A DNA stretch of 64,000 bases from Myxococcota bacterium. Lineage in GTDB: Bacteria; Myxococcota_A; UBA796; UBA2385. The stretch is taken from NCBI GenBank assembly GCA_044344255.1, contig JBIJDH010000014.1:1-64000 (forward strand). Direction: 5' to 3'. A model generated the notes under the pieces. The model had not been told where the DNA came from. It did no database searches and worked only from the letters and a program-made list of their open reading frames with translations. Positions 1 through 64,000 of the stretch are shown here, one piece after another. Numbering within the stretch: position 1 is the stretch's first letter; each line of letters opens with the position of its first letter. A program made the translations under genes and the position numbers.

Positions 1-127
1 CGCTCGCCCCCGCCGCGCTCCGCCGAACGCGCCTCCGCGGTGCGCTCGATCTGCGCGCCCGGTGGAGGCTCGATCACCCGATCAGTTTGGCCGCCCCGAC
101 TGCGGTCTGATGAGGCGCCCCTTGACA

Positions 128-248
128 GCAGATCGCAGGGAACGGAACGAACGGTGAGGAGCGTGCGTGCCGCGGCCGTCGTAGACGTGCGCAGCTACAC
201 CCGCCTCCGCACGGGCTCGGCCCGGGGCGCGGCGGAGGCCGCCGAGCG
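128..248 (+). repeat. 121-bp direct repeat, copy 1 (copy 2 at 6962-7082)
   Basis: gcagatcgcagggaacggaacgaacggtgagg...gccgagcg recurs at offset 6834 with 4 mismatches (manual alignment). Confidence 0.95.
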
Positions 249-455
249 GTTCTTCATCGTGACGCAAATGATGCCGACCGAGGAATTGGACAGCCGGTGG
301 CCGATCTCTGGTGACCACGGGGCACCGGCATCGATCTCCCGGGAGAACCAAGGTTCGGTGGTCTGGAGGATGCGTTTGAGCCACCCAAGTAGGGCGGAGG
401 CGACGGCCTTGGTCCGCTCTCCCGACCACGAGAGGAAACGGGGGGTCTTGGGCAA
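249..455 (-). pseudogene. 3'-truncated TIR-domain protein
   Basis: FLSWSGERTKAVASALLGWLKRILQTTEPWFSREIDAGAPWSPEIGHRLSNSSVGIICVT matches the bacterial TIR N-terminal half; similarity stops at the repeat, before the W..FEAG region. Confidence 0.8.
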
Positions 456-552
456 GGGCTCACGTTAGTCTTGAAGGGCCCGGTGAACTATCAGGTCGGG
501 TCGAACCCTCGGGGCCCAGACCAGCCTGTTCGCGGGTTCATCCTCGATGCGG

Positions 553-1839
553 CTAGTTGTTCTCCGGTTCGCCCCTCAACCTCCGTTCGATGAGCGCCTT
601 TGCCGCTTCCATCTCGGGTTCGCCAGCAAGTTCAGCCCTGTCTGCTCGAACCACCTCATCCTTCCAAGCAAGTAGGGACCGAGGGGAAAGCTCTCCGCTC
701 CGCAGTAGGTCCCAGGACATCCTCATCTCCCGGTACGCCTCGTCGTTGGCTGGTCTTCGGAGGATTGCCTCTTTGCTCATCTGAACCAGCACACCAATGC
801 CGGTGGAGATCGACGTTTGCATGTGCGCAAGCCACCGTTGCGGGTCCTCGCTCTCGTGTTCGTGAAGGTGCATCTCGGTAATCATCACCAGCGCACCAAC
901 CACGCCAAGGCCCGTGTAAAAGTCCGATGCCGCTGGGCCTGATCGGAGGAGGTCGATGACGTGTGCGCGTGCATCTGCACTGTGCGCGAAGATCTCTTCT
1001 CTGGTCACGGGCGGGAGGCTTGGAACAGATGCGCGGAGCGCGAATGCCAGCATGCCCATCGGCTGCGAGTCCGGCAAGGAACTGAACCAAGCGAGGTAGG
1101 CGAGGACCGGACGTTGAATAGTAGTGGACGCGCTGGTTCCTTCTACCAGGAGCCTTCGGCCCTGTTCGGCTTTTCTGGCATTTACCCCCACCATCTCCAA
1201 CGTGAACTGATCCTTGAGTTTGGTCTCTTCATCCCTCTTTCCGAGCAACGCCTTCACCTCCGCAAGCTCCTTTTTCAGAGCCTCGGCGTCGTCGATCGAG
1301 TCTCCTCGTACCCACCCAACGAACTTGTGCTTGCGCTCCAGTTGTGGGACGGCCTTGTGGATGGCCAGCTTGAGCTCACTAGTCTCGTGGAAGAACGCGC
1401 TGGTCTTCGACAGCACAGTGGTTCGGAAGGCATCGAGTTCCTTCGGGTGCTTCATCTCCAGTACGTCGTTTGGGTCGAGGTTCGCATCCGAGAGCCTCTT
1501 CTGCCTCGCCCTCCTCCAATCCTCGGTCGCGACGACTGCGAAGAGGGGCTTCTTAAGCGAGAGGGCGTGCTCATACTCCAGGTGCGTGTAGCTCTTGCAA
1601 CTGGTTGGTTCGATGCTCCCGTAACGGTGCCCCAGGATGAGGAGGTAGGCGTCGGACTCCTCGATCCACTGCTTGATGGTCTCAAGCTGGGATTCGTCCC
1701 CGGCGGCGAAGAGCTCCATTCCGGCCGGGACATGCCCAAGATCGAGGATGGTCTCCACGGCGGCCTGCCTCTCCTCCTTCAGGTCGAGGTAGGTGGAGCT
1801 CACGAAGACCTGAAGGCGGCGTTTCGGGACGGTGGACAC
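553..1839 (-). CDS. DUF4062 domain protein with coiled coil and unknown C-terminal domain
   Basis: RLQVFVSSTYLDLKEERQAA...GMELF...YLLILGHRYGS...SYTHLEYEHA is the DUF4062 signature. Confidence 0.9.
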   Translation of the reverse strand: MSTVPKRRLQVFVSSTYLDLKEERQAAVETILDLGHVPAGMELFAAGDESQLETIKQWIEESDAYLLILGHRYGSIEPTSCKSYTHLEYEHALSLKKPLFAVVATEDWRRARQKRLSDANLDPNDVLEMKHPKELDAFRTTVLSKTSAFFHETSELKLAIHKAVPQLERKHKFVGWVRGDSIDDAEALKKELAEVKALLGKRDEETKLKDQFTLEMVGVNARKAEQGRRLLVEGTSASTTIQRPVLAYLAWFSSLPDSQPMGMLAFALRASVPSLPPVTREEIFAHSADARAHVIDLLRSGPAASDFYTGLGVVGALVMITEMHLHEHESEDPQRWLAHMQTSISTGIGVLVQMSKEAILRRPANDEAYREMRMSWDLLRSGELSPRSLLAWKDEVVRADRAELAGEPEMEAAKALIERRLRGEPENN

Positions 1840-1894
1840 AGGCTACCCCGGAGATGGCTCCCGACCACGTAGCAGATCAGGCCCCGTCCTCCCA

Positions 1895-2665
1895 CTACCT
1901 CTGGTTCTGCTTCATCTTGTCGATCCACTTGATGATCGCGTCGACCCGCTTCGCTGCCTCCTCGTCGTTCGCGATGTCGCTGCTCAGGATGCGATAGATT
2001 TTCACCCCCTCGAACTCAAGCGGGGCGACCCTCTTCTGTGCATCGGCCGGAGACTCGCGATGCACCGTGTTCCCGTCGACCTCGATCTGGTAGACGATCC
2101 CGTCCTTGATGATGAGGAAGTCCGGCTCCAAGCGATGGTAGCTCTTCCCTCCCCGGATGAAGACCGGCAAGGGGGCGAAGGTGAGTGATCGCGCCTTGAG
2201 AGCCTTGTACAACCTCACCTCTGGGGGTGACCGAAAGTGGAGCCCGTCCTGCTCGATGGGTGCGGGGTTGTTTGACCGGACGCGGGCCTGGTTGTTGATG
2301 TTCTTCCCCCTTAACCACGCCTTCCCCTCCTCCCGCCACCCGTTCGGGACCGACTGCGGACGCGGAAAGATGCCGACAGAGCTGAGATCCTCGTTCTCCG
2401 TCAGGGCGAGAAGCGGTTCAGCTTCCGAACGGACGAACTGGCAGATCCGCTCTCGATCCTCGGGCGTCAGTGTGGCGTAAAGCTGCGCATCGACCTCAAG
2501 TCGAAGGCTGACGTGGTACATTCCGCCGTTCCAGTTGTCGTAGCACTCCGACTTCTGATCAACGAGTGCATCCGAGAGGACGGCGACGGAGAAGGCGTCG
2601 CCTCGATGTCTTGCCATCTGTGCGAGGCTGAAGAGAAGGGTGTCGTCGGAGCCAGTTTCCGCCAC
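1895..2665 (-). CDS. YDNWNGG-motif N-terminal domain fused to a PD-(D/E)XK (DUF559/Vsr-like) nuclease; start uncertain (2665 GTG assumed)
   Basis: YDNWNGGMY near the N-terminus; RSPPEVRLY...LEPDFLI...QIEVDG..HRE nuclease motif. Confidence 0.75.
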   Translation of the reverse strand: MAETGSDDTLLFSLAQMARHRGDAFSVAVLSDALVDQKSECYDNWNGGMYHVSLRLEVDAQLYATLTPEDRERICQFVRSEAEPLLALTENEDLSSVGIFPRPQSVPNGWREEGKAWLRGKNINNQARVRSNNPAPIEQDGLHFRSPPEVRLYKALKARSLTFAPLPVFIRGGKSYHRLEPDFLIIKDGIVYQIEVDGNTVHRESPADAQKRVAPLEFEGVKIYRILSSDIANDEEAAKRVDAIIKWIDKMKQNQR

Positions 2666-2743
2666 AAGAGCCTCTGGGACAAGCGATCCGCAGCTCCGTA
2701 GCCCGATGTCCCTCCCACGGCAGGCCCCAAGACCCGCCAAGGT

Positions 2744-3005
2744 CTACAGGGCTCTCGGTGCCCTCGACATCCGGATGTGCCCTTTGAGCGGCCATCTGAC
2801 TGCTGCGGTCGCGGTCGGCTCTTGGGTGCCCTCGCAGTCCTCGCCAGTTTCCAGGGCCACCCACAGATGGCGCCTCACGAGGTCTCGGTTGATCGTGCCG
2901 ATCACCTCGCCCGGAATGCCGGTCTTCACGAGACGTACCTGACGGAGGCCGTACCCGTCTGGGGACTCAGCTCTGGCCAGCAGGTTGCCGATGGTGACCG
3001 ACATC
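2744..3005 (-). CDS. small hypothetical protein (MSVTIGNLL...); start coordinate approximate
   Basis: ORF with protein-like composition, co-oriented with neighbours; no motif recognised. Confidence 0.35.
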
Positions 3006-3195
3006 GTGCGCATCTCCCGAGTAGCCCGGCACCCCACACCCGGCAGGCCCCCGCAACCGAGATGGCCGTTGTGCGGGGCTCGGCACCCGCGGTACCTACG
3101 GTCCCGTTCGTGATGCCGGTCCACGATCCGATCGACGTGGACGTCCAGCTGGATTGAGGCCTGTGGAGGGGGGGTGTCTCGGACATAGGATTCTC

Positions 3196-3582
3196 TCAGC
3201 CCGTGAAAAGCATCGATTCCGCCCTACCCATGAACGCAATTATCTGCTCCGCATCAACACCGGTCGGTGTCGATCGAGCCCACCTGACAACCTCTTGATA
3301 GTCACCCGCGAAGAGCGGGATGGCCGGGCCTCCATCCCGAGTGGGTAAGACGTTTCCCTCTCGAAATACCTCCCAGTGCCCTCCAAAAGCACTGATGGAA
3401 ACGTTGGAAACAACGTGATTGATAACCTCGGCCCGTGCTCCGATGGCGACATTGATGTGCCTGGCTGCGCTAAGCGCGTCGGGAACATTGACCCATTCTT
3501 TGCCGTCCCTCCTAACTGACCACTGGCCATCGTCTTCGCGCACCATCTTGAAGCCCGGGAACATGTATGTGGTCACCGCCAC
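3196..3582 (-). CDS. hypothetical protein
   Basis: 128-aa ORF, GGAGGT RBS upstream of GTG, protein-like composition. Confidence 0.6.
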   Translation of the reverse strand: MAVTTYMFPGFKMVREDDGQWSVRRDGKEWVNVPDALSAARHINVAIGARAEVINHVVSNVSISAFGGHWEVFREGNVLPTRDGGPAIPLFAGDYQEVVRWARSTPTGVDAEQIIAFMGRAESMLFTG

Positions 3583-3655
3583 ACCTCCACCGCTCGCATA
3601 GCAGGGCGCTCTCCGCTCGTCAGCCTTGCTTGCGGAGACCGGGGCAACAGGGACG

Positions 3656-3742
3656 GTGCCGCCCTACCTCGCGGCCTACGCCCTCCACACGACGGCCGCG
3701 AACATCGTGTTCCTCGTCGAGGCGGCCAAGGCGATGCCGTAG
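3656..3742 (+). pseudogene. C-terminal fragment of an Abi_C/HEPN-like (STM4504/CBY_0614-like) protein
   Basis: Translates VPPYLAAYALHTTAANIVFLVEAAKAMP*, resembling the conserved C-terminal helix of that family; no upstream gene body. Confidence 0.5.
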
Positions 3743-3792
3743 ACAGACGATGCGGCAACAAGTCCAAATGCCATCGGGAGGTGGAAGCTCAT

Positions 3793-4845
3793 CTACGCTT
3801 TCAGTGGGAAGAGGACCGCCATCGCTTCACTTGTAGTGAGCTTCGGGTTCTTGACGACCATGGCGCGGAGGCTTGACAAGACCTCTAGAGGCATCTGATA
3901 AGTACGGCGAAATGCCAGTGAGTCGACGGCTCCACACGATACTTCGTATTCCAGCGGGCCGTCGAATGGGGGTATCAACCCCAAAGTCACCGTGCAGACC
4001 CCAATAGTAGCCCCCGGAGGCAAGGGGACACCTACGTCCCCGATGAAGGTGTGAAAAAGGTTCAACACGGATGTTTTGAAGAACTTGTCCGCTTCCAGCC
4101 CATCTACGGAAATGTGAGTGGTTGACGGGATGCGCGTGATCGAGACGTTCAGGTACGGGTGATAAGCCATGCCCTGTCCCATATTGCGGAGCAAAAATGC
4201 CTGCCGAACAATCAACGGAGAATCACCGCTGTCCACAAACGGGCGCAGTCCTCCAGTCACGTTGGAGACGAATACCACTTCAGGAGGTGGGGTCCTCCCG
4301 AACATCGACGCGAGGATGTCGTGCGGCACGGCGTGAAAGCTCTCGCCCGCGCGGAAGAAGTACTTGTCGCTCTCCTTCTCCCCGAGGGTGCATCGCACCG
4401 GGCCGTATTCCCTCTGCGGGACATACGTGATGACGGCGTCCCGGCCGTTGAGGCTCGGCAACCTGACCACGTCGATTTGGATGCCTTCGAGAGGGGGCTC
4501 CGTGGCCTTGCTCTGGAGGACGAGGAGAAGCCCGGCGAAGGCATCGGCGTTCTCCAGACCGGGTCTGATACCCCTCGCCATGGGATCATTCCCGACGCAC
4601 TCGATGCCCCAGACGATGACGCCCCCGCGGGAGTTCGAGAACCCGCTCAGGGATTTCCCGAAGTTCGCGAGGTCACGTTTGTCGAGGGTGGCTCCGCTGG
4701 CTCGGGTGTAGAGCGAGGGGGCAGAATCGGGCCGCTTGAAGTCGAGGTAGACGTGCTCTGGGTCGAACTTCCTGAGCTCGGAGAGGATTTCGGCCTCGCC
4801 ACCCGCGAGGAGGCGTTCGTAGAGCTGGAGGGCGTAGGGAATCAT
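3793..4845 (-). CDS. AlbA_2/Schlafen-domain protein with beta-rich C-terminal domain
   Basis: EHVYLDFK...FGKSLSGFSNSRGGVIVWGI...KYFFRAGES. Confidence 0.85.
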   Translation of the reverse strand: MIPYALQLYERLLAGGEAEILSELRKFDPEHVYLDFKRPDSAPSLYTRASGATLDKRDLANFGKSLSGFSNSRGGVIVWGIECVGNDPMARGIRPGLENADAFAGLLLVLQSKATEPPLEGIQIDVVRLPSLNGRDAVITYVPQREYGPVRCTLGEKESDKYFFRAGESFHAVPHDILASMFGRTPPPEVVFVSNVTGGLRPFVDSGDSPLIVRQAFLLRNMGQGMAYHPYLNVSITRIPSTTHISVDGLEADKFFKTSVLNLFHTFIGDVGVPLPPGATIGVCTVTLGLIPPFDGPLEYEVSCGAVDSLAFRRTYQMPLEVLSSLRAMVVKNPKLTTSEAMAVLFPLKA

Positions 4846-5219
4846 CTGGCCCTCGGGACCAACAGTGCGAGGAGCCGTGGGAGAATCCCGGTGCTCCGGA
4901 GGAAGGACACGTTTGCGCTTGCGTCGAAGGTGTACACGAAACGACCGACTCGGCTCTCTAGCAGCACCCTCAGCACCTCCGCGAGCCGTTCATTGTTTGG
5001 TCGCGGGCGGTCATTAAAGGACGCCCTACTAATGGGCTTGCGTTCGGCGTCTCCGAACCACACATCAGGATTCCCGTCACTCCACCACCTCATCTCGATG
5101 GCGTCTTTCACGAAGCGGGGGTGGGACAATGTCAGCTCGGCGAATGCTATTAGCACTTCGAGGTCCTCCTCCTCGCACCGTTCGAAGAGCCAGCCTGCGC
5201 GCCGAAAGTACGAGTCCAC
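4842..5219 (-). CDS. hypothetical protein, stop overlaps AlbA_2 start (ATGA); start uncertain
   Basis: ORF 4842..5441 in the track; protein-like part begins near VDSYFRR; 4-bp overlap with the next gene. Confidence 0.4.
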   Translation of the reverse strand: MDSYFRRAGWLFERCEEEDLEVLIAFAELTLSHPRFVKDAIEMRWWSDGNPDVWFGDAERKPISRASFNDRPRPNNERLAEVLRVLLESRVGRFVYTFDASANVSFLRSTGILPRLLALLVPRAR

Positions 5220-5479
5220 TGGCTTCCGCTGCTGTAGATACTCGGCGGCGAGGGGATAGGTAGGATGAACGCTGTCGGCTGGAGTCCATTTCGGGAGGCT
5301 ACACGGCGGGCATCGACTTGTGCAAGGGGTTGGCACCGGTCTGCAACCCCTGCGGAGGCCCCAATCCGGGCTGAAACTGAGGAAAAGGTGGGATTCTACT
5401 CTCCGGCCCCGCGTGCATATAGTACCACGCCACCCGGACATCGGGCTGGTGCTCCTGTTCGGGAGGTCCTCGTGCGGTC

Positions 5480-5870
5480 AGCAGACCGGCGATCACGCGC
5501 GAAGTTGCTGGGGCTCCAATCACCACCGACCGCAGCCTCATTGGTAGTCCACACCGGGCGGGGGTCGCCGGCGACCACAACCAGCCATCCACGCCGAACA
5601 CTCTACGAAGCAAGTGGCCACGGTCTGTAAGACCATCCAAGCGGTTCCGGCTGACCTGCCTCCGCTCTGCTGCGGCGGCCGTCGCGCTTCACGAGCTTCA
5701 ATGCCGCGCGGACGGCTTGGTCCGCCTCCGTTGATGTGGCCACTTTCGGCACGACCCCATTCCGCCACGCGGCGTTGCCGGCGAGCACCCCTGCATAGAG
5801 CCCCCGGTCTGGAGGACTGGTTTGCGCGAGGAGGCGGGATGATCGCAGCGAGCTTTTCAACGAGCTCCAC
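5480..5870 (-). mobile_element. IS91-family transposase C-terminal remnant (frameshifted)
   Basis: Across three frames: ELVEKLAAIIPPPRANQ / LYAGVLAGNAAWR..VVP / LLRRVFGVDGW..C..PMRLRSVVIG. Confidence 0.8.
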
Positions 5871-5968
5871 TGCGGGGCCGGAGCTCGTTCATGGTTCCGC
5901 GTGGGGAGTGTGCCGCGGTGGGCGACACAGCAGCCGCAGCAGCTCGTTTCACCAGTGAAACGAGACCC

Positions 5969-6751
5969 CTACTCCTTCGGCCCGAAGCCCGGCACCTTTC
6001 GCTCGAGCTCCTTCTGAAGCGCCTCACACTGGAGCTTCATGCCCGTGACCGTCTGGTAGAGCCTCGCTGCCTCGTCCTCGTCGATCTCGTCGATCTTATC
6101 CAACCCGCCGAAGGCGATGCTGTCGCCCTCCAACAGCTTGCTGAGCTTGTGGATGGCCTTCACAAAGGCCGGCAGCGGCGGTCTCCCCGCGGCGCTCTTC
6201 TCCTTCTCTCGTAGCTTCGTCACGGCCACCTGAAGGCGGTCCTTGGACCACTCCCCGGCGACCGCCTGCCGCGCAAGGTCCTGCTTCTTCTTGGTGTCCT
6301 TCACCCCGAGGAGGAGCGTGTGGTGGGTCGGCGGCAGGGCGCTGGCCACCTCCTCCGGGAGGAGGCGCAGCTGGTCGACCACGCTCACAGCGCGCCAGAT
6401 GAAGGCGTAGGACACCCGCAGGTCGTCACGCTCCCCCAACTGGCGAAAGGTGATGTGGCCGTTGCTGCGGTCTCGAAAGTTCTCCGGCTCTCCATCAAAG
6501 AAGACGGCCAGCACATACTCACCAATCTCCCGGATGGTCTCCAGGCCCTTCACCGCGTATCTGCGGTTGAGCTCCGCCACAGCCCGGTCCAGCAGGGTCG
6601 AGTCGACCGCGCCCTCGCCGGGGAGGGGCGCCGCAAGGGCGGTGGATGAGGTACTGCCGGCCTCGCCGCTAACATCAGGCTTGGCGGCCCGGCTCGAGGG
6701 CTTCTTGGGCTTCTTGGGCTTCTTGGGCTTCTTGGGCTTCTGCGACGGCAT
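5969..6751 (-). CDS. hypothetical DNA-binding protein, DUF1016 N-terminal-like helical domain, KKP-repeat N-tail
   Basis: (KKP)n from a 9-bp repeat; LPPTHHTLLL...LARQAVAGEWSKDRLQ resembles the DUF1016_N pattern. Confidence 0.7.
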   Translation of the reverse strand: MPSQKPKKPKKPKKPKKPSSRAAKPDVSGEAGSTSSTALAAPLPGEGAVDSTLLDRAVAELNRRYAVKGLETIREIGEYVLAVFFDGEPENFRDRSNGHITFRQLGERDDLRVSYAFIWRAVSVVDQLRLLPEEVASALPPTHHTLLLGVKDTKKKQDLARQAVAGEWSKDRLQVAVTKLREKEKSAAGRPPLPAFVKAIHKLSKLLEGDSIAFGGLDKIDEIDEDEAARLYQTVTGMKLQCEALQKELERKVPGFGPKE

Positions 6752-6961
6752 GGCGGTCTTGTAGATCCTCTGCGCGGAGTGGGGAGTCTACTCCATCCGC
6801 GATATACAATTCCAGGCCCATTGTGCATCGCTCCTCGGCGGCCGCCGTTGGATGCTCCAGGGGGACCACGGTCACAGACCGGCCTCCGTGATCGCCCCCG
6901 GGGCGGCCAACGTGACCGCTGTTGGGGCGGCCTCGCCGTTCACCTCCCCGTTCCGCCACGC

Positions 6962-7082
6962 GCAGATCGCAGGGAACGGAACGAACGGTGAGGCGCGTGC
7001 GTGCCGCGGCCGTCGTAGACGTGCGCAGCTACACCCGCCTCCGCACGGGCTCGGCCCGGGGCGCGGTCGAGACCGCCGAGCG
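6962..7082 (+). repeat. 121-bp direct repeat, copy 2
   Basis: Matches 128-248 with 4 mismatches. Confidence 0.95.
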
Positions 7083-7294
7083 CGCGGTCTCGATCGACCG
7101 CTACGATCCCGGCGCGCGCTTGCTGCTCGCCCATTCGAGCTTCGCCGCCGGTGACCGCCTCAGCGCCCGCCGCGAGGCCGGCGCAGCCCGAGGCTCGACC
7201 CTGGACCAAGGGTACACAGGTCTGGTCCCCCGACGAGAGGGACGGCACGCGTTCCCCTCCCAATGCCGGTCATCGGGGAGGGCCGGTGAAACAT

Positions 7295-7334
7295 CAGAGC
7301 CTGGCACCGAGGTCCAGAGCCTGGCACCGAGGTC
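7295..7334 (+). repeat. 20-bp tandem repeat x2 (cagagcctggcaccgaggtc)
   Basis: Exact duplication read directly. Confidence 0.9.
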
Positions 7335-7361
7335 CGGGTCCGAGGTCATTACGCTGCCCGC

Positions 7362-10300
7362 CTATTCCGCCCAGCGCGGCGGGCCGCAGGGCCCCGGCGG
7401 CGGCAGGCCGGCTGCGCTCCACTCGGCGGAGGCGACGATGCGGTCGGGGGCGACCACCGGCGTCGGGCTCGCTTCGATGGCCCGGCAGGCCTCCGCCCGC
7501 GCAGTGTCGAGGTCGCCCCGGGCGGCGGCGGCGAGGGCCGCCTCGCGGTGGAGGCCAGCGAGGACATAGGCCAGATCGTCGTCCGGGGAGAGGGGCACGG
7601 CGGCGATGGCCTCGAGCAGCTCCCGCATCGCTTGCCGGCCGCGCCCAGGGTCGGGCCCCCGGTTGAGCGCCCCCGCACGAAAGGCGAGGAGCTCCCAGGT
7701 CGGATCGTCTGCGCCGTTGGGCGGCGGGAGGTCTTCGAGCTCCGAGCGAAGGGCCTCCTCGACCTCAGGGATGCGGGGGTTGGCCACCACGGGGTTCCGG
7801 TAGACCTGCACGAAGAGGCCCGGCCAACGCGGCCCCGCCGCCGCGTGGAGGAGAGGCCGGAGCGCGCCATCGGAGGCCCGCATCAGGTAGCTGAGCCGGG
7901 GGCCGAGCAGCTCGGGGTCACCCTCGAGGGCGAGGCGGAAGGCGTCCACCGCCTCGATGGGCCGGCGGAGGAGGGCGAGGGTCACGGCCCGGTCGAGGGC
8001 GGCCTCAGGGGGCAGCCGCGCGAGGGCGGCGGCAGGGTCCCGGCGGAGGAGGTCCAGCGCGGCCTCGTGCCGCGCGTCCAGCGGCGACACGACCGGCCGG
8101 AGTCCCCATAGCTCCAGCCGCTCGACGCGGAGCCGCAGCCGGGAGCCCAGGCCCCCGCCGGTCCGAAGCTCAAGGGCCAGCTCAGGCGGCAGCGGCTGGG
8201 CGAGGAAGCCCGAGTCGGCGCGGCCCAGATCCGGCGCCTCGATGGTGCCGCGCCAGGTGGCGTCGGCGGGGGTCCAGGAGAGCCGGAGCCGCACACGAAT
8301 CGGTCGATCCGCCTCCCCACCGAGGCGCGGCAGCATCAAGGTGTCGGACATCGAGCTCTTGTCGGTCATGGCGAGGGAGAGCAGCGGCACCTTCTCCGCG
8401 CCGGGCAGCACGGCGCGGAGGCCCATGTTCGGCATCCCGGGGGCGACGAGCTCGATGAGGCCCATGGCCCGCCACTCGGTGGACTGGACCACCGCATCGA
8501 CGAGCATCGCCACGGGCCCCCCTGCGGCGCGGAGGGGGAGGCGGGCCAGGACGACAGGCGGCCCGCTGAAATAGGTGACGAGGGTGGCCCCCTCCTCCGC
8601 CTCGAAGGCCAGGGGCTCCTCGACCTGCCAGGGGGAGGGGAGGGCGCCGCCCACGTCGAGGCGCCAGGCCGCCTGCTTCGCCGCCGCCCAGGCGGAGAGG
8701 GTCTCCGCCAGCGGGCCGGCGGGGCCGACGCCGTCCGCGCTCGTCCAGGCGGCGGCGGCGTCCAGGGCGCCCGCGGGGTCGCCCATCTGGAGCCGGAGCT
8801 GCACCGCCTCCTCCCAGCGACCCGCAGCCAGCGCAGCAGGAGAGGCGGCCGCAGCCTGCTCCATCGAGGAGGCCGCGTCGCCCAGGTGCCCGGACCGCCG
8901 CCACAGCGCGGATGCCGCCACGCCCGCCTCGGCGTCCCCTCCAAGGGTGGCGCCCCGCTCCAGGAGCGCGGCGGCCCCCTCGATGATGCTGGCCTCCACG
9001 AGCAGGGTCGCGTCCCGCCACATCTGGGCGCGGGGGCCGTCGAGCGCGCCCGCGGGCGGCTCCCAGCCAGGGGGCCTCGGCGGGGGCTCGGGCAGGGGTG
9101 GCCGCTCGTCGCCGCGGCCGAGGATCCAGAGCTCCTCCTCGCCTGGCGCCACGGGCTCGTGGCCCAGCGCAGGCATCCGGTTGGCCAGCAGCTCGATGGC
9201 AGGGTCCAGGTCGAGCTGCCGGGCGCCGACCACCGACCAGCCGGGGAAGAGGGACAGGCCGAAGCTGCCGGGGGCCTCGCCTGCGCGGATCACGGCCATG
9301 ATGTGGTCCCGCGGCCCTTCGAGGGAGCAGACGATCTCCGTCCGGCCGTCGCCGTCCAGATCGGCGGCCCGCGGGTGCGACACAACCCCCGGGAGCCCGG
9401 GCATCTGCCAGCTCCAGAGCTCGCGGAGGGTCTCCCCCTCGAGGCGCCAGACCACGAGCGCCGCAGGGGGCCCGCCCGGATCGGTGACCCCGTGCCTGGC
9501 CGCGTTGGCGTAGAGGCTGTCGTCGAGGGTGACGACGAGCCGCCCTCGCTGCCAGGGATCGGGGATCGTGGTGAGCGAGCGCGTGCCATTCCGCCGCCCG
9601 CGGGCCCGTAGCCGGTGCCCGCTCCCCTCGCCTGTGTAGACCCGAACGTCGTAGCCCCGCCACTCGGCGAGGCCGACGATGAGCTCATCGCGACCGTCCC
9701 CGTCGAGGTCGGCCACGTCCACCACCGCCTCGGCGTTGGTCCGGACCACCTCGGGGAGGACCGGGAGACGGGAGCGGCCGTCCGCAGACAGCCGATAAAC
9801 CACGCGCTCGAAGGTCTGATAGGCCTCGGCCACGCCGTCCCCGTCCACGTCTCCCCAGGCCGCCTCGGTGCCGGGGAAGGGCCGCTCCACCGGACCCGTG
9901 GGGAGCCACTGGATCATCCGGGGGTGTGGGCCGGGCAGCCGGGCGGCCCCTGCGGGGTGGACCGTCGGCCGGAGCGCCTGGAGGGAGACGACCTCACCGG
10001 AGCGGACGATCAGGGCCGGGTCGGCCGGGTCATGGGCCGCCGTGAGCTCCCACAGCGTCCCCCCCCGCAGCGGCCCGGGTGGGCCGAGGCGCTCGCCCTG
10101 CTCCAGGAGGGCCGGCACCCAGCGGGGATCGGTGATCGAGGTGGCCGCCGCGAGGCCGAGCGCGCGGGCGCGGTCCCAGGCCCGCGCCGCCGCCTCGCGG
10201 TCGCCGCCCGTGAGCCCGGCCAGGATCTGCAGCGGCAGGAGCTCGGCCTCGGGCACGGCCTCGGAGGGCAGCGCCTCAAGGGCGCGGACGAAGGTAGCGA

Positions 10301-11939
10301 GGTCTCGGTAGCCGGTCCCGCGGCCGGGTCGATGCTGGGCGAGGTCGTGCAGGCCGTCGAGCCCGAGATCGGGGGGCGCGAGCGAGCCTCGGGCCCAGGC
10401 CAGGTTGGCGAGGCGGAGGAGGGCTCCGGCCCGCGAGGGGGCGTCGGGGGCCTCGGTGAGCGCCCGCGCCCAGGCGTCCACGGGCAGCGGGACGGCCCCG
10501 GCCCACTCATCCCGCTGGTAGGGTCGGGCCGCCTCGCGGTCCCCCTGGAGGAGCCAGGCTTCCGCCACCGCCCCTGTGCCTCGGTACTCGGGCGCCTTGA
10601 GGAAGTCGTCGAGCAGCGCCGCGCCCTCGGGGGTGCCCTGCTGCGGCTGAATGTGCGCCCAGGCCGCCCGGGCCGACACCCCCCGCTGACGGGCCTCCCA
10701 CCAGGACGCCACCGGCGCGAGGGCCGCTGCCCCGCTGACAGCGAGGGCCACCGCCATCGCCCGGCCGAGCGAGGCCCGGTGCAGGCGGACCCAGCGGCGC
10801 CCGCGCTCGGCGGCAGGCTCTGGCCGCGCCGAGACGGCCTCGCCGGCGAGGAAGCGCCGCAGATCGAGCCCGAGCTCCGCGGCGCTGGTGTACCGTCCGC
10901 CCACCTCCGGGCACATCGCCTTCGAGACGATGGCGTCGAGGGCCGCCGGGACGTCGGGCCGGAGCGAGCGGAGCGACCGGCGCGCGCCCTGCGCCGCGGC
11001 TTCGAGGCGCTGGTGGAGGGTGGCGCCGTCCACCGGCGGCCGGCCGCTGACCGCCGCGAACAGGATGGCGCCGATCCCATAGACATCCGCCCGCACCCAG
11101 TCGATGTCGGGCTCGGCCCTGGCCACCTCGGGCGCGAGCCAGGACGGCGTCCCGAGCACCTGGTCGGTGCGGGTGAGGTCGCGCTCCTCGCCCATGCGGC
11201 GCGCGAGGCCGAAGTCGGAGACGTGCGGGTGCCCGTCTCCATCGAGCAGCACGTTGGCGGGCTTCAGATCGCGGTGGGCCACCCGGGCGGCGTGGGCGTG
11301 GGCGACGCCTGCGGCCACCCCGGCGCCGATGCGGGCCGCCTCTTCGGGCGGGAGCGGGCGACCGGGGCCGATCACCTCCTCCAGCGAGGGCCCAAAGACC
11401 CGCTCCATCGCGAACCAGGGCCGCCCCTCCACCTCCCCGAGATCGAAGACGCGGACGATGTGATCGTGATGAAGGGCCGCCGCCACCCGCGCCTCGTCGA
11501 TGAAGCGGGCGCGGGCCTGGGGCGAGGCGAAGCTCCCCGCCAGCAGGACCTTCAGCGCCACATCGCGCTCGAGCTCGGGGTCCCAGGCCGCGTAGACGAC
11601 GCCCATGCCGCCCCGACCGAGCTCCGCCCGCAGCTGGTAGCGCCCGACGGTGGGCGGCCCCGCCACGACCTCCTCGGAGGGGGCGGGGTCGAGGGTCGCC
11701 CCCGTGGAGTCGGAGGCACCCGGGGGGCGATCAGCGGGGAGCCGCCGCTCCGGGTAGAGCCAGCGGACCGGCGCCCGGGCGTCACCGTGAATGGGCCCGA
11801 GGCAGCCCGCGCAGCGTAACCAGCGGTCCGGCTCGGCCCGCCTCACCCGAAACGTGGATCCGCAGCCCGGACAGGCGAGCAGGCGGACCACCCCCGCGCC
11901 TTCGGGGGAGGGGCCCGCAGCTTGAACCCGATCACTCAC
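7362..11939 (-). CDS. membrane Ser/Thr protein kinase with N-terminal zinc ribbon and FG-GAP repeats
   Basis: CPGC...CAGC; LGRGGMGVVY, VALK, HRDLKPAN, DFG, GTPSWLAPE; TM segment; GDVDGDG/ADLDGDG repeats. Confidence 0.92.
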   Translation of the reverse strand: MSDRVQAAGPSPEGAGVVRLLACPGCGSTFRVRRAEPDRWLRCAGCLGPIHGDARAPVRWLYPERRLPADRPPGASDSTGATLDPAPSEEVVAGPPTVGRYQLRAELGRGGMGVVYAAWDPELERDVALKVLLAGSFASPQARARFIDEARVAAALHHDHIVRVFDLGEVEGRPWFAMERVFGPSLEEVIGPGRPLPPEEAARIGAGVAAGVAHAHAARVAHRDLKPANVLLDGDGHPHVSDFGLARRMGEERDLTRTDQVLGTPSWLAPEVARAEPDIDWVRADVYGIGAILFAAVSGRPPVDGATLHQRLEAAAQGARRSLRSLRPDVPAALDAIVSKAMCPEVGGRYTSAAELGLDLRRFLAGEAVSARPEPAAERGRRWVRLHRASLGRAMAVALAVSGAAALAPVASWWEARQRGVSARAAWAHIQPQQGTPEGAALLDDFLKAPEYRGTGAVAEAWLLQGDREAARPYQRDEWAGAVPLPVDAWARALTEAPDAPSRAGALLRLANLAWARGSLAPPDLGLDGLHDLAQHRPGRGTGYRDLATFVRALEALPSEAVPEAELLPLQILAGLTGGDREAAARAWDRARALGLAAATSITDPRWVPALLEQGERLGPPGPLRGGTLWELTAAHDPADPALIVRSGEVVSLQALRPTVHPAGAARLPGPHPRMIQWLPTGPVERPFPGTEAAWGDVDGDGVAEAYQTFERVVYRLSADGRSRLPVLPEVVRTNAEAVVDVADLDGDGRDELIVGLAEWRGYDVRVYTGEGSGHRLRARGRRNGTRSLTTIPDPWQRGRLVVTLDDSLYANAARHGVTDPGGPPAALVVWRLEGETLRELWSWQMPGLPGVVSHPRAADLDGDGRTEIVCSLEGPRDHIMAVIRAGEAPGSFGLSLFPGWSVVGARQLDLDPAIELLANRMPALGHEPVAPGEEELWILGRGDERPPLPEPPPRPPGWEPPAGALDGPRAQMWRDATLLVEASIIEGAAALLERGATLGGDAEAGVAASALWRRSGHLGDAASSMEQAAAASPAALAAGRWEEAVQLRLQMGDPAGALDAAAAWTSADGVGPAGPLAETLSAWAAAKQAAWRLDVGGALPSPWQVEEPLAFEAEEGATLVTYFSGPPVVLARLPLRAAGGPVAMLVDAVVQSTEWRAMGLIELVAPGMPNMGLRAVLPGAEKVPLLSLAMTDKSSMSDTLMLPRLGGEADRPIRVRLRLSWTPADATWRGTIEAPDLGRADSGFLAQPLPPELALELRTGGGLGSRLRLRVERLELWGLRPVVSPLDARHEAALDLLRRDPAAALARLPPEAALDRAVTLALLRRPIEAVDAFRLALEGDPELLGPRLSYLMRASDGALRPLLHAAAGPRWPGLFVQVYRNPVVANPRIPEVEEALRSELEDLPPPNGADDPTWELLAFRAGALNRGPDPGRGRQAMRELLEAIAAVPLSPDDDLAYVLAGLHREAALAAAARGDLDTARAEACRAIEASPTPVVAPDRIVASAEWSAAGLPPPGPCGPPRWAE

Positions 11940-12049
11940 TCACCGCCCCCACGCCCGTCCTCCGCCTCTCCCCCGCCGCTCACCGGAGGGGGGAGGACCG
12001 CACCGTACCACGCGGTCGGTCTCGGCCGGGGGGTGGACGGTTGCCCCCC

Positions 12050-12868
12050 TCAGGGGCTGTAGACGAGCTGGATGCTGCCGTCATCCGCCTCGGGCGACAT
12101 CGAGCCGCAGTAGCCGCCGCCGATGAGGTCCACCGATCGCCCGCCATCATTGTAATTCGCCTCGCCGGAAGCCTCGTGGCCCTCGAGGGCGAAGGCCCCC
12201 TCCCCGATGACGAAGGGCGTCCCGCTCAGGTCGAGGTTGGCGATCCCCGACGGCGAGCCGTCACAGGATCCCGCAAAGCCCCAGGGCAGCTCTGTGAGCT
12301 CGGTGAAGGTGTTGCAGTCACCGTACGACTCGCTGTAGGTCAGGTCCTTCGAGTCCACCCGCAGCGTCTCGGCGTCGATGGCGACACCGTACACGAGCGT
12401 CTCCACGTCGGTCCCGTAGGTCGCGCCGTCGCAGGGGTAAAAGGCCACGTTCGAGCCTCCTTCAAGGGCCTCCAGCGCGATGAAGGCCTTAGGGTCCTGC
12501 GGGATCCCGGCACACCAGGCCCGCCAGGGCATGGACGGATCACCGTCCACGTACAGCGTGAAATAGTCGTCCGAAGCGCTCGGGTTGGCCTCCGCCACCT
12601 CCTGGCAGGTCCGCGGGTACAAGGTCTCCTCGGCGCCGCCGTCGCTGCCGCCGTCGCTGCCGCCGTCGCTGCCGCCGTCGGTGCCGCCGTCGCTGCCGCC
12701 GTCGTCCTCGGGGAGCGGGCTCTCCTCCTCCCCGGTGTCCTCGGCGCCATGGCCCTTCCCGCCTCGGGAGCCGTCGGAGATGATACAACCGGGGAGGCCA
12801 ATCAGGAGCAACGCGCAGACGATCGAGGGGGAGGAGGACAGGGGGAGGGAGGAGAGAGGACGGGACAT
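12050..12868 (-). CDS. GON-domain lipoprotein
   Basis: Lipobox-like LPGC, DGGS linker, PRTCQEV..YFTLY..AWC, IDAETLRVDSKDLTYS, ANLDLSGTPF, GGGYCG. Confidence 0.75.
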   Translation of the reverse strand: MSRPLSSLPLSSSPSIVCALLLIGLPGCIISDGSRGGKGHGAEDTGEEESPLPEDDGGSDGGTDGGSDGGSDGGSDGGAEETLYPRTCQEVAEANPSASDDYFTLYVDGDPSMPWRAWCAGIPQDPKAFIALEALEGGSNVAFYPCDGATYGTDVETLVYGVAIDAETLRVDSKDLTYSESYGDCNTFTELTELPWGFAGSCDGSPSGIANLDLSGTPFVIGEGAFALEGHEASGEANYNDGGRSVDLIGGGYCGSMSPEADDGSIQLVYSP

Positions 12869-13098
12869 GGACAGCTCCGGTGCGCTCGCGCGCGCTTCGT
12901 TTTGGTTTCATCGCTGCGGGTTCTCAGCAGCGACACAATCCACATACCGGAGCCCATCCTGTCTTCCCATTACTCAATCTGTCTCGCGCTTACTCCACCC
13001 TCGTACAGATCGACCGCGCTCCACCGCGGGCGGGCTCCACACCATCCCCCTCGGGCGGCGGTGGTGAACCGCGCGGTCCACCGTGCTACCCTGCACCC

Positions 13099-14001
13099 AT
13101 GGCTCGGATCCTCGACCCCCAAGGAAAGCCCACGGTCCTCCACCCGCACCACCTGATCGGTCGCTCGCGGGCGATGCACACCGTCGTCCCGGCGACCGAG
13201 ACCTCGGCCCAGCACGCCGCCATCGCCTGGGACGGGGAGCGCTGGACGCTCCGCGACCTGGCCAGCCGGCACGGCACCTGGCTGGACGGCCGTCGGCTCG
13301 GCCCCGGAGAGGCTGCCCCCCTTCAGGCCGGCGCCCGGATCCAGCTCGGTCCCACCGGGACCCCCCTCACCCTCACCGACGCCGCGCCCCCCGCACCCTT
13401 CGCCACCTCGGGCGAGCTCGTGGTGGAAGGCGAGGGGCCGCTCCTGGCCCTGCCGAGCGCCGATGACCCCGTCGCCGTCGTGCTCCTCGACCGCGCGGAG
13501 GGCTGGATCTTGAGCCACGAGGGGGACAGCCGGCCCATCGAACAGGGGGCCCTGGTGGAGGTGGCCGGCCGGCGGTGGACCCTCTCCCTCCCCTCCGGCG
13601 TGGAGCCCACCGCCGACATCCTCTCCGCGAAGCCCGAGAGCGCTGGGCTCGCGCTGTGCTTCAAGGTCACCTCTGACGAGGAGTACGTCGAGGTGACGGT
13701 CGAGGTGAACGGGATCGAGCACACCATCCCACCGCGCACCCACCACTACATCCTCTTGACCCTCGCCCGGGCGCGCCTGGAGGAGGCCGACCAGCCCCTC
13801 ATCGCCCAAGGGTGGATGTACACCACCGAGCTCATCCGCCAGCTTCGGATGTCGGCCAACCAGCTCTACGTCGGGATGTACCGCGCCCGGAGGGAGTTCG
13901 AGGCCGTCGGCCTCCCCGAGGGCTTCGAGCTCATCGAGCGGCGCGCCGTGACCCGACAGCTCCGGATCGCGGTGCCGCAGCTGCGGATCACCGTGATCTG
14001 A
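13099..14001 (+). CDS. FHA-domain protein with putative C-terminal winged-helix region
   Basis: IGRS...SAQHA...LRDLASRHGTWLDG FHA motifs. Confidence 0.88.
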   Translation: MARILDPQGKPTVLHPHHLIGRSRAMHTVVPATETSAQHAAIAWDGERWTLRDLASRHGTWLDGRRLGPGEAAPLQAGARIQLGPTGTPLTLTDAAPPAPFATSGELVVEGEGPLLALPSADDPVAVVLLDRAEGWILSHEGDSRPIEQGALVEVAGRRWTLSLPSGVEPTADILSAKPESAGLALCFKVTSDEEYVEVTVEVNGIEHTIPPRTHHYILLTLARARLEEADQPLIAQGWMYTTELIRQLRMSANQLYVGMYRARREFEAVGLPEGFELIERRAVTRQLRIAVPQLRITVI

Positions 14002-14007
14002 GGCGCT

Positions 14008-14041
14008 GCCGGGAGCGCCCCCAGGCGGAGGGGCTCCCGGC
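14008..14041. terminator. GC-rich hairpin between convergent genes
   Basis: gccgggagc...gctcccggc stem just after the FHA gene stop. Confidence 0.5.
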
Positions 14042-14148
14042 CCCGCGCGCGGGGGCGTTGTCCCTTTCGCGGCCCTTTCGCGAGCAGAACGAAGCAGGGG
14101 ACCTATAAGTTCCAACCACCGCCTCCCCCAAGGGGGGCAGGGTCGGGG

Positions 14149-15021
14149 TCAGTCCACCTTCTTCGGCGGATGGAAGCCGATACCGACGCTCAATCCCAGG
14201 CTCGGCCTCCAATCGCCGCTCTCGCTCAGGGTCCAGGTGGGGAGGCCAACATCGGCCTGACCGAAGACCCGGATGGTAGACGAACGGAGGAACATATAGC
14301 CACCGGAGAGGGCCGGCTCAAAACCAAAGCCGCCTCCCAGCCCCTCTGCGGCCTGGAAGCCGAGGCCGAGGCGGAGGCCGAGATAGGGGGAGGCGTTCTT
14401 CTCGCCGCCAGGGATGTAATAGGCGCCGATGCCGAGGAGGCCGGCGAAGTTCTCCTGGTCGTTCACGTCGAGCAGCAAGTCGCCGCTGAGATCGATGGCG
14501 ACGCGGTCGAGCTCCCAACGCGAGCCGCCGCCCAGGCTGAGGAGGTCGTAGCTCCCTGCGAAGCCCCCGATCCCCACCCGGGCCGTGGCCAACGTGTCCG
14601 CGTTGACCCGCTTCGTATCGGCCTCCCCGGAGGTGACGGAGTCTCGGGTGATGGTCGCGTCGGTGCTCTTGCCTTCCAGCAGCGCCGGGACTATCCGGCT
14701 GTAGACCGAGGGCAGATCTTCGACCCGATCGGCCTTCATTCGTTGGCTCCCCGTCGGCCCGGTGAGGGAGACGATCACCGACTCCCCAAATCGAGCGTGC
14801 AAAAGCTCGAAGGTCTCGTCGCAAGGAGGGTCGGAGACCTGTCGCCCCCCAGCGCGCAGCTCATCGCTGACCATGGCGATGGCGGAGGTTCGTTCAGCCG
14901 GGGTCAATGCATCGTGGGACTCGTCGATATGAACGCAGCTCGCAGCCTCGGCGAGCTGCGGAGCCGTAAGGGTGGCCAGGAGAAACAAGATGGCGACAGG
15001 GCGGCACGTGACAGCGGGCAT
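14149..15021 (-). CDS. secreted protein with C-terminal beta-barrel-like domain
   Basis: Signal peptide ending AEA, Cys pair, alternating Gly/aromatic strands ending LSVGIGF. Confidence 0.75.
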   Translation of the reverse strand: MPAVTCRPVAILFLLATLTAPQLAEAASCVHIDESHDALTPAERTSAIAMVSDELRAGGRQVSDPPCDETFELLHARFGESVIVSLTGPTGSQRMKADRVEDLPSVYSRIVPALLEGKSTDATITRDSVTSGEADTKRVNADTLATARVGIGGFAGSYDLLSLGGGSRWELDRVAIDLSGDLLLDVNDQENFAGLLGIGAYYIPGGEKNASPYLGLRLGLGFQAAEGLGGGFGFEPALSGGYMFLRSSTIRVFGQADVGLPTWTLSESGDWRPSLGLSVGIGFHPPKKVD

Positions 15022-15143
15022 GGGGACCTCGAGACGAAGGGAGCAGCAAGGAGATGTTCACCGATATCCGCTCGGCCTCTCCCCTGTTCTTACACGGTCT
15101 TACGCGGTCTTACGCGGCGTTCGGGCCAGGCGCCTCCCACTCG

Positions 15144-15448
15144 TGTCGCCGGAGTAAACCCGAATTGGTGGACACCATCCAACAAACGTGAGATGTCCGC
15201 ATGCCACGCAAGATCTACACCTCCGAGTTCCGGTCTCACCGGGTCTCGCTCGTCAAGAAGGGCCGAACACCAACGTCTCTGGCGAAGGAGTTCGATCCGT
15301 CCGCGCCGACGATCCGGCAATGGGAGGAAGCGGATGCTGCGGCCACCCGCGGTGAGCCACGGGTGGACAAAGACGCTCGAATCCGCGAGCTCGAGCGAAT
15401 GGCAGGCGTGCTCAAAGAGTAGCGAGAAATACCTAAAAATGGAGCCAT
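15144..15448 (+). mobile_element. IS3-family OrfA remnant with probable left end
   Basis: MPRKIYTSEFR...SLAKEFDPSAPTIRQW HTH; premature TAG in the LKE*REI segment; upstream TG...aattggtggacacc resembles an IS3 IRL. Confidence 0.8.
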
Positions 15449-15451
15449 TCC

Positions 15452-15985
15452 TACGACGACGAAAACGGTAACCAGAGCGGCTCGGCCTACGTCTACTACG
15501 GCTCGGCAACAGGCATTGACAGCGCCTCGGAGGACAAACTCACCGCATCCGACGGGGCGGCCGACGACCTTTTCGGCGGGGCGGTGTCTGGTGCCGGCGA
15601 CATGGACGGCGACGGCTACGACGACCTCGTGGTGGGCGCCGACGGCGACAATTCCGGCGGCGGCTCGGCCTACCTCTATGAGGCTGGATGTCTGGCCTTC
15701 GACGCTGACGGCGACGGCTACTTGTGCGACGTCGACTGCGACGACAGCGATGGCGCCACCTACCCCGGCGCCCCCGAGGTCGAAGACGACGGCATCGACC
15801 AGGACTGCAACAGCGAGGACGCCTTGTCCGAGGTTGCCGAGCCAGAAGATGAGAACGAGGTCAACCCATCAGCGGAGGGGGGGAAGGGCGGATGCGGCGG
15901 ATGCGCCAGCACCACGGGGCTCTCCAGCGCCGCCGGTGTTTGGTTTATGCTCGGGCTGCTGAGCCTGCGAAGTCGCCGCGGATAG
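15452..15985 (+). pseudogene. 5'-truncated FG-GAP / MopE-like repeat protein with MYXO-CTERM-like tail
   Basis: GSAYVYYG..KLTASDGAADDLFG..GDMDGDGYDDLVVGA; DCDDSDGATYPGAPE..DGIDQDC; GGCGGC..hydrophobic..RSRR; begins abruptly at the IS3 remnant. Confidence 0.8.
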
Positions 15986-16097
15986 GAATGATGAACGCTC
16001 TCGGGCGGCCCCCGAGCACGGCCTCCCGGGCAGGGCCGCTACCGAATGGGCGGAGAGGGCTCGTCGGGCTGACTGAACCGTTCGTCGGTCAGAAGCA

Positions 16098-16251
16098 GGT
16101 GCCTGGTATCTTGACCACCGGTCTGGTGCCATGAATACAGCTCAGACCCTACCCAGGGTACTTCCTTGGTGTGTCGCCCCCGCGAGGCCGGTCGCCGAAG
16201 CATGTGACCTCGATACCTGACGCCAGACCTGTGGTCAAGATACCAGGCACC
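16098..16251. mobile_element. 154-bp MITE/REPIN-like element, copy 1
   Basis: Terminal inverted repeats ggtgcctggtatcttgaccac(c/a)ggtctgg; second copy 1010 bp downstream. Confidence 0.8.
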
Positions 16252-16310
16252 GAGCTTCTCGGCGGCCTCGGCCTCGACAGTCCGAGAGGGTGCCGGCGGT
16301 CGCGAGCTTC

Positions 16311-16859
16311 TCAGAGCTGGCGCAGGACCTGCGCCAACACCCCAAAGATCGCCACGAATATGCCCACTATGCCCAGCGCATGGCGAAAACCAAAGCGATA
16401 ACGCCGGCACACCGCCAGAAGCGCGATACCGGCGAGGGCGACTGCCCAGAGGCACCCAGAGGCCATTCCAAGGAAAATGACTTCCAGGCCGAAGGCTATC
16501 GCGCACATCACCGCGCTCACATCCCGAAGCATGTAGAGACTACGCCAATGGTGCTCTGCGTCGGGGTGATCGCTCGACGAGATGATTCGGGCCTCGAAGA
16601 CATCCCAGCCGATCATCCCAGCCAAGCCCATGGCCATCAGTGGGAGGAGGATGATGCACATGGGGTAGATGGACGCCGTCGGCAGCATGATCCCCAGGAA
16701 TTGGCTCTGATCTGCCAACCCGAACGGAAGCGTCACGTACGCTTCTCCGCTCGCGTTGGGATATAACGCCGACGCCGCTAAGAACCCGAGTGCCTGAAGA
16801 ACGACGATAGGCGCCAGAAGCAGGGCGCGCTGCGTCGCCGGTATCGAGAGGGGATTCAT
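16311..16859 (-). CDS. multi-pass membrane protein of unknown function
   Basis: MNPLSIP... preceded by a GAGGA RBS; about 5 hydrophobic segments. Confidence 0.75.
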   Translation of the reverse strand: MNPLSIPATQRALLLAPIVVLQALGFLAASALYPNASGEAYVTLPFGLADQSQFLGIMLPTASIYPMCIILLPLMAMGLAGMIGWDVFEARIISSSDHPDAEHHWRSLYMLRDVSAVMCAIAFGLEVIFLGMASGCLWAVALAGIALLAVCRRYRFGFRHALGIVGIFVAIFGVLAQVLRQL

Positions 16860-17107
16860 GGTGGTCCTCTTTCCGTACCTTCCGTAACGCGGGAACAAGG
16901 AGCTCAGGCGGGCGGAGGGGATAGGTACACCACATCGGCTCACATGGCAAATCGGTACTTGACCCCGATCTTTGACCAACCAGCTCCGGAGGCCCTTTGA
17001 CGACGGGCTCCGACCGTGACTTCAGAGGATCATCCCCGCTCGATGACGGCGCGAACCAGGCGGCCGACCACTATCGTCGCCGGCCCGACCGGGCCGAAGG
17101 CCAAGCA

Positions 17108-17261
17108 GGTGCCTGGTATCTTGACCATCGTTCTGGTGCCATGAATACAGCTCAGACCCTACCCAGGGTACTTCCTTGGTGTGTCGCCCCCGCGAGGCAG
17201 GTCGCCGAAGCATGTGACCTCGATACCTGACGCCAGACCTGTGGTCAAGATACCAGGCACC
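17108..17261. mobile_element. 154-bp MITE/REPIN-like element, copy 2
   Basis: 3 mismatches to copy 1; flanks aagca/gagctt also shared. Confidence 0.8.
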
Positions 17262-17743
17262 GAGCTTGCTTCTGCCACGTCCACCGTAGGTTCCTGTTCA
17301 ACGCGGAGCGCCAGCTCTCGGCACCCGACGGCGACCGCATACACGAGCGCCCCCGCCTCCTCCGGCAGAAGGTTCGTTGGGCCCTTCGGCGCAGATCTCT
17401 CAACGACGAACGAGCCGATCGATGGCTCCGCAAGCTGCTGCACCGCCTCCCGGTACGGCACGAGGCCGTGCGACACCAGTGCATCAAGCGCATCCGCGAA
17501 CAGGCGGAGCCGAGAAACCAGGGATGGGGCCGGATTCCTCCAGGCCGCTGCCCGGAGATCAACCAGGACACCATGGATCGACCACAGGGGCCCTCGAAGG
17601 TCGTCGCTTTCTAATGGCCACTTCGCTACTCGAACTCCGCATCGCGGATGGGAATACCCGTGGAATCAGTATCTGGCTCGGATATTTGGCCAATCAGCCC
17701 AGGACGCCGATGAACCACCAGCAGCGACCCCTGGTTCGAAGGG

Positions 17744-17989
17744 TCATCTACGCCCGAGTACGGCGCGAGCCAGGCGGCCGATCAGCATCGAGGACAGCCC
17801 GGCGAGGCCAAAGGCCAGCGCGAACCAGATCGACCACAACCGAATGACATAGGGCAGATCGACGCCCTCGCAGCCACACAGCTCACCCTGGGCGTTGTGG
17901 TCGAGCGCCATGAGCAGGAGCGCGTTCGCGACGAGCACCGCCAGGAGCGCGCTCCCGAGGAGGGCCATCCAGCCCATCTTGGCGCTCAC
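17744..17989 (-). CDS. small two-TM membrane protein
   Basis: 81 aa, two hydrophobic helices around DHNAQGELCGC; start overlaps the upstream stop. Confidence 0.6.
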   Translation of the reverse strand: MSAKMGWMALLGSALLAVLVANALLLMALDHNAQGELCGCEGVDLPYVIRLWSIWFALAFGLAGLSSMLIGRLARAVLGRR

Positions 17990-18531
17990 GGTCCCTCCCG
18001 CCCCTCCATCCAGGCCCGCACCCGCGCTTTGCCGAAGAGGTTGACGCCGAAGGAGAGGGCGATGAGCCGCAGGTCCTGGCCGAGGGAGGGTGCCTGGGCG
18101 TAAGCGTGATCTCGTGCCAGGGTGGCGGCGGCTCCCGCGCCGGCGCGAAGCTGGGCGGGGCCGGTGATGCCGGGGGCGACGGAGGCGCGCAGGGCGTCGC
18201 CCTCCCAGCCGAGGCGGCGGAGCTCCTCCTGGAGCAGCGGGCGCGGGCCCACGACGCTCATCTCGCCCTTGAGCACGTTCACGAACTGAGGCAGCTCGTC
18301 GAGGCCGGTGCCGCGGAGGCTGCAGCCCACCCGTGTCACCCGCCCGTCCTGCATGGTCCGCAGCTTCAGCACCGTGAAGGGGGCGCCGCCCCGGCCGACC
18401 CGCACCTGCCGGAAGAGCACGGGTCCGCCGTCCTCCGCGCGGATGGCGGCCGCCGCCGTCAGGAGCACCGGCGCGAAGGCTGCGAGGGCGGTGGCCGAGG
18501 CCAGGAGATCGAGGGCGCGCTTGCCGGTCAT
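17986..18531 (-). CDS. bacterial sugar transferase (monotopic phosphoglycosyl transferase)
   Basis: KRALDL...GPVLFRQVRVG..F..LKLRTM..LDELPQFVNVLKGEMSVVGPRP..PGITG.AQ. Confidence 0.92.
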   Translation of the reverse strand: MTGKRALDLLASATALAAFAPVLLTAAAAIRAEDGGPVLFRQVRVGRGGAPFTVLKLRTMQDGRVTRVGCSLRGTGLDELPQFVNVLKGEMSVVGPRPLLQEELRRLGWEGDALRASVAPGITGPAQLRAGAGAAATLARDHAYAQAPSLGQDLRLIALSFGVNLFGKARVRAWMEGREGP

Positions 18532-19934
18532 GCCGCCTCCACGAGGGCCGGTGCGGTGGGCTCTTCCAGGCTGAGGACGGGCACCGTCGCGAGCACGGCC
18601 TCCAGCATCGGGCGCATGGAGCCGAGCCGCCGGCTGCGGATGACGGCGTCCCAGACGGGCTCGAGCTTCTTCCACCCGCCGCTGTAAGCGAAGTGCTTGA
18701 GGGACCGGTCCAGCCGCCCGTGGGCGGTCGCCGCGCGGCCGATGTTGCGCCAACTGTAGAAGTCCTGGTAGGCGCGCCAGTAGCCCGCCTCCAGCTCGGG
18801 GATCGTCATCCCGCGGGGCTGGAACACGGCCTGGCGCGTGTCGTAACGGTCCCAGTCGCGGCTGAGGATGCGGCCCTCCTGCTCCATTCGCGCGAAGAGG
18901 GCGGTGCCCGGGTAGGGCGTGGCCACGTGGAAGGTGGCCGTCGTAAGGCCGCGGGTGACGGCCCACTCGACGGTGCGCGCGAAGACGTCGGGGCCGTCGC
19001 CGTCGAGGCCGAAGACGAAGCTCCCGTTGATCATCACACCGAGCTCGTCGAGGCGGCGCACGGCGCGGTCGTAGTCCCGGCCGAGGTTCTGGACCTTGTT
19101 GGCGGCCCGGAGCGCGGCCGGATCGAGGGTCTCGAAGCCGAGGAAGACGCTGCGCAACCCGGCTTCGACGGCGCGCTCGATGAGGTCACCGCGGAGGATG
19201 GCGTCCACGGTTGATGCCCCCTGGAAAAGCCTCCCCATCCCCTTCATTCCCGTGAACAGTCCCTCGGCGAAACGTTTGTCGCCGAGGAGGTGGTCGTCGA
19301 GGAAGTAGAGGTGGCGGCCCGGCAGGCGGTTGATCTCGGCGAGGGCCTCGTCCACCCGCTGGGTGTAGAAGGAGCGGCCGCCCGCAAAGAAGGCGTCTTT
19401 GTAGCAGAAGTCGCAGTGGTGCGGGCAGCCGCGTGTCACGACGACGGAGTTCGGCACGAGGTACAGATCGCGGCGGATGAGGTCGCGTCGCAGGGGCGGG
19501 ATGCCGTGGAGCGAGCGGGTGGCCGAGGTGTAGCGGGGAGCGGGGCAACCCGCGCGGAGATCGCGGAGAAAGCGGGGGAAGGCCTCGTCGGCCGGCCCGA
19601 GGAAGAGGTGGTCGGCGTGCAGGGCGGCCTCGTCGGGGAGCGAGGTGACGTGCAGCCCGCCCAGGATGACTCGGACCCCGCGCGCCCGGTATGCGTCGGC
19701 CAGCGCATAGGCGCGCCGCGCGTTCGTGATGTAGACCTCGATGCCGACGAGGTCCGGCGTGTCGTCACAGCGCAGCGGCATCACATGCTCGTCGACCAGC
19801 TCGACCTCGTCCTCGGGGTCGAGCCACCCGGCGAGGGCCGCGAGCCCGAGCGGCGGGAAGAGACTGTACTTGACCGGACGGAAATGGGGGCTGTCGCACT
19901 CGGTGAGCGACGGCAGGATCAGCTTGACCTTCAT
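18528..19934 (-). CDS. B12-binding radical SAM protein
   Basis: FPPLGLAALA, VILGGLHVT, TRGCPHHCDFC (CxxxCxxC), TPYPGT. Confidence 0.93.
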   Translation of the reverse strand: MKVKLILPSLTECDSPHFRPVKYSLFPPLGLAALAGWLDPEDEVELVDEHVMPLRCDDTPDLVGIEVYITNARRAYALADAYRARGVRVILGGLHVTSLPDEAALHADHLFLGPADEAFPRFLRDLRAGCPAPRYTSATRSLHGIPPLRRDLIRRDLYLVPNSVVVTRGCPHHCDFCYKDAFFAGGRSFYTQRVDEALAEINRLPGRHLYFLDDHLLGDKRFAEGLFTGMKGMGRLFQGASTVDAILRGDLIERAVEAGLRSVFLGFETLDPAALRAANKVQNLGRDYDRAVRRLDELGVMINGSFVFGLDGDGPDVFARTVEWAVTRGLTTATFHVATPYPGTALFARMEQEGRILSRDWDRYDTRQAVFQPRGMTIPELEAGYWRAYQDFYSWRNIGRAATAHGRLDRSLKHFAYSGGWKKLEPVWDAVIRSRRLGSMRPMLEAVLATVPVLSLEEPTAPALVEAA

Positions 19935-20108
19935 GATGCCTCCGCCTTCAACTGTATCGGGCGGTGGTGGGCCATTTCGCGGGGAGGCGGAGGAGAGATT
20001 GTGCAGAGCGTGTGCAGCGGAGGCCAGGGGCCGCCGCTCGTCTGGGCGAACGCAGTCAATCGCGTGCTCGACGGCCTCGGTGGTGTACTCGGCGGTGATG
20101 TGCGGGTA

Positions 20109-20402
20109 TACGTGCCGACCCGCACGGGCACGCTGTACTTGGCGATGGTCCTGGACGAGTGAAGCCGCAAGGTCGTCGGGTGGGCCATGGACCGGCAGAT
20201 GCCAGCCGAGCTCGTCTCCAAGGCCCTGGAGATGGCCGTGGTTCGTCGTCGCCCGAGCAACCTCATCCACCACTCGGACCGCGGCAGCCAATACACCAGC
20301 CTCGACTTCACCACCCGATGTGAGGCCCTCAACGTGCGCACCTCCATGGGCGCAGGGGGCGACTGCTACGACAACGCCATGGCAGAGAGCTTCTTCGCGG
20401 CC
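20109..20402 (+). mobile_element. IS3-family OrfB integrase-core remnant with internal stop
   Basis: YVPT..GTLYLAMVLDE*SRKVVGWAM...HHSDRGSQYTS...CYDNAMAESFF; TGA at 20160. Confidence 0.9.
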
Positions 20403-20532
20403 TGGAGTGCGAGCTGTGAGTCTCCCCCCTGGCCCCCCCTCGGCCAACACCTGCTCGGTGAGGCAGTCCAATGTGGGATTGACGGCGACAGGATAAGTAT
20501 ATGTCTGTCAATTCGGGGCAAGCTCAGCCCCC

Positions 20533-20895
20533 ATCTCCCTGCTCGCCTGCGAGCTGGATGTTCGGGTCGGGGGGAAGTACCGGCTGATGTTCCGCATCAA
20601 CGGCACCGACCAGCAGATGGAGTTCTTCGGCCGCTACCTCGAGGTGTCACCGCCCGCCCGCATCGTCTGGACCAATGACGAAGGCGACGAGGGCGGCGCC
20701 ATCACCACGGTGACCTTCGAGGAGCAGGGTGGTCAGACGCGGGTGATCGTGCACGACCTCTATCCCTCGAAGCAGGCGCTGGAGGAGGCCATCGCCTCGG
20801 GGAGCACCGAGGGGATGCCCGAGCAGCTCGAGGCGCTCGAGGCGCTCATCCTCTCCCTCAGCGACCCCCTCAGCGACGGGGCTTCCGCTTCGTGA
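20533..20895 (+). pseudogene. N-terminally truncated SRPBCC/AHSA1-domain protein
   Basis: ACELDVRVGGKYRL..FFGRYLEVSPPARIVWT..TTVTFEE..G.TRV; usual N-terminal part absent. Confidence 0.75.
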
Positions 20896-22714
20896 GGATG
20901 GCCTCGATCTGATCCATGATCCGGTTCATCCGTCGCGCCAGGGCGTCGTAGGGGGCGGGAGTGGCCATGTCCACCCCCGCTCGCTGGAGGAGCAGGTAGG
21001 GATCATCCGAGCCCCCCGCGCGGAGCAGGCCGAGGTACCGGTCTACCGCGCCCGGCTTCTTGCTGAGCACATCCTCGGCGAGCAAGGAAGAGGCCGCGAT
21101 GGAGGTGGCGTACTGATAGACATAGAAGTTGTAATAGAAGTGGGGAATATAGGCCCATTCGACGGCGTACGCGTCGTCGATGTGCGTGACCCCCGCGTCA
21201 TGCCCATAATACCGCTTGAGGATGCCGAGGTAGGCGCTGTTCAGGGAGTCGCCGGTCAGCGGCTCGCCCTTCTCCACCTGGCTGTGAATGGCCAGCTCGA
21301 ATTCAGCGAACTGCGCCTGGCGGAACCAGGTGCCGCGCAGGCCCTCGAGGGCCTGGCCCAAGTAGAAGAGGCGCTCGTCATCGGTGCCCGCGGCCCTCAT
21401 CACATGGTCGAGCAGCATGGCCTCGCCGAAGGTGGAGGCGATCTCCGCGGTGAAGGTGGAGTAGTCGGCCTTCGCATAGGGCTGGGCCTGGGTGGAGAGC
21501 GAGCTGTGCATCGCGTGCCCCCACTCATGGGCGAAGGTCGAGACCGCCTCATAATCTCCCGAGAAATTGAGCAGGAGGTAGGGGTGCACATCATACGCGG
21601 CCCCGTCCATATAGGCCCCGGCGTGCTTTCCGGTGCGCGGATAGACATCCATCCAGCGCCCTCCGAAGCCCAGCTCCAGCGGGCCGACATAGGCCGGGCC
21701 GAGCGGCTTCATCGAGGCGAGGGTGAGCCGCTTCGCGTCCTCGACGGTCCAGCTCCGATCGAGGTTCACGAGCGGGGGATAGAGGTCGGAGTAGGCGAGG
21801 TCGGTCACACCGAGCATTCGCGCCCGGAGCTTCAGGTAGCGGTGCAGCGTGGGCAGGTTCCGGTTCGTCTGCTCCACCAGGGTGGTGTAGACTGAGGCGG
21901 GGACGTGATCGGTGTCGATGGAGGCCGCGACCGAGCTCGGATAGCCGCGGGCCTGCGCCTCAAACCAGTGCCCGTTCACCGCGGCGTCGAGCGTGGTGCC
22001 GAGCACCCCCGAGAAGCCGCTGAGGGCGCCGAAGTAGGCGTCATAGACCTTCTTGCGGTCCGCTCGAACAGGGCTCGCCCGAAACACCGTGTAGGCGGAG
22101 GGGTCGAGCCGCACGCTGGTCCCGTCCGAGAGGGCCACCGTCGGCCAGGGGAGCTCGGCGTTGACGAGCAGGCTGTGGATCCGCCCCGGGGCCCCGCGGA
22201 CGTCGCCGCTGGCGGCCAGCAGGGCCTCCCGACCGGCGTCGAGGGTGAAGGCCGCGTCTCTCACCGTGCCGCGGAGGTAGTAGTCATACGGGGCCAGCGC
22301 CTTGTCCGCCCCGATGGCCGCCTCGACCGCTGGCCCGCCGAGGGCCACAATCTCGGGCTCGTAGAAGGCCGTGTGCTCTCCGAAGCGGCTCCACAGCATG
22401 CTGCTGCGCTGCGCCCGAGACCGCCAGGCGTCGTCTCGGGTGTCCGCCTCGCTGCTGTTCGAGGCATAGGTCTCGAGGCGCGCGACCGCCCGGTGGACCT
22501 CGAAGCGCCGGTCCAGGCAGGGGCGGAGCTCAACCGCCAGCTTGGCCCGACAAGACTCCAGGCCGTCGGTGAGGCCCTCCACGCGCCCGAGCTCGGCCTC
22601 CCAGGCCTCGACCGACGGAAAGACGGCGCTGAGGTCCCAGGTGTCCTCCACTCGCTCGGGGGGCGCAGCGGCGAGGGCGGGGAGCAGCAGGGAGAGGGCG
22701 AGCAGAGCGGGCAT
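20870..22714 (-). CDS. pepF: secreted oligoendopeptidase F (M3B)
   Basis: TWDLSAVF, GKHAGAY, HPYLLLN, HEWGHAMH, AEIAST, IPHFYYNFYVYQYAT; signal peptide. Confidence 0.93.
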   Translation of the reverse strand: MPALLALSLLLPALAAAPPERVEDTWDLSAVFPSVEAWEAELGRVEGLTDGLESCRAKLAVELRPCLDRRFEVHRAVARLETYASNSSEADTRDDAWRSRAQRSSMLWSRFGEHTAFYEPEIVALGGPAVEAAIGADKALAPYDYYLRGTVRDAAFTLDAGREALLAASGDVRGAPGRIHSLLVNAELPWPTVALSDGTSVRLDPSAYTVFRASPVRADRKKVYDAYFGALSGFSGVLGTTLDAAVNGHWFEAQARGYPSSVAASIDTDHVPASVYTTLVEQTNRNLPTLHRYLKLRARMLGVTDLAYSDLYPPLVNLDRSWTVEDAKRLTLASMKPLGPAYVGPLELGFGGRWMDVYPRTGKHAGAYMDGAAYDVHPYLLLNFSGDYEAVSTFAHEWGHAMHSSLSTQAQPYAKADYSTFTAEIASTFGEAMLLDHVMRAAGTDDERLFYLGQALEGLRGTWFRQAQFAEFELAIHSQVEKGEPLTGDSLNSAYLGILKRYYGHDAGVTHIDDAYAVEWAYIPHFYYNFYVYQYATSIAASSLLAEDVLSKKPGAVDRYLGLLRAGGSDDPYLLLQRAGVDMATPAPYDALARRMNRIMDQIEAILTKRKPRR

Positions 22715-22823
22715 GGGACCTCCGGCCGCCCCCCCTAACCGGCCCTCCGTTGACGTTCGCGCGCGCCGCCTGGAGGCGGGGGGCTGGGCTCGCGGGGTCC
22801 ATCTCCGCGGAGCGTCCCGAGCG

Positions 22824-23288
22824 CTATTGGCCCTCCAAGTAGTCGAGGCCCTGCTCCCAGGTGGGGGGCATCGCCTCGGGATCGGTCTCTACCCAGTGTG
22901 TAAATTCCGAGTCCTCCAGCACCGTGTCCGCCTCTATCATCGCGTCCCCATGCGCCTCCCTCGTCACAAAGGCGAGCAGGGCCGGCTCTGACTCCCAGAT
23001 AGACATCGTCCAGTTGTCTCGACCCACGAGGTCCCCGCGGAGCGAATAGCCCACGATCCCCTCGGACCGCTGCATCTGTTCTTCGATCGCATCGACATGA
23101 TCCGCGAAGGCCTCTCCTTCGCCGCGGGCCTGTCGCGCGTAGGTGACCGCCACGACAAAGGGGCCCTCGTGGTCCGATGTATATTCGCCATCCGAAAACC
23201 CCGGACCCACAAAAGGGGAGCTCAACGCACAGCCAAATGAGAGCATGAGCCAAATCATCTGCGGACTCCCGACACTTCCAGGGTTCAA
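22824..23288 (-). CDS. dimeric alpha-beta barrel (ABM/DUF3291-like) protein, possibly a lipoprotein
   Basis: GIVGYSL..WTMSIWESEPALLAFV...H..AM; start uncertain. Confidence 0.7.
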   Translation of the reverse strand: MNPGSVGSPQMIWLMLSFGCALSSPFVGPGFSDGEYTSDHEGPFVVAVTYARQARGEGEAFADHVDAIEEQMQRSEGIVGYSLRGDLVGRDNWTMSIWESEPALLAFVTREAHGDAMIEADTVLEDSEFTHWVETDPEAMPPTWEQGLDYLEGQ

Positions 23289-23380
23289 AGGCGAGGCAGA
23301 GGCAGAGAGACCTCTGCACCCTGGACACCGGCGGAGCGCCGATCTGTCACCCGCCTCGGCTCCCCAGCAGGGGGCTGGGC

Positions 23381-24019
23381 TCAGGGGCTGGCAGGGCGCC
23401 GCGCGACCCAGAAGCCGATGTCGGCCTTGGCCCCGACGTCGGGGGCCTGGAGGTCCACGAAGCCGGCCCGGCCGATCTCCGCGGCGAGCTCATCCTTGGT
23501 GAGGACCCACACCCGCGGCGCCTTGCCGATCCAGCGCATGACGGTGAGCAGAGGAGAATAGGGGACCCAGGACTCTCCGAGGCAGACCGTCGAGGTGACG
23601 AAGAAGCCGCCCGGCTTCAGGAGTCGGAACATGGCCGCGAGCGCGCCGGCCCGATCTTCGACGAGGTGCAGGAAGCTGCAGGCCGAGACCCCGTCGAGGC
23701 TCCCGGCGGGGAGGACCGCGAAGCGCTCATCAAAGGGCCCGACGTGGAAGGTGACGTTGGCCGCCCCCTGCGCGGACGCCTTGTCCCGCGCGATGCGCAT
23801 CATCTCGGAGGACAAGTCCAGCCCGTGGACCTGCGCGGCGAAGGGCGCCAGGCGCAGCGCCAGGGAGCCGGTGCCACAGCCAATGTCCAACACGGTGTCG
23901 GTCGGCCTCAGGAGCCGCTTCATCACCTCGATCTTCCGCTCGAAGGCCGCGGGGTCATCGAGGGGGCGGGCGGCATAATCGCGGGCGATCTTGTCCCAGA
24001 AGGTCGGGTCGGCGGTCAT
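23381..24019 (-). CDS. class I SAM-dependent methyltransferase
   Basis: FWDKIA..YA; VLDIGCGTG; LLKPGG. Confidence 0.92.
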   Translation of the reverse strand: MTADPTFWDKIARDYAARPLDDPAAFERKIEVMKRLLRPTDTVLDIGCGTGSLALRLAPFAAQVHGLDLSSEMMRIARDKASAQGAANVTFHVGPFDERFAVLPAGSLDGVSACSFLHLVEDRAGALAAMFRLLKPGGFFVTSTVCLGESWVPYSPLLTVMRWIGKAPRVWVLTKDELAAEIGRAGFVDLQAPDVGAKADIGFWVARRPASP

Positions 24020-24236
24020 GCGGAACCTCAAGCCGGGCTACGGCGGGCGGGGCCTTGTCCAACGCTGTCCGCCGCTTCATACCCTCGCCGATGCGGACGC
24101 GGGGCCTGTGGTCGAGGTCGCCGCGAGCGGCGCTGATGTCGTACCCATCGGCGCGCAAGCCAGCCCCGGCCGGTCGGCCGATCCCCACGCACGTCCACCG
24201 CAACCCGGAGGGCCACCGCGCCGATGACGAGCGCCC

Positions 24237-25415
24237 TCAGGGGTGGACCACACAGCCCCCGGTGACCGCGCCCTCCCACTTCGCGGTCATCGCCGCCTGG
24301 AAGTCACTCAGCGGGAAGCGGTGGGAGACGTGGGGCCGATAGAGGCCCGCCTCGGCTCCTGCGAGCACGGCCTGCAGGCGGGGGGCGCGGCTCGCGGGGT
24401 CCATCACCGTCGAGATGACCGTGGGGCAGCCGAGCACGTCGAGGCCCTTCATCATCATCAGGTTGGTGGGGAGCTGGTTCGCGTTTGGCGCACCCTTTCG
24501 GCCGCCGCCGTCGGCGACGAAGGGGGTGCTCGACCAGCCGACGATGAGGAAGCGCCCGCCGAAGCGGATGCAGCGGAGGCTCTCCAAGGAGATCGCGCCG
24601 CCGACAGGGTCATAGACCACGTCTACGCCTGCGCCGCCCGTGAGCGCCTTGACCTCATCGCGGAAGCGCACGAGCGCGCCGTCTTCGAAGCGGAGGGGCA
24701 CCGTGTGGGCCGCCCCCGCCGCCGCGACCTCGGCCAGCTTCTCGGGCGAGCGGCCGGTGGCGATCACGGTGGCGCCGAGGCCCACCGCGACCTGCACCGC
24801 GGCGAGGCCGGTGGCCCCGGTGGCGCCGTGAATGAGGACCGTCTCTCCGGCGGACAGGCGACCGCGCGTGACGAGGCAATGATAGGCCGTCTCGTAGCTG
24901 CCGAGCAGGGCCGCCGCCGCGTCGAAGGAGAGGCCGCCCGGGATGGGCACGAGGGCCTCGGCGGGGGCCACGACGTACGACGCGAAGCCCCCCCACCGCT
25001 GATAGGGGCCCATCGAGCGCGGGCCGGCCCGCATCCCATCGACGATCACGCGGGCGCCGATCGGGAGAGAGCCTGGCACCGCCGGGCCCCGATAGACCAC
25101 CTCACCCGCGCACTCGAGGCCCGGCGTATAGGGCGGGTGCGGCAGGTGCTGATAGAGGCCGCTGGTCATGAGGAGATCGACCCAGCCCACGGCGCAGCTC
25201 CGCACGGCGACGATACAGTCGCCGGGCCCGAGGGCGGCGGGGTCGGGCGCCTCCATCGGCTCGAGGTGCATGCCGTTCGCGATGGCCTCGGGGGGCCGCT
25301 CGGCGAAGGCGGTGACGACGACGCGGTGGCCGACAGGGAGCGGTGGAGGAGCGGAAGGCAGCGGGGCGGCGGGCAGCGGGGCGGCGGGCAAGGGGACCTC
25401 TCGGTGCCCCATCAT
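24237..25415 (-). CDS. NADPH:quinone oxidoreductase family (MDR) protein
   Basis: YTPGLECAGEV, VLIHGATGATGLAAVQ, GVDVVYDPVGG. Confidence 0.92.
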   Translation of the reverse strand: MMGHREVPLPAAPLPAAPLPSAPPPLPVGHRVVVTAFAERPPEAIANGMHLEPMEAPDPAALGPGDCIVAVRSCAVGWVDLLMTSGLYQHLPHPPYTPGLECAGEVVYRGPAVPGSLPIGARVIVDGMRAGPRSMGPYQRWGGFASYVVAPAEALVPIPGGLSFDAAAALLGSYETAYHCLVTRGRLSAGETVLIHGATGATGLAAVQVAVGLGATVIATGRSPEKLAEVAAAGAAHTVPLRFEDGALVRFRDEVKALTGGAGVDVVYDPVGGAISLESLRCIRFGGRFLIVGWSSTPFVADGGGRKGAPNANQLPTNLMMMKGLDVLGCPTVISTVMDPASRAPRLQAVLAGAEAGLYRPHVSHRFPLSDFQAAMTAKWEGAVTGGCVVHP

Positions 25416-25450
25416 GCCTCAGGCGCGCCGGCCGGTCACCCCGGGGCAGC

Positions 25451-26305
25451 CTACTCCCAGGCCACCGGGTTGGTGGTGGCGCCGTACCAGACCGGCCCGT
25501 CCGTGGCGACCCGCGCCCCGGCGCCGCTCGTGGGGTCGAGGGTGTAGATGAGGCCCTCGGAGGAGAAGCCGTACAGGGTCTCATTGGCATAGGCCACCCC
25601 ATAGAGCGGGCCTGTGCCGGTGAGGCCGTCGCGCACGATGCCGCCGGTGGCGGGGTCGAAGACGACGAGGGTGGTGCCCATGCCCCCGCCGGTCATCGCG
25701 CAGTAGAGGAGGCCGTCTGGGAGGCCGACCATGTCGCCGGCGAAGGAGTAGGCTCCGATGCTGTCGAGGCGGGTGAAATTCCCCGTCGCGGGATCGACCC
25801 GGTACAGGGAGCTCCCCCCACCCGCGAGCAGCGTGCCATCGGCGAGGAAGGAGAGGGCGTTGATGTCGCTCTCCCCGGAGCTGCCGACGAAGGTGGCGAC
25901 CGCGCTGGTGGCGTCGACCCGATAGAGGCTCGTGAAGCTCATCGCGTACAGGATGCCGCCGGAGTCGATGGCGATGTCGGTGATCTCCGACATCGGCCCG
26001 CCGGTGGTCACGTCTGTGAAGGTGCCGATGAGCGTCAGCACGTTCGGGTCTTCCGGAGAGACACTGAACAGCTTGTCGGCGGTGTGCGCGTAGAGCGGAT
26101 CGAGCGCCGCCTCGGGGGGGAGCGTGGTGCTGCCCGAGTCGATGATCTCCCCGGTGTCGTCGCCGACAGGGTCAGCCGTCTCGCCGGGGGTGCCGCTGTC
26201 AGCGGGCTCGGCGCTGGCGGCGCCTTCGTCCTTCCGCTGGAGGTCGTAGTCCGTGCAACCGGCCAGGGCCGAAAGCAAAATGAGGACGGGCGCGCGGGCG
26301 ACCAT
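25451..26305 (-). CDS. lipoprotein with beta-propeller-like domain
   Basis: LAGC lipobox; repeated LYRVD..T / DIAID..G.LY blades. Confidence 0.75.
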   Translation of the reverse strand: MVARAPVLILLSALAGCTDYDLQRKDEGAASAEPADSGTPGETADPVGDDTGEIIDSGSTTLPPEAALDPLYAHTADKLFSVSPEDPNVLTLIGTFTDVTTGGPMSEITDIAIDSGGILYAMSFTSLYRVDATSAVATFVGSSGESDINALSFLADGTLLAGGGSSLYRVDPATGNFTRLDSIGAYSFAGDMVGLPDGLLYCAMTGGGMGTTLVVFDPATGGIVRDGLTGTGPLYGVAYANETLYGFSSEGLIYTLDPTSGAGARVATDGPVWYGATTNPVAWE

Positions 26306-26306
26306 C

Positions 26307-27830
26307 TCAGCTCCCCGCCGGGCGGGCGGCGCGGGCGGTCGCGGCGGCCCGATCGGAGGCCCGCTTGCCGGCGTCCTTGACCTGTACGCCGAGGCTGTCG
26401 GTGCGCGCGTCGAAGTGCATCGTGTCTCCGTTGGCCTCGGGCCAGTCTGTCGCGCCCCAGGCGAGGCCGCCGGCGTCTCGAAAGGCGCGCACGAGCTCGA
26501 TGTTCATGTCGATGAAGCCCTTGGTGGCGGTGGTGCGGTACTTGTTGCCGAGCCACCAGTCCCGGTGGACCTTGGCCTTGTCGGCGATGGCCTTGGCCTC
26601 GCTGCCCTCGATCCCCGCGGCCTGCACCGCGGAGAGCCGCTCGGCGGCGGAGAGGGCGCCGAGGTCGAGGTACTTCTTGAAGGACTCGTTTCGGGTGGCG
26701 AGCTCCTGATAGGCCTCGTCCGTAGACTGCTCCTCGCCCCAGCGGAGCGTGTCGTCGGCGTCGAAGGCGCCTTCGCCCCCGTAGAGCTTGGAGGCGTTCC
26801 GCATCATGTTCTGGACCGCCTGGGCGATCCCGCCCGTCTTGGCCGGGAAGATCCAGGGGTTCTTCGGGCCCGACACGTCGAGGGCGATGCCCATCGCGTG
26901 GACATGAGAGGCCTGGTTGGAGGCGTCATGGTCATACGCCCCGCCGATCTTCCCATCCCAGCCGAGCTGGCCCTGGATCGACTCGGCGTCCTGGCCGGGG
27001 AAGCGGCCACGGATGTAGGTGTCGGCGGCGGTGACCCGCTGGAGCAGGATCGGGTGGCCGAGGACCGGCTTGTCAAGGAAGTAGGCGGTGTCCCACACCG
27101 CGCGCCAGGCGGCGAAGTCGGCGTAGCCCATCGCCTGTGCGGTCTCGTCTTTCGGGCTGTCCTTGCCCGGCTTGGCGGCCTGGTTCTTCTTCTTGGCGTC
27201 CGCCAGCGTCTCGAGCCAGGGCTCGCCGGGGACGAGGACCCGGAGGGCGGTGACCGTGGGGTCATCCAGCAGCTTGTCTCCGGTGATCCCCTTCCCCTCC
27301 CGGAAGGGGAGGAGCGCCCGCACCGTGGCCGTGTTCATCGCCCCGGTGCGCTGGTCGACCGGCACCTGCAGCGCCGCCTGCACGCCCCGCAGCCACTCGG
27401 GGCTCGGTCGTTTGGCTTGGCCGCGCAGGCTGTTCAGCAAGGCAGCCTCCGCCTGGGTGGTCGCCGCCACCGGGGCCCCTGCCGCCACCGGGGCGACCAT
27501 CGCCGCCGGGGCGCCCGCTGCAACAGAGGGGGGGCTCTGGCCCGGAGCCACCGCCGGTCCCGCCGACCGCGTGGCCCCTGCGCCCATCCAATCGACGAGG
27601 CCGCCGCTCGGCGCGCCGCGCTCCGTCGCGCCGCCCTCCGCGCCGCCGCGGGCCGGACCGCCGGGCGCTCGACCCCCCTGGACCGCGTCGCCAGCCGCCG
27701 CGTTACCGAGGCGCCCCCCGGGCCCGCGGCCACCGCGCGGGGCTGGGCCCTGCGCCGGCCCCTGACCCTGTCCCTGCCCCTGACCCTGCTGGGCGGGCCG
27801 CTGCGCCTGCCTCTGGCTCTGCCGGCTCAT
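26307..27830 (-). CDS. M15-family (D,D/L,D-peptidase-like) metallopeptidase with PG-binding-like domain
   Basis: SHVHAMGIALDV, AGGLAWG..W...DTMHFD; central VQAAL..TG.M...TVRAL..F....GI..D. Confidence 0.75.
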   Translation of the reverse strand: MSRQSQRQAQRPAQQGQGQGQGQGPAQGPAPRGGRGPGGRLGNAAAGDAVQGGRAPGGPARGGAEGGATERGAPSGGLVDWMGAGATRSAGPAVAPGQSPPSVAAGAPAAMVAPVAAGAPVAATTQAEAALLNSLRGQAKRPSPEWLRGVQAALQVPVDQRTGAMNTATVRALLPFREGKGITGDKLLDDPTVTALRVLVPGEPWLETLADAKKKNQAAKPGKDSPKDETAQAMGYADFAAWRAVWDTAYFLDKPVLGHPILLQRVTAADTYIRGRFPGQDAESIQGQLGWDGKIGGAYDHDASNQASHVHAMGIALDVSGPKNPWIFPAKTGGIAQAVQNMMRNASKLYGGEGAFDADDTLRWGEEQSTDEAYQELATRNESFKKYLDLGALSAAERLSAVQAAGIEGSEAKAIADKAKVHRDWWLGNKYRTTATKGFIDMNIELVRAFRDAGGLAWGATDWPEANGDTMHFDARTDSLGVQVKDAGKRASDRAAATARAARPAGS

Positions 27831-27903
27831 GAACTCTCCCACCCGGACGGCCACCGCCCCCGGGAATTTCCACATCCTACCACGAACCTCACCGGCTCGC
27901 GCG

Positions 27904-29145
27904 TCACTCCGCGGGCGGGCGGAGGCCGACGAGCTCGAGGTCGAAGCCGAGGTCGCCGCTGGTGGGCGTGGCTTGATGGATCTCTGCGGTGAGCAGGTTC
28001 TCCCCCTCCTTCAGGTGTGTCGGAGACACCGAGAAATTCGCATAGGCCGTCTCATTACCGACCGAGCCGGTCGCGAACATGTCCGGGTTGGTCGGCCCCG
28101 ATGGCATGTTCGACCGCGCCACATCCACGCCGTTGAGATAGACCACCGCGCCATCATCGCGGAGGAGCCGCAGGGAGAGCTCTTGGAAGAGCGCGACGTC
28201 ACTGACCGTGAAGGTCATTCGGAAGTAGGCGGCATAATATCGGTCGCCGCCGCTGCCCCCCGAATTGATGGTGGTGACGATGTGGGTGTCGCCATAGCCC
28301 AAGGGGCCGGCGCCGGTGGGCCAGGTGGAGGCATCATAGGAGTCGTAGATCCAGTTCGAAGCCGGACCATTCGGCTTATCCCAGTAGCTCCAGGTGCTGC
28401 CTGCTGGCAGGAGTGTCACCTCATCAAAGTCGATGACCGGAGGCGGGACGTTGGAGGCGTCCGGGCTGCCCGCATAGACCACCTCCCAGCAGTCGGCACC
28501 CCGGCAGCAGTCGGTGATGCGGGCAGCGGCCATGTCCTTGCCGATGGTGCCGTACTCGACGATCGTGCCGCGGCCGTCGTCCGCATAGAGGGCGACCTCC
28601 CCGCCGTCACTGTCCAGCCGGAAGGAGAGGTGGTTGCCCCCGAGCGAGGGGTCGCCGTCCGCGAAGAACAGCGCGAAGCCGAGGGCCGGCACGACGGAGC
28701 CCTCGGGCAACACTGAACGGTCCGCCTCCTCTCGATCGTCGGTGAAGGACCAACCTGCGACAGACACGTCGGCGTCGGTCGGGTTGTGGAGCTCGATCCA
28801 GTCGGCGGGCTCCGCCTCGTCGCTGGGCAGCGTCCCGCCATTGTCGGTCATCAGCTCGTTGATGCAGAGCGGGAGCGGCTCCGGCGGGAGCGGCTCGTCG
28901 CCGGTGTCGTCGGGCTCACCGGTCTCGTCGGGGGGGGCGGTCTCTCCGCCGCCCGAGTCGCCGGAGTCACCGGTCGGCGCGGGGCCGCTGTCTCCGATGC
29001 CCCCGCCGTCGTCGCTCCCCTTGCAGGTCGATCCGGAGCAGAGGGCGCTCCCCGGCGCACAGCCGCTCGGGCCGACCGCGAGCAGCGAGAGCAGCGAGAG
29101 CAGCGAGAGGCCCGACAAAGAGACGCGGAGGTCGAGGCGGCGCAT
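27904..29145 (-). CDS. lamin-tail-domain lipoprotein with C-terminal beta-sandwich
   Basis: CINELMTDN..DWIELHN..HLSFRLDSDGGEVAL; RDDGAVVYLNG..NLLTAEIHQ. Confidence 0.85.
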   Translation of the reverse strand: MRRLDLRVSLSGLSLLSLLSLLAVGPSGCAPGSALCSGSTCKGSDDGGGIGDSGPAPTGDSGDSGGGETAPPDETGEPDDTGDEPLPPEPLPLCINELMTDNGGTLPSDEAEPADWIELHNPTDADVSVAGWSFTDDREEADRSVLPEGSVVPALGFALFFADGDPSLGGNHLSFRLDSDGGEVALYADDGRGTIVEYGTIGKDMAAARITDCCRGADCWEVVYAGSPDASNVPPPVIDFDEVTLLPAGSTWSYWDKPNGPASNWIYDSYDASTWPTGAGPLGYGDTHIVTTINSGGSGGDRYYAAYFRMTFTVSDVALFQELSLRLLRDDGAVVYLNGVDVARSNMPSGPTNPDMFATGSVGNETAYANFSVSPTHLKEGENLLTAEIHQATPTSGDLGFDLELVGLRPPAE

Positions 29146-30476
29146 CACAGTCCCCACCAGCTTCGGAGGTAGTCCGGGCGAGTCGACACCCAGGTGTACA
29201 TGGCCGCCTGCGCCGACGCGACGCTCTCCGCCGAGCACTCCCGGCGGGGGTCGTCGGCGATGGCGTCGGCGGTGACCAGCGCGATCTCGTCGAGCAGGGC
29301 CGTATAGGCGGCCGCGTCATAGGTGTTGACGAGGTCCTCGGCGTGGGCCTTCCAGGCGGCGTGACAGTCCCCTCCGTCATTCATACAGTAATACGCCAGC
29401 CGCCCCCGGGGGGTCGCCCAGTTCATTCCCCACTGGTAGTCCTCGAGGAAGGCATAGTCGAGATCCCAGGGGAGGATCTCCATCTTGCCGTCGTCCGCGT
29501 CGAAGTAGAGGAAGTTGTTGTTCGTGTTCAGCGAATAACCGTCGTTGTGCCCGACCCACTGCTCCCAGGCGAGGTAAGCGAGCACCTGGTCCCAATCAAC
29601 ATAGGCCCCGAGCGTCGAATAGTAGCTCGCGGTGCCGGCGGAGACGTCGATCGCCGCGGTGACGTTGTGGATGTCGACGTGCGAGACGTCCGTGCCCTCT
29701 TCCAGGGTGTAGAGGTCCTGTACGCTGGTGTAGAAGTCGAGCAGCGTATAGGAATAGCCGCCGTACCAGACATACTTGCCGTCATAGAGGTTGCCCGAAG
29801 GGTCCTCGTAGTTCCTCCGCAAAAAGTCGCCGTCGGGGTGCTCGAGCAGGTTGTAGAGCCCGTAATCGGAGCCATTCACGGTCACCCAGGCCCAGCCGGT
29901 GCGGAGGGTGGGCACACCCTGATCCGCGAGCGCCCGATAGCCCAGGTGCTCCTTCATGTAGCTGCAATCGACCGACATGTTGTTCAGGTTGAACTTCTTG
30001 ACCCCGTAATATTCGCGCCCCTCCAACTCTCGATCGAGGTCGATCTTGAAGGCCGCCTTGTCGGCGAGGGTCCGGAAGGAGCCGATCTTGCCCTTGAGTC
30101 GCACACCCACGCCGGTGATCTTGTCGCCGTCGAATTCAAGCTCGCCGTCTACATAGGTGTAGGGATCGGCGGTGAGCCCGTTGATCGCCGCCTCATCGAG
30201 CCGGATGTCGATGACGTGGATGGTGTCGGCGGAGAAGATCCAGTCGGAGGGATCCTCGGCGCTCGGCACCGTCTCGACCTCGACGACCGGCGGCACGGCG
30301 CTGTCGCCCGTGTCGGGCTCCGCGGTCTCGACGGCGGGGCTGTCGGCCGGCGGATCGCTGTCCTCGGGGGGACGGCTGTCGCTCGGAGGTGCGGAGTCCT
30401 CCGTCGGGAGATCGAGGGCCCCCGCGTTGTGGGGACCGGCGTCACAGGCGAGGAGGAGCAGCAGGAGCGAGCGCAT
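29145..30476 (-). CDS. CotH-family kinase lipoprotein
   Basis: LLAC lipobox; VGVRLKG..SFR..KAAFKIDL..NLNN..D; DGY..NN..LY..ILPWDLD. Confidence 0.9.
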   Translation of the reverse strand: MRSLLLLLLACDAGPHNAGALDLPTEDSAPPSDSRPPEDSDPPADSPAVETAEPDTGDSAVPPVVEVETVPSAEDPSDWIFSADTIHVIDIRLDEAAINGLTADPYTYVDGELEFDGDKITGVGVRLKGKIGSFRTLADKAAFKIDLDRELEGREYYGVKKFNLNNMSVDCSYMKEHLGYRALADQGVPTLRTGWAWVTVNGSDYGLYNLLEHPDGDFLRRNYEDPSGNLYDGKYVWYGGYSYTLLDFYTSVQDLYTLEEGTDVSHVDIHNVTAAIDVSAGTASYYSTLGAYVDWDQVLAYLAWEQWVGHNDGYSLNTNNNFLYFDADDGKMEILPWDLDYAFLEDYQWGMNWATPRGRLAYYCMNDGGDCHAAWKAHAEDLVNTYDAAAYTALLDEIALVTADAIADDPRRECSAESVASAQAAMYTWVSTRPDYLRSWWGL

Positions 30477-30549
30477 GCACCCAAGATACCGCGCGCAGCG
30501 CCGAGTGGCCCGGCCCGTCGGGCGCACCGGCCCGCCGCTCCACCGCCGC

Positions 30550-32007
30550 TCAGAGGCTGCCCTTCAGGCGTTCGAGCTCGATGAGCGCGGTCTGGTAGTC
30601 GGTGCCGGCCTTCTCCACCGCCACCCGGGCGTCGCTCTCCTGTCGGATGGCCTCGAGCACGTCCTTCTGGATGGCCCGCCCAGAGGCCTGGAGCGCCTTC
30701 TGCGCGGCGAGGGACTGCACGGCGAGGTCGAGGTTGGCGCGGGCGAGCTGCACCTTGGCCTCCGCCGACTCGAGGATCTGGACCTGCGCCAGAACGCCGG
30801 CGGCCACTTTGCGCTCGGCGGAGGAGAGCTCGATGCGTGCCACCCCCGCGGCGGCCGACGCAGACTGGAGCTCACCCCGATCGGCCCGGTTTCCGAGCGG
30901 CACCGACAAGACGGCGCCGATGTTCCAGTCATAGAGGTCACCGGCGAACATGCCGCCCACCGCGGCGCCGGTCGAGCTGTCGAAGCCGTTGATCCCCACC
31001 CCGCCGACCGCGTTGAGCTCGGGGAGCCGCTGATGGCGCGCGTTGTCGGCCACCTCCACCGCGCCCTCGACCCGGCTGCGCTGGGCGCGGAGGGTGGGGT
31101 TGTTGGCGAGGGCCGTCTCGACCGCCGCGCTGGCGTCGATGGAGAGGGCGACCGCCGCGGCGGGCTCCGTGGAGAGGGTGACCGGCTGGCCGGGCTCCTC
31201 CCCAAGCACGAGCAGCAGCGAGTCGGCGCTGGCCCGGGCGCTGTTCTGGGCGTCGAGCAGGGCGGAGCGGGCCACCACGAGGAGGGCGTCCACCCGGTAG
31301 CGCTCGAGGGGGGCCAGGGCGCCCTGCTCGACCCGCGCGGTCACGACCCGCTGCTCTTCGGCGGCCACCGCGACGCCCTGCTCGGCGATGGCGACGAGGC
31401 GCTGCTGGTACCAGAGCGACCAGTACTGCTGGGCGGCGGTGGCGAGGGTCTGCTGACGGGTCGCCTCGCGCAGGAGGGACGCCTGATCGAGGTCCCGCGA
31501 GGCCCGGTGCACGCCTTCGAGGTTCGAGGCCATCCGATGGCCCTGCAGGAGGGCCTGGCTGAGGCTGACGCCCAGCCGGCTCGTCGCGACCGGGGCGGTG
31601 TCCTGATACTGGAACTCCTGGTCGGTGCCGAGAGAGCGGTAGGTGATGTCCGACTGGCTGCGGCCGCTGGTCCAGTCGAGGCTGGCGTTCGTGCCGGTCT
31701 GAAAGTAGGCGCCCAAGGAGGCGGTCCAGTCGGTGCTGTTCTGCTTCGAGAAGAACTCGAAGCTGCTCTGCCGGTATTTGGAGGTGGAGCCTCCGTAGCG
31801 GCCCGACCCCGACAAGGTGGGATCGAAGAGCCCGCGCGCCGCCAGCAAGGCCCCCTCGGCGCCCTCCACCTCCTGCCCGGCGACAGCGAGATCGGCGTTG
31901 TGGTCAACGGCCTGCTGCAGCGCCGCTGCATAGTCGAGGGTGATGGCGGCGGCCTGCCCCGAGGGGAAGAGGCCGAGAGCGAGGATCAGGTGCCGGGTCC
32001 AGCTCAT
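30550..32007 (-). CDS. TolC-family outer membrane efflux protein
   Basis: Signal peptide; ITLDYAAALQQAVDHN; two OEP-like halves; ends IELERLKG. Confidence 0.88.
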   Translation of the reverse strand: MSWTRHLILALGLFPSGQAAAITLDYAAALQQAVDHNADLAVAGQEVEGAEGALLAARGLFDPTLSGSGRYGGSTSKYRQSSFEFFSKQNSTDWTASLGAYFQTGTNASLDWTSGRSQSDITYRSLGTDQEFQYQDTAPVATSRLGVSLSQALLQGHRMASNLEGVHRASRDLDQASLLREATRQQTLATAAQQYWSLWYQQRLVAIAEQGVAVAAEEQRVVTARVEQGALAPLERYRVDALLVVARSALLDAQNSARASADSLLLVLGEEPGQPVTLSTEPAAAVALSIDASAAVETALANNPTLRAQRSRVEGAVEVADNARHQRLPELNAVGGVGINGFDSSTGAAVGGMFAGDLYDWNIGAVLSVPLGNRADRGELQSASAAAGVARIELSSAERKVAAGVLAQVQILESAEAKVQLARANLDLAVQSLAAQKALQASGRAIQKDVLEAIRQESDARVAVEKAGTDYQTALIELERLKGSL

Positions 32008-32119
32008 CCGAGCTCCGTCTGAGATCGCTCCCCCTAATCTGCGCCGGCCCCGGCGGGAGCATCGACGCGGGTCGACGGGGCTCGGGACTCCGATTAGACC
32101 GGCCGGCTGGGGGTGTTGC

Positions 32120-32572
32120 GTGGCCGTCGGCAAGAAGACCGTGGGGAAGGGAGCCCCGAGCGCCGGCCGAGCCGCACGACGCGCCGACGGGCCTGCGGTG
32201 AGCGACCGGGCCCGCCCCCTCATTGACCTCTTGGGCGCCCTCTTCGAGCCCGCCGAGCTTCGCGCCTTCGTCCAGCGCATGAAGGGGGGCGCCGCCCTCG
32301 CCGCCGCCCTCCCCGGCCCCACCACCCCCCGCCCCGCGCTCGCCGCGGCGGCGGTCTCGGCGATCGAGGGGGCCGGCCTGCTCAACGCGGCGCTCTGGAA
32401 CGACCTCCTCCGGGCGAAGCCCAAGAACGAGCGCCGGATCACCACCGCCTGGGAGGCCTGGGCTGGCATGGAGGGCGACGACGGGGGGAGGGATGACGAG
32501 GGCGCCGAAGACGAGCTGCTCGTCTACTCGGCCGACGCCGGGAAAGAAGAAGAAGAAGAGGACCAGTGGTAG
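32120..32572 (+). CDS. small helical protein, effector-associated-domain-like, acidic tail
   Basis: LIDLLGALFEPAELRAFV...LPG.....ALAAAAVSAIE..GLL...LW..L....P. Confidence 0.55.
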   Translation: MAVGKKTVGKGAPSAGRAARRADGPAVSDRARPLIDLLGALFEPAELRAFVQRMKGGAALAAALPGPTTPRPALAAAAVSAIEGAGLLNAALWNDLLRAKPKNERRITTAWEAWAGMEGDDGGRDDEGAEDELLVYSADAGKEEEEEDQW

Positions 32573-32601
32573 CCTCCACCACCTCCCATCGGGGTGCGCC
32601 C

Positions 32602-33525
32602 ATGGCCTCTCGTCGCGCCGAACAGACCCGCCCGCCCCGCAGACCCTCCTCCAACAGCGGCGGCGGCGGCGGGAGCAAGCTCCTGCTGGTCGGCTGCCTC
32701 GTCGTCTTCCTGCTGCTGCTCTGCTGCGGCGGCCTCGGCGGCGGCGGCCTCTACGGGGTGATGCGCTGGATGAAGGGGCAGACCCCCTACGTCGAGGCGA
32801 TGACCGCCCTCTCCACGAACAGCGACTGCGAGCGCCTGCTCGGCCGCCCGATGGAGGACGGCTTCCTGGCCCTCGGCACGATCCAGCGAGACGACGCCGG
32901 CGGCACGGCCTCGATGCAGGTGCCGGTCAGCGGCCCGATGGGCAGCGGCCTGCTCCGCTTCGAGGCCACCGCCGAGGGCGACACCTGGGCCTTCTCCACG
33001 CTCCAGCTCACGATGGACGGCAGCGGCGAGCAGATCGACCTCCTCGCGGACGTGCAGGCCGCCCACTCCAACGCCGTGGCCGGCGAGGTGGACGACATCA
33101 TGCGCGAGGCAGAGGCCCTCGCCGGGCAGGGCCGCTTCGACCAGGCGGTGAAACGCTGCGATGACGCGCTCGCCCGCGACCCCGCCCTCCTCCGCGGCTG
33201 GCTGCTGCGCGGACGCGCGAACCTCAGCGCCGGCGAGGTCGCCGCCGCGGAGGCCGACCTCAACCGGGTCCTCGCCCTCTCCCCCGATCACCCCGAGGCC
33301 GCGCTCCACCTCGGGCTGATCTACGAGATGACCGCCCGCCCCGCCGAGTGCGTAGACGCCTTCACCAAGGTGCTGCGGGCCGACAGCAGCGAGGCCCTCC
33401 CTTGGTACCACCGCGCCCTCTGCTTCGAGCGCCTGGAGGAGCCCCGTCAGGCCCTCGCCGGCGCCCGAGAGGCCTGCAGCCGCGGCCTCAGCGACGCCTG
33501 CACGATGGCCAAGCGGCTCGAGTAG
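32602..33525 (+). CDS. Coa1-like domain + TPR membrane protein
   Basis: TM; Y.EAM.......LLG.PM...GTASMQVPVSGPMGSG..W.F..L....IDLL; C-terminal TPRs. Confidence 0.8.
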   Translation: MASRRAEQTRPPRRPSSNSGGGGGSKLLLVGCLVVFLLLLCCGGLGGGGLYGVMRWMKGQTPYVEAMTALSTNSDCERLLGRPMEDGFLALGTIQRDDAGGTASMQVPVSGPMGSGLLRFEATAEGDTWAFSTLQLTMDGSGEQIDLLADVQAAHSNAVAGEVDDIMREAEALAGQGRFDQAVKRCDDALARDPALLRGWLLRGRANLSAGEVAAAEADLNRVLALSPDHPEAALHLGLIYEMTARPAECVDAFTKVLRADSSEALPWYHRALCFERLEEPRQALAGAREACSRGLSDACTMAKRLE

Positions 33526-33576
33526 GCAGGCCCGGCCTCGCGCCCGGTCCCCCGGACCCCATCCGGAGCGAGCGGC

Positions 33577-34281
33577 TCAGCCTCGGCGGGCGCGCAGCCA
33601 GCGGGCGTGCGGGAGCTCGGTGAAGAGCACCTTGAGGTGGTCCTTACCCACCGGCCAGGAGAGGGCCTTGCTCTCTCCGCCGGCCCGCTGCCCCTCCCGC
33701 GTGGGCAGCTCGGCGATCTTCCAGCCCTGGTGCATGGCCCGGATGCTGATCTGATACTCGATCGGGAAGCGCTTGACCGTCGTGCCGAGGTCGAGGAAGG
33801 CCTGCCGGCGCATCGCTCGGAAGCCGTTGATCGTGTCGGTGACGAAGGGCCCGCGGTGGAAGAAGCCGTTCGCGATGCGCGTGAGCAGCTCATTGACACG
33901 GGCGCGGGCCCGGACAGCGTCCTTCTCTTCGTTCTCGGCCCCGTCGGCGAAGCGGCTGGCGATGGCGAGGTCGAAGCCCTGGATGAGCAGGTCGTCGAGG
34001 CGCTCGATGTCGGCCGGATCTTCGTTGCCGTCCGGGGAGTAGTAGACGATGCGCTCGGTGTCGGAGGCCTCGGCCGCCACCCGGAAGGCGACGCCGCGGC
34101 CGCGGATCGGCTGCGAGAGCACCGGCACCCCGCGGGCCTCCATGAACTCCCGACTGCCGTCGGTCGAGCCTCCGTCTACCGCCACCACCCGGCGGAAGGC
34201 GGCCAGCGGGAGCTGATCCCAGAGGAGTCGGAGGCCGTCGATCTCGTTCAACGTGAGCAGGACGAGCGTGCTGTCGCGCAT
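33577..34281 (-). CDS. glycosyltransferase family 2
   Basis: TLNE, VDGGSTDGS, GRG.A, PDGNEDP, IASRF, TDTINGFRA. Confidence 0.9.
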   Translation of the reverse strand: MRDSTLVLLTLNEIDGLRLLWDQLPLAAFRRVVAVDGGSTDGSREFMEARGVPVLSQPIRGRGVAFRVAAEASDTERIVYYSPDGNEDPADIERLDDLLIQGFDLAIASRFADGAENEEKDAVRARARVNELLTRIANGFFHRGPFVTDTINGFRAMRRQAFLDLGTTVKRFPIEYQISIRAMHQGWKIAELPTREGQRAGGESKALSWPVGKDHLKVLFTELPHARWLRARRG

Positions 34282-35273
34282 CAGGGCCCCAGGAGGTGTT
34301 GCTGCTCTAAGAAGGCGAGGACCTTTCGGGCGATGAGGTCGCTGCCGTCCGCGTTCGCGTGGCCCCGATCTCGCTCGAAGTAGAGCAGCTTGTCCCGGGT
34401 GGCCGCCTCCATCTCGCCCTGAAAGTCGAGGTACGGCACACCCAAGGCCTCCGCGGCGGCCTCCTGGATGTGCCGGTGCTCAGCGGTGTATCCGGAGCGC
34501 TCGAGCGGGTAGCCGAAGATGACCGGCGCGCCGCCCACCGCCCGCACCCGCTCGACCAGCGCCCGAAGGTTGGCGACGTAGTCTTCGGGGGGCACGCGGA
34601 AGACGCCGTCCTCGCCGCCCTCCACCCGCTCCTTGGCCTGGATCTGGACCGAGCCCAAGAGCGACTTCACGCCGAGGTAGAGCTTGAGGTTGTAGAGGAG
34701 GTGGTCCTTCAGGAAGCGAGCGTCCTGCTGGAGGATCGCCTGGCTCTTGTCGGTGTAGGCGGCCTTGCGGGCGTCTTGGACGAGGAAGCCGATGATCACG
34801 ACGTCGGGCTGGTAGTCGTGGAGCAGACCGTCCCAGAGCCAAAGGCCCTGGAAGCTCGAGTAGCCGGGCTGCCCGGCGTTGATGACCTCGAGGTCTGCGT
34901 GGCCCGCCTCCCGGCCCAGCACCTCGAGGCGGTAGGGGTAGCTCTGCTCATCCTCGACGCCCCAGCCGAAGGTGGTGGAGCAGCCCATCGCCATCACGCG
35001 ACGCCGGTCTGCGGGCTTCTTCTGCTCGTGGATGGGAGCGCGGAGGCCGTGGGCGTCGGTGGAGACGCCGAAGACGCGGCCCTCTTCCTTGTGCTCCTTC
35101 TGGTCCCGCTTCAGGTTCGGGTCGAGCAGCCAATAGGGCTCAGCGTGGGTGAAGCTGTCCTTGAAGGAGGGCCAGCCGGCCGCGCGCAGGCCGAGCTCAG
35201 CCCCACCGAGCACGGTCCCCGCCGTGATCAGCGAGAAGACCAGCTTGCGACCGACGCTCGTGCCCTCAGCCAC
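34281..35273 (-). CDS. SGNH/GDSL hydrolase family protein
   Basis: MGCSTTFGWGV, INAGQPGYSS, DRGH.N..G. Confidence 0.88.
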   Translation of the reverse strand: MAEGTSVGRKLVFSLITAGTVLGGAELGLRAAGWPSFKDSFTHAEPYWLLDPNLKRDQKEHKEEGRVFGVSTDAHGLRAPIHEQKKPADRRRVMAMGCSTTFGWGVEDEQSYPYRLEVLGREAGHADLEVINAGQPGYSSFQGLWLWDGLLHDYQPDVVIIGFLVQDARKAAYTDKSQAILQQDARFLKDHLLYNLKLYLGVKSLLGSVQIQAKERVEGGEDGVFRVPPEDYVANLRALVERVRAVGGAPVIFGYPLERSGYTAEHRHIQEAAAEALGVPYLDFQGEMEAATRDKLLYFERDRGHANADGSDLIARKVLAFLEQQHLLGP

Positions 35274-35275
35274 GC

Positions 35276-36148
35276 TCAGTCTCCGATGCCGCTGGAGGGG
35301 GAGATCTCGATCGCGGTGTGGTCTTCGATGCTCCCCGACTTGAACCACACGTTGTCGTAGAGCGTGTCGTCGTTGATGCGGTAGCTGATCTCCCCGTGTT
35401 CGGGCGCCACGAAGACGAGCTTCGAGCCCACGGGCTTGATCACCTCGACCCCCTCGGGGCTCACGAAGCGCAGCACCAGGATCCCCTGGTAGCAGCCCTC
35501 GAGGTTGCAAGGCAGCGTCGTGCTGCCGAGCGTGGGCTTGTCCTTGTCTCCCTCGACCGTGATCCAGGGGCCGTCGGGGGCGAGGCGGTACTTGTCGCTC
35601 ACCGTGCCGGTGACCCGGATGGTGTCCCCCTTACAGATGGGCAAGATACGCTGCCAGGACTGGCCGATGTCGAGGTAGTCGAACATCGTGTAGTTGAAGG
35701 GCGAGACACACTGGCCCGAATTCAGCTTCGCCGACAGGCTGCGCAGCCACTCGCCCCAGGCCTCCTTGCTCCCGCCCGTGGCGGCGATCTTGCACTGATC
35801 CAGGTTCTGGCGGGCGACACCCTCGATGGCCTCGGGGCGGCCGAGGAGGATGTTCTCCACGGACTCGGCCGGGGTCTCCGGCAGGCTGAGGCCGTCGGTG
35901 TGCTCCCCCTTCCACTGCTTGAGCATCTCGTTGAGCGCCTCGCCGCGGGCCTTCCGGCGGGACATCTCATCCAGCTTGCTGAAGTCAGGGGGGTAGTAGC
36001 AGTCGAAGGACCAGGTCGCCTCCTTCTGCCACCCGACCGGCGGCGGCGGCGGCGGGCCCTTCTTCTTCTTGGCGAAGCAGGCCGGCGAGGCGGCCAGGGC
36101 GACGAGGGCGAGCGCGGCGATGCGAAGGGTGGAGGCGTTGGCGGACAT
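35276..36148 (-). CDS. secreted hypothetical protein
   Basis: Signal peptide, poly-Pro, paired Cys. Confidence 0.75.
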   Translation of the reverse strand: MSANASTLRIAALALVALAASPACFAKKKKGPPPPPPVGWQKEATWSFDCYYPPDFSKLDEMSRRKARGEALNEMLKQWKGEHTDGLSLPETPAESVENILLGRPEAIEGVARQNLDQCKIAATGGSKEAWGEWLRSLSAKLNSGQCVSPFNYTMFDYLDIGQSWQRILPICKGDTIRVTGTVSDKYRLAPDGPWITVEGDKDKPTLGSTTLPCNLEGCYQGILVLRFVSPEGVEVIKPVGSKLVFVAPEHGEISYRINDDTLYDNVWFKSGSIEDHTAIEISPSSGIGD

Positions 36149-36217
36149 CAGGCGACCTCTCGGAGGGGTGGCATTGAATAGCCCGGTCGCCCCCGGACAG
36201 TCGAGGGCGAGGCCAAT

Positions 36218-36259
36218 TCCTGCAACACCGAATCCTGCAACACCGAATCCTGCCACACC
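36218..36259. repeat. 15-bp tandem repeat, about 3 copies (tcctgcaacaccgaa)
   Basis: Read directly in the intergenic region. Confidence 0.85.
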
Positions 36260-36268
36260 AGACGAAGA

Positions 36269-36297
36269 ACGGGGAAGCCCCAGTGGAGCTTCCCCGT
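36269..36297 (-). terminator. probable intrinsic terminator after atpE
   Basis: acggggaagc / gcttccccgt stem followed by a pyrimidine run on the minus strand. Confidence 0.6.
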
Positions 36298-36336
36298 CCC
36301 CGAGGTGACGGAGCCCGGGAGGGCCCCGCCGAAGCC

Positions 36337-36651
36337 TCAGATCTTGCCGGTGAGCTGGATGCCGATCACCAGCGCGTAGATGACCAGGGACTCGATGAGG
36401 GCGAGGCCGATGATCATCGGGGTGAAGATCTTGCCGGAGGCGGCGGGGTTGCGGGCGATGCCCTCGAGGGCAGCCGTGGCGGCGCGGCCCTGGGCGATGG
36501 CGCCGCCGGCAGCGGCGATGCCGATGGCGAGGCCGGCGCCGAGGCCGACGTAGCCCTTGTAGCTGGCGCCGCCGTCCTGTGCGAAGGCGGTGCTCGACAT
36601 CATGAGGAGCGCGAACATGACGGGCAGCACGCGGAACAGCTTGGACTTCAT
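36337..36651 (-). CDS. atpE: ATP synthase F0 subunit c with N-terminal signal-like extension
   Basis: GLGAGLAIG..AQG..GIARNP..GLALIESLVIYA. Confidence 0.95.
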   Translation of the reverse strand: MKSKLFRVLPVMFALLMMSSTAFAQDGGASYKGYVGLGAGLAIGIAAAGGAIAQGRAATAALEGIARNPAASGKIFTPMIIGLALIESLVIYALVIGIQLTGKI

Positions 36652-36698
36652 CTTTTCCTCCGAATCGAGTAAACGGGGTGGTTGGTCGCCGGCGGGGC

Positions 36699-37442
36699 TC
36701 AGTGCCCCTCCTCGTGAGCGACGGCGAGAGAGACGTATACGCAGGTGAGGAGCGTGAACACGAAGGCCTGGACGAACGAGACGAAGATCCCGAGGCCCAG
36801 GAAGATCGACGGGATGACGACGGGCACGAGGTCGGACATAATTCCGAAGACGGTGTGGTCGCCGTAGATGTTGCCCATGAGGCGGAGCGACAGCGAGACC
36901 GGCCGGACGCAGAGCCCGATGACCTCGACGACCAGCATCAGCGGGGCCAGCCACCAGACCGGCCCGAGCAGATGCTTGACGTAGTGGACGCCGTTGCGCG
37001 CGAGGCCCGCCACGTTGAAGACCACGAAGACCGTGAGCCCCAGCGCGAGGTTGCTGCTGAAGTTGTCGGTGGGGGGGAGCCCGCCCGGCAGGATGGAGAC
37101 GAGGTTGCCGAACAGCACGTAGATGAACAGGCCGCCGATCAACCAGAAGAAGGCACGGGCGTCCTTCTTCCCCATGATCCCCTCGGCGAGATCGAAGATC
37201 GCGCTCGTGTAGATCTCGAAGAAGTGCCGGATGGTGAGCGAGCTCTCGGGGACGAACTGCATCGTCCCCCCCTTGGCTTGGAGCGAGCCAAGGCCGCTGC
37301 GCGCCACGAGGGCCAGGCCCACGAGGACAAAACAAACAGCCCAATTCGAGAGTACGGCGATGGCGTCGCCGTGGTCCATGCCCATGGCCTCCAGCGCGTG
37401 CGCTGGGCCTTCGAGGAGCTGGAGCCAGGAGAAGTGATACAT
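36699..37442 (-). CDS. atpB: ATP synthase F0 subunit a
   Basis: RPVSLSLRLMGNI..H; VQAFVFTLLT.VY. Confidence 0.95.
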   Translation of the reverse strand: MYHFSWLQLLEGPAHALEAMGMDHGDAIAVLSNWAVCFVLVGLALVARSGLGSLQAKGGTMQFVPESSLTIRHFFEIYTSAIFDLAEGIMGKKDARAFFWLIGGLFIYVLFGNLVSILPGGLPPTDNFSSNLALGLTVFVVFNVAGLARNGVHYVKHLLGPVWWLAPLMLVVEVIGLCVRPVSLSLRLMGNIYGDHTVFGIMSDLVPVVIPSIFLGLGIFVSFVQAFVFTLLTCVYVSLAVAHEEGH

Positions 37443-37816
37443 CAGCCCTCTCCGACCTGGAGTTCAGAACGTAGCCCGAGGATGGCGTGGAGCAGGATGG
37501 CGGAGACCACCACCGAGCTCCCCATGGCCACAGCCTCGAAGGGAAAACGGCCGCCGAGCCACCACAGGGTGAGCACCAGCAGACCGAACTTGAGCACATG
37601 CGTGAGGACCGGCAGCGCCGAGCCCTCACCGGTCGCCGCCGACCGGAGGAGCCCGCGGACCACGAAGGCCCACACGAGCAGGTTGGCGAGCACCAGCCCG
37701 CCCGAGACCGCCACGCCCGCCGCGAACTCGACGCCGCCGATCCCCGCACCTACGGCCGACATCACCACCAACACGAGGGTGGCGCTAATCGCGAGGCTTC
37801 GGAGGCTCACGGTCAT
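37442..37816 (-). CDS. atpI: ATP synthase protein I
   Basis: 4-TM small protein directly upstream of atpB. Confidence 0.75.
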   Translation of the reverse strand: MTVSLRSLAISATLVLVVMSAVGAGIGGVEFAAGVAVSGGLVLANLLVWAFVVRGLLRSAATGEGSALPVLTHVLKFGLLVLTLWWLGGRFPFEAVAMGSSVVVSAILLHAILGLRSELQVGEG

Positions 37817-38027
37817 CCAGGGCGCTCTGGTGTTGGAGGGTGAGGAGGAGGTGCCGGAAGCCGATGATCAGCCCGGCCAGGGAGAGCGTGATGATGAAGA
37901 CGGGGGAGGAGCCGAGCTGACCGTCCGCCCAAGTCCCCGCGAGCACACCGAGGGTGACCAGGATCGCCACCTCGAACACACCAGCGGTGACCCGACCGAG
38001 GACCCGCATCAGCTCGGGATCAAACAT
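37785..38027 (-). CDS. atpZ: AtpZ/AtpI family protein
   Basis: G...G.WAD..LG..P two-TM pattern at the head of the atp operon. Confidence 0.75.
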   Translation of the reverse strand: MFDPELMRVLGRVTAGVFEVAILVTLGVLAGTWADGQLGSSPVFIITLSLAGLIIGFRHLLLTLQHQSALDDREPPKPRD

Positions 38028-38165
38028 CCCGGTGACCTAAGTCGTTGGCGGTGCGCTGGAGAGGAAGAGGGGCGGTGGGTCGATCCGTGCCGGGGGCGAC
38101 GGGTCGTTCAGAGAGGGCCGGCCGTCTATTCCGGGCGCCGTCGGGCGTCCAGGGCCCGCCGCGGT

Positions 38166-39437
38166 TCAACCGGCCGCCAGGGCCCGTCGGAGCCCCGCGA
38201 TCACCGCTTCGAGCTCGTCGTCCGAGAGGGAGGCGGGCAGGAAGGCGGCCTCGTACTGCGCCGGCGGGAGGTAGACCCCCTCCTCGAGACAACGCCGATG
38301 GAAACGACCGAAAGCCGGGAAGTCAGCCTCCCGGACCTCCGTGAAATTGCGCGGGGCGGTCGCCCGGTAAAAGATCGTGAACATCGAGCCGACCCGCGTA
38401 AAGGAGAGGCCCTTCTCCGCGATCATCGAAGCGAGGCCGGCCTCGAGGCGGGCCCCCAAGGCCTCCAGGCGATCGTAGACCGCCGGCACCAGCTTGCGCA
38501 GCATCGCCCGCCCCGCCGCCACCGCGACCGGGTTCCCCGAGAGCGTGCCGGCCTGATAGACCGGCCCGGCAGGGCTCAGGCGGCTCATGATCTCGCGGCG
38601 ACCGCCGAAGGCCGCCAGCGGCATACCGCCGCCCGCGATCTTGCCGAGGGTGACGAGGTCGGGGTCGAGGCCGTACCGCTCGACCGCGCCGCCCCGGGCG
38701 AGGCGGAAGCCGGTCATCACCTCATCGATGATCAGCAAGGCGCCGTGCGCCTTACAGAGGGCCTGCAGGCCGCGGAGGTACCCCTCTTCGGGGGGGATGC
38801 AGCCCATGTTGCCGGGCACGGGCTCCGTGATCACCGCGGCGACGGGGTGGGCCACGAGGTGCCGTTCGATCGCGGCGAGATCGTTGAAGGGCGCGGTGAG
38901 GGTGAGCGCGGCGACGGCGTCGGGGATGCCCGGGGATCCCGGCCGGGCGAAGGTGGCCACCCCCGAGCCCGCCGCGACGAGCATGGCGTCATGCGACCCA
39001 TGAAAGTTGCCGTCGATCTTCACGATGAGGTCACGGCCGGTGAAGCCGCGGGCGAGGCGCACCGCGTGCATCGTCGCTTCGGTGCCCGACGAGCAGAGCC
39101 GCACCATCTCGAGGGCGGGGTGCGCCGCGCAGAGCTCTTCGGCGAAGAGGATCTCGGCCTCGGTGGGGGCGCCGAAGCTCGTGCCGCGCAGCGCGGCGGC
39201 GGTGATCGCGCCCACGACCTCCGGATCCGCGTGACCGAAGAGCAGGGGCCCCCAGGAGCCCACGAGGTCGATGTAGCGGTTGCCATCGACGTCAACGAGG
39301 GTGTTCCCCTCCCCGTGCGAGATGAAGATCGGGTCTCCGCCGACGGCGGCGAAGGCCCGTACGGGGGAGTTCACCCCGCCCGGGATGCGGCCTTGGGCGA
39401 GGGCAAAGAGCTGCTGGGAACGTTCGGTGCGGAGCAT
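38166..39437 (-). CDS. hemL: glutamate-1-semialdehyde 2,1-aminomutase
   Basis: IPGGVNSPVRAF, SWGPL, DEVMTGFR, LGKIAGGG, YQAGTLSGNP. Confidence 0.97.
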   Translation of the reverse strand: MLRTERSQQLFALAQGRIPGGVNSPVRAFAAVGGDPIFISHGEGNTLVDVDGNRYIDLVGSWGPLLFGHADPEVVGAITAAALRGTSFGAPTEAEILFAEELCAAHPALEMVRLCSSGTEATMHAVRLARGFTGRDLIVKIDGNFHGSHDAMLVAAGSGVATFARPGSPGIPDAVAALTLTAPFNDLAAIERHLVAHPVAAVITEPVPGNMGCIPPEEGYLRGLQALCKAHGALLIIDEVMTGFRLARGGAVERYGLDPDLVTLGKIAGGGMPLAAFGGRREIMSRLSPAGPVYQAGTLSGNPVAVAAGRAMLRKLVPAVYDRLEALGARLEAGLASMIAEKGLSFTRVGSMFTIFYRATAPRNFTEVREADFPAFGRFHRRCLEEGVYLPPAQYEAAFLPASLSDDELEAVIAGLRRALAAG

Positions 39438-39568
39438 GCGACCTCCAGGGAGGCGCCCTTAACGCCCCGAGGCGGCCTCGGGCCTTGGCCAGCCTCCGGG
39501 GCCTCCACGCCTCGCCTTGTGTCTGAGCATGCTCGGCGATAACCGAGCCCACAAACCCGAGAGCACCC

Positions 39569-40813
39569 ATGGCCAAGCCCCCTCGTTCCGACACCCGCCC
39601 CCGACTCGCGACGCTCGGGCTCACCTTGCTGGCGGCGGTCGCAGGGCTCTTCCCCGCGGCGTTGGCGGGCCAGGACTCGGGGAGCTGCACCGAGGCGATG
39701 GTCAAGGAGTGTAAGGACGACCCCTGCGACGCCCGCTGCCTGCCCTGCCGTGGCGATCCTCGCGTGCAGCAGTGCGCTCTCGGCAACACAGGCGCCGGCG
39801 TCACCGGCGGCTCGCTCTTCTGCCGGGAGCAGCCCGCAGACCCGCTCTGCCGGCCAGCGGTCGGGCCCTCAGGGGGCATCCTGCCCGAGCCCACCGCAGA
39901 GGGCGGCCCCGACGGTGAGGGCATCAAGCTGCTGGCCCTCAGCTCCCTCTCCGGCCTCCGATCCGCCGTCCTCGAGCTCTCCTTCGCCGGCCGCCAGATC
40001 CCCGGGCGCATCCTCGGCACGCCGCGGAGCTCGGGCACCGTCGATCTCGGTCAGCCCTCCTATTTCATGGGCACCTCTGACATCAACGGAGACGGCCTCC
40101 CCGACCTCCTCGCCGGCCCCATCCACTTCGAGGGCCTCGACGCCTTGCGGGTTGACCTGAAGGTCGCCCTGCGCGGCCCGGACGGCTTCGTCGAGGGGCC
40201 CCTGGTCCTCTCTTTCGGGGCCCACCGCCAGGCCTGGGGCTCCGCCGCGGCCCCCGTCGAGGCCTGGCAGGTCGATCTGCTCATCCTCCGCGGTGAGGAA
40301 GGTCGGGTGCTCTTCCAGACCGGAAACCTGCCGGTCTCCCTGGGCTTCAGCTGGCCCGGGGTCGAATACCTCTCCGTGCTGACCCGGCAGGAGAGCGAGC
40401 TCGTCCTCGCCGAGAGCCTGATCTGGCGCCGCCGCGAGATCTACGGCACCGCCCTCGCCTCGGCCTCCCTCGGCAAGGACAGCAGCCAAGGCAACCTGAC
40501 TTGGTCGAACATCACCGCCGAGGGCATCCGGAGCTCCGGCGCCGTCGACGTCACCGCCAGCGCCAAGACCCTCCGGCGAGCCGAGCAGCTCTTCACCGGC
40601 CGGTCCGGCACCATGGGCCAGATGGCCGACGTGCTCCTGCTGGTAGACGGCAAAGACCGCCAGATGACCGTCGTGCGCCCCGACAAGAAGGGCCGCCTCA
40701 AGCCGAAGCGGATGGACGCCATCAAGCCCGACCTCTCCTGGACCGGCTTCGACGGCTCGACCCTGCTCGACCGGGTCGTCTGGGACGCCATCGCCGACGC
40801 CATCCCCCGCTGA
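39569..40813 (+). CDS. secreted hypothetical protein with Cys-rich N-terminus
   Basis: Signal peptide, 8 Cys, one DINGDG motif. Confidence 0.65.
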   Translation: MAKPPRSDTRPRLATLGLTLLAAVAGLFPAALAGQDSGSCTEAMVKECKDDPCDARCLPCRGDPRVQQCALGNTGAGVTGGSLFCREQPADPLCRPAVGPSGGILPEPTAEGGPDGEGIKLLALSSLSGLRSAVLELSFAGRQIPGRILGTPRSSGTVDLGQPSYFMGTSDINGDGLPDLLAGPIHFEGLDALRVDLKVALRGPDGFVEGPLVLSFGAHRQAWGSAAAPVEAWQVDLLILRGEEGRVLFQTGNLPVSLGFSWPGVEYLSVLTRQESELVLAESLIWRRREIYGTALASASLGKDSSQGNLTWSNITAEGIRSSGAVDVTASAKTLRRAEQLFTGRSGTMGQMADVLLLVDGKDRQMTVVRPDKKGRLKPKRMDAIKPDLSWTGFDGSTLLDRVVWDAIADAIPR

Positions 40814-40879
40814 GCGCGACCGCGAGCCACCACCAGGGGCGAAATCACACCCCCGGTGGGCCGCCTCGCCCGCCACCGT

Positions 40880-41197
40880 TCAGGCGCAGTCGCGACAGCT
40901 GTGCGTCGTGGGCAGCGCCGCGAGGCGCGCGGCGTCGATCTCCTCGCCACAGCTCGAACACCGGCCGTAGATACCGGCCTCCGCTCGCTGCAGCGCGGTC
41001 TCGAGCTCCCGGATCTCCGCCCGGTACCGCTCGTCGATGTGGTCCATCACCTCTTCATTCCCGAGGGCCTGGGCCTGATCCTGGGAGTCAGCGGGGAGCT
41101 CGAGGCGCATCCGGTGACCGTCAACCCTCCCCTGGCGGGCCTGGAGCTCTTGGAGCCGGCCGCGGAGCGAAGAGACGAGGGTTTCAGAGCTGGACAT
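40880..41197 (-). CDS. TraR/DksA C4 zinc-finger protein
   Basis: DSQDQA (DxxDxA); YGRCSSCGEEI...RL.ALP....CRDCA. Confidence 0.9.
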   Translation of the reverse strand: MSSSETLVSSLRGRLQELQARQGRVDGHRMRLELPADSQDQAQALGNEEVMDHIDERYRAEIRELETALQRAEAGIYGRCSSCGEEIDAARLAALPTTHSCRDCA

Positions 41198-41415
41198 GCG
41201 GACCTCCCGGGGGATCGAAGGACCCCTCAGACGGAGAGACGCGAAGCATGATCCGTGCCAATATGATCCCTGCCAATCCCGACCCCCATCCGACCGCGGC
41301 GGTTCAGGGGCCGGAGCGTCGCGGCGGCGAGCACGGTCCGCGCTCCATCCCGATGCGGTAGAGTCGGCTGCTCCCGCTCCGCCGCGAGGCCACCCCGAGG
41401 ATCGAGCTCCCCACC

Positions 41416-43017
41416 ATGCCCTCCTTGCGCTTCTTCCGTGGCCCCGACCTCCTCATCGAGTACCGCCTGCGCGCCGGTCGCACGACCGTCGGCCGCGCCG
41501 ACACCTGCGACGTCTCCCTGCCCGGGGAGACCATCAGCCGAACACACTGCATCATCGAAGGGCGAAACGATCGATGGGAGCTCATCGATCGCAGCCGTCA
41601 CGGTGTGCTGGTCGATGGGGTGCGCGTCGCGGAGCGGGCGGTCCTCCGTGACGGCGCTCGCCTCACGGTGAGCCCCTACGAGGTCGAGGTCAGCCTCGTC
41701 AACACCGAGCCCGCGCCCACGGCCCCCCAAGGCGCTGACCAGGGGCACGAGATCCTGCTCTCCACCGACGAGCTGGGGGTGCAGGTCGAGCGCGCCGTGC
41801 TGGTGGTCGTCTCCGGCGATCGGCCGGGCAGACGGGTGGTGCTGCGCCACGCTCGGATGGGCATCGGCGCCGCCCCGAGCGCGGTCGACGTCGAGTCTAC
41901 CGGCGTCCTGGTCGACCACTGCTTCCTCCGGGTGGCCCGAGGGCGCGTGATGATCGAGCCGGGCCGCGGTGCCACGTTCATCGACGGGCAACGCATCCGC
42001 GACATCACCCCTCTACACGCTGAAGAGGAGTTTCGAATCGGTGAGGTGGTGTTGCGGGTGGAGCGCGGCGTGGAAGAGGAGGCGCCGCAAGCCAACCGCT
42101 TCGGCGACATGGTGGCCGAGAGCCGCTCGATGCGACAGCTCTTCGGCACCCTGCGTCGGGTCGCGGGCCACCACTACACCGTGCTCGTTGTGGGCGAGAG
42201 CGGCACCGGCAAAGAGCTCGTCTCCCGCGGCATCCACGAGGCCTCGCCCCGCGCGGAGCGTCCCTTCGTGGCCATCAACTGTGGAGCGATCTCCGAGGGA
42301 CTGTTCGAGAGCGAGCTCTTCGGACACGTAAAAGGGTCCTTCACGGGGGCCGACCGACAGAAGGACGGCGCCTTTCAGGAGGCGGACGGCGGCACCCTCT
42401 TCCTCGACGAGATCGGTGAGCTGCCCGAGAACGCCCAGACCAAGCTCCTGCGCTGCCTCGAGACCGGGGAGGTGCGGAGGGTGGGCGCCTCCGAGGTCCA
42501 CCACCCCGACGTGCGCGTGGTGGCCGCCACCAACCGCGATCTGGCCCACGATGTGGCCCGCGGGGTCTTCCGGCAGGATCTGTACTTCCGCCTCTCCGTC
42601 CTCACCGTCACCATCCCGCCCCTGCGCGACCGGCTCGTCGATCTCGAGGTCCTCTGCAAGACGCTCTGCCGACAGCTCGACGCCGAGGCCCATGTCACCC
42701 GCGACGCGATGGAGGTGCTCCGTCAACATGAATGGCCGGGCAACATCCGCGAGCTCCGCAACGTCCTGACCCGCGCCTACGTGCTGAAGGGGCCCCGCAT
42801 CGACGTCGACAGCCTCACCTTCCACCAGATGTCGGGCCCTGAGCGGCCCACGCAGCAGGGGGCGAACCGCGCATCGCTCGAAGACGCCGAGCGCAGCTAC
42901 CTCGTGGGCGTACTGCGTCGCCACGGTGAGAACCGCTCCAGCGCCGCGCGCGAGCTCGGCATCGCGCGCAGCACCCTCCACTACAAGATGCGCAAGCACG
43001 GGCTCATGGACCGATGA
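41416..43017 (+). CDS. double-FHA sigma54-dependent transcriptional activator
   Basis: FHA (VGR..SRTH..SRHG); GESGTGKE, ELFGHVKGSFTGA, GTLFLDEIGE, WPGNIREL; Fis HTH. Confidence 0.95.
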   Translation: MPSLRFFRGPDLLIEYRLRAGRTTVGRADTCDVSLPGETISRTHCIIEGRNDRWELIDRSRHGVLVDGVRVAERAVLRDGARLTVSPYEVEVSLVNTEPAPTAPQGADQGHEILLSTDELGVQVERAVLVVVSGDRPGRRVVLRHARMGIGAAPSAVDVESTGVLVDHCFLRVARGRVMIEPGRGATFIDGQRIRDITPLHAEEEFRIGEVVLRVERGVEEEAPQANRFGDMVAESRSMRQLFGTLRRVAGHHYTVLVVGESGTGKELVSRGIHEASPRAERPFVAINCGAISEGLFESELFGHVKGSFTGADRQKDGAFQEADGGTLFLDEIGELPENAQTKLLRCLETGEVRRVGASEVHHPDVRVVAATNRDLAHDVARGVFRQDLYFRLSVLTVTIPPLRDRLVDLEVLCKTLCRQLDAEAHVTRDAMEVLRQHEWPGNIRELRNVLTRAYVLKGPRIDVDSLTFHQMSGPERPTQQGANRASLEDAERSYLVGVLRRHGENRSSAARELGIARSTLHYKMRKHGLMDR

Positions 43018-43574
43018 GCGGAGAGGGCGACCGCACGGAGCCCGGCGCGGTCGACGAGGTAGAGCGCCGACTCGGCCCGGACGAGGCCGGCCGGGGCCTG
43101 CTTGACGCCTGGACCCACAGCGGCTGGACCGGCGAGGCCACGGGGCCGCTGGGAGAGTCCGGCGCCGACGGGGAGCGCAGCCGGATCGCCGCGCTGGCCC
43201 GCCTCGCCGCCGGCCTCGACCGCCAGGCCGCTCCCGGCCGCTTCGCCGCCGCCGAGGGGCGCCCGAGCGAGGCCGTGAAGCGGCTGATCGCCGAAGAGCC
43301 GCTCGAGCTCTTGCCCGGTGTCGACGCGCTCCTCCCGCTGCCCCGCCCCGCCCGTCTCCCCGGCGTTGATCGCCCCACGGAGCGGCCCTCCGACCTCGGC
43401 CCCGAGCCCACCGAGGTCGGGGAGGACACCGATCTCCACGCGCGGATCGATCCCACAGCCGCCGTCAGTACAGCCCGATCACCCGGCGGTGCCTGGCTGC
43501 TCGCCCTCACCATCGTCGTCCTGCTCGCGCTGGCCGCCTCCCTGGCGCTGCTGCTGCTCCACTTCAAGCCCTGA
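43014..43574 (+). CDS. hypothetical protein with C-terminal TM helix
   Basis: ATGA overlap with the activator; hydrophobic C-terminus. Confidence 0.6.
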   Translation: MSGEGDRTEPGAVDEVERRLGPDEAGRGLLDAWTHSGWTGEATGPLGESGADGERSRIAALARLAAGLDRQAAPGRFAAAEGRPSEAVKRLIAEEPLELLPGVDALLPLPRPARLPGVDRPTERPSDLGPEPTEVGEDTDLHARIDPTAAVSTARSPGGAWLLALTIVVLLALAASLALLLLHFKP

Positions 43575-43729
43575 CAAAAGGCACACAGGCGGAGTCACGT
43601 GTTTGTCATGTCCGCGATAGGAGCCCTTCCCGGCAGAGATCCGGCGCGTGCGGGCGCCGATCTGCGCTGGGCAGCATTGCCTACGAAGGCCGCCAAGGAC
43701 TAGAATAGGCCCCGCAACACCGGAAGCGT

Positions 43730-45232
43730 ATGGCCCCTCAATCCCAACGGCCGGCTCCTTTCCCTCCAGGCACCAACCTCTCCGAGCACTACCTCGTAGA
43801 AGGTCTGGTTCGCCTTTCGGAAGGGAGGATGTTCTACCTCGCGAACGACGATCGGCCGGACCGACCGCGGCGCTTCTGCTGGGAGTGCGGGAGCGACGAG
43901 ACGCCGCGCGCCGACAGCAAGTGTCAGAGCTGCGGGGCCGATCTCGCGCCGCGGCGCTTCCTCGTCTCGGTGCGCTGGGACGCCGCCGGCTTCAAGCCTT
44001 TCACCGAGTTCTTCGAGAAGCGCCTCGAGCACAAGGGGGTGCTGTTCCCGGTAGACATGTTCTTCCAGGACAATGTCCTCTGCTCGGTCACCCCGTGGAC
44101 GGGTGAGGGCCTCCTCCTCGATGAGGGCTCTCCGCTGGCCCCCGAACGGGTGGTCGATCTCGCCCAACGCGGCGCGGGGATGCTCGCCTTCCTGCACCAC
44201 AACGGCGTGACGCTCAACCGCCTCACGCGGGCGAACTTCCTCGTCCGCAACGGCACGGAGCTCCTGCTCTTTGACCTCGACATCCAAAAGGTCACCGAGG
44301 GGCCCGCGCCCGAGGCCGCCCGCTCTCGGGAGGTCGCTTGGCTCGGCGCCGTGCTGCGCCGCTTCACCCCCGCCTCCGCGACCGACCTCCAGGAGGTCTT
44401 CTCGCAGGCCGAGGAGGGGACCTTCTCCTCGCCCTTGGAGTTCGGGCGGGCCCTCGAGGCGCTCTTCGAGCGAGATCACGGCCTCGGGAACCCCGAGGTC
44501 GGCGCGATGAGCGACGTCGGCCTCTGCCGCGTCCTCAATGAGGACAACTGGGGCTGGATCCACCTCCGCGACGACATCCAGCTCCACGTCGTCGCCGACG
44601 GCATGGGCGGCCACGAGGCCGGTGAGGTGGCGAGCGAGATGGCGGTCGAGACGATCTGCCGCGAGGCCCAGGGCCGGCTCACCCGCCTCACCCACGTCAC
44701 CCCGCACAGCCTGGAGAACGTGCTCGAAGAGTCGTTCCGCCAGGCCAACAACGGCATCAAGGACCACTCGGAGCGGATGGGCAGCGACATGGGCACCACC
44801 ATGGTCGCGACCCTCCTCGCCGGCCCGCGCCTCGCCTATGTGGCGAACGTCGGTGACTCTCGCGGCTACCTGATGCGCGAAGGGGTGCTCCACCAGGTCA
44901 CCCGCGACCACAGCCTCGTGGCCCGCATGGTGGAGCAGAACCGGATCACGCGGGAGGAGGCTCGCAACCACCCGCACAGCAACATCCTGCTGCGCACCGT
45001 GGGCACCGAGCGCGACGTCGACATCGACATCTTCAGCGTCGAGCTCGAGAAGAACGACCGCCTGCTCATGTGCTCCGACGGGCTCTGGGGCGAGGTGGAC
45101 GACGAAGACATCGAGGCGATCCTCAACCACTATGAGGATCCGCGGGTCGCCTGTCGCGAGCTCATCCGCGCCGCCCACCACGGCGGCGGGCGCGACAACA
45201 TCACGGTGATCATCCTCAACATCGCGCACTGA
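43730..45232 (+). CDS. pseudokinase / zinc ribbon fused to a PP2C (Stp1-like) phosphatase
   Basis: CWEC..CQSC; degenerate kinase; SDVG..R..NED, VADGMGGH, GTT, NVGDSR, CSDGL, GGRDNIT. Confidence 0.9.
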   Translation: MAPQSQRPAPFPPGTNLSEHYLVEGLVRLSEGRMFYLANDDRPDRPRRFCWECGSDETPRADSKCQSCGADLAPRRFLVSVRWDAAGFKPFTEFFEKRLEHKGVLFPVDMFFQDNVLCSVTPWTGEGLLLDEGSPLAPERVVDLAQRGAGMLAFLHHNGVTLNRLTRANFLVRNGTELLLFDLDIQKVTEGPAPEAARSREVAWLGAVLRRFTPASATDLQEVFSQAEEGTFSSPLEFGRALEALFERDHGLGNPEVGAMSDVGLCRVLNEDNWGWIHLRDDIQLHVVADGMGGHEAGEVASEMAVETICREAQGRLTRLTHVTPHSLENVLEESFRQANNGIKDHSERMGSDMGTTMVATLLAGPRLAYVANVGDSRGYLMREGVLHQVTRDHSLVARMVEQNRITREEARNHPHSNILLRTVGTERDVDIDIFSVELEKNDRLLMCSDGLWGEVDDEDIEAILNHYEDPRVACRELIRAAHHGGGRDNITVIILNIAH

Positions 45233-45331
45233 GCGACGCACGGAGCGACGCTCCAGCGAGGCCCTGTGCGACGCTCGAGCGACGCGCCACACCGGCCCGA
45301 TGTGGCGCCGAAGCGCCCGCGCCGCCTGCCT

Positions 45332-45898
45332 TCAGCGGCCGATCATCGCGGCGACCTCGGCGTCGAGCTCGGCCTCGACGGCGGAGGGATCGGGCCGACC
45401 GATCGCGAAGATGTTGCCCTTTCTGTCGATCAGCACCGTGAGCGGGACGCCGGGGATGCCGTAGCGGGAGGCCACCACCCCGTGGGAGTCGTGCAGGATG
45501 GGGAAGGAGAGCCTCTGCTCTTCGATCCACGTGGCCAGCGGCCCGAGCTCTCCGCCCTCGGTACACACGCCGAGCACCACCACGCCGCGCCCTCCGTAGC
45601 GCTTCTGGATGCGAGACAGGGCGGCGAGCTCAGCCCCGCCCTGCTGCCGGCTGAAGAAGTACAGCACGACGCCGGCGTGATCTCGGCCGTCGAGGTCAGC
45701 GAGGGAGACCCGGGCGCGCCCGACCACCGAGATCGCCGCGTCCTCGTTGATGGCCGGCAGGCTGAACTGGAGCGCGGGCGCCCCCACCCCGACGCTCATC
45801 GGCTGCCCAGCGGCCTCGGCAGCGGGGCTGAGGCCCGGGAGGACCCCGAAGGACAGCGCCAGGAGGGACATCAGGGCGACCGAGCGGGGGTTGCACAT
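45332..45898 (-). CDS. TlpA/AhpC-TSA-like thioredoxin-fold protein lacking CxxC
   Basis: VG..A..FSLP, VSLADL, VVLYFF, FPILHD...VA.RYG..GVP.TVLID..G; start uncertain. Confidence 0.8.
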   Translation of the reverse strand: MCNPRSVALMSLLALSFGVLPGLSPAAEAAGQPMSVGVGAPALQFSLPAINEDAAISVVGRARVSLADLDGRDHAGVVLYFFSRQQGGAELAALSRIQKRYGGRGVVVLGVCTEGGELGPLATWIEEQRLSFPILHDSHGVVASRYGIPGVPLTVLIDRKGNIFAIGRPDPSAVEAELDAEVAAMIGR

Positions 45899-45978
45899 CT
45901 CACGGCTCCAAGGCGAACAGGCATGGGCAGGTGGGGCGGGCGGCTCCATCCGCGCACGTCGTATTATGAGGGCAGTGC

Positions 45979-47271
45979 ATGCAGATCAAGTCAGAAGGCG
46001 CGCCCACTCGACCCGGCAGCGAGGCGGCCGAGCCCCCGCTGCCGCTGCCGCTGCCGCTGCCGCTAGCGCTGCCGCTGTGCACGCGGGCTTTGGCGAAGGC
46101 TGTGGCGGACGCAGGCGGCCGACTGTGGCTCGTGGGCGGCTTCGTCCGCGACCGCCTGCTCGGGCGCCCCTCGAAGGACATCGACCTCGAGGTGCACGGC
46201 GTGGAGGCCGCCGCCCTGGAGCCCCTGCTGCGCCGCCTCGGTCGGGTCGTCGCCGTCGGCAAGAGCTTCGGCGTCTACAAGCTCCACGCCGACGGGCAGG
46301 AGCTCGACGTCGCCCTGCCCCGCGGTGACAGCGTCGGGGGCCTGTTCGGCGAGGTGCGGCACGACCCCGGGCTGGGCATCGAGGCGGCCGCCCGACGGCG
46401 GGACCTCAGCGTCAACGCGATGGCCCTGGATCCGCTCACCGGCGAGCTCGCCGACCCCTGCGGCGGGCTCCCCGATCTGCGGGCCGGTCGCCTCCGCGCC
46501 GCCGACCCTGCCCGCTTCGGCGACGATCCCCTGCGCGTCCTCCGCGCCTGCCGCTTCGCCGCTCAGCTCGGCTTCCACCTGGACCCCGCCCTGCAGGCCC
46601 TTGGGCGAACCCTCCCCATCGAGGCCCTGCCCCCCGAGCGGGTGGTGGGAGAGCTCGAGAAGCTGCTGCTGGCGCCGTTCCCCGCGCTCGGCTGGGCGGC
46701 GGGCCGCGCGATGGAGGTTTGGTCCCGGGTTCTGCCCGAGCGGGGAGAGTCGGCGGACGACGGCGCCTGGGAGCGCCTCCCGGCCCTCCGCGACCGCTGC
46801 GGGCCGCCCCCTCGGCCCCTCGCCCTCGGCTGGGCCGTCGCCCTCCGGGACAGCTCCCCGCTCGCCGCTCAGGCGCTCCTCGATCGGCTGAGGGTCCGCC
46901 TCCGAGACGGCTACCCCCTCCGCGATCAGGTCCTGACCGCGCTCCGATGCTGGTCCGCCCTCGACGACTCCGACCCGGGGCTCCGACGCCTCGCCGACCA
47001 GGGAGAGGTGGCCCTCATCACCACCGTCGGGCTCGCGATCAGCGGTGAGCCCCGCTTCGGAGGCGCCCTCGATCGTGCCGAGGCCCTCGGCCTGAGCCTG
47101 CTCCCTTTGCCACCGCTGCTCTACGGTCGCGACCTCGCGGCGCTCGGCGTGCCCGCGGGGCGCGGGATGGGCGAGCTCCTCTCCTCCCTCCGCGCCGCGC
47201 AGCTCGAGGGCCAGGTGTCCACGCCGGAGGAGGCGCGGGGCCTGCTCCGTCGGCTATGGTCCCCCGGCTGA
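45979..47271 (+). CDS. class II tRNA nucleotidyltransferase (CCA/CC/A-adding family)
   Basis: VGGFVRD.LLG...KDIDLEV, RRDLSVNAMA, DDPLRVLRA.RF, ERV..EL. Confidence 0.9.
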   Translation: MQIKSEGAPTRPGSEAAEPPLPLPLPLPLALPLCTRALAKAVADAGGRLWLVGGFVRDRLLGRPSKDIDLEVHGVEAAALEPLLRRLGRVVAVGKSFGVYKLHADGQELDVALPRGDSVGGLFGEVRHDPGLGIEAAARRRDLSVNAMALDPLTGELADPCGGLPDLRAGRLRAADPARFGDDPLRVLRACRFAAQLGFHLDPALQALGRTLPIEALPPERVVGELEKLLLAPFPALGWAAGRAMEVWSRVLPERGESADDGAWERLPALRDRCGPPPRPLALGWAVALRDSSPLAAQALLDRLRVRLRDGYPLRDQVLTALRCWSALDDSDPGLRRLADQGEVALITTVGLAISGEPRFGGALDRAEALGLSLLPLPPLLYGRDLAALGVPAGRGMGELLSSLRAAQLEGQVSTPEEARGLLRRLWSPG

Positions 47272-47290
47272 AGGAGGCTCCCCCGTGAGG

Positions 47291-48811
47291 ATGCGGTCCG
47301 CCCTGCTCGCCATCACCCTGTCCCTCTCGCTGCCCGTCGCCCGGGCGGCCGATCCCGCGCCCGTGGCCGTAGCTCCCGCAGGGGCGCCCCCCAGCGGGGC
47401 CGCGGCCGCCGCGCCCGGGCTCGGCGTGAAGTCGGACCTCCGCGCCGAATACCTGGCGGGAGACCTCATCTTCGTACAGCTCAACCTGAAGAACGGCTCC
47501 ACCGCGGCGATCTCGGCGCCCGACATCGCCCAGCGCCCCTGGTTGGTCGACTTCGAGCTCGGCATGCCCGGGGGGAACCGTCAGCACCGGCGCACCACCG
47601 CGCCCGCCCAGGACGCCGGGCAGACGATCTCCCTCCGCCCCAAGGGCGAGCGGAGCACCCTGCTCGAGATCCCGCTCAGCGACACGCTCAAGCCCGGCAC
47701 GTACACCCTCCGCATGACGGTCGATCTCGGAGCCGGGCGGTCCGCCGCCATCGGCCCCGAGACGATCGTGGTCGCCGCAGCCCGCCCCGTCCACGCCGAC
47801 CTTCGGAGCCAGCGCGATCCTCGCGGCCCCGGCCCGATCCTCTGGGTCCATCAGGCCGCTCGGGGCTTCGACGTCTACCTGCACGACAGCCCCACCGTCG
47901 CCGCCCCCGAGGCCGGGCGGAGCGCCTGGCTGCTGCACAGCGACGCGGCGATCCTCCCGGTGCTGAGCCGCACCAAGGCTGGGGGAGGCGGCAGCCAGCA
48001 CCTCTTGTGGACCACCGGTGACCGCAGCATCCACTTCGCGCGCATCGACGACCAGCGCATCCGCGGCTCCGTCGGCCGCATCGAGACCCCCTGGCCCAAG
48101 GTGGAGCTCCGCGGCGAGCCCGCCACCGACAGCGCCGGCGTCTTGCACGTCCCGCTCTGGATCCCGGCCCCGAAGGGGAGCGGCGGGGAGCTCCGATTGT
48201 TGAGCGTGGACGATCGGGGGCGACCGGCCTTCCGACGCATGGCGCTGCTCACCGCCCCCCCGCTCGAGCTCTCCACCACCGTCGATGACTCCGGCGCGGT
48301 GCACGTGCTCGTCCGTCAGGCCACCCTGCTGGATCTCTACACCGCCTCCCCCGGCCTCGACGACAAGTCCCGCACCGAGGCGCTGCCCGTGCCCGGCCGC
48401 CGAATCGCCTCTGCCGAAGCCGGAGAGACCTGGTTGACCGCTCGCTTCGGGCTCATCGCCGACTCCGGAGAGCAGGCGGGCGGCTTGATGGTCCTCTTGC
48501 TCTCCACCGCAGGCGGCCAGCTTCAACCACGGTGGTTGGGCCTCCGTGGGTCCGTCAACCGCACGCCCGCCCCGGTGCCTTGGCCCGAGGGGCAGACGCT
48601 GCTCGAGCTGCTCGTCGGCGCCACAGACCTCCCCGGTCTCTTGGTCCGGGGCCCCGACGGCCGAACCGCTTGGCTTGAGGGTGGCACCACACCGGTCCGC
48701 CTACCGGAAGGCCGCTGGGCCCTGGCGCGCAGCGCCGACAACACCGCGTTGATCCGCAACGTGGTCAACGGCGGGCCCGTGAAGGTCACCCCCCTCGTCT
48801 CGCGCCCGTAG
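47291..48811 (+). CDS. secreted hypothetical protein
   Basis: Signal peptide ending ARA; Ig-like N-terminal part then beta-rich region. Confidence 0.75.
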   Translation: MRSALLAITLSLSLPVARAADPAPVAVAPAGAPPSGAAAAAPGLGVKSDLRAEYLAGDLIFVQLNLKNGSTAAISAPDIAQRPWLVDFELGMPGGNRQHRRTTAPAQDAGQTISLRPKGERSTLLEIPLSDTLKPGTYTLRMTVDLGAGRSAAIGPETIVVAAARPVHADLRSQRDPRGPGPILWVHQAARGFDVYLHDSPTVAAPEAGRSAWLLHSDAAILPVLSRTKAGGGGSQHLLWTTGDRSIHFARIDDQRIRGSVGRIETPWPKVELRGEPATDSAGVLHVPLWIPAPKGSGGELRLLSVDDRGRPAFRRMALLTAPPLELSTTVDDSGAVHVLVRQATLLDLYTASPGLDDKSRTEALPVPGRRIASAEAGETWLTARFGLIADSGEQAGGLMVLLLSTAGGQLQPRWLGLRGSVNRTPAPVPWPEGQTLLELLVGATDLPGLLVRGPDGRTAWLEGGTTPVRLPEGRWALARSADNTALIRNVVNGGPVKVTPLVSRP

Positions 48812-48843
48812 CGGGATATTCTCGAGGGCGAACGCCAAACGCC

Positions 48844-48872
48844 GACGGGCGCTCCACCAGGGAGCGCCCGTC
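48844..48872 (-). terminator. hairpin terminator between convergent operons
   Basis: 12-bp perfect stem gacgggcgctcc/ggagcgcccgtc; followed by ggcgttt on the minus strand. Confidence 0.7.
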
Positions 48873-48929
48873 ATCGTCCGCAGGAGTCGAGATCGGGAGA
48901 GACCGCAGCCTCAGCCCGGCCCGCTCCGC

Positions 48930-50054
48930 TCAGCCATCGCAGCAGAGCGCAGGGTAGAGCCCACAGAACTGCTCGCGGCTCTCCGCGCCGTACCGCACCC
49001 CACTCTCGACGTCCGACGGATCGGTCAGGAAGTCGAAGGCGCAGGCGTCCTCCGGCGGGTAATCGCCGCACATCTCGGGGTTCGCGCAGCAGAACTGCTG
49101 CAGCTCCTCGACACAGAAGGCGCGCTCCAGCTTGTCGGTGCACTCCACCAGCTCACCGTCGTTCTGGGACTCGCCCCGCACCACACACTCGGTCAAGGGC
49201 GTGTAGACGATGTTCGTCTCGCCGGTCGAGGGGTTGAGGGTGGCCATCACGTCCTGGCAGTCGCCGTCCACCACCATCGCGCCGAAGGACAGGTCGCCGT
49301 CGTCGTAGGGGGTAGAGAAGGTCTGCATCAGCACCGTGTAGCTGGCACCCTCGTGCAGAGCGGTGTCGATGGTGCAATACTCCGGGGAGCCGAGCCCCGA
49401 GTGCTGCCCGTCGATCCCGAACAACGAGGACAACATGTTGCACTGGCTATAGTCGATCTCCAAGGTACGCCCGAGACTATCGGTGTAGAATCCCTTGAAG
49501 TTGCCGATCTCGACGCCGGGCGATCCATTGTAGTAGGACGACAGACCGCCGAAGAGGTCAAGGTCACCGTCGTCGGACGTGTAGTCCGGGTAGTACCAGG
49601 GCCGCACCGTACCCGGGGGGTCTTCAGACACCCCCAGATCGTTGCTCCAGAACACCGTCTCCGGATCCACGATCACGCAGACCGGCCCGCCGGTGCCCTT
49701 GAAGGTGAAGGTGGCGCCACCCTCGACGCCGAGCTCTCCGGTGCCGACCGTCCCGTAGTAGCAGCGGGGGTCTCCACCCGTGCCCTCGCCACCCTCGACG
49801 CCTTCGACCGGATCGATGACGGTCTCACAGAACGAGTAGGCCGCCTCCGCGTCGAAGGAGCTGCCCGCCTCCGCCGGCCACTCGGGCACGTTGGCGCCCT
49901 TGTAGGCGTTCCAGTCATCCGCGCCAATGACGGCCAGCTCCCCGATCTCCACCACAGGCGGCGCGGTCGAGCGGAACTGCGGGAGGAAGTCAGAGGCGTC
50001 CCGGTCACAGCCGAGCAGCACGGAGAGAAGAAGGAGCCCGCTATTCGCCTTCAT
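48930..50054 (-). CDS. acidic Cys-rich lipoprotein
   Basis: MKANSG..LLGC lipobox; many Cys, clustered at the C-terminus. Confidence 0.8.
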   Translation of the reverse strand: MKANSGLLLLSVLLGCDRDASDFLPQFRSTAPPVVEIGELAVIGADDWNAYKGANVPEWPAEAGSSFDAEAAYSFCETVIDPVEGVEGGEGTGGDPRCYYGTVGTGELGVEGGATFTFKGTGGPVCVIVDPETVFWSNDLGVSEDPPGTVRPWYYPDYTSDDGDLDLFGGLSSYYNGSPGVEIGNFKGFYTDSLGRTLEIDYSQCNMLSSLFGIDGQHSGLGSPEYCTIDTALHEGASYTVLMQTFSTPYDDGDLSFGAMVVDGDCQDVMATLNPSTGETNIVYTPLTECVVRGESQNDGELVECTDKLERAFCVEELQQFCCANPEMCGDYPPEDACAFDFLTDPSDVESGVRYGAESREQFCGLYPALCCDG

Positions 50055-50901
50055 ACTTGAACCCCAGGACAACCTCGAAGTCGTCGTCCGGACTGCTGAG
50101 CGTGGGGATCTCACTCGCCACCCAGTCCCCACCGCCGATGTGCTCGGAGGCGTGGTTCAGGATGTCATCGAAGTTGGTGCCCCGGTCGTAAATCTCGTCG
50201 TAATAGCTGTGTGTTTGGCCGTTCTCGCCGATCACACAGCTATCGAAGCCGAAGGAGGTGTCCGGGGAGTCCATCCAGCCCCACACCACCATGCCCTCTT
50301 GGAAGAAGGTGTGGAGGATGTCGACCTCGGCCTCGTAGAAGTCGCCCTTGTCCTTGAAGTCGAGCTCACCCTCCTTGATGAAGTCGACCTCATGGTCGGT
50401 CGAGTACACCTGCTGCTCGTAGCAGCGCTCCCGGTACTCGTCCGCACCCACGGCGACGCCCTCGTCGTTGAGGATCGGGGTGTGCAGCGTGTTGGCGTAA
50501 AAGTCGAGCACGTCCTCAAAGGACTTGTATCGACCCGTGACCAGCTGACAGCGGATCGCCTCGTAGCAGCCCCAGTCGAAGCGCCCGACCGACGTACCGC
50601 CGTAGGGATAGGTGTCGCCCTCGCGGTCCTCGACGACCGGCCCCGTCTCCGGGTAGGCGTAGGTGTGAGCGCCCTCCTGGATGCCCGGGAATACCCCCAA
50701 GTACACCGGCCCAAGGGCCCGCATGTCGCCGGAGACGTTCTCCGCCAGGCTGGTCTCAGGGTTCAGGAAGGCGAGGTCAAGCGCCTCCTTCGGGATCTTC
50801 ACGGTGCCGTGAATGTCCTTGTGGTCGATGACCTCCTCGTACTTGCAGCCGAAGGCCGCAGACAGCAGGGCACCGAAGAGCACGCTTCGGGGGGCGCTCA
50901 T
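50041..50901 (-). CDS. acidic lipoprotein
   Basis: MSAPRS..AFGC lipobox; overlaps both neighbours. Confidence 0.8.
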   Translation of the reverse strand: MSAPRSVLFGALLSAAFGCKYEEVIDHKDIHGTVKIPKEALDLAFLNPETSLAENVSGDMRALGPVYLGVFPGIQEGAHTYAYPETGPVVEDREGDTYPYGGTSVGRFDWGCYEAIRCQLVTGRYKSFEDVLDFYANTLHTPILNDEGVAVGADEYRERCYEQQVYSTDHEVDFIKEGELDFKDKGDFYEAEVDILHTFFQEGMVVWGWMDSPDTSFGFDSCVIGENGQTHSYYDEIYDRGTNFDDILNHASEHIGGGDWVASEIPTLSSPDDDFEVVLGFKYEGE

Positions 50902-53642
50902 AGCCTGTACTCCAGACCGACCTGCAGGGTGATGGGCGACTGACGGGCGTAGGCCCACCGGTTCCGTCCGAAGACCCCCGCAGCTTCGTAGCGCTGGTTG
51001 TTGGTGACGTTGAAGAGGTTGACCACCCCCGACATCTTGCCCTTCTTCACCGGGATCTCCTGAGCCACTCGGATGTCGAGCTTCCAGGCACCTTCGGTGC
51101 GGGCGTAGGAGCCGCGGGTCCACTTGGCGTACCCGAGGGAGGTGAGGCCCTCCTGGTTCGCGTTCTCGTAGAAGCGGCTCACCGGGTAGCCGCTCTCGTA
51201 GCTGATCACACTGCCGACCTGGGTGGTCCAGGGGTCGGTGGGGAGGTCGTAGGTGATGCCGCCCGTCACGTCGTGTCGGATGTCCGTCGTGAGGTAGCCG
51301 TTCTCCCAGTACTCCACCTGCGGGGCGACGCTGAGGAAGTAGCTCGGGCCTTCCTGCACCGAGCCCCGGCTCACCGTGTAGGAGTAGGTGATGTCCATCT
51401 CCCAGTTGTCGGAGCGGACCTTCTGCAGCTCGAGATCGGTGCGGAAGTAGTCGCGGCGGGCGATGCTCGGCGAGCGGAGCCGGGAGTAGCTGAGGGCGTC
51501 CCCGTTGGCGTAGCCGAGGGTGTTGTAGCCGTCCTCGTCCCAGAGCACGTTCGTCTCATCGAAGACGTAGATGTTCCGGGTGAACTTCCCGTTGAAGTAA
51601 GCCTTGATCGCGAGGTCCTTGATGATCTGGCGCTCGGCGCCGAGCAGGAAGGCATCTACATGAGGCGCGGTCAGGTTGTCGAGCACCGTCGTCCGGTTGA
51701 TCGCGGAGTCGTAGCCCGCCGAGCCGTCGAAGCCGTTCAGCGACGGGTAGGCGATGCCCTGGCTACCGAAGTACTGCCCATAGTAGACCTTGGAGCCGAA
51801 GGAGGAGCCGGCCTGCGAGAGGTCGTCGGCGACGGCGAGGTTGCTCGTGTCGTTGAACCGGCCCACCGAGCCCGTCAACTTGGACTTGCCGTCGCTCCAG
51901 GGGTCCCACGAGGTCGTGAAGCGGGGGCCGAGGAGCCCGGCGGAGAGGACCTCTTCCCCGACGTCGTTGGTGAGGGACTGCTGGTCGTAGCGGAGACCGT
52001 AGCGGAAGGTCAGGTTGCTGATCGGCTTGTAGACATCCTGGATGAACAGGCCGAGGGTGTCGCCGGTCAGCTCGTGGAAGTGCGCGCCCGAGACCTCGAA
52101 CCAGTAGTAGGCCTGGGTCGAGTTGGGGTCAAAGTAGGTGCGGTTGACGTCCACGAACTGGAGGTTCCCGGAGAAGCCCACCGCGCGGTTCGTCGAGGTG
52201 CGGTAGAGGTCGGCGCCGATCTTGAGGTCGTGTGTGCCCCAGCCGGGGACCTGGAGGAGGCTGAAGCGGGTCTGCACGCCCATGCGCCAACGATCGTCGA
52301 TCGAGAAGGCGGTCGAGTTACCGTTCGAGTACGCGCCGTTGGCGCCCACGCGGGCGGGGGTGAGGAAGTCCACCGTGTTCTCGAGCTCGTCGGGATCACA
52401 GGGGTTGTAGCCGACCTCCTGATCGTGGGTGCAACCGACCTGGTGGTTCTCGAGGAAGCTCTTCTGGAGGATGGTCTTCGTCTCGAGGAAGGCGCGATCG
52501 GAGATGAACCAGTCCCACTGGAAGGAGCCGAGCCATCCGCCCTGAGCCTGCCGGGACTGCGCCTCGGGCTTGTAGAAGCGGGAGTCCTGGTTCAGGTTGT
52601 CGATCGTCGTGGGGTCGGTCTGGGTGAGCACCGTGAAGCGGTGGGCGGCGACCGGCTGGACCGTCAGCTTACCGAGGAGGTAATGCGCGTCGTAGTCCTG
52701 GGGGAGCGGGTTCCCGCCCACCCGGTACAGCTGGTGCGTGTACTGGTAGGAGGTGAGCAGCCAGGCCTTGTCACGGATCACCGGACCCGACACCGAGAGG
52801 CCAGCCTCGTAAGTCTCGTACTGGCTGTCGAAGTCCGTGGCGACGAGCTGGCTGCCATCCTTCGTGAAGATGGCGTCCTTCTTGGGAGACCAGTTGCCGT
52901 TGGTGACGTAGACGCCGGTGATGATCTTGAGGGTGTTGGTGCCGGAGCTGGTGACGATGTTGATGCCACCGCCGACGTCCGTGCCGTACTCAGGGTCAAA
53001 CTGGCTGATCAGCACCTCGATCTGCTCGATGGCGTCGAAGTTGAAGTTCAGCGAGAAGGTGCCGGTGACGGGGTCGGTGATGTTCACCCCGTCGAGCATG
53101 TAGGTGTTCTCGTTCGAGGCCGAGCCGCCCATGTTGGGGTTCGAGCCGCCGGTGACGCCGGCCGAGAGCTGCACGGCCGCCTGGTAGGAGCGGCCGGTGG
53201 GGATGCGCTCCAGGAACTCCTTCGTCAACACGGTGGTCTGGCCGCCGGACTCGGTGTCAATCACCTTCCGCTCGGCCTCGATGACCATCTCCTCCTGCGC
53301 CACCGAGGCGACCATGTTCACGGTCACCGCGGAGGTACGGCCGATGTTCACGAGGACATCGGTGAGGTTGATCGTCTTGTAGCCCTTGAACTCGGCCTTG
53401 ACGGTGTAGCGGCCAGGCGGCAGCTCGGCGAAGAGGAAGCGACCTTCCCCGTCGGAGTCCTGCTGCTTGACGCCCATCAAGTTGGCGGAGCTGATGGAGA
53501 CGAGCACGCCGGGCATGCCGATCCCCTGCTCATCCACCACATCGCCTTTGATGGAGCCGGTGGTGACGGAGGCGACTGCGATGCCCGGCACGGCAAGCAG
53601 GAGCAGGAGCAGACGCAGCAGGAAGAGGGGGATGCGGGGCAT
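50898..53642 (-). CDS. Oar-like TonB-dependent receptor with carboxypeptidase-regulatory-like N-domain
   Basis: TGSIKG.VVD..G..MPGV.V; LPPGRY; RIPTGRSYQ; ENTYMLDGVNITDP; C-terminal QVGLEYRL. Confidence 0.93.
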   Translation of the reverse strand: MPRIPLFLLRLLLLLLAVPGIAVASVTTGSIKGDVVDEQGIGMPGVLVSISSANLMGVKQQDSDGEGRFLFAELPPGRYTVKAEFKGYKTINLTDVLVNIGRTSAVTVNMVASVAQEEMVIEAERKVIDTESGGQTTVLTKEFLERIPTGRSYQAAVQLSAGVTGGSNPNMGGSASNENTYMLDGVNITDPVTGTFSLNFNFDAIEQIEVLISQFDPEYGTDVGGGINIVTSSGTNTLKIITGVYVTNGNWSPKKDAIFTKDGSQLVATDFDSQYETYEAGLSVSGPVIRDKAWLLTSYQYTHQLYRVGGNPLPQDYDAHYLLGKLTVQPVAAHRFTVLTQTDPTTIDNLNQDSRFYKPEAQSRQAQGGWLGSFQWDWFISDRAFLETKTILQKSFLENHQVGCTHDQEVGYNPCDPDELENTVDFLTPARVGANGAYSNGNSTAFSIDDRWRMGVQTRFSLLQVPGWGTHDLKIGADLYRTSTNRAVGFSGNLQFVDVNRTYFDPNSTQAYYWFEVSGAHFHELTGDTLGLFIQDVYKPISNLTFRYGLRYDQQSLTNDVGEEVLSAGLLGPRFTTSWDPWSDGKSKLTGSVGRFNDTSNLAVADDLSQAGSSFGSKVYYGQYFGSQGIAYPSLNGFDGSAGYDSAINRTTVLDNLTAPHVDAFLLGAERQIIKDLAIKAYFNGKFTRNIYVFDETNVLWDEDGYNTLGYANGDALSYSRLRSPSIARRDYFRTDLELQKVRSDNWEMDITYSYTVSRGSVQEGPSYFLSVAPQVEYWENGYLTTDIRHDVTGGITYDLPTDPWTTQVGSVISYESGYPVSRFYENANQEGLTSLGYAKWTRGSYARTEGAWKLDIRVAQEIPVKKGKMSGVVNLFNVTNNQRYEAAGVFGRNRWAYARQSPITLQVGLEYRL

Positions 53643-53910
53643 CAGGCTGTTCCTTGGATGCGGAGCCTGTGGGGCACTGACCGCGGGATGGGCCAGAAAT
53701 ATGCCGGGCTCGGTACGGTTTTGGGGGCCTGGAAGACGACGGTCAACCAGCTCCCGGACTCCGCGCCTGCACCGGCCCAGGCACAAGAGTGCCCGCGGCG
53801 GCAGAACATGGCATGGTTAGGCGGGCAGCGTCCGAAAGTCAAGGCACCGGGACAAAGTTGGCAGAGGAGGTCGGCGGAGACGTCATTCTTGCGCAGCGAG
53901 GCGGCCGGGC

Positions 53911-53940
53911 TTGACGGGATCACCGCCGGCCCGCTAAGAT
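53911..53940 (+). promoter_or_regulatory. sigma70-like promoter
   Basis: TTGACG-N18-TAAGAT in the divergent intergenic region. Confidence 0.55.
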
Positions 53941-54151
53941 GGTCCGTCGTGTGAGGGCTGGTGACCTCGGTCAGGGCCTTCTGCGGTCTGACAGTGTCTG
54001 ACTCCAGGCTCTGATCCGGCACTTTTCGATAGACGCCATTTTTTAGTCTCACCGGCGGGAGCTCGTCTCCCCCGATCCCTGATGCTTCCCGCACCCTTCG
54101 CCATCGGTGGGCTTGACCCATCGGACCACGGGCGCCTTCGGAGGACGAGCG

Positions 54152-54718
54152 ATGTTCAACAGGACGCTCTTCACGGTGTTGCTCGGGCTCGCCTTCACAG
54201 GCAGCTTCGAGACCGCCGAGGCCACCAGCTTCCGCAAGATGTCCCACGAGGAGGTCGTCGAGGCCTCTGATCTCATCCTGCGCGGCACGGTGATGGAGAT
54301 CTGGACCGAGACCAGCCCCTCCGGTGTCACCTGGACCCGCGTGCAGGTCGAGGTGGAGCACCTCTACAAGGGCGAGCTCAGCTCAGACGTGGTGATCATC
54401 GATCAGATGGGCGGCACGATGGGCGGCTTGACCACCCGGGTCGAGGGCGCGGCGCGCTTCAGCCCCGACGAAGAGGTCCTGCTCTTCCTCGACGTCAACA
54501 AGGCCGGCTACATCCAGCCGATCGGCATGATGAACGGCAAGTACACCATCATGCTGGATCCCCACACGCGGACCGAGGTGCTTCAGCGCTTCGCCCCGTC
54601 CCTCAGCCAGCCCTACGATCACCGCTTCATCCCTCTCCCCAATGAAGCCCACCGGAACACGCTGTCCGAGATGGAGGCCATCATCGCTGGCCCCCGCCCG
54701 ACCGCGGGAGGCAAGTAG
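54152..54718 (+). CDS. secreted protein, propeptide-like partner of matrixin
   Basis: Signal peptide; ATSF..MS.EE.VE.SDLILRGTV..WT.V.V.V...YKG..GG..G..RF...EEVLLFL. Confidence 0.75.
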   Translation: MFNRTLFTVLLGLAFTGSFETAEATSFRKMSHEEVVEASDLILRGTVMEIWTETSPSGVTWTRVQVEVEHLYKGELSSDVVIIDQMGGTMGGLTTRVEGAARFSPDEEVLLFLDVNKAGYIQPIGMMNGKYTIMLDPHTRTEVLQRFAPSLSQPYDHRFIPLPNEAHRNTLSEMEAIIAGPRPTAGGK

Positions 54719-54721
54719 TCC

Positions 54722-56125
54722 ATGACTGGGATGATCCTCCTCCTCTCTCTCGGCATCCAGGACGCCTCGGCCTGGGCCCACACCACTCGGGTGTGGAACC
54801 GCGAGGACATCGGGCCTCTCACCTGGTTCCTCAGCACGCGCGAAGACGAGACCATCGAGTACTCGGCCGTCGGCGGGGAGCTTGACCGCTCCTTCCAGAA
54901 CTGGGTGGAGGCCGCGCCCTGCGCCGCCCTCTCCACCGAGTACAAGGGCGAGAAGCCCATGGAAGAGAACTGGAAGCTCGACGGCCGCGTCTTCATGGTG
55001 TTGGACGACCCCAACGAAGAAGACTGGGTCGACCGGGGCAGCCCCGGCTTCAACCCGGGTATGGACACGGGCGTGCTCGCGGCCACCGTGTGCTTCCCCA
55101 CCACCTACGCCCGCACCTTCCAGGGCGAGAACTACTACTACACCGAAGACTGCGACATCGCCTTCAACTCCGAGATCGACTGGACGACGCGCCAGGAGTT
55201 TGACGACGGCCTGTGCAACGGCGGCACGGTGATGGAGTCGGTGGCCACGCACGAGATCGGGCACCTCTGGGGCCTCGGGCACTCCTGCAATGATCCGCAG
55301 GACAACGACCCCCGCAAGGGCCCCGACGCCTGTGACGATGAGCTCAAGGCCGCGACGATGTTTTGGCAAGGTGGGCCCTGTTCCCTCGAGCAGGCCACCA
55401 TCGAAGCCGACGACATCGAGGGGCTCTATGCCCTCTACGGCCCTTATTGCGAGTTCACCACCACCGAGGCCGAGGGCCGGGTGGCCGGCGGCGCGCCCTT
55501 CGAGGTCTGCTTCGACTACGAGTGCAGCGAGGACCCTTCGGGCTTCGTCTGGGAGTTCGGCGACGGCGAGACCTCCTCCGAAGGCAGCCCCTGCCACACC
55601 TACACGGAGAAGGGGCAGTACTCGGTCGTCTTCACCGCCAGCGGCGGCGGCGACGCAGACTCCGCTTGCCCCACCTGGAGCGCCCCTCACCGCGAGGCCT
55701 CTTACGTGCTCGTGTGCGGGCAGCCCGAGCCCGCCGAGGGCTTCACCGGGCTCTTCACCTACGAGAACGACGTCGGCAACACCCTGCAGTTCGTGAACCA
55801 GACCGACACCACGGTCTACGGCTGCGTGGACTCCGTAGAGTGGGACGTCTACGAGGGCGGCGGCAAGATCCAGGAGGGCGACGAGCCCGTCCAGCGCATC
55901 GACGCCTGGTCCCCGAAGATTGACTTCGGCAAGGCCGGCACCTACCGCGTCGTCCTCAACGTCGGCGGCCCCGGCGGTGAGAGCGCGGGTGAGCTGGTGG
56001 TGAACGTCGGCGACTACCAGGGCGGCTCCTGCAGCACCACCCCGAACGGCGCCAGCCGCACCGGCCTCTACGGGATGCTGGTCGGCCTCGCGGCGATGGC
56101 CTGGCGGCGTCGCAGCCGGGCTTGA
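54722..56125 (+). CDS. matrixin (M10-like) metalloprotease with PKD domain and MYXO-CTERM-like tail
   Basis: HEIGHLWGLGHS, Met-turn ATM, DDIEGL.ALY, WEFGDG PKD, GGSCS...WRRR. Confidence 0.9.
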   Translation: MTGMILLLSLGIQDASAWAHTTRVWNREDIGPLTWFLSTREDETIEYSAVGGELDRSFQNWVEAAPCAALSTEYKGEKPMEENWKLDGRVFMVLDDPNEEDWVDRGSPGFNPGMDTGVLAATVCFPTTYARTFQGENYYYTEDCDIAFNSEIDWTTRQEFDDGLCNGGTVMESVATHEIGHLWGLGHSCNDPQDNDPRKGPDACDDELKAATMFWQGGPCSLEQATIEADDIEGLYALYGPYCEFTTTEAEGRVAGGAPFEVCFDYECSEDPSGFVWEFGDGETSSEGSPCHTYTEKGQYSVVFTASGGGDADSACPTWSAPHREASYVLVCGQPEPAEGFTGLFTYENDVGNTLQFVNQTDTTVYGCVDSVEWDVYEGGGKIQEGDEPVQRIDAWSPKIDFGKAGTYRVVLNVGGPGGESAGELVVNVGDYQGGSCSTTPNGASRTGLYGMLVGLAAMAWRRRSRA

Positions 56126-58710
56126 ACACCCGGGAGCTCCAGCGAACGACCGCGACCCTCCTGGGGGTCGCGGTTGTTTTTTGGGCGGTCTGGGGGGAGG
56201 CGGCGCGCGCGCTGTCCTTGCCGCTCGACCGCCTCTCCGCGATCACGGAGGTGGAGCTCCAGGCGGCCGCCGCGCTGGAGAGCGGTCCCATCCCGATCTC
56301 GGCGCTCTGGCGCCTCTACAGCACCGTGCTCGGCGTGCGGACCTGGCAGGTGCCCCTCCCGGTGCGGCCGCGGGCCCTCTTCTACTACAAGCCCCCGGAG
56401 GACATGGCGCTGCTCTACCGGAGCGCGGAGGGGAAGCCCTGGACCGCGGCGACCAGCCTCAAGCACTCGCCGGAGCTCCCGGGCTGGTCGGTGAACAAGT
56501 CCTGGACCTTCACGAGCCGGTCTCTTCAGGTGCGTCGCCGGGCCGAGCAGGGGCCCCCCGCCGCCTGGGAGTACGCCGTGCGCTACGGTCGCGCGACCGA
56601 TCGGGAGGGCGCTCTCCGACCGACCGAGGCCGATGTTCGCGATCCGGACTTTGTCCTGCGCTCGGCCCAGGTGGATGACACGACCCGGCACGGGCTCTAC
56701 CTCCCCGCCCCCGGCCTCGCCCGCTTCGACCTCCAGGTGCCCGAGGGGGCCGTGCTCGAGCTCGACAGCACGCTGCTGCCCCCCGAGGCCGCCGACCCGG
56801 CCACCGCCTCGGACGGGGCCACGCTCGTCGTCGAGCTCCGAAAGGGGGACACCACCGTGGAGCTCGCCCGGCGCGCCCCGCAGGTCCGCCGCACGGATCG
56901 CCTGCGCCTCGACCTCGCCGCCTGGGGTGGGCAGGACGTGTCGATCACGCTCCGCAGTGAGGGCGGCGAGGACACCGACTACGACTACCTCTTCGTCGCC
57001 GACCCGATCATCCGCCAGCCCGAGGCCGACCCCCAGCGGGTGGTGATCCTCTTCATTGACACGCTGCGCGCCGACCACCTCTCCCTCTACGGCTACGATC
57101 GGCCCACGTCGCCCAACATCGACGCCTGGGCGGCCGGGGGTACCGCCTTTACGAACGCCCGCTCCGTCGCGCCCTGGACGCTCCCCAGCAGCCGGACCAT
57201 GCTCACGGGCGTTCAGCCGGAGTCTTGGGGGCTGCTCCCGACCTTACAGGAGCGCTTCCGAGAGGCGGGATGGGCCACCGGCTTCTTCGCCGGAAATGTC
57301 TACCTCTCGAGCAACTTCGAGATGGCAGACGGCTGGGGCACGCAGCGCTGCGTGAACTGGCCGGGCGCGGAGGTCGAGGTCAGCCGAGCCCGACGCTTCC
57401 TCCGCGACTACCCCGATCGCTCGGCCTTTGTCGTCGTCCACTTCATGGACATGCACCTCCCCTACCGGGAGCCCCTGTCCTACCGGCGGCGCTTCGCCGG
57501 GGAGCGACCGCCGGCCCTCGCCGCCGACAACTTCCAGCGCACCGACGTCGTCCGCGCCGAGAAGAAGATGGGGCCCGCCGGGAAGGAGTACGTCATGGGC
57601 CGCTACGACAACAGCCTGGCCTACCTCGACGACAGCCTCAGCGGCTTCCTCCGCGAGCTCGGTGAGGACACCACCGTCGTGCTGCTCTCCGATCACGGCG
57701 AGGAGTTCTGGGACCACGGCGGCTTCGAGCACGGCCACACCCTCTACGACGAGCTGCTGCGCATCCCCCTCGTGTTGCGCGGCCCCGGCATCCCGACCGG
57801 CACCTCCGACACGCCCGTGAGCCTGCTCGACGTCGCCCCGACGCTCGCCAAGGCCGCCGGGCTCAGCACCGAGGGGATGACCGGGATCCCCCTCCAAGAC
57901 CTGCTCAACATCAAGGGTTCCGCAGAGATATCCAATAGGCCCCTGTCTTTTGGTAGACCGTTGTACGGGGAACGTCGCTGGGGCGTGATCGACGACGGCA
58001 AGAAGTACACGACCACCGAGGGGGAGCAGGCGCTCTTCGACCTCCGCGCCGATCCCCAGGAGCAGAAGGACATCGCCGCCGACCTCGAAGACCCCACCCC
58101 CTGGGCCCGCCGGATGAGCCAGGGCCTCGGGCGACCGGTCGGGCTCGGCCTCCGCCTCGTCGCAGGCGACGGACGGTTGAAGGGGGATGTGGTCGCCGAG
58201 CTCGACACGCCCGGCGGCTGGGCCGCAGCGGTGGTCGGTGACGATCCGCTGAACGCCAGCGCAGGCGCCGCGGTCATCGAGGGCACCATCGCCCGGCTCA
58301 CCTGGAAGGGTGGCCACAACGACGTCCGCGAGCTCTACGCCGTGCCTGCGCGCCCGATGGCAGAGGCCCTGCCCGAGCTCGTCATCCGGATGATCGGCGG
58401 GGAGACACCGATGGAGCTCAGCCGCGCCTGGTCGGGAGACACCCTCCCGACGATGGACAAGTTCGGCAGCCCCCTCTTCGAGGGTCGGTTCAAGAACCGC
58501 TCCATGAAGGTGACCTGGGCGCTCGTCCCCATCCCGCCCGAGCGGGGCCGGGCCCTCTCCGGGATGGACGGGGAGATGGAGGACGCGCTCAAGGCCCTCG
58601 GGTACATGGACGATCATCCGTCGGACCACGTGGATAAGACCGACAAGTCCGACAAGTCCGTGCCGGCGCCGCGGGGGCCGGCAGGCGTGGCCCCGCCTCC
58701 GGTGCGTTGA
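56122..58710 (+). CDS. sulfatase/alkaline-phosphatase-superfamily protein
   Basis: IDTLRADHL, TSPNID, WTLPS, DMHLPY, SDHGEEF..H...HG.TLY.E. Confidence 0.88.
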   Translation: MNTRELQRTTATLLGVAVVFWAVWGEAARALSLPLDRLSAITEVELQAAAALESGPIPISALWRLYSTVLGVRTWQVPLPVRPRALFYYKPPEDMALLYRSAEGKPWTAATSLKHSPELPGWSVNKSWTFTSRSLQVRRRAEQGPPAAWEYAVRYGRATDREGALRPTEADVRDPDFVLRSAQVDDTTRHGLYLPAPGLARFDLQVPEGAVLELDSTLLPPEAADPATASDGATLVVELRKGDTTVELARRAPQVRRTDRLRLDLAAWGGQDVSITLRSEGGEDTDYDYLFVADPIIRQPEADPQRVVILFIDTLRADHLSLYGYDRPTSPNIDAWAAGGTAFTNARSVAPWTLPSSRTMLTGVQPESWGLLPTLQERFREAGWATGFFAGNVYLSSNFEMADGWGTQRCVNWPGAEVEVSRARRFLRDYPDRSAFVVVHFMDMHLPYREPLSYRRRFAGERPPALAADNFQRTDVVRAEKKMGPAGKEYVMGRYDNSLAYLDDSLSGFLRELGEDTTVVLLSDHGEEFWDHGGFEHGHTLYDELLRIPLVLRGPGIPTGTSDTPVSLLDVAPTLAKAAGLSTEGMTGIPLQDLLNIKGSAEISNRPLSFGRPLYGERRWGVIDDGKKYTTTEGEQALFDLRADPQEQKDIAADLEDPTPWARRMSQGLGRPVGLGLRLVAGDGRLKGDVVAELDTPGGWAAAVVGDDPLNASAGAAVIEGTIARLTWKGGHNDVRELYAVPARPMAEALPELVIRMIGGETPMELSRAWSGDTLPTMDKFGSPLFEGRFKNRSMKVTWALVPIPPERGRALSGMDGEMEDALKALGYMDDHPSDHVDKTDKSDKSVPAPRGPAGVAPPPVR

Positions 58711-58736
58711 CAGGCCCCACACCGGGGCGGTACACT
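58707..58736 (+). promoter_or_regulatory. sigma70 promoter of the metal uptake operon
   Basis: TTGACA-N18-TACACT, 6 nt before GTG 58743. Confidence 0.75.
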
Positions 58737-58742
58737 GCGACC

Positions 58743-59171
58743 GTGCGATCGGCCTGCCCCCTCCCCCGCCTCCTCCGCCTGAGCCGGCTGCGGCATCGGC
58801 GAGCGCCGCTGGTGACGCTGGTCGTGACGGCCTGCTTGTGGCTCATCGGCCTCAGCGCCCAGGTGTGGCATCAGGCCGCCGTCGAGCACGTCATCTGCCC
58901 GGCACACGGTGAGGTCGTCGAGATCGGCGAGTACACCGAGCACGACCACGCAGACGAGGCCGGCTGGCGCGCCGCGGCGCTCGACGCCGGAGATCATGCC
59001 GACGACTGCACCCTCTCTGGTGCCTCACCGCTGCTCGGCGGCCTGAGGGGGCCGACGCTGGTCCTGTGCCCGTCGTTCGAGGCCCCCCTGCCGGCCGTCT
59101 CTGCGCTCGCCCCTCCCCGCGCGCCGCCGATCGGGTACGCGCCCAAGACCTCGCCGCCCCGCTCGAGCTGA
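58743..59171 (+). CDS. His/Cys-rich leader protein (DUF2946/CutF/CruR-like) with RAPP and APKTSPP motifs
   Basis: Hydrophobic N-segment, HVICPAH, HDH, DH..DC, PPRAPP..APKTSPP near the stop. Confidence 0.7.
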   Translation: MRSACPLPRLLRLSRLRHRRAPLVTLVVTACLWLIGLSAQVWHQAAVEHVICPAHGEVVEIGEYTEHDHADEAGWRAAALDAGDHADDCTLSGASPLLGGLRGPTLVLCPSFEAPLPAVSALAPPRAPPIGYAPKTSPPRSS

Positions 59172-59240
59172 AGCCCAGTCCCGCCGCGCCCCCCACCGGG
59201 GGGCACGGTCTATCCTTGGTCTCTGTCTCGAGGTTTCCCC

Positions 59241-60377
59241 ATGTTCCTCCTCTTCATCGGGGGGCTCCTGGGCGTGGGCTCCGCCCTCGCGCAGGAGGGC
59301 GGCATGCCCTCCGCTGGCGCCGCGCCCCAGTCCATGAACCCCGACATCGCGCTCATCGCCGACGTCGCCGCGGCGTGGTTCTCCGCCGACGAGCCCATGC
59401 AAGGCGGCGGGCATGACCCGACCGCCAACGGCTTCAACCTTCAGCAGCTCGAGCTGTCGGTCGGCAAGCCGGTTGACCCCTTCTTCCGCTTCGACGCCAA
59501 CATCGTCTTCAGCCTCTATGGCGTGGAGATCGAGGAGGTCTACGCGACGACGCTGGGGCTCCCGGCCCGCACCCAGCTCCGGGCGGGGCAGCTCCTCACC
59601 CGCTTTGGGCGAGGTAACCCCACCCATCCGCACGCCTGGGACTTCGCAGACCAGCCCTTCCCGATCGGGCGAGTCTTCGGCGGAGAGGGCAACCGCGGCC
59701 TCGGGGTCGAGGGCTCGATCCTGGTGCCCACGCCCTGGTTCGCCGAGCTCATCGTCTCCGAGACCGGCGCCGCCGGCGAATCGACGGCGCGCAGCTTCTA
59801 CGGCGCGGACGACCAAGGCGTGGAGACCCCCGCCGACCTGCAGAGCACGGTGGCCCTCAAGCAGTTCTTCCCGATCGGGGATGACCTGTCGCTCAACTGG
59901 GGCCTCTCCTTCGCAGGCGGGCCCAACCCGAGCGGGCGCGGCAACCGCTCGGAGGTCTACGGCTCCGACCTGTACCTGAAGTACCGGCCGATCTCCCGGG
60001 GGGCCTCCACCTACGCCTCGCTGACGAGCGAGTGGTTCCTCCGCCGCCGTCAGCTCCCCGGAGACGTGCTGCAAGACCTCTCCGGCTACACCCAGCTCGC
60101 CTGGAAGTTCAGCCAGCGGTGGGGGCTCTCCGCGCGACACGAGATCGGCCTGCCCGCCACCGGCGAGGACGGCGAGATCGCGGCCGACAACCTCGATCCG
60201 GAGTGGACCGACACCCGCCAGCGGGTGAGCGCCGCCACCACCTTCTGGCCCTCTGAGTTCTCGCGGGTCCGCCTCCAGGGTTCGGCCAACATGCCAGGTT
60301 GGATGCCCGTTCCAGAGTACGCCGCCTTCCTCACTTTCGAGTTCGCCGTGGGTGCCCACGGCGCGCACGCCTTCTAG
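59241..60377 (+). CDS. outer-membrane metal receptor/porin (zinc-regulated receptor type)
   Basis: MNPDIALI.D, GGHDP, ELSVG..VDPFF, FGRGNPTHPHAWDF, PSEFSRVRLQ, C-terminal GAHGAHAF. Confidence 0.85.
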   Translation: MFLLFIGGLLGVGSALAQEGGMPSAGAAPQSMNPDIALIADVAAAWFSADEPMQGGGHDPTANGFNLQQLELSVGKPVDPFFRFDANIVFSLYGVEIEEVYATTLGLPARTQLRAGQLLTRFGRGNPTHPHAWDFADQPFPIGRVFGGEGNRGLGVEGSILVPTPWFAELIVSETGAAGESTARSFYGADDQGVETPADLQSTVALKQFFPIGDDLSLNWGLSFAGGPNPSGRGNRSEVYGSDLYLKYRPISRGASTYASLTSEWFLRRRQLPGDVLQDLSGYTQLAWKFSQRWGLSARHEIGLPATGEDGEIAADNLDPEWTDTRQRVSAATTFWPSEFSRVRLQGSANMPGWMPVPEYAAFLTFEFAVGAHGAHAF

Positions 60378-60389
60378 TTCGGAGCGCCC

Positions 60390-61301
60390 ATGCGTCCTGC
60401 TCTGCTCTCCTTCTTTTTGCTCCTCGCCGGCCTCGTCCTCCCCCGATCGGCCTACGCCACGCTCAAGGTGGTCACCACGACCTCGGACCTCGCGGCCATC
60501 GCCCAGGAGGTCGGTCAGGACCGGATCAAGGTCACGGCCCTGGCCCTCGCCAGCCAGGACCCCCACTTCGTCGACGCTCGACCGAACCTCGCCCTGCAGC
60601 TCTCGAAGGCGGACCTGCTGCTCGTGGTCGGCCTCGACCTCGAGATCGGGTGGCTCCCGGTGCTCCAGTCCGGCTCGCGCAACCCCGCGATCCAGAAGGG
60701 CAGCAAGGGCTACCTCGACTGCTCGACGCTCGTGCGGCTCCTCGAGGTGCCCACCACCCAGATCGACCGTTCGATGGGCGACATTCACCCCGGCGGCAAC
60801 CCGCACTACCTCTATGACCCCCGCAACGCGGTCTCCCTCTCCCTCGGCCTCGCTCGAAAGTTCGGTGAGCTCGACCCCAACAACGCGGCCGCCTACACCG
60901 CCGCGGCGCAAGACTTCATCCGCCGCCTCGGCGAAGCGCGCACCGGCTGGGAGGCCGCGCTCGCCCCCCTCAAAGGCGCGCCCACCGTGGGCTTCCACAA
61001 GTCGTTCCCCTACCTCGCCGACTGGGTCGGCCTCGACATGATCGAGCACATCGAGCCGAAGCCAGGGATCCCGCCCGCGCCCTCCCATGTCGCCCATGTG
61101 CTCGACGTGATGAGGCAGCGCAACGTGAAGCTGATCATCCAGGAGGCCTACTACGGCGACCCCACCGGCAAGGACCTCGGCGGTCGCACCGGCGCGCACC
61201 TCGCCCTCATCCCGGGGGGCACCGACTTCGCCGGGGGCGAGACCTTCATCCAGCACACGCAGAAGGTGGTCGACACCCTGCTGAAGGGAGGCAAACCATG
61301 A
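60390..61301 (+). CDS. metal ABC transporter substrate-binding protein (ZnuA/TroA family)
   Basis: VVTT, QDPHF, ADLL..VGLDLE.GWL, GNPHYLYDP, FH..F.YL, EPKPGIPP. Confidence 0.92.
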   Translation: MRPALLSFFLLLAGLVLPRSAYATLKVVTTTSDLAAIAQEVGQDRIKVTALALASQDPHFVDARPNLALQLSKADLLLVVGLDLEIGWLPVLQSGSRNPAIQKGSKGYLDCSTLVRLLEVPTTQIDRSMGDIHPGGNPHYLYDPRNAVSLSLGLARKFGELDPNNAAAYTAAAQDFIRRLGEARTGWEAALAPLKGAPTVGFHKSFPYLADWVGLDMIEHIEPKPGIPPAPSHVAHVLDVMRQRNVKLIIQEAYYGDPTGKDLGGRTGAHLALIPGGTDFAGGETFIQHTQKVVDTLLKGGKP

Positions 61302-62128
61302 GGATCGCCCCACCTCTCGCCCTGGCGCTGCTGCTCGGCGCCTGCACCTTCAGCCCCGGACAGGGCTGGGGGACCCTTGAAGAAGCAACCTTCGAGGCGG
61401 CGCTCCGCCCCGGCGAGGCCCGGGACCTCGGCGACGGAGCCTTCCTGGTCCTCCCCGGCTACACCTTCACCGTCGAGGCGGCCACGGCCACCTTCGGCCC
61501 GCTCGAGCTCCTGGAGCTCCAGGGTGGGGGCGGAGGCGGGGGAGCCTTCGACCCCGCGGACCCTCCGGAGGGCTACGGCCTCTGCCATGGCGGGCACTGC
61601 CACGCCGACGACGGCGGCCTCGTGTCCTACGCCGAGATCGAGGCCGAGCTGGCCGGCGGGAGCGCCGCCTTCGTCCCGGTGGTCAGCCTCCCGCTCGAGG
61701 GCGACTTTGACCTCGGCGCACCGGCGCCCCGCGCCCTCGACGCGGGCGATCCCACAGCGGAGCTCGACGCGGCCGACATCGGCCTCATCCGCGTGTCGAT
61801 CGAGCGCCTGCAGATCCGCGGCGCCTTCAGCGGCGGCCCGACCGACGCCGAGCTCAGCGCCCCAGTCGCCGTGACGATCGACCTCACGACGCCCGGCGAC
61901 CTCTCCGCGGGCGTCGAGCTGCCGATCGGCCGGGGTGAGGACCCGCGGATCTCTCTCGCGGCCTCGCTCGAGATCGACGGCACCCTCCTCGACGGCCTCG
62001 ACCCTGCGACCCTCGCCGTCGACGATGCGCTCGTCATCGACGACGCGGACGCACCCGGCGCCACGCTCCTCTTGGAGAACCTCTCCCTCAACGCGCTGCA
62101 GGTCGACATCACCCGCGCCCGAGACTGA
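61298..62128 (+). CDS. acidic lipoprotein with CHGGHCH motif
   Basis: LGAC lipobox; FDPADPPEGYGLCHGGHCHADDG. Confidence 0.8.
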   Translation: MRIAPPLALALLLGACTFSPGQGWGTLEEATFEAALRPGEARDLGDGAFLVLPGYTFTVEAATATFGPLELLELQGGGGGGGAFDPADPPEGYGLCHGGHCHADDGGLVSYAEIEAELAGGSAAFVPVVSLPLEGDFDLGAPAPRALDAGDPTAELDAADIGLIRVSIERLQIRGAFSGGPTDAELSAPVAVTIDLTTPGDLSAGVELPIGRGEDPRISLAASLEIDGTLLDGLDPATLAVDDALVIDDADAPGATLLLENLSLNALQVDITRARD

Positions 62129-62195
62129 GCCCCCTCCTCCCCCCTCCTCTCCTCTGCCCCTACCCGCCCGCTGTTGGGCGCCCTCGGTGAAGTTC

Positions 62196-62705
62196 ATGCT
62201 CCGCCCCCCGACCACCACCCATCCCCTCCTCCTCCCCCTCTTCCCCCTCCTCGCCCTCCTCGCCGCCTGCGCCGACAAGGGCGACTCCGGCGCCGAGGTC
62301 GAGGACCCTCTGTCGCACGCCTGCGAGTACACCGCCGAGCTGGGCAGCGCCGTGACGGCCGGCGCCGACCGCGCCTCCGCCCCCGCCTTCCCGCTCGGAG
62401 AGGAGCCCGCCACGGTCACCCTGGTCCCCGGCGCCACCGGGTACCTCAAGGTCGAGGTCACCGGCGACACCGCGGCGCTGCTCTTCGCGGGCACCGCCGA
62501 TGTCGTGAACGGCCTCTCTCAGGGCGACTCCGCCGCCACCCTCCCCACCGGCGCCCCCAACGAGCGCTGCGCCGACGACATCCCCGAGCACTTCGACCTC
62601 GACTTTCATGAGGCCGGCGACTGGTACATCGAGGTCGGTCCGGCCGCCATCGAGAGCGTCTGGCTGATGCTGACCTCCGCCGAAGGACACACACACGATG
62701 AGTGA
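62196..62705 (+). CDS. lipoprotein with Cys pair and C-terminal HTH(DE) His motif
   Basis: LAAC lipobox; HAC, C..IPEH, ends GHTHDE; overlaps the ATPase start. Confidence 0.75.
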   Translation: MLRPPTTTHPLLLPLFPLLALLAACADKGDSGAEVEDPLSHACEYTAELGSAVTAGADRASAPAFPLGEEPATVTLVPGATGYLKVEVTGDTAALLFAGTADVVNGLSQGDSAATLPTGAPNERCADDIPEHFDLDFHEAGDWYIEVGPAAIESVWLMLTSAEGHTHDE

Positions 62706-63576
62706 CTCACCCATCCAGGGCGCCCTCCTCCGCTGTGAGGGCCTGCTCGTGGGCTACGGCGGCAAGGCCCTGCTCCCTGCGGTCGACCTCGAGATCGCGT
62801 CAGGGGAGTTCTGGTCCGTGATCGGGCGGAACGGCTCGGGAAAGTCGACCTGGTTCCGCACGCTGCTCGGGCTCATCCCGCCGGTGGGCGGTCAAGTCGT
62901 CTGGCCGAACGGCAAGGTCAAGCTCACCTACGTGGCGCAGCGCATCCGCTTCGACGACCTCATCCCCGTGAGCGTCGAGCAGGTGGTGGCCATGGGCCTC
63001 GAGCGCGGCTGGTCCTTCCTCGGTCCTCGACCGAAGATGACCGAGAAGGTGGCCGACGCCCTCGAGGCCGTCAAGGCCGACCACCTCGCCGACCGCACCT
63101 TCCGTTCGCTCTCCGAGGGGCAGAAGCAGCGGGTGCTCCTCGCGCGCATGGTCGCCTCCGGGGCGCAGGTGGCCCTGCTCGACGAGCCCACCGCGGCGAT
63201 GGACGCCGTCGCGGAGCACGAGGCGATGACGCTGCTCTCCGAGCTACGGGCCCGCTACAACATGGCGGTGATCGTAGTCAGCCACCACCTCGAAGAGGCC
63301 CTGGAGCACGCCGATCGCGTGGTCTTCTTCGATCCCGACGCGGGGGTGGTGATCAATGACACGCCGCGGGGCCTGCAAGCGAGGCCCGAGTTCCTCGCCC
63401 GCTACGGCGCACACCTGAACGAGGTTCAAGGGCAGGTCCACCACGGAGAGGTCGGCGGCGGCGCCTCGCACCCTTCGACGCGCTCCCACGGTCACGGCCA
63501 CGGCCACGGTAACAGTCACGGCCACGGCCACGGCCACGGTCCGGGGAAGGGCCCCGGGGAGACGGAGCCCTCATGA
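62698..63576 (+). CDS. metal ABC transporter ATPase (ZnuC-like) with His-Gly tail
   Basis: GRNGSGKST, LSEGQKQRVLLAR, LLDEPT, VSHH; (HG)n tail. Confidence 0.93.
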   Translation: MSDSPIQGALLRCEGLLVGYGGKALLPAVDLEIASGEFWSVIGRNGSGKSTWFRTLLGLIPPVGGQVVWPNGKVKLTYVAQRIRFDDLIPVSVEQVVAMGLERGWSFLGPRPKMTEKVADALEAVKADHLADRTFRSLSEGQKQRVLLARMVASGAQVALLDEPTAAMDAVAEHEAMTLLSELRARYNMAVIVVSHHLEEALEHADRVVFFDPDAGVVINDTPRGLQARPEFLARYGAHLNEVQGQVHHGEVGGGASHPSTRSHGHGHGHGNSHGHGHGHGPGKGPGETEPS

Positions 63577-64000
63577 CGCCAACCCCCACTTGGGAAGACT
63601 TCGTCGGCGCCTTCGACCTCTTCCGCGACCCCATCCTCTGCGGCGTCGCGGCCGGAGCGGTGCTCGGCTACCTCGGCATCTTCATCGTGCTCCGGCGCAT
63701 GGTCTTCGTGGCGGCGACGCTGACGCAGGCCGCAGGCCTGGGGGTAGCCTTGTCGTTCTACTGCGGCATCCATCTCGGGCTGAGCGTGAACCCGATCGTG
63801 GGAGCGATGGCGCTCTGCCTCGCCACCTCGGGCCTGCTGAGCCTGCGGCCGGAGCGTCTGCATCAGTCCCGCGACGCGATCCTCGCCCTGGCTTGGCTGA
63901 TCGCCGGCAGCGCCACGATCCTCGTGGGCGACCGGATCACGCAGGAGGCGCACGACATCGCGGGCATCCTCTTCGGCTCGGGCGTGCTCGTGCGGCCGAT
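63573..64000 (+). CDS. metal ABC transporter permease (ZnuB-like), runs off the window end
   Basis: LG.FIVLRRMVFV.ATL.Q.A.LG; ILFG. Confidence 0.88.
   Translation, partial: MTPTPTWEDFVGAFDLFRDPILCGVAAGAVLGYLGIFIVLRRMVFVAATLTQAAGLGVALSFYCGIHLGLSVNPIVGAMALCLATSGLLSLRPERLHQSRDAILALAWLIAGSATILVGDRITQEAHDIAGILFGSGVLVRP

Follow-up and report, generated by a model that had tools for sequence, protein, structure and literature searches.

The locus described here raises the question of how a short gene with clustered His and Cys residues and a proline-rich tail may control the metal-transport operon that it heads. We analysed a stretch of 64,000 nucleotides from a Myxococcota bacterium (the window; all features below lie on its + strand), in which this leader is the operon's first gene. 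The initial annotation had proposed a CruR/CutF-like upstream leader on a metal-uptake operon, and both the family of the leader and its position support that proposal. The reading that we put forward, and hold to be somewhat probable, is a zinc switch: stalling of the ribosome on APKTS-P-P would expose the ribosome-binding site (RBS) of the next, porin-like gene, and the stall would be relieved once zinc is bound.

As had been proposed, the leader is preceded by a sigma-70-like promoter, TTGACA-18-TACACT (58707..58736), which matches the consensus at 10 of 12 positions and is the sole such site in 57500-60000, where 0.1 would be expected by chance. Because the GTG at 58743 begins only 6 nt past the -10 hexamer, the leader mRNA is likely leaderless, with no 5′ UTR before this GTG; at six other leader loci of the window's own order the start likewise lies 6-10 nt past a similar -10. 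Homology indicates that the previously proposed open reading frame of 142 aa (GTG 58743 to TGA 59171) is a real gene. Gene callers chose an alternative start in two close relatives, which corresponds here to GTG 58812 and a product of 119 aa. The hydrophobic N-terminal segment seen earlier is found at residues 23-41 (58809..58865, mean hydropathy 2.07) and, with the 7 Arg/Lys of the basic N-terminus ahead of it, has the look of a signal anchor. A structure model (pLDDT 71 and pTM 0.40 for the whole) places a helix at residues 17-46 at high confidence; the surroundings of the first ligand cluster are ordered in it, as helix and hairpin, and the second half of the protein is unstructured. A fold search with this model returned nothing at E<=0.001.

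A single-sequence homologue search retrieved only two near-identical proteins, and the family was recovered solely via the downstream gene and profile searches. It comprises 3,575 clusters at E<=0.001 and occurs in 114 of 301 genomes of the phylum. Pfam and NCBIfam gave no match for the leader, and PF11162 gave none at E<=10; weak PF11162 matches are found in 24/125 relatives (best E 0.00067), and the profile match to RAPP-type leaders is confined to the N-terminal anchor part (probability 62%). Judged by sequence, the family is large, myxobacterial and a distant offshoot of DUF2946/CruR/CutF. The name DUF2946 is carried by one relative in UniRef and, through automatic naming, by one near ESM Atlas cluster. 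Neither a second family member nor a DUF2946 match above cut-off was found elsewhere in the same genome. Among 134 leader loci the next gene is a barrel in 83, a TonB receptor in 23, an efflux OEP in 5, ZnuA in 4 and TonB or ExbB in 2; the remaining 17 are unassigned or cut.

Conservation within this family singles out two groups of putative metal ligands. The first, H43-x5-H49-x2-C52-x2-H55 (58869..58907), has H49 and C52 invariant and H43 and H55 kept in at least 90% of a 125-sequence alignment, and the pattern HxxxxxHxxCxxH is present in 139/150 relatives. The second, H85-x3-C89 (58995..59009), was recognized by conservation and by its spacing to the tail, with C89 invariant and H85 at least 90% conserved in the same alignment. 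Of the three clusters named initially, HVICPAH (H49-C52-H55) and DHADDC (H85-C89) thus hold residues kept in the family, whereas HDH (H67/H69) was dropped as a conserved ligand since relatives do not keep it. CXXC is absent from the window's leader and present in only 3/150 and 6/134 relatives; HxxC is found in its stead, equally far from the tail. This distance is fixed: C89 lies 50 residues ahead of the last Pro, and the second Cys is found 52-54 residues before it in 131/146 relatives and 49-51 in 8/8 measurable RxPP leaders of the window's order, although the sequence in between is unconserved.

The tail itself carries two candidate arrest motifs, both at the positions first assigned to them. 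APKTSPP (59139..59159) is the family-wide one: P134, K135, P138 and P139 are invariant, and APKx[SAPE]PP is present in 148/150 relatives, followed by 1-5 more residues in 140 of these 148. In the window its PP stands at residues 138-139 of 142. RAPP (residues 126-129, 59118..59129) lies 10 residues before the last Pro and is restricted to the lineage. It was RAPP that had been taken as the arrest motif, but R[AGS]PP is found in just 4/148 top relatives, and the conserved, correctly spaced element is APKTSPP: C89 is 40 residues from the end of RAPP, the site at 50 is APKTSPP, and in RAPP-type leaders heading the same barrel gene the Cys-to-RAPP distance is 53. The conservation check suggested with the initial annotation therefore turns out in favour of HxxCxxH and APKxSPP and against RAPP as a family-wide motif. 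By itself RAPP is weak evidence, because the genome is 71% GC and holds 6,998 six-frame occurrences. Still, sequence comparison indicates that the window's RAPP is not noise, as 15/45 leaders of the window's order (13 RGPP, 2 RAPP) and 2/109 outside it share an R[AG]PP that lies 10-11 residues ahead of the last Pro; 29 of the 45 have no such motif. In the family tail, the position three residues ahead of the last Pro is an Arg in 1/134; the window's separate RAPP does have this Arg. The cultured genera Archangium, Hyalangium and Melittangium carry a single-motif leader.

Downstream, ATG 59241..60377 encodes a plug-less porin-like barrel of 378 aa. It had been called a receptor, a name that we abandon: neither Plug nor TonB_dep_Rec matches it at E<=1, there is no Pfam or relevant NCBIfam match, and its ESM Atlas neighbours are porin-like. 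The barrel fold rests on ESM Atlas, since the alignment-free model reaches pLDDT 28 and no solved-structure relative is credible. A ZnuA/AztC-type binding protein follows (60390..61301, PF01297 E 4.6e-42; best PDB matches 2OV1 and 1PQ4), in which H59, H139 and H202 align with the His ligands of cyanobacterial ZnuA; in NCBIfam the protein scores about equally against AztC and MntC, in each case below the cut-off. The operon continues with two lipoprotein-like proteins of no Pfam or NCBIfam family, one with a CHGGHCH motif (61298..62128) and one ending in GHTHDE (62196..62705, start uncertain), a ZnuC/AztA-like ABC ATPase with a His-rich tail (62698..63576, best match AztA, below cut-off) and, by Pfam and NCBIfam, a ZnuB/AztB-like permease running past the window end (63573..64000).

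Zinc is the favoured metal, given the three-His, ZnuA-like binding protein and the Zur-type box found before barrel genes that have no leader. The metal had first been proposed as Zn, Ni or Co bound by His ligands; the putative ligands include both His and Cys, and Zn is better supported than Ni/Co. A perfect TGCAA-N5-TTGCA lies upstream of 12/29 leaderless barrel genes (8 genera) and of 0/92 leader-headed ones. It matches the delta-proteobacterial Zur box ATGCAACnnnGTTGCAT given in PMC545781, a box that is itself only a prediction and that stands for transcriptional control. Matches of 9-10/10 also occur at 7/134 leader loci, none of them barrel-headed at 10/10. In the window the best match to the delta-type box is 7/10, in keeping with the earlier remark that no obvious Zur box was seen. 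The best match to an enterobacterial Zur consensus is 8/16, and enterobacterial Zur and Fur consensus words are not enriched upstream of leaders.

Under our hypothesis, the leader would act as a zinc sensor during its own synthesis, as a membrane-anchored nascent chain. When zinc is lacking, translation would stop at APKTS-P-P and the halted ribosome would open a stem hiding the RBS of the porin gene, turning uptake on; once bound, zinc would free the ribosome and the stem would close. The release may come from the pull of a metal-bridged folding of both ligand clusters, the second of which would sit just past the tunnel and translocon. Ten residues before the last Pro, RAPP would add a secondary pause in this lineage and not be the sensor-coupled site, and the switch as a whole would stand in place of a zinc repressor. 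We infer the stalling, zinc as the ligand, the zinc-releases sign and the pull-release step; translational control of the operon is probable. The hypothesis draws on the existence of the gene family, the invariant ligands and tail, the fixed Cys-to-Pro spacing and the first position in the operon, and further on a downstream binding protein of Zn type and the alternation between leader and Zur-type box. Five family loci head efflux genes, where the zinc-releases sign would be wrong. A bolder version strikes us as possible but doubtful: APKxSPP would bring about arrest without an arginine and, coupled to a bipartite zinc site of His and Cys, would take over from Zur on zinc-uptake operons across myxobacteria, and the RAPP/RGPP of the window's order would make a two-stage switch, a first stall leaving the downstream gene off and a second, ten codons later, turning it on.

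The stem is a folding prediction. An anti-RBS arm, CTCGAGC (59162..59168), lies in the tail codons and is predicted to pair with 59225-59232. The GC hairpin noted initially, GCCCCCC-ACC-GGGGGGC, is present in the spacer (59183..59209, core 59188-59204) inside a longer stem but does not itself lie over the RBS. As a terminator it was rejected for lack of a U-tract. Across 103 loci, the predicted energy of opening the RBS is 12.85 kcal/mol with the native leader end and 9.34 without it, against 10.47 with the end of another locus and 11.04 after synonymous recoding; native exceeds swapped in 77/103 loci and in 40/55 after 40% identity clustering, the loci being related so that P values overstate. 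The stall codons would thus hide the RBS by 3.5 kcal/mol, compared with 0.14 (41/100) in 100 ordinary gene pairs of the same genome. Pairing to the RBS is highest at positions -9..+12 relative to the last Pro codon, which is the span that a stalled ribosome would cover. The efflux-heading loci tested (n=4) have no native-over-swap effect. In the window itself the predicted gain in RBS access is small (0.2 kcal/mol by the standard test, 0.2-2.1 when other stretches are folded), because a weak local hairpin (CCTTGG/TCGAGG, 59214..59233) still covers the GAGG Shine-Dalgarno (59230-59233) after removal of the leader end. The fold of 59100-59270 is no stabler than shuffled sequence (z -0.55), and when five Myxococcaceae loci are folded jointly, the consensus has an unpaired Shine-Dalgarno and an unfavourable covariation term.

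Since any ribosome reaching the stop would open the stem, the fold test cannot split stalling from plain coupling. It therefore also fits a leader that is a small periplasm-facing metal chaperone, with no sensing on the ribosome and ordinary translational coupling via the stem. We regard this as improbable: the stall is a prediction and the model does order a helix and hairpin round the first cluster, but its unstructured second half, a proline tail that is invariant and ends 1-5 residues short of the stop, a Cys-to-tail distance fixed across unconserved sequence, and a gene that is always first in the operon and has a Zur-type box in its stead when missing all speak against it. Unlikely, too, is RAPP as the operative arrest site of the lineage, with APKTSPP secondary or vestigial. 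RAPP/RGPP are proven arrest cores, and the 15/45 recurrence at a fixed offset compares with about 0.0005 per position by composition and comes despite a depletion of these words in Myxococcota proteomes (bias 0.29 and 0.47, from the portion of the PMC12992588 supplement consulted). However, APKTSPP is intact in every R[AG]PP-bearing leader, RAPP/RGPP is missing from 29 of the 45, and the 40 residues from Cys to RAPP end fall short of the 49-54 of CruR, the RAPP-type leaders of the barrel and the family. Moreover, a ribosome at RAPP is predicted to make RBS opening as hard or harder (6.2-9.8 versus 5.7-9.4 kcal/mol), because the anti-RBS arm stays free.

A stalled ribosome could instead shield a C-rich Rho site, as in CruR, so that zinc release would lead to Rho-dependent termination before the porin gene. 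The genome has a Rho homologue (E 1.4e-128, below the model's cut-off), C/G is 1.4-1.9 over 59041-59258, the RBS stem of the window is weak and the sign would be that of CruR. We nevertheless give this account little weight: the C excess tracks Pro/Ser/Ala codons, spacers across the family have just a small excess of C (C 5,363, G 4,854; 74/124), a short median length of 95 nt and a predicted tight fold, and the family-wide RBS pairing would be superfluous. Rho termination and RBS masking can operate together. Least probable to us is that the stalling leader senses a metal other than zinc (Ni, Co, Mn or Cu), or that metal induces the stall, as in CutF. PMC9973294 links His-rich leaders of the CutF type to Ni/Co genes, the efflux-heading loci and the 23 TonB receptors of unknown cargo would suit such a sensor, and the close sub-threshold AztC and MntC scores leave room for it; on the other side stand the His third ligand of the binding protein, as in ZnuA, and the Zur-type box on leaderless copies, and metal-induced expression of an importer would have the wrong sign.

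Returning to the zinc switch, its nearest published counterparts, as far as the consulted parts of these reports go, sense copper (CruR, PMC9426467; CutF, PMC9973294); in the papers covered, copper is the sole metal whose sensing by a nascent peptide has been shown. CruR (Bp2923, Bordetella pertussis, DUF2946/PF11162) is likewise an exported upstream ORF of ~140 aa heading an outer-membrane uptake gene, with a Cys ligand ~50 residues before a C-terminal di-proline (49-52 to the last Pro, from published positions) and the sign inferred for the window's leader, stall on and metal off. CruR itself is a Cu sensor with CXXC and RAPP that works via Rho, while the window's family has HxxxxxHxxCxxH and HxxC, an APKxSPP tail and Zn-type targets, RBS masking is favoured, and the window's RAPP is not at the conserved Cys distance of CruR. 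CutF (Rhodobacter capsulatus; PMC9973294 and bioRxiv 10.1101/2025.02.05.636593, in the parts consulted) is also an exported leader with a non-RAPP proline tail (PEPEGPPPRL), and a stem-loop over the RBS of its next gene is opened by the stalled ribosome, an arrangement that is predicted across the 103 loci but weakly so in the window, and is not seen in the five-locus consensus. The window's leader falls within the CutF-like definition of PMC9973294 (fewer than 150 aa, an export signal and a PP among the final 15 residues) with its 142 aa, membrane anchor and PP at 138-139. CutF, however, stalls on Cu binding, has CxxxC and a PPP tail and switches on a detoxifying oxidase, whereas the importer target here implies the opposite sign and the motif differs.

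ApdA, ApdP, the RQH family and the SecM class have a key-position Arg according to the consulted parts of PMC10987492 and PMC12992588, irreplaceable in ApdA/ApdP arrest (PMC12992588), which has no counterpart in the family tail; compared with RAPP/RGPP peptides, this tail has its invariant Pro-Lys one to two places earlier. The searched portion of the PMC12992588 supplement held no APKxSPP string, and the literature covered by our search held neither this motif nor a zinc arrest leader nor a report on myxobacterial zinc control. Taken together, if our reading is true, a zinc version alternating with a Zur-type box would be a case of repressor control of zinc uptake swapped for ribosome control, and a tail without Arg would be a new arrest mechanism, invisible to RAPP/RGPP motif searches. 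The window's locus holds both motifs in one peptide, so that the two can be compared directly.

A leader of 142 codons (GTG 58743 to TGA 59171, plus strand) heads the operon, as the initial annotation had proposed, and its other elements were found in place: a TTGACA-N18-TACACT promoter-like site, RAPP at 59118-59129 and APKTSPP at 59139-59159 in the C-terminus, a GC hairpin (59188-59204) and, following it, the ATG at 59241. This ATG opens the plug-less porin-like "barrel" gene (59241..60377), whose nearest relatives are myxobacterial. The assignment to metal uptake was likewise supported, with the downstream binding protein having cyanobacterial ZnuA as its best solved relatives and a His in each of the three ligand positions that align, the third of which is Glu in Mn-type binding proteins. 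Two lipoprotein-like genes within the operon (61298-62128 and 62196-62705) have no family match and are possible metal chaperones; one carries a CHGGHCH motif. Low-complexity stretches correspond to a C-rich spacer (62128-62196) and the His-Gly repeat tail of the ATPase (63480-63560).

The genome is 8.18 Mb with 71% GC, and the window is the beginning of its contig C15. Upstream of the leader lie a minus-strand gene resembling a TonB receptor, a metalloprotease-like gene whose repeats look PKD-like by eye, and a sulfatase whose end coincides with the leader's promoter (50898-53786, 54107-54718, 54722-56125 and 56122-58710). Directly beyond the window end (G000:C15:64439-69900), the operon converges on dnaA; from their motifs we take the genes there to be dnaA, rpmH, rnpA, yidD, yidC and a Jag-like gene, which places the operon beside what is likely the replication origin region. 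At four Myxococcaceae loci (L002, L003, L005, L010), a downstream minus-strand gene with an HSMCPHH motif, presumably GTP cyclohydrolase I-like, converges on the uptake operon.

Among 80 barrel loci compared, CxxC together with RAPP, RGPP or RPPP marks the leader at many of those from Nitrospirota, anammox planctomycetes and Gammaproteobacteria, and 10 of 25 such leaders aligned match DUF2946 at E<=1. A different leader, ending in APKx[SGP]PP, was found at 11 of the 16 myxobacteria-like barrel loci inspected. A 13-sequence profile of this leader matched 3,575 clusters, and a 125-sequence profile had matches in 114 of 301 genomes of the phylum. Of the motifs whose conservation the initial annotation proposed to test, the HxxCxxH ligands and the tail are conserved and RAPP is not: among the best 150 of the 3,575 clusters, HxxCxxH is present in 148, HxxxxxHxxCxxH in 139 and the tail APKx[SAPE]PP in 148, with R[AGS]PP within 21 residues before the tail in just 4 and CxxC in 3. 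There are weak but consistent signs that the family is related to DUF2946; the window's own leader has no match to the Pfam DUF2946 model. Some lineages spell the tail without Lys (SPGLSPP, SPGHSPP, SPINSPP, APSHSPP; L167, L174, L186, L188, L191, L192, L197, L200, L202, L209, L216, L321).

After removal of three duplicates and one partial hit from 138, 134 leader loci remain. The gene that follows the leader is most often the barrel (83 loci), then a TonB receptor (23), an efflux outer-membrane protein (5), ZnuA (4) and TonB or ExbB (2); at 17 loci it is unassigned or cut off. At the efflux-heading loci (L168, L170, L187, L214, L218), two of which have APKIGPP, the control sign may be reversed.

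We examined which of the two proline motifs matters. A six-frame count over the genome gives 6,998 instances of RAPP, so its presence alone is no evidence. In CruR the Cys-to-Pro spacing is 49-52, and published work demonstrates that it matters (PMC9426467). The window's leader has 50 residues from its second Cys to the last Pro of APKTSPP and 40 to RAPP; APKTSPP thus takes the position of CruR's RAPP. The distance is 52-54 in 131 of 146 top relatives, and 53 in RAPP-type leaders of the same barrel. In ApcA, ApdA and ApdP the Arg at the key motif position is irreplaceable (PMC12992588); Arg is found at the corresponding position in 1 of 134 family tails, and APKTSPP has none there. The earlier reading of RAPP as the arrest motif does not fit the CruR-like spacing, but the motif does recur: among 25 leaders from the window's order, 9 carry R[AG]PP 10-11 residues ahead of the last Pro, and it is present in 2 of 109 from outside the order. 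A pattern search of 70 loci gave 27 leaders, 7 of them repeats, and the 20 new ones carry R[AG]PP at exactly 10 residues in 6 cases and at 14 in one. The order's variants are RGPP (13) and RAPP (2). This pattern of recurrence indicates that the window's RAPP is not accidental.

For 103 loci, six with start codons set by hand, we estimated by folding how much energy it takes to open the initiation region of the next gene; 31 of the 134 were dropped because that gene was missing or doubtful, the spacer exceeded 170 nt or no motif was present. With the leader's native end the mean cost is 12.85 kcal/mol; it is 10.47 with another locus's leader end, 11.04 after synonymous recoding and 9.34 without the part that a stalled ribosome would cover. 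That part is thus predicted to add 3.5 kcal/mol, and native exceeds swapped at 77/103 loci and in 40/55 clusters; for a control of 100 ordinary, crudely called gene pairs of the window's genome, the corresponding figures are 0.14 kcal/mol and 41/100. The predicted pairing partners fall mainly on the S-P-P codons, tail and stop. The window's own effect is small (0.2 kcal/mol here, 0.2-2.1 in other tests) because GAGG remains masked by a local hairpin of six pairs, and a five-locus Myxococcaceae consensus fold leaves the Shine-Dalgarno open. Plain translational coupling of the leader to the next gene predicts the same covering stem as stalling does, and the leader's output may also pass by a Rho route.

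We consider most likely a model in which the leader's anchor would insert in the membrane with its ligands facing outward, and the ribosome would pause at xS-P-P with the second ligand cluster just beyond tunnel and translocon. The paused ribosome would keep the stem open for translation of the porin operon; zinc bridging both clusters would fold the chain and pull, ending the pause and letting the stem re-form. Here we infer the stalling, zinc binding, sign and membrane side. As a ribosome held at RAPP is predicted to leave the anti-RBS arm (59162..59168) free, this second motif would, speculatively, serve either to pause translation in the off state or to check insertion.

The absence of an obvious Zur box noted in the initial annotation was borne out, the best match in the window to TGCAA-N5-TTGCA being 7/10. 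Desulfovibrio znuABC has a predicted Zur box that this palindrome matches (PMC545781). From the phylum we took the upstream DNA of 40 barrel genes, selected mostly for having no leader found alongside; one was too short, 10 have a leader (three APKxSPP, seven RAPP/RGPP) and 29 have none. The perfect box precedes 12 of the 29 leaderless genes, in 8 genera, and is found at 0/9 leader loci examined alongside and 0/83 leader-plus-barrel loci (Fisher P 4e-9, overstated by kinship of the loci). Across all 134 leader loci the exceptions are one perfect box and six at 9/10. Leader and box thus appear to be alternative ways of controlling the same zinc-uptake gene. Transcriptional metal control probably operates elsewhere in this genome. 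On contig C18 (G000:C18:597336-601031), a Fur-family regulator is flanked by genes for a COG0523-like GTPase (GCICC motif) and a HoxN/HupE-like transporter, and a 9/10 box lies at 598104. The genome's only perfect sites, two overlapping boxes at G000:C43:122514-122540, are upstream of a large sensor-like gene.

A published supplement already includes RAPP leaders ahead of the same barrel, and our literature search found no report of the APKxSPP motif. The leader resembles CutF in its predicted output and CruR in its inferred sign, and by their defining motifs it falls outside both.
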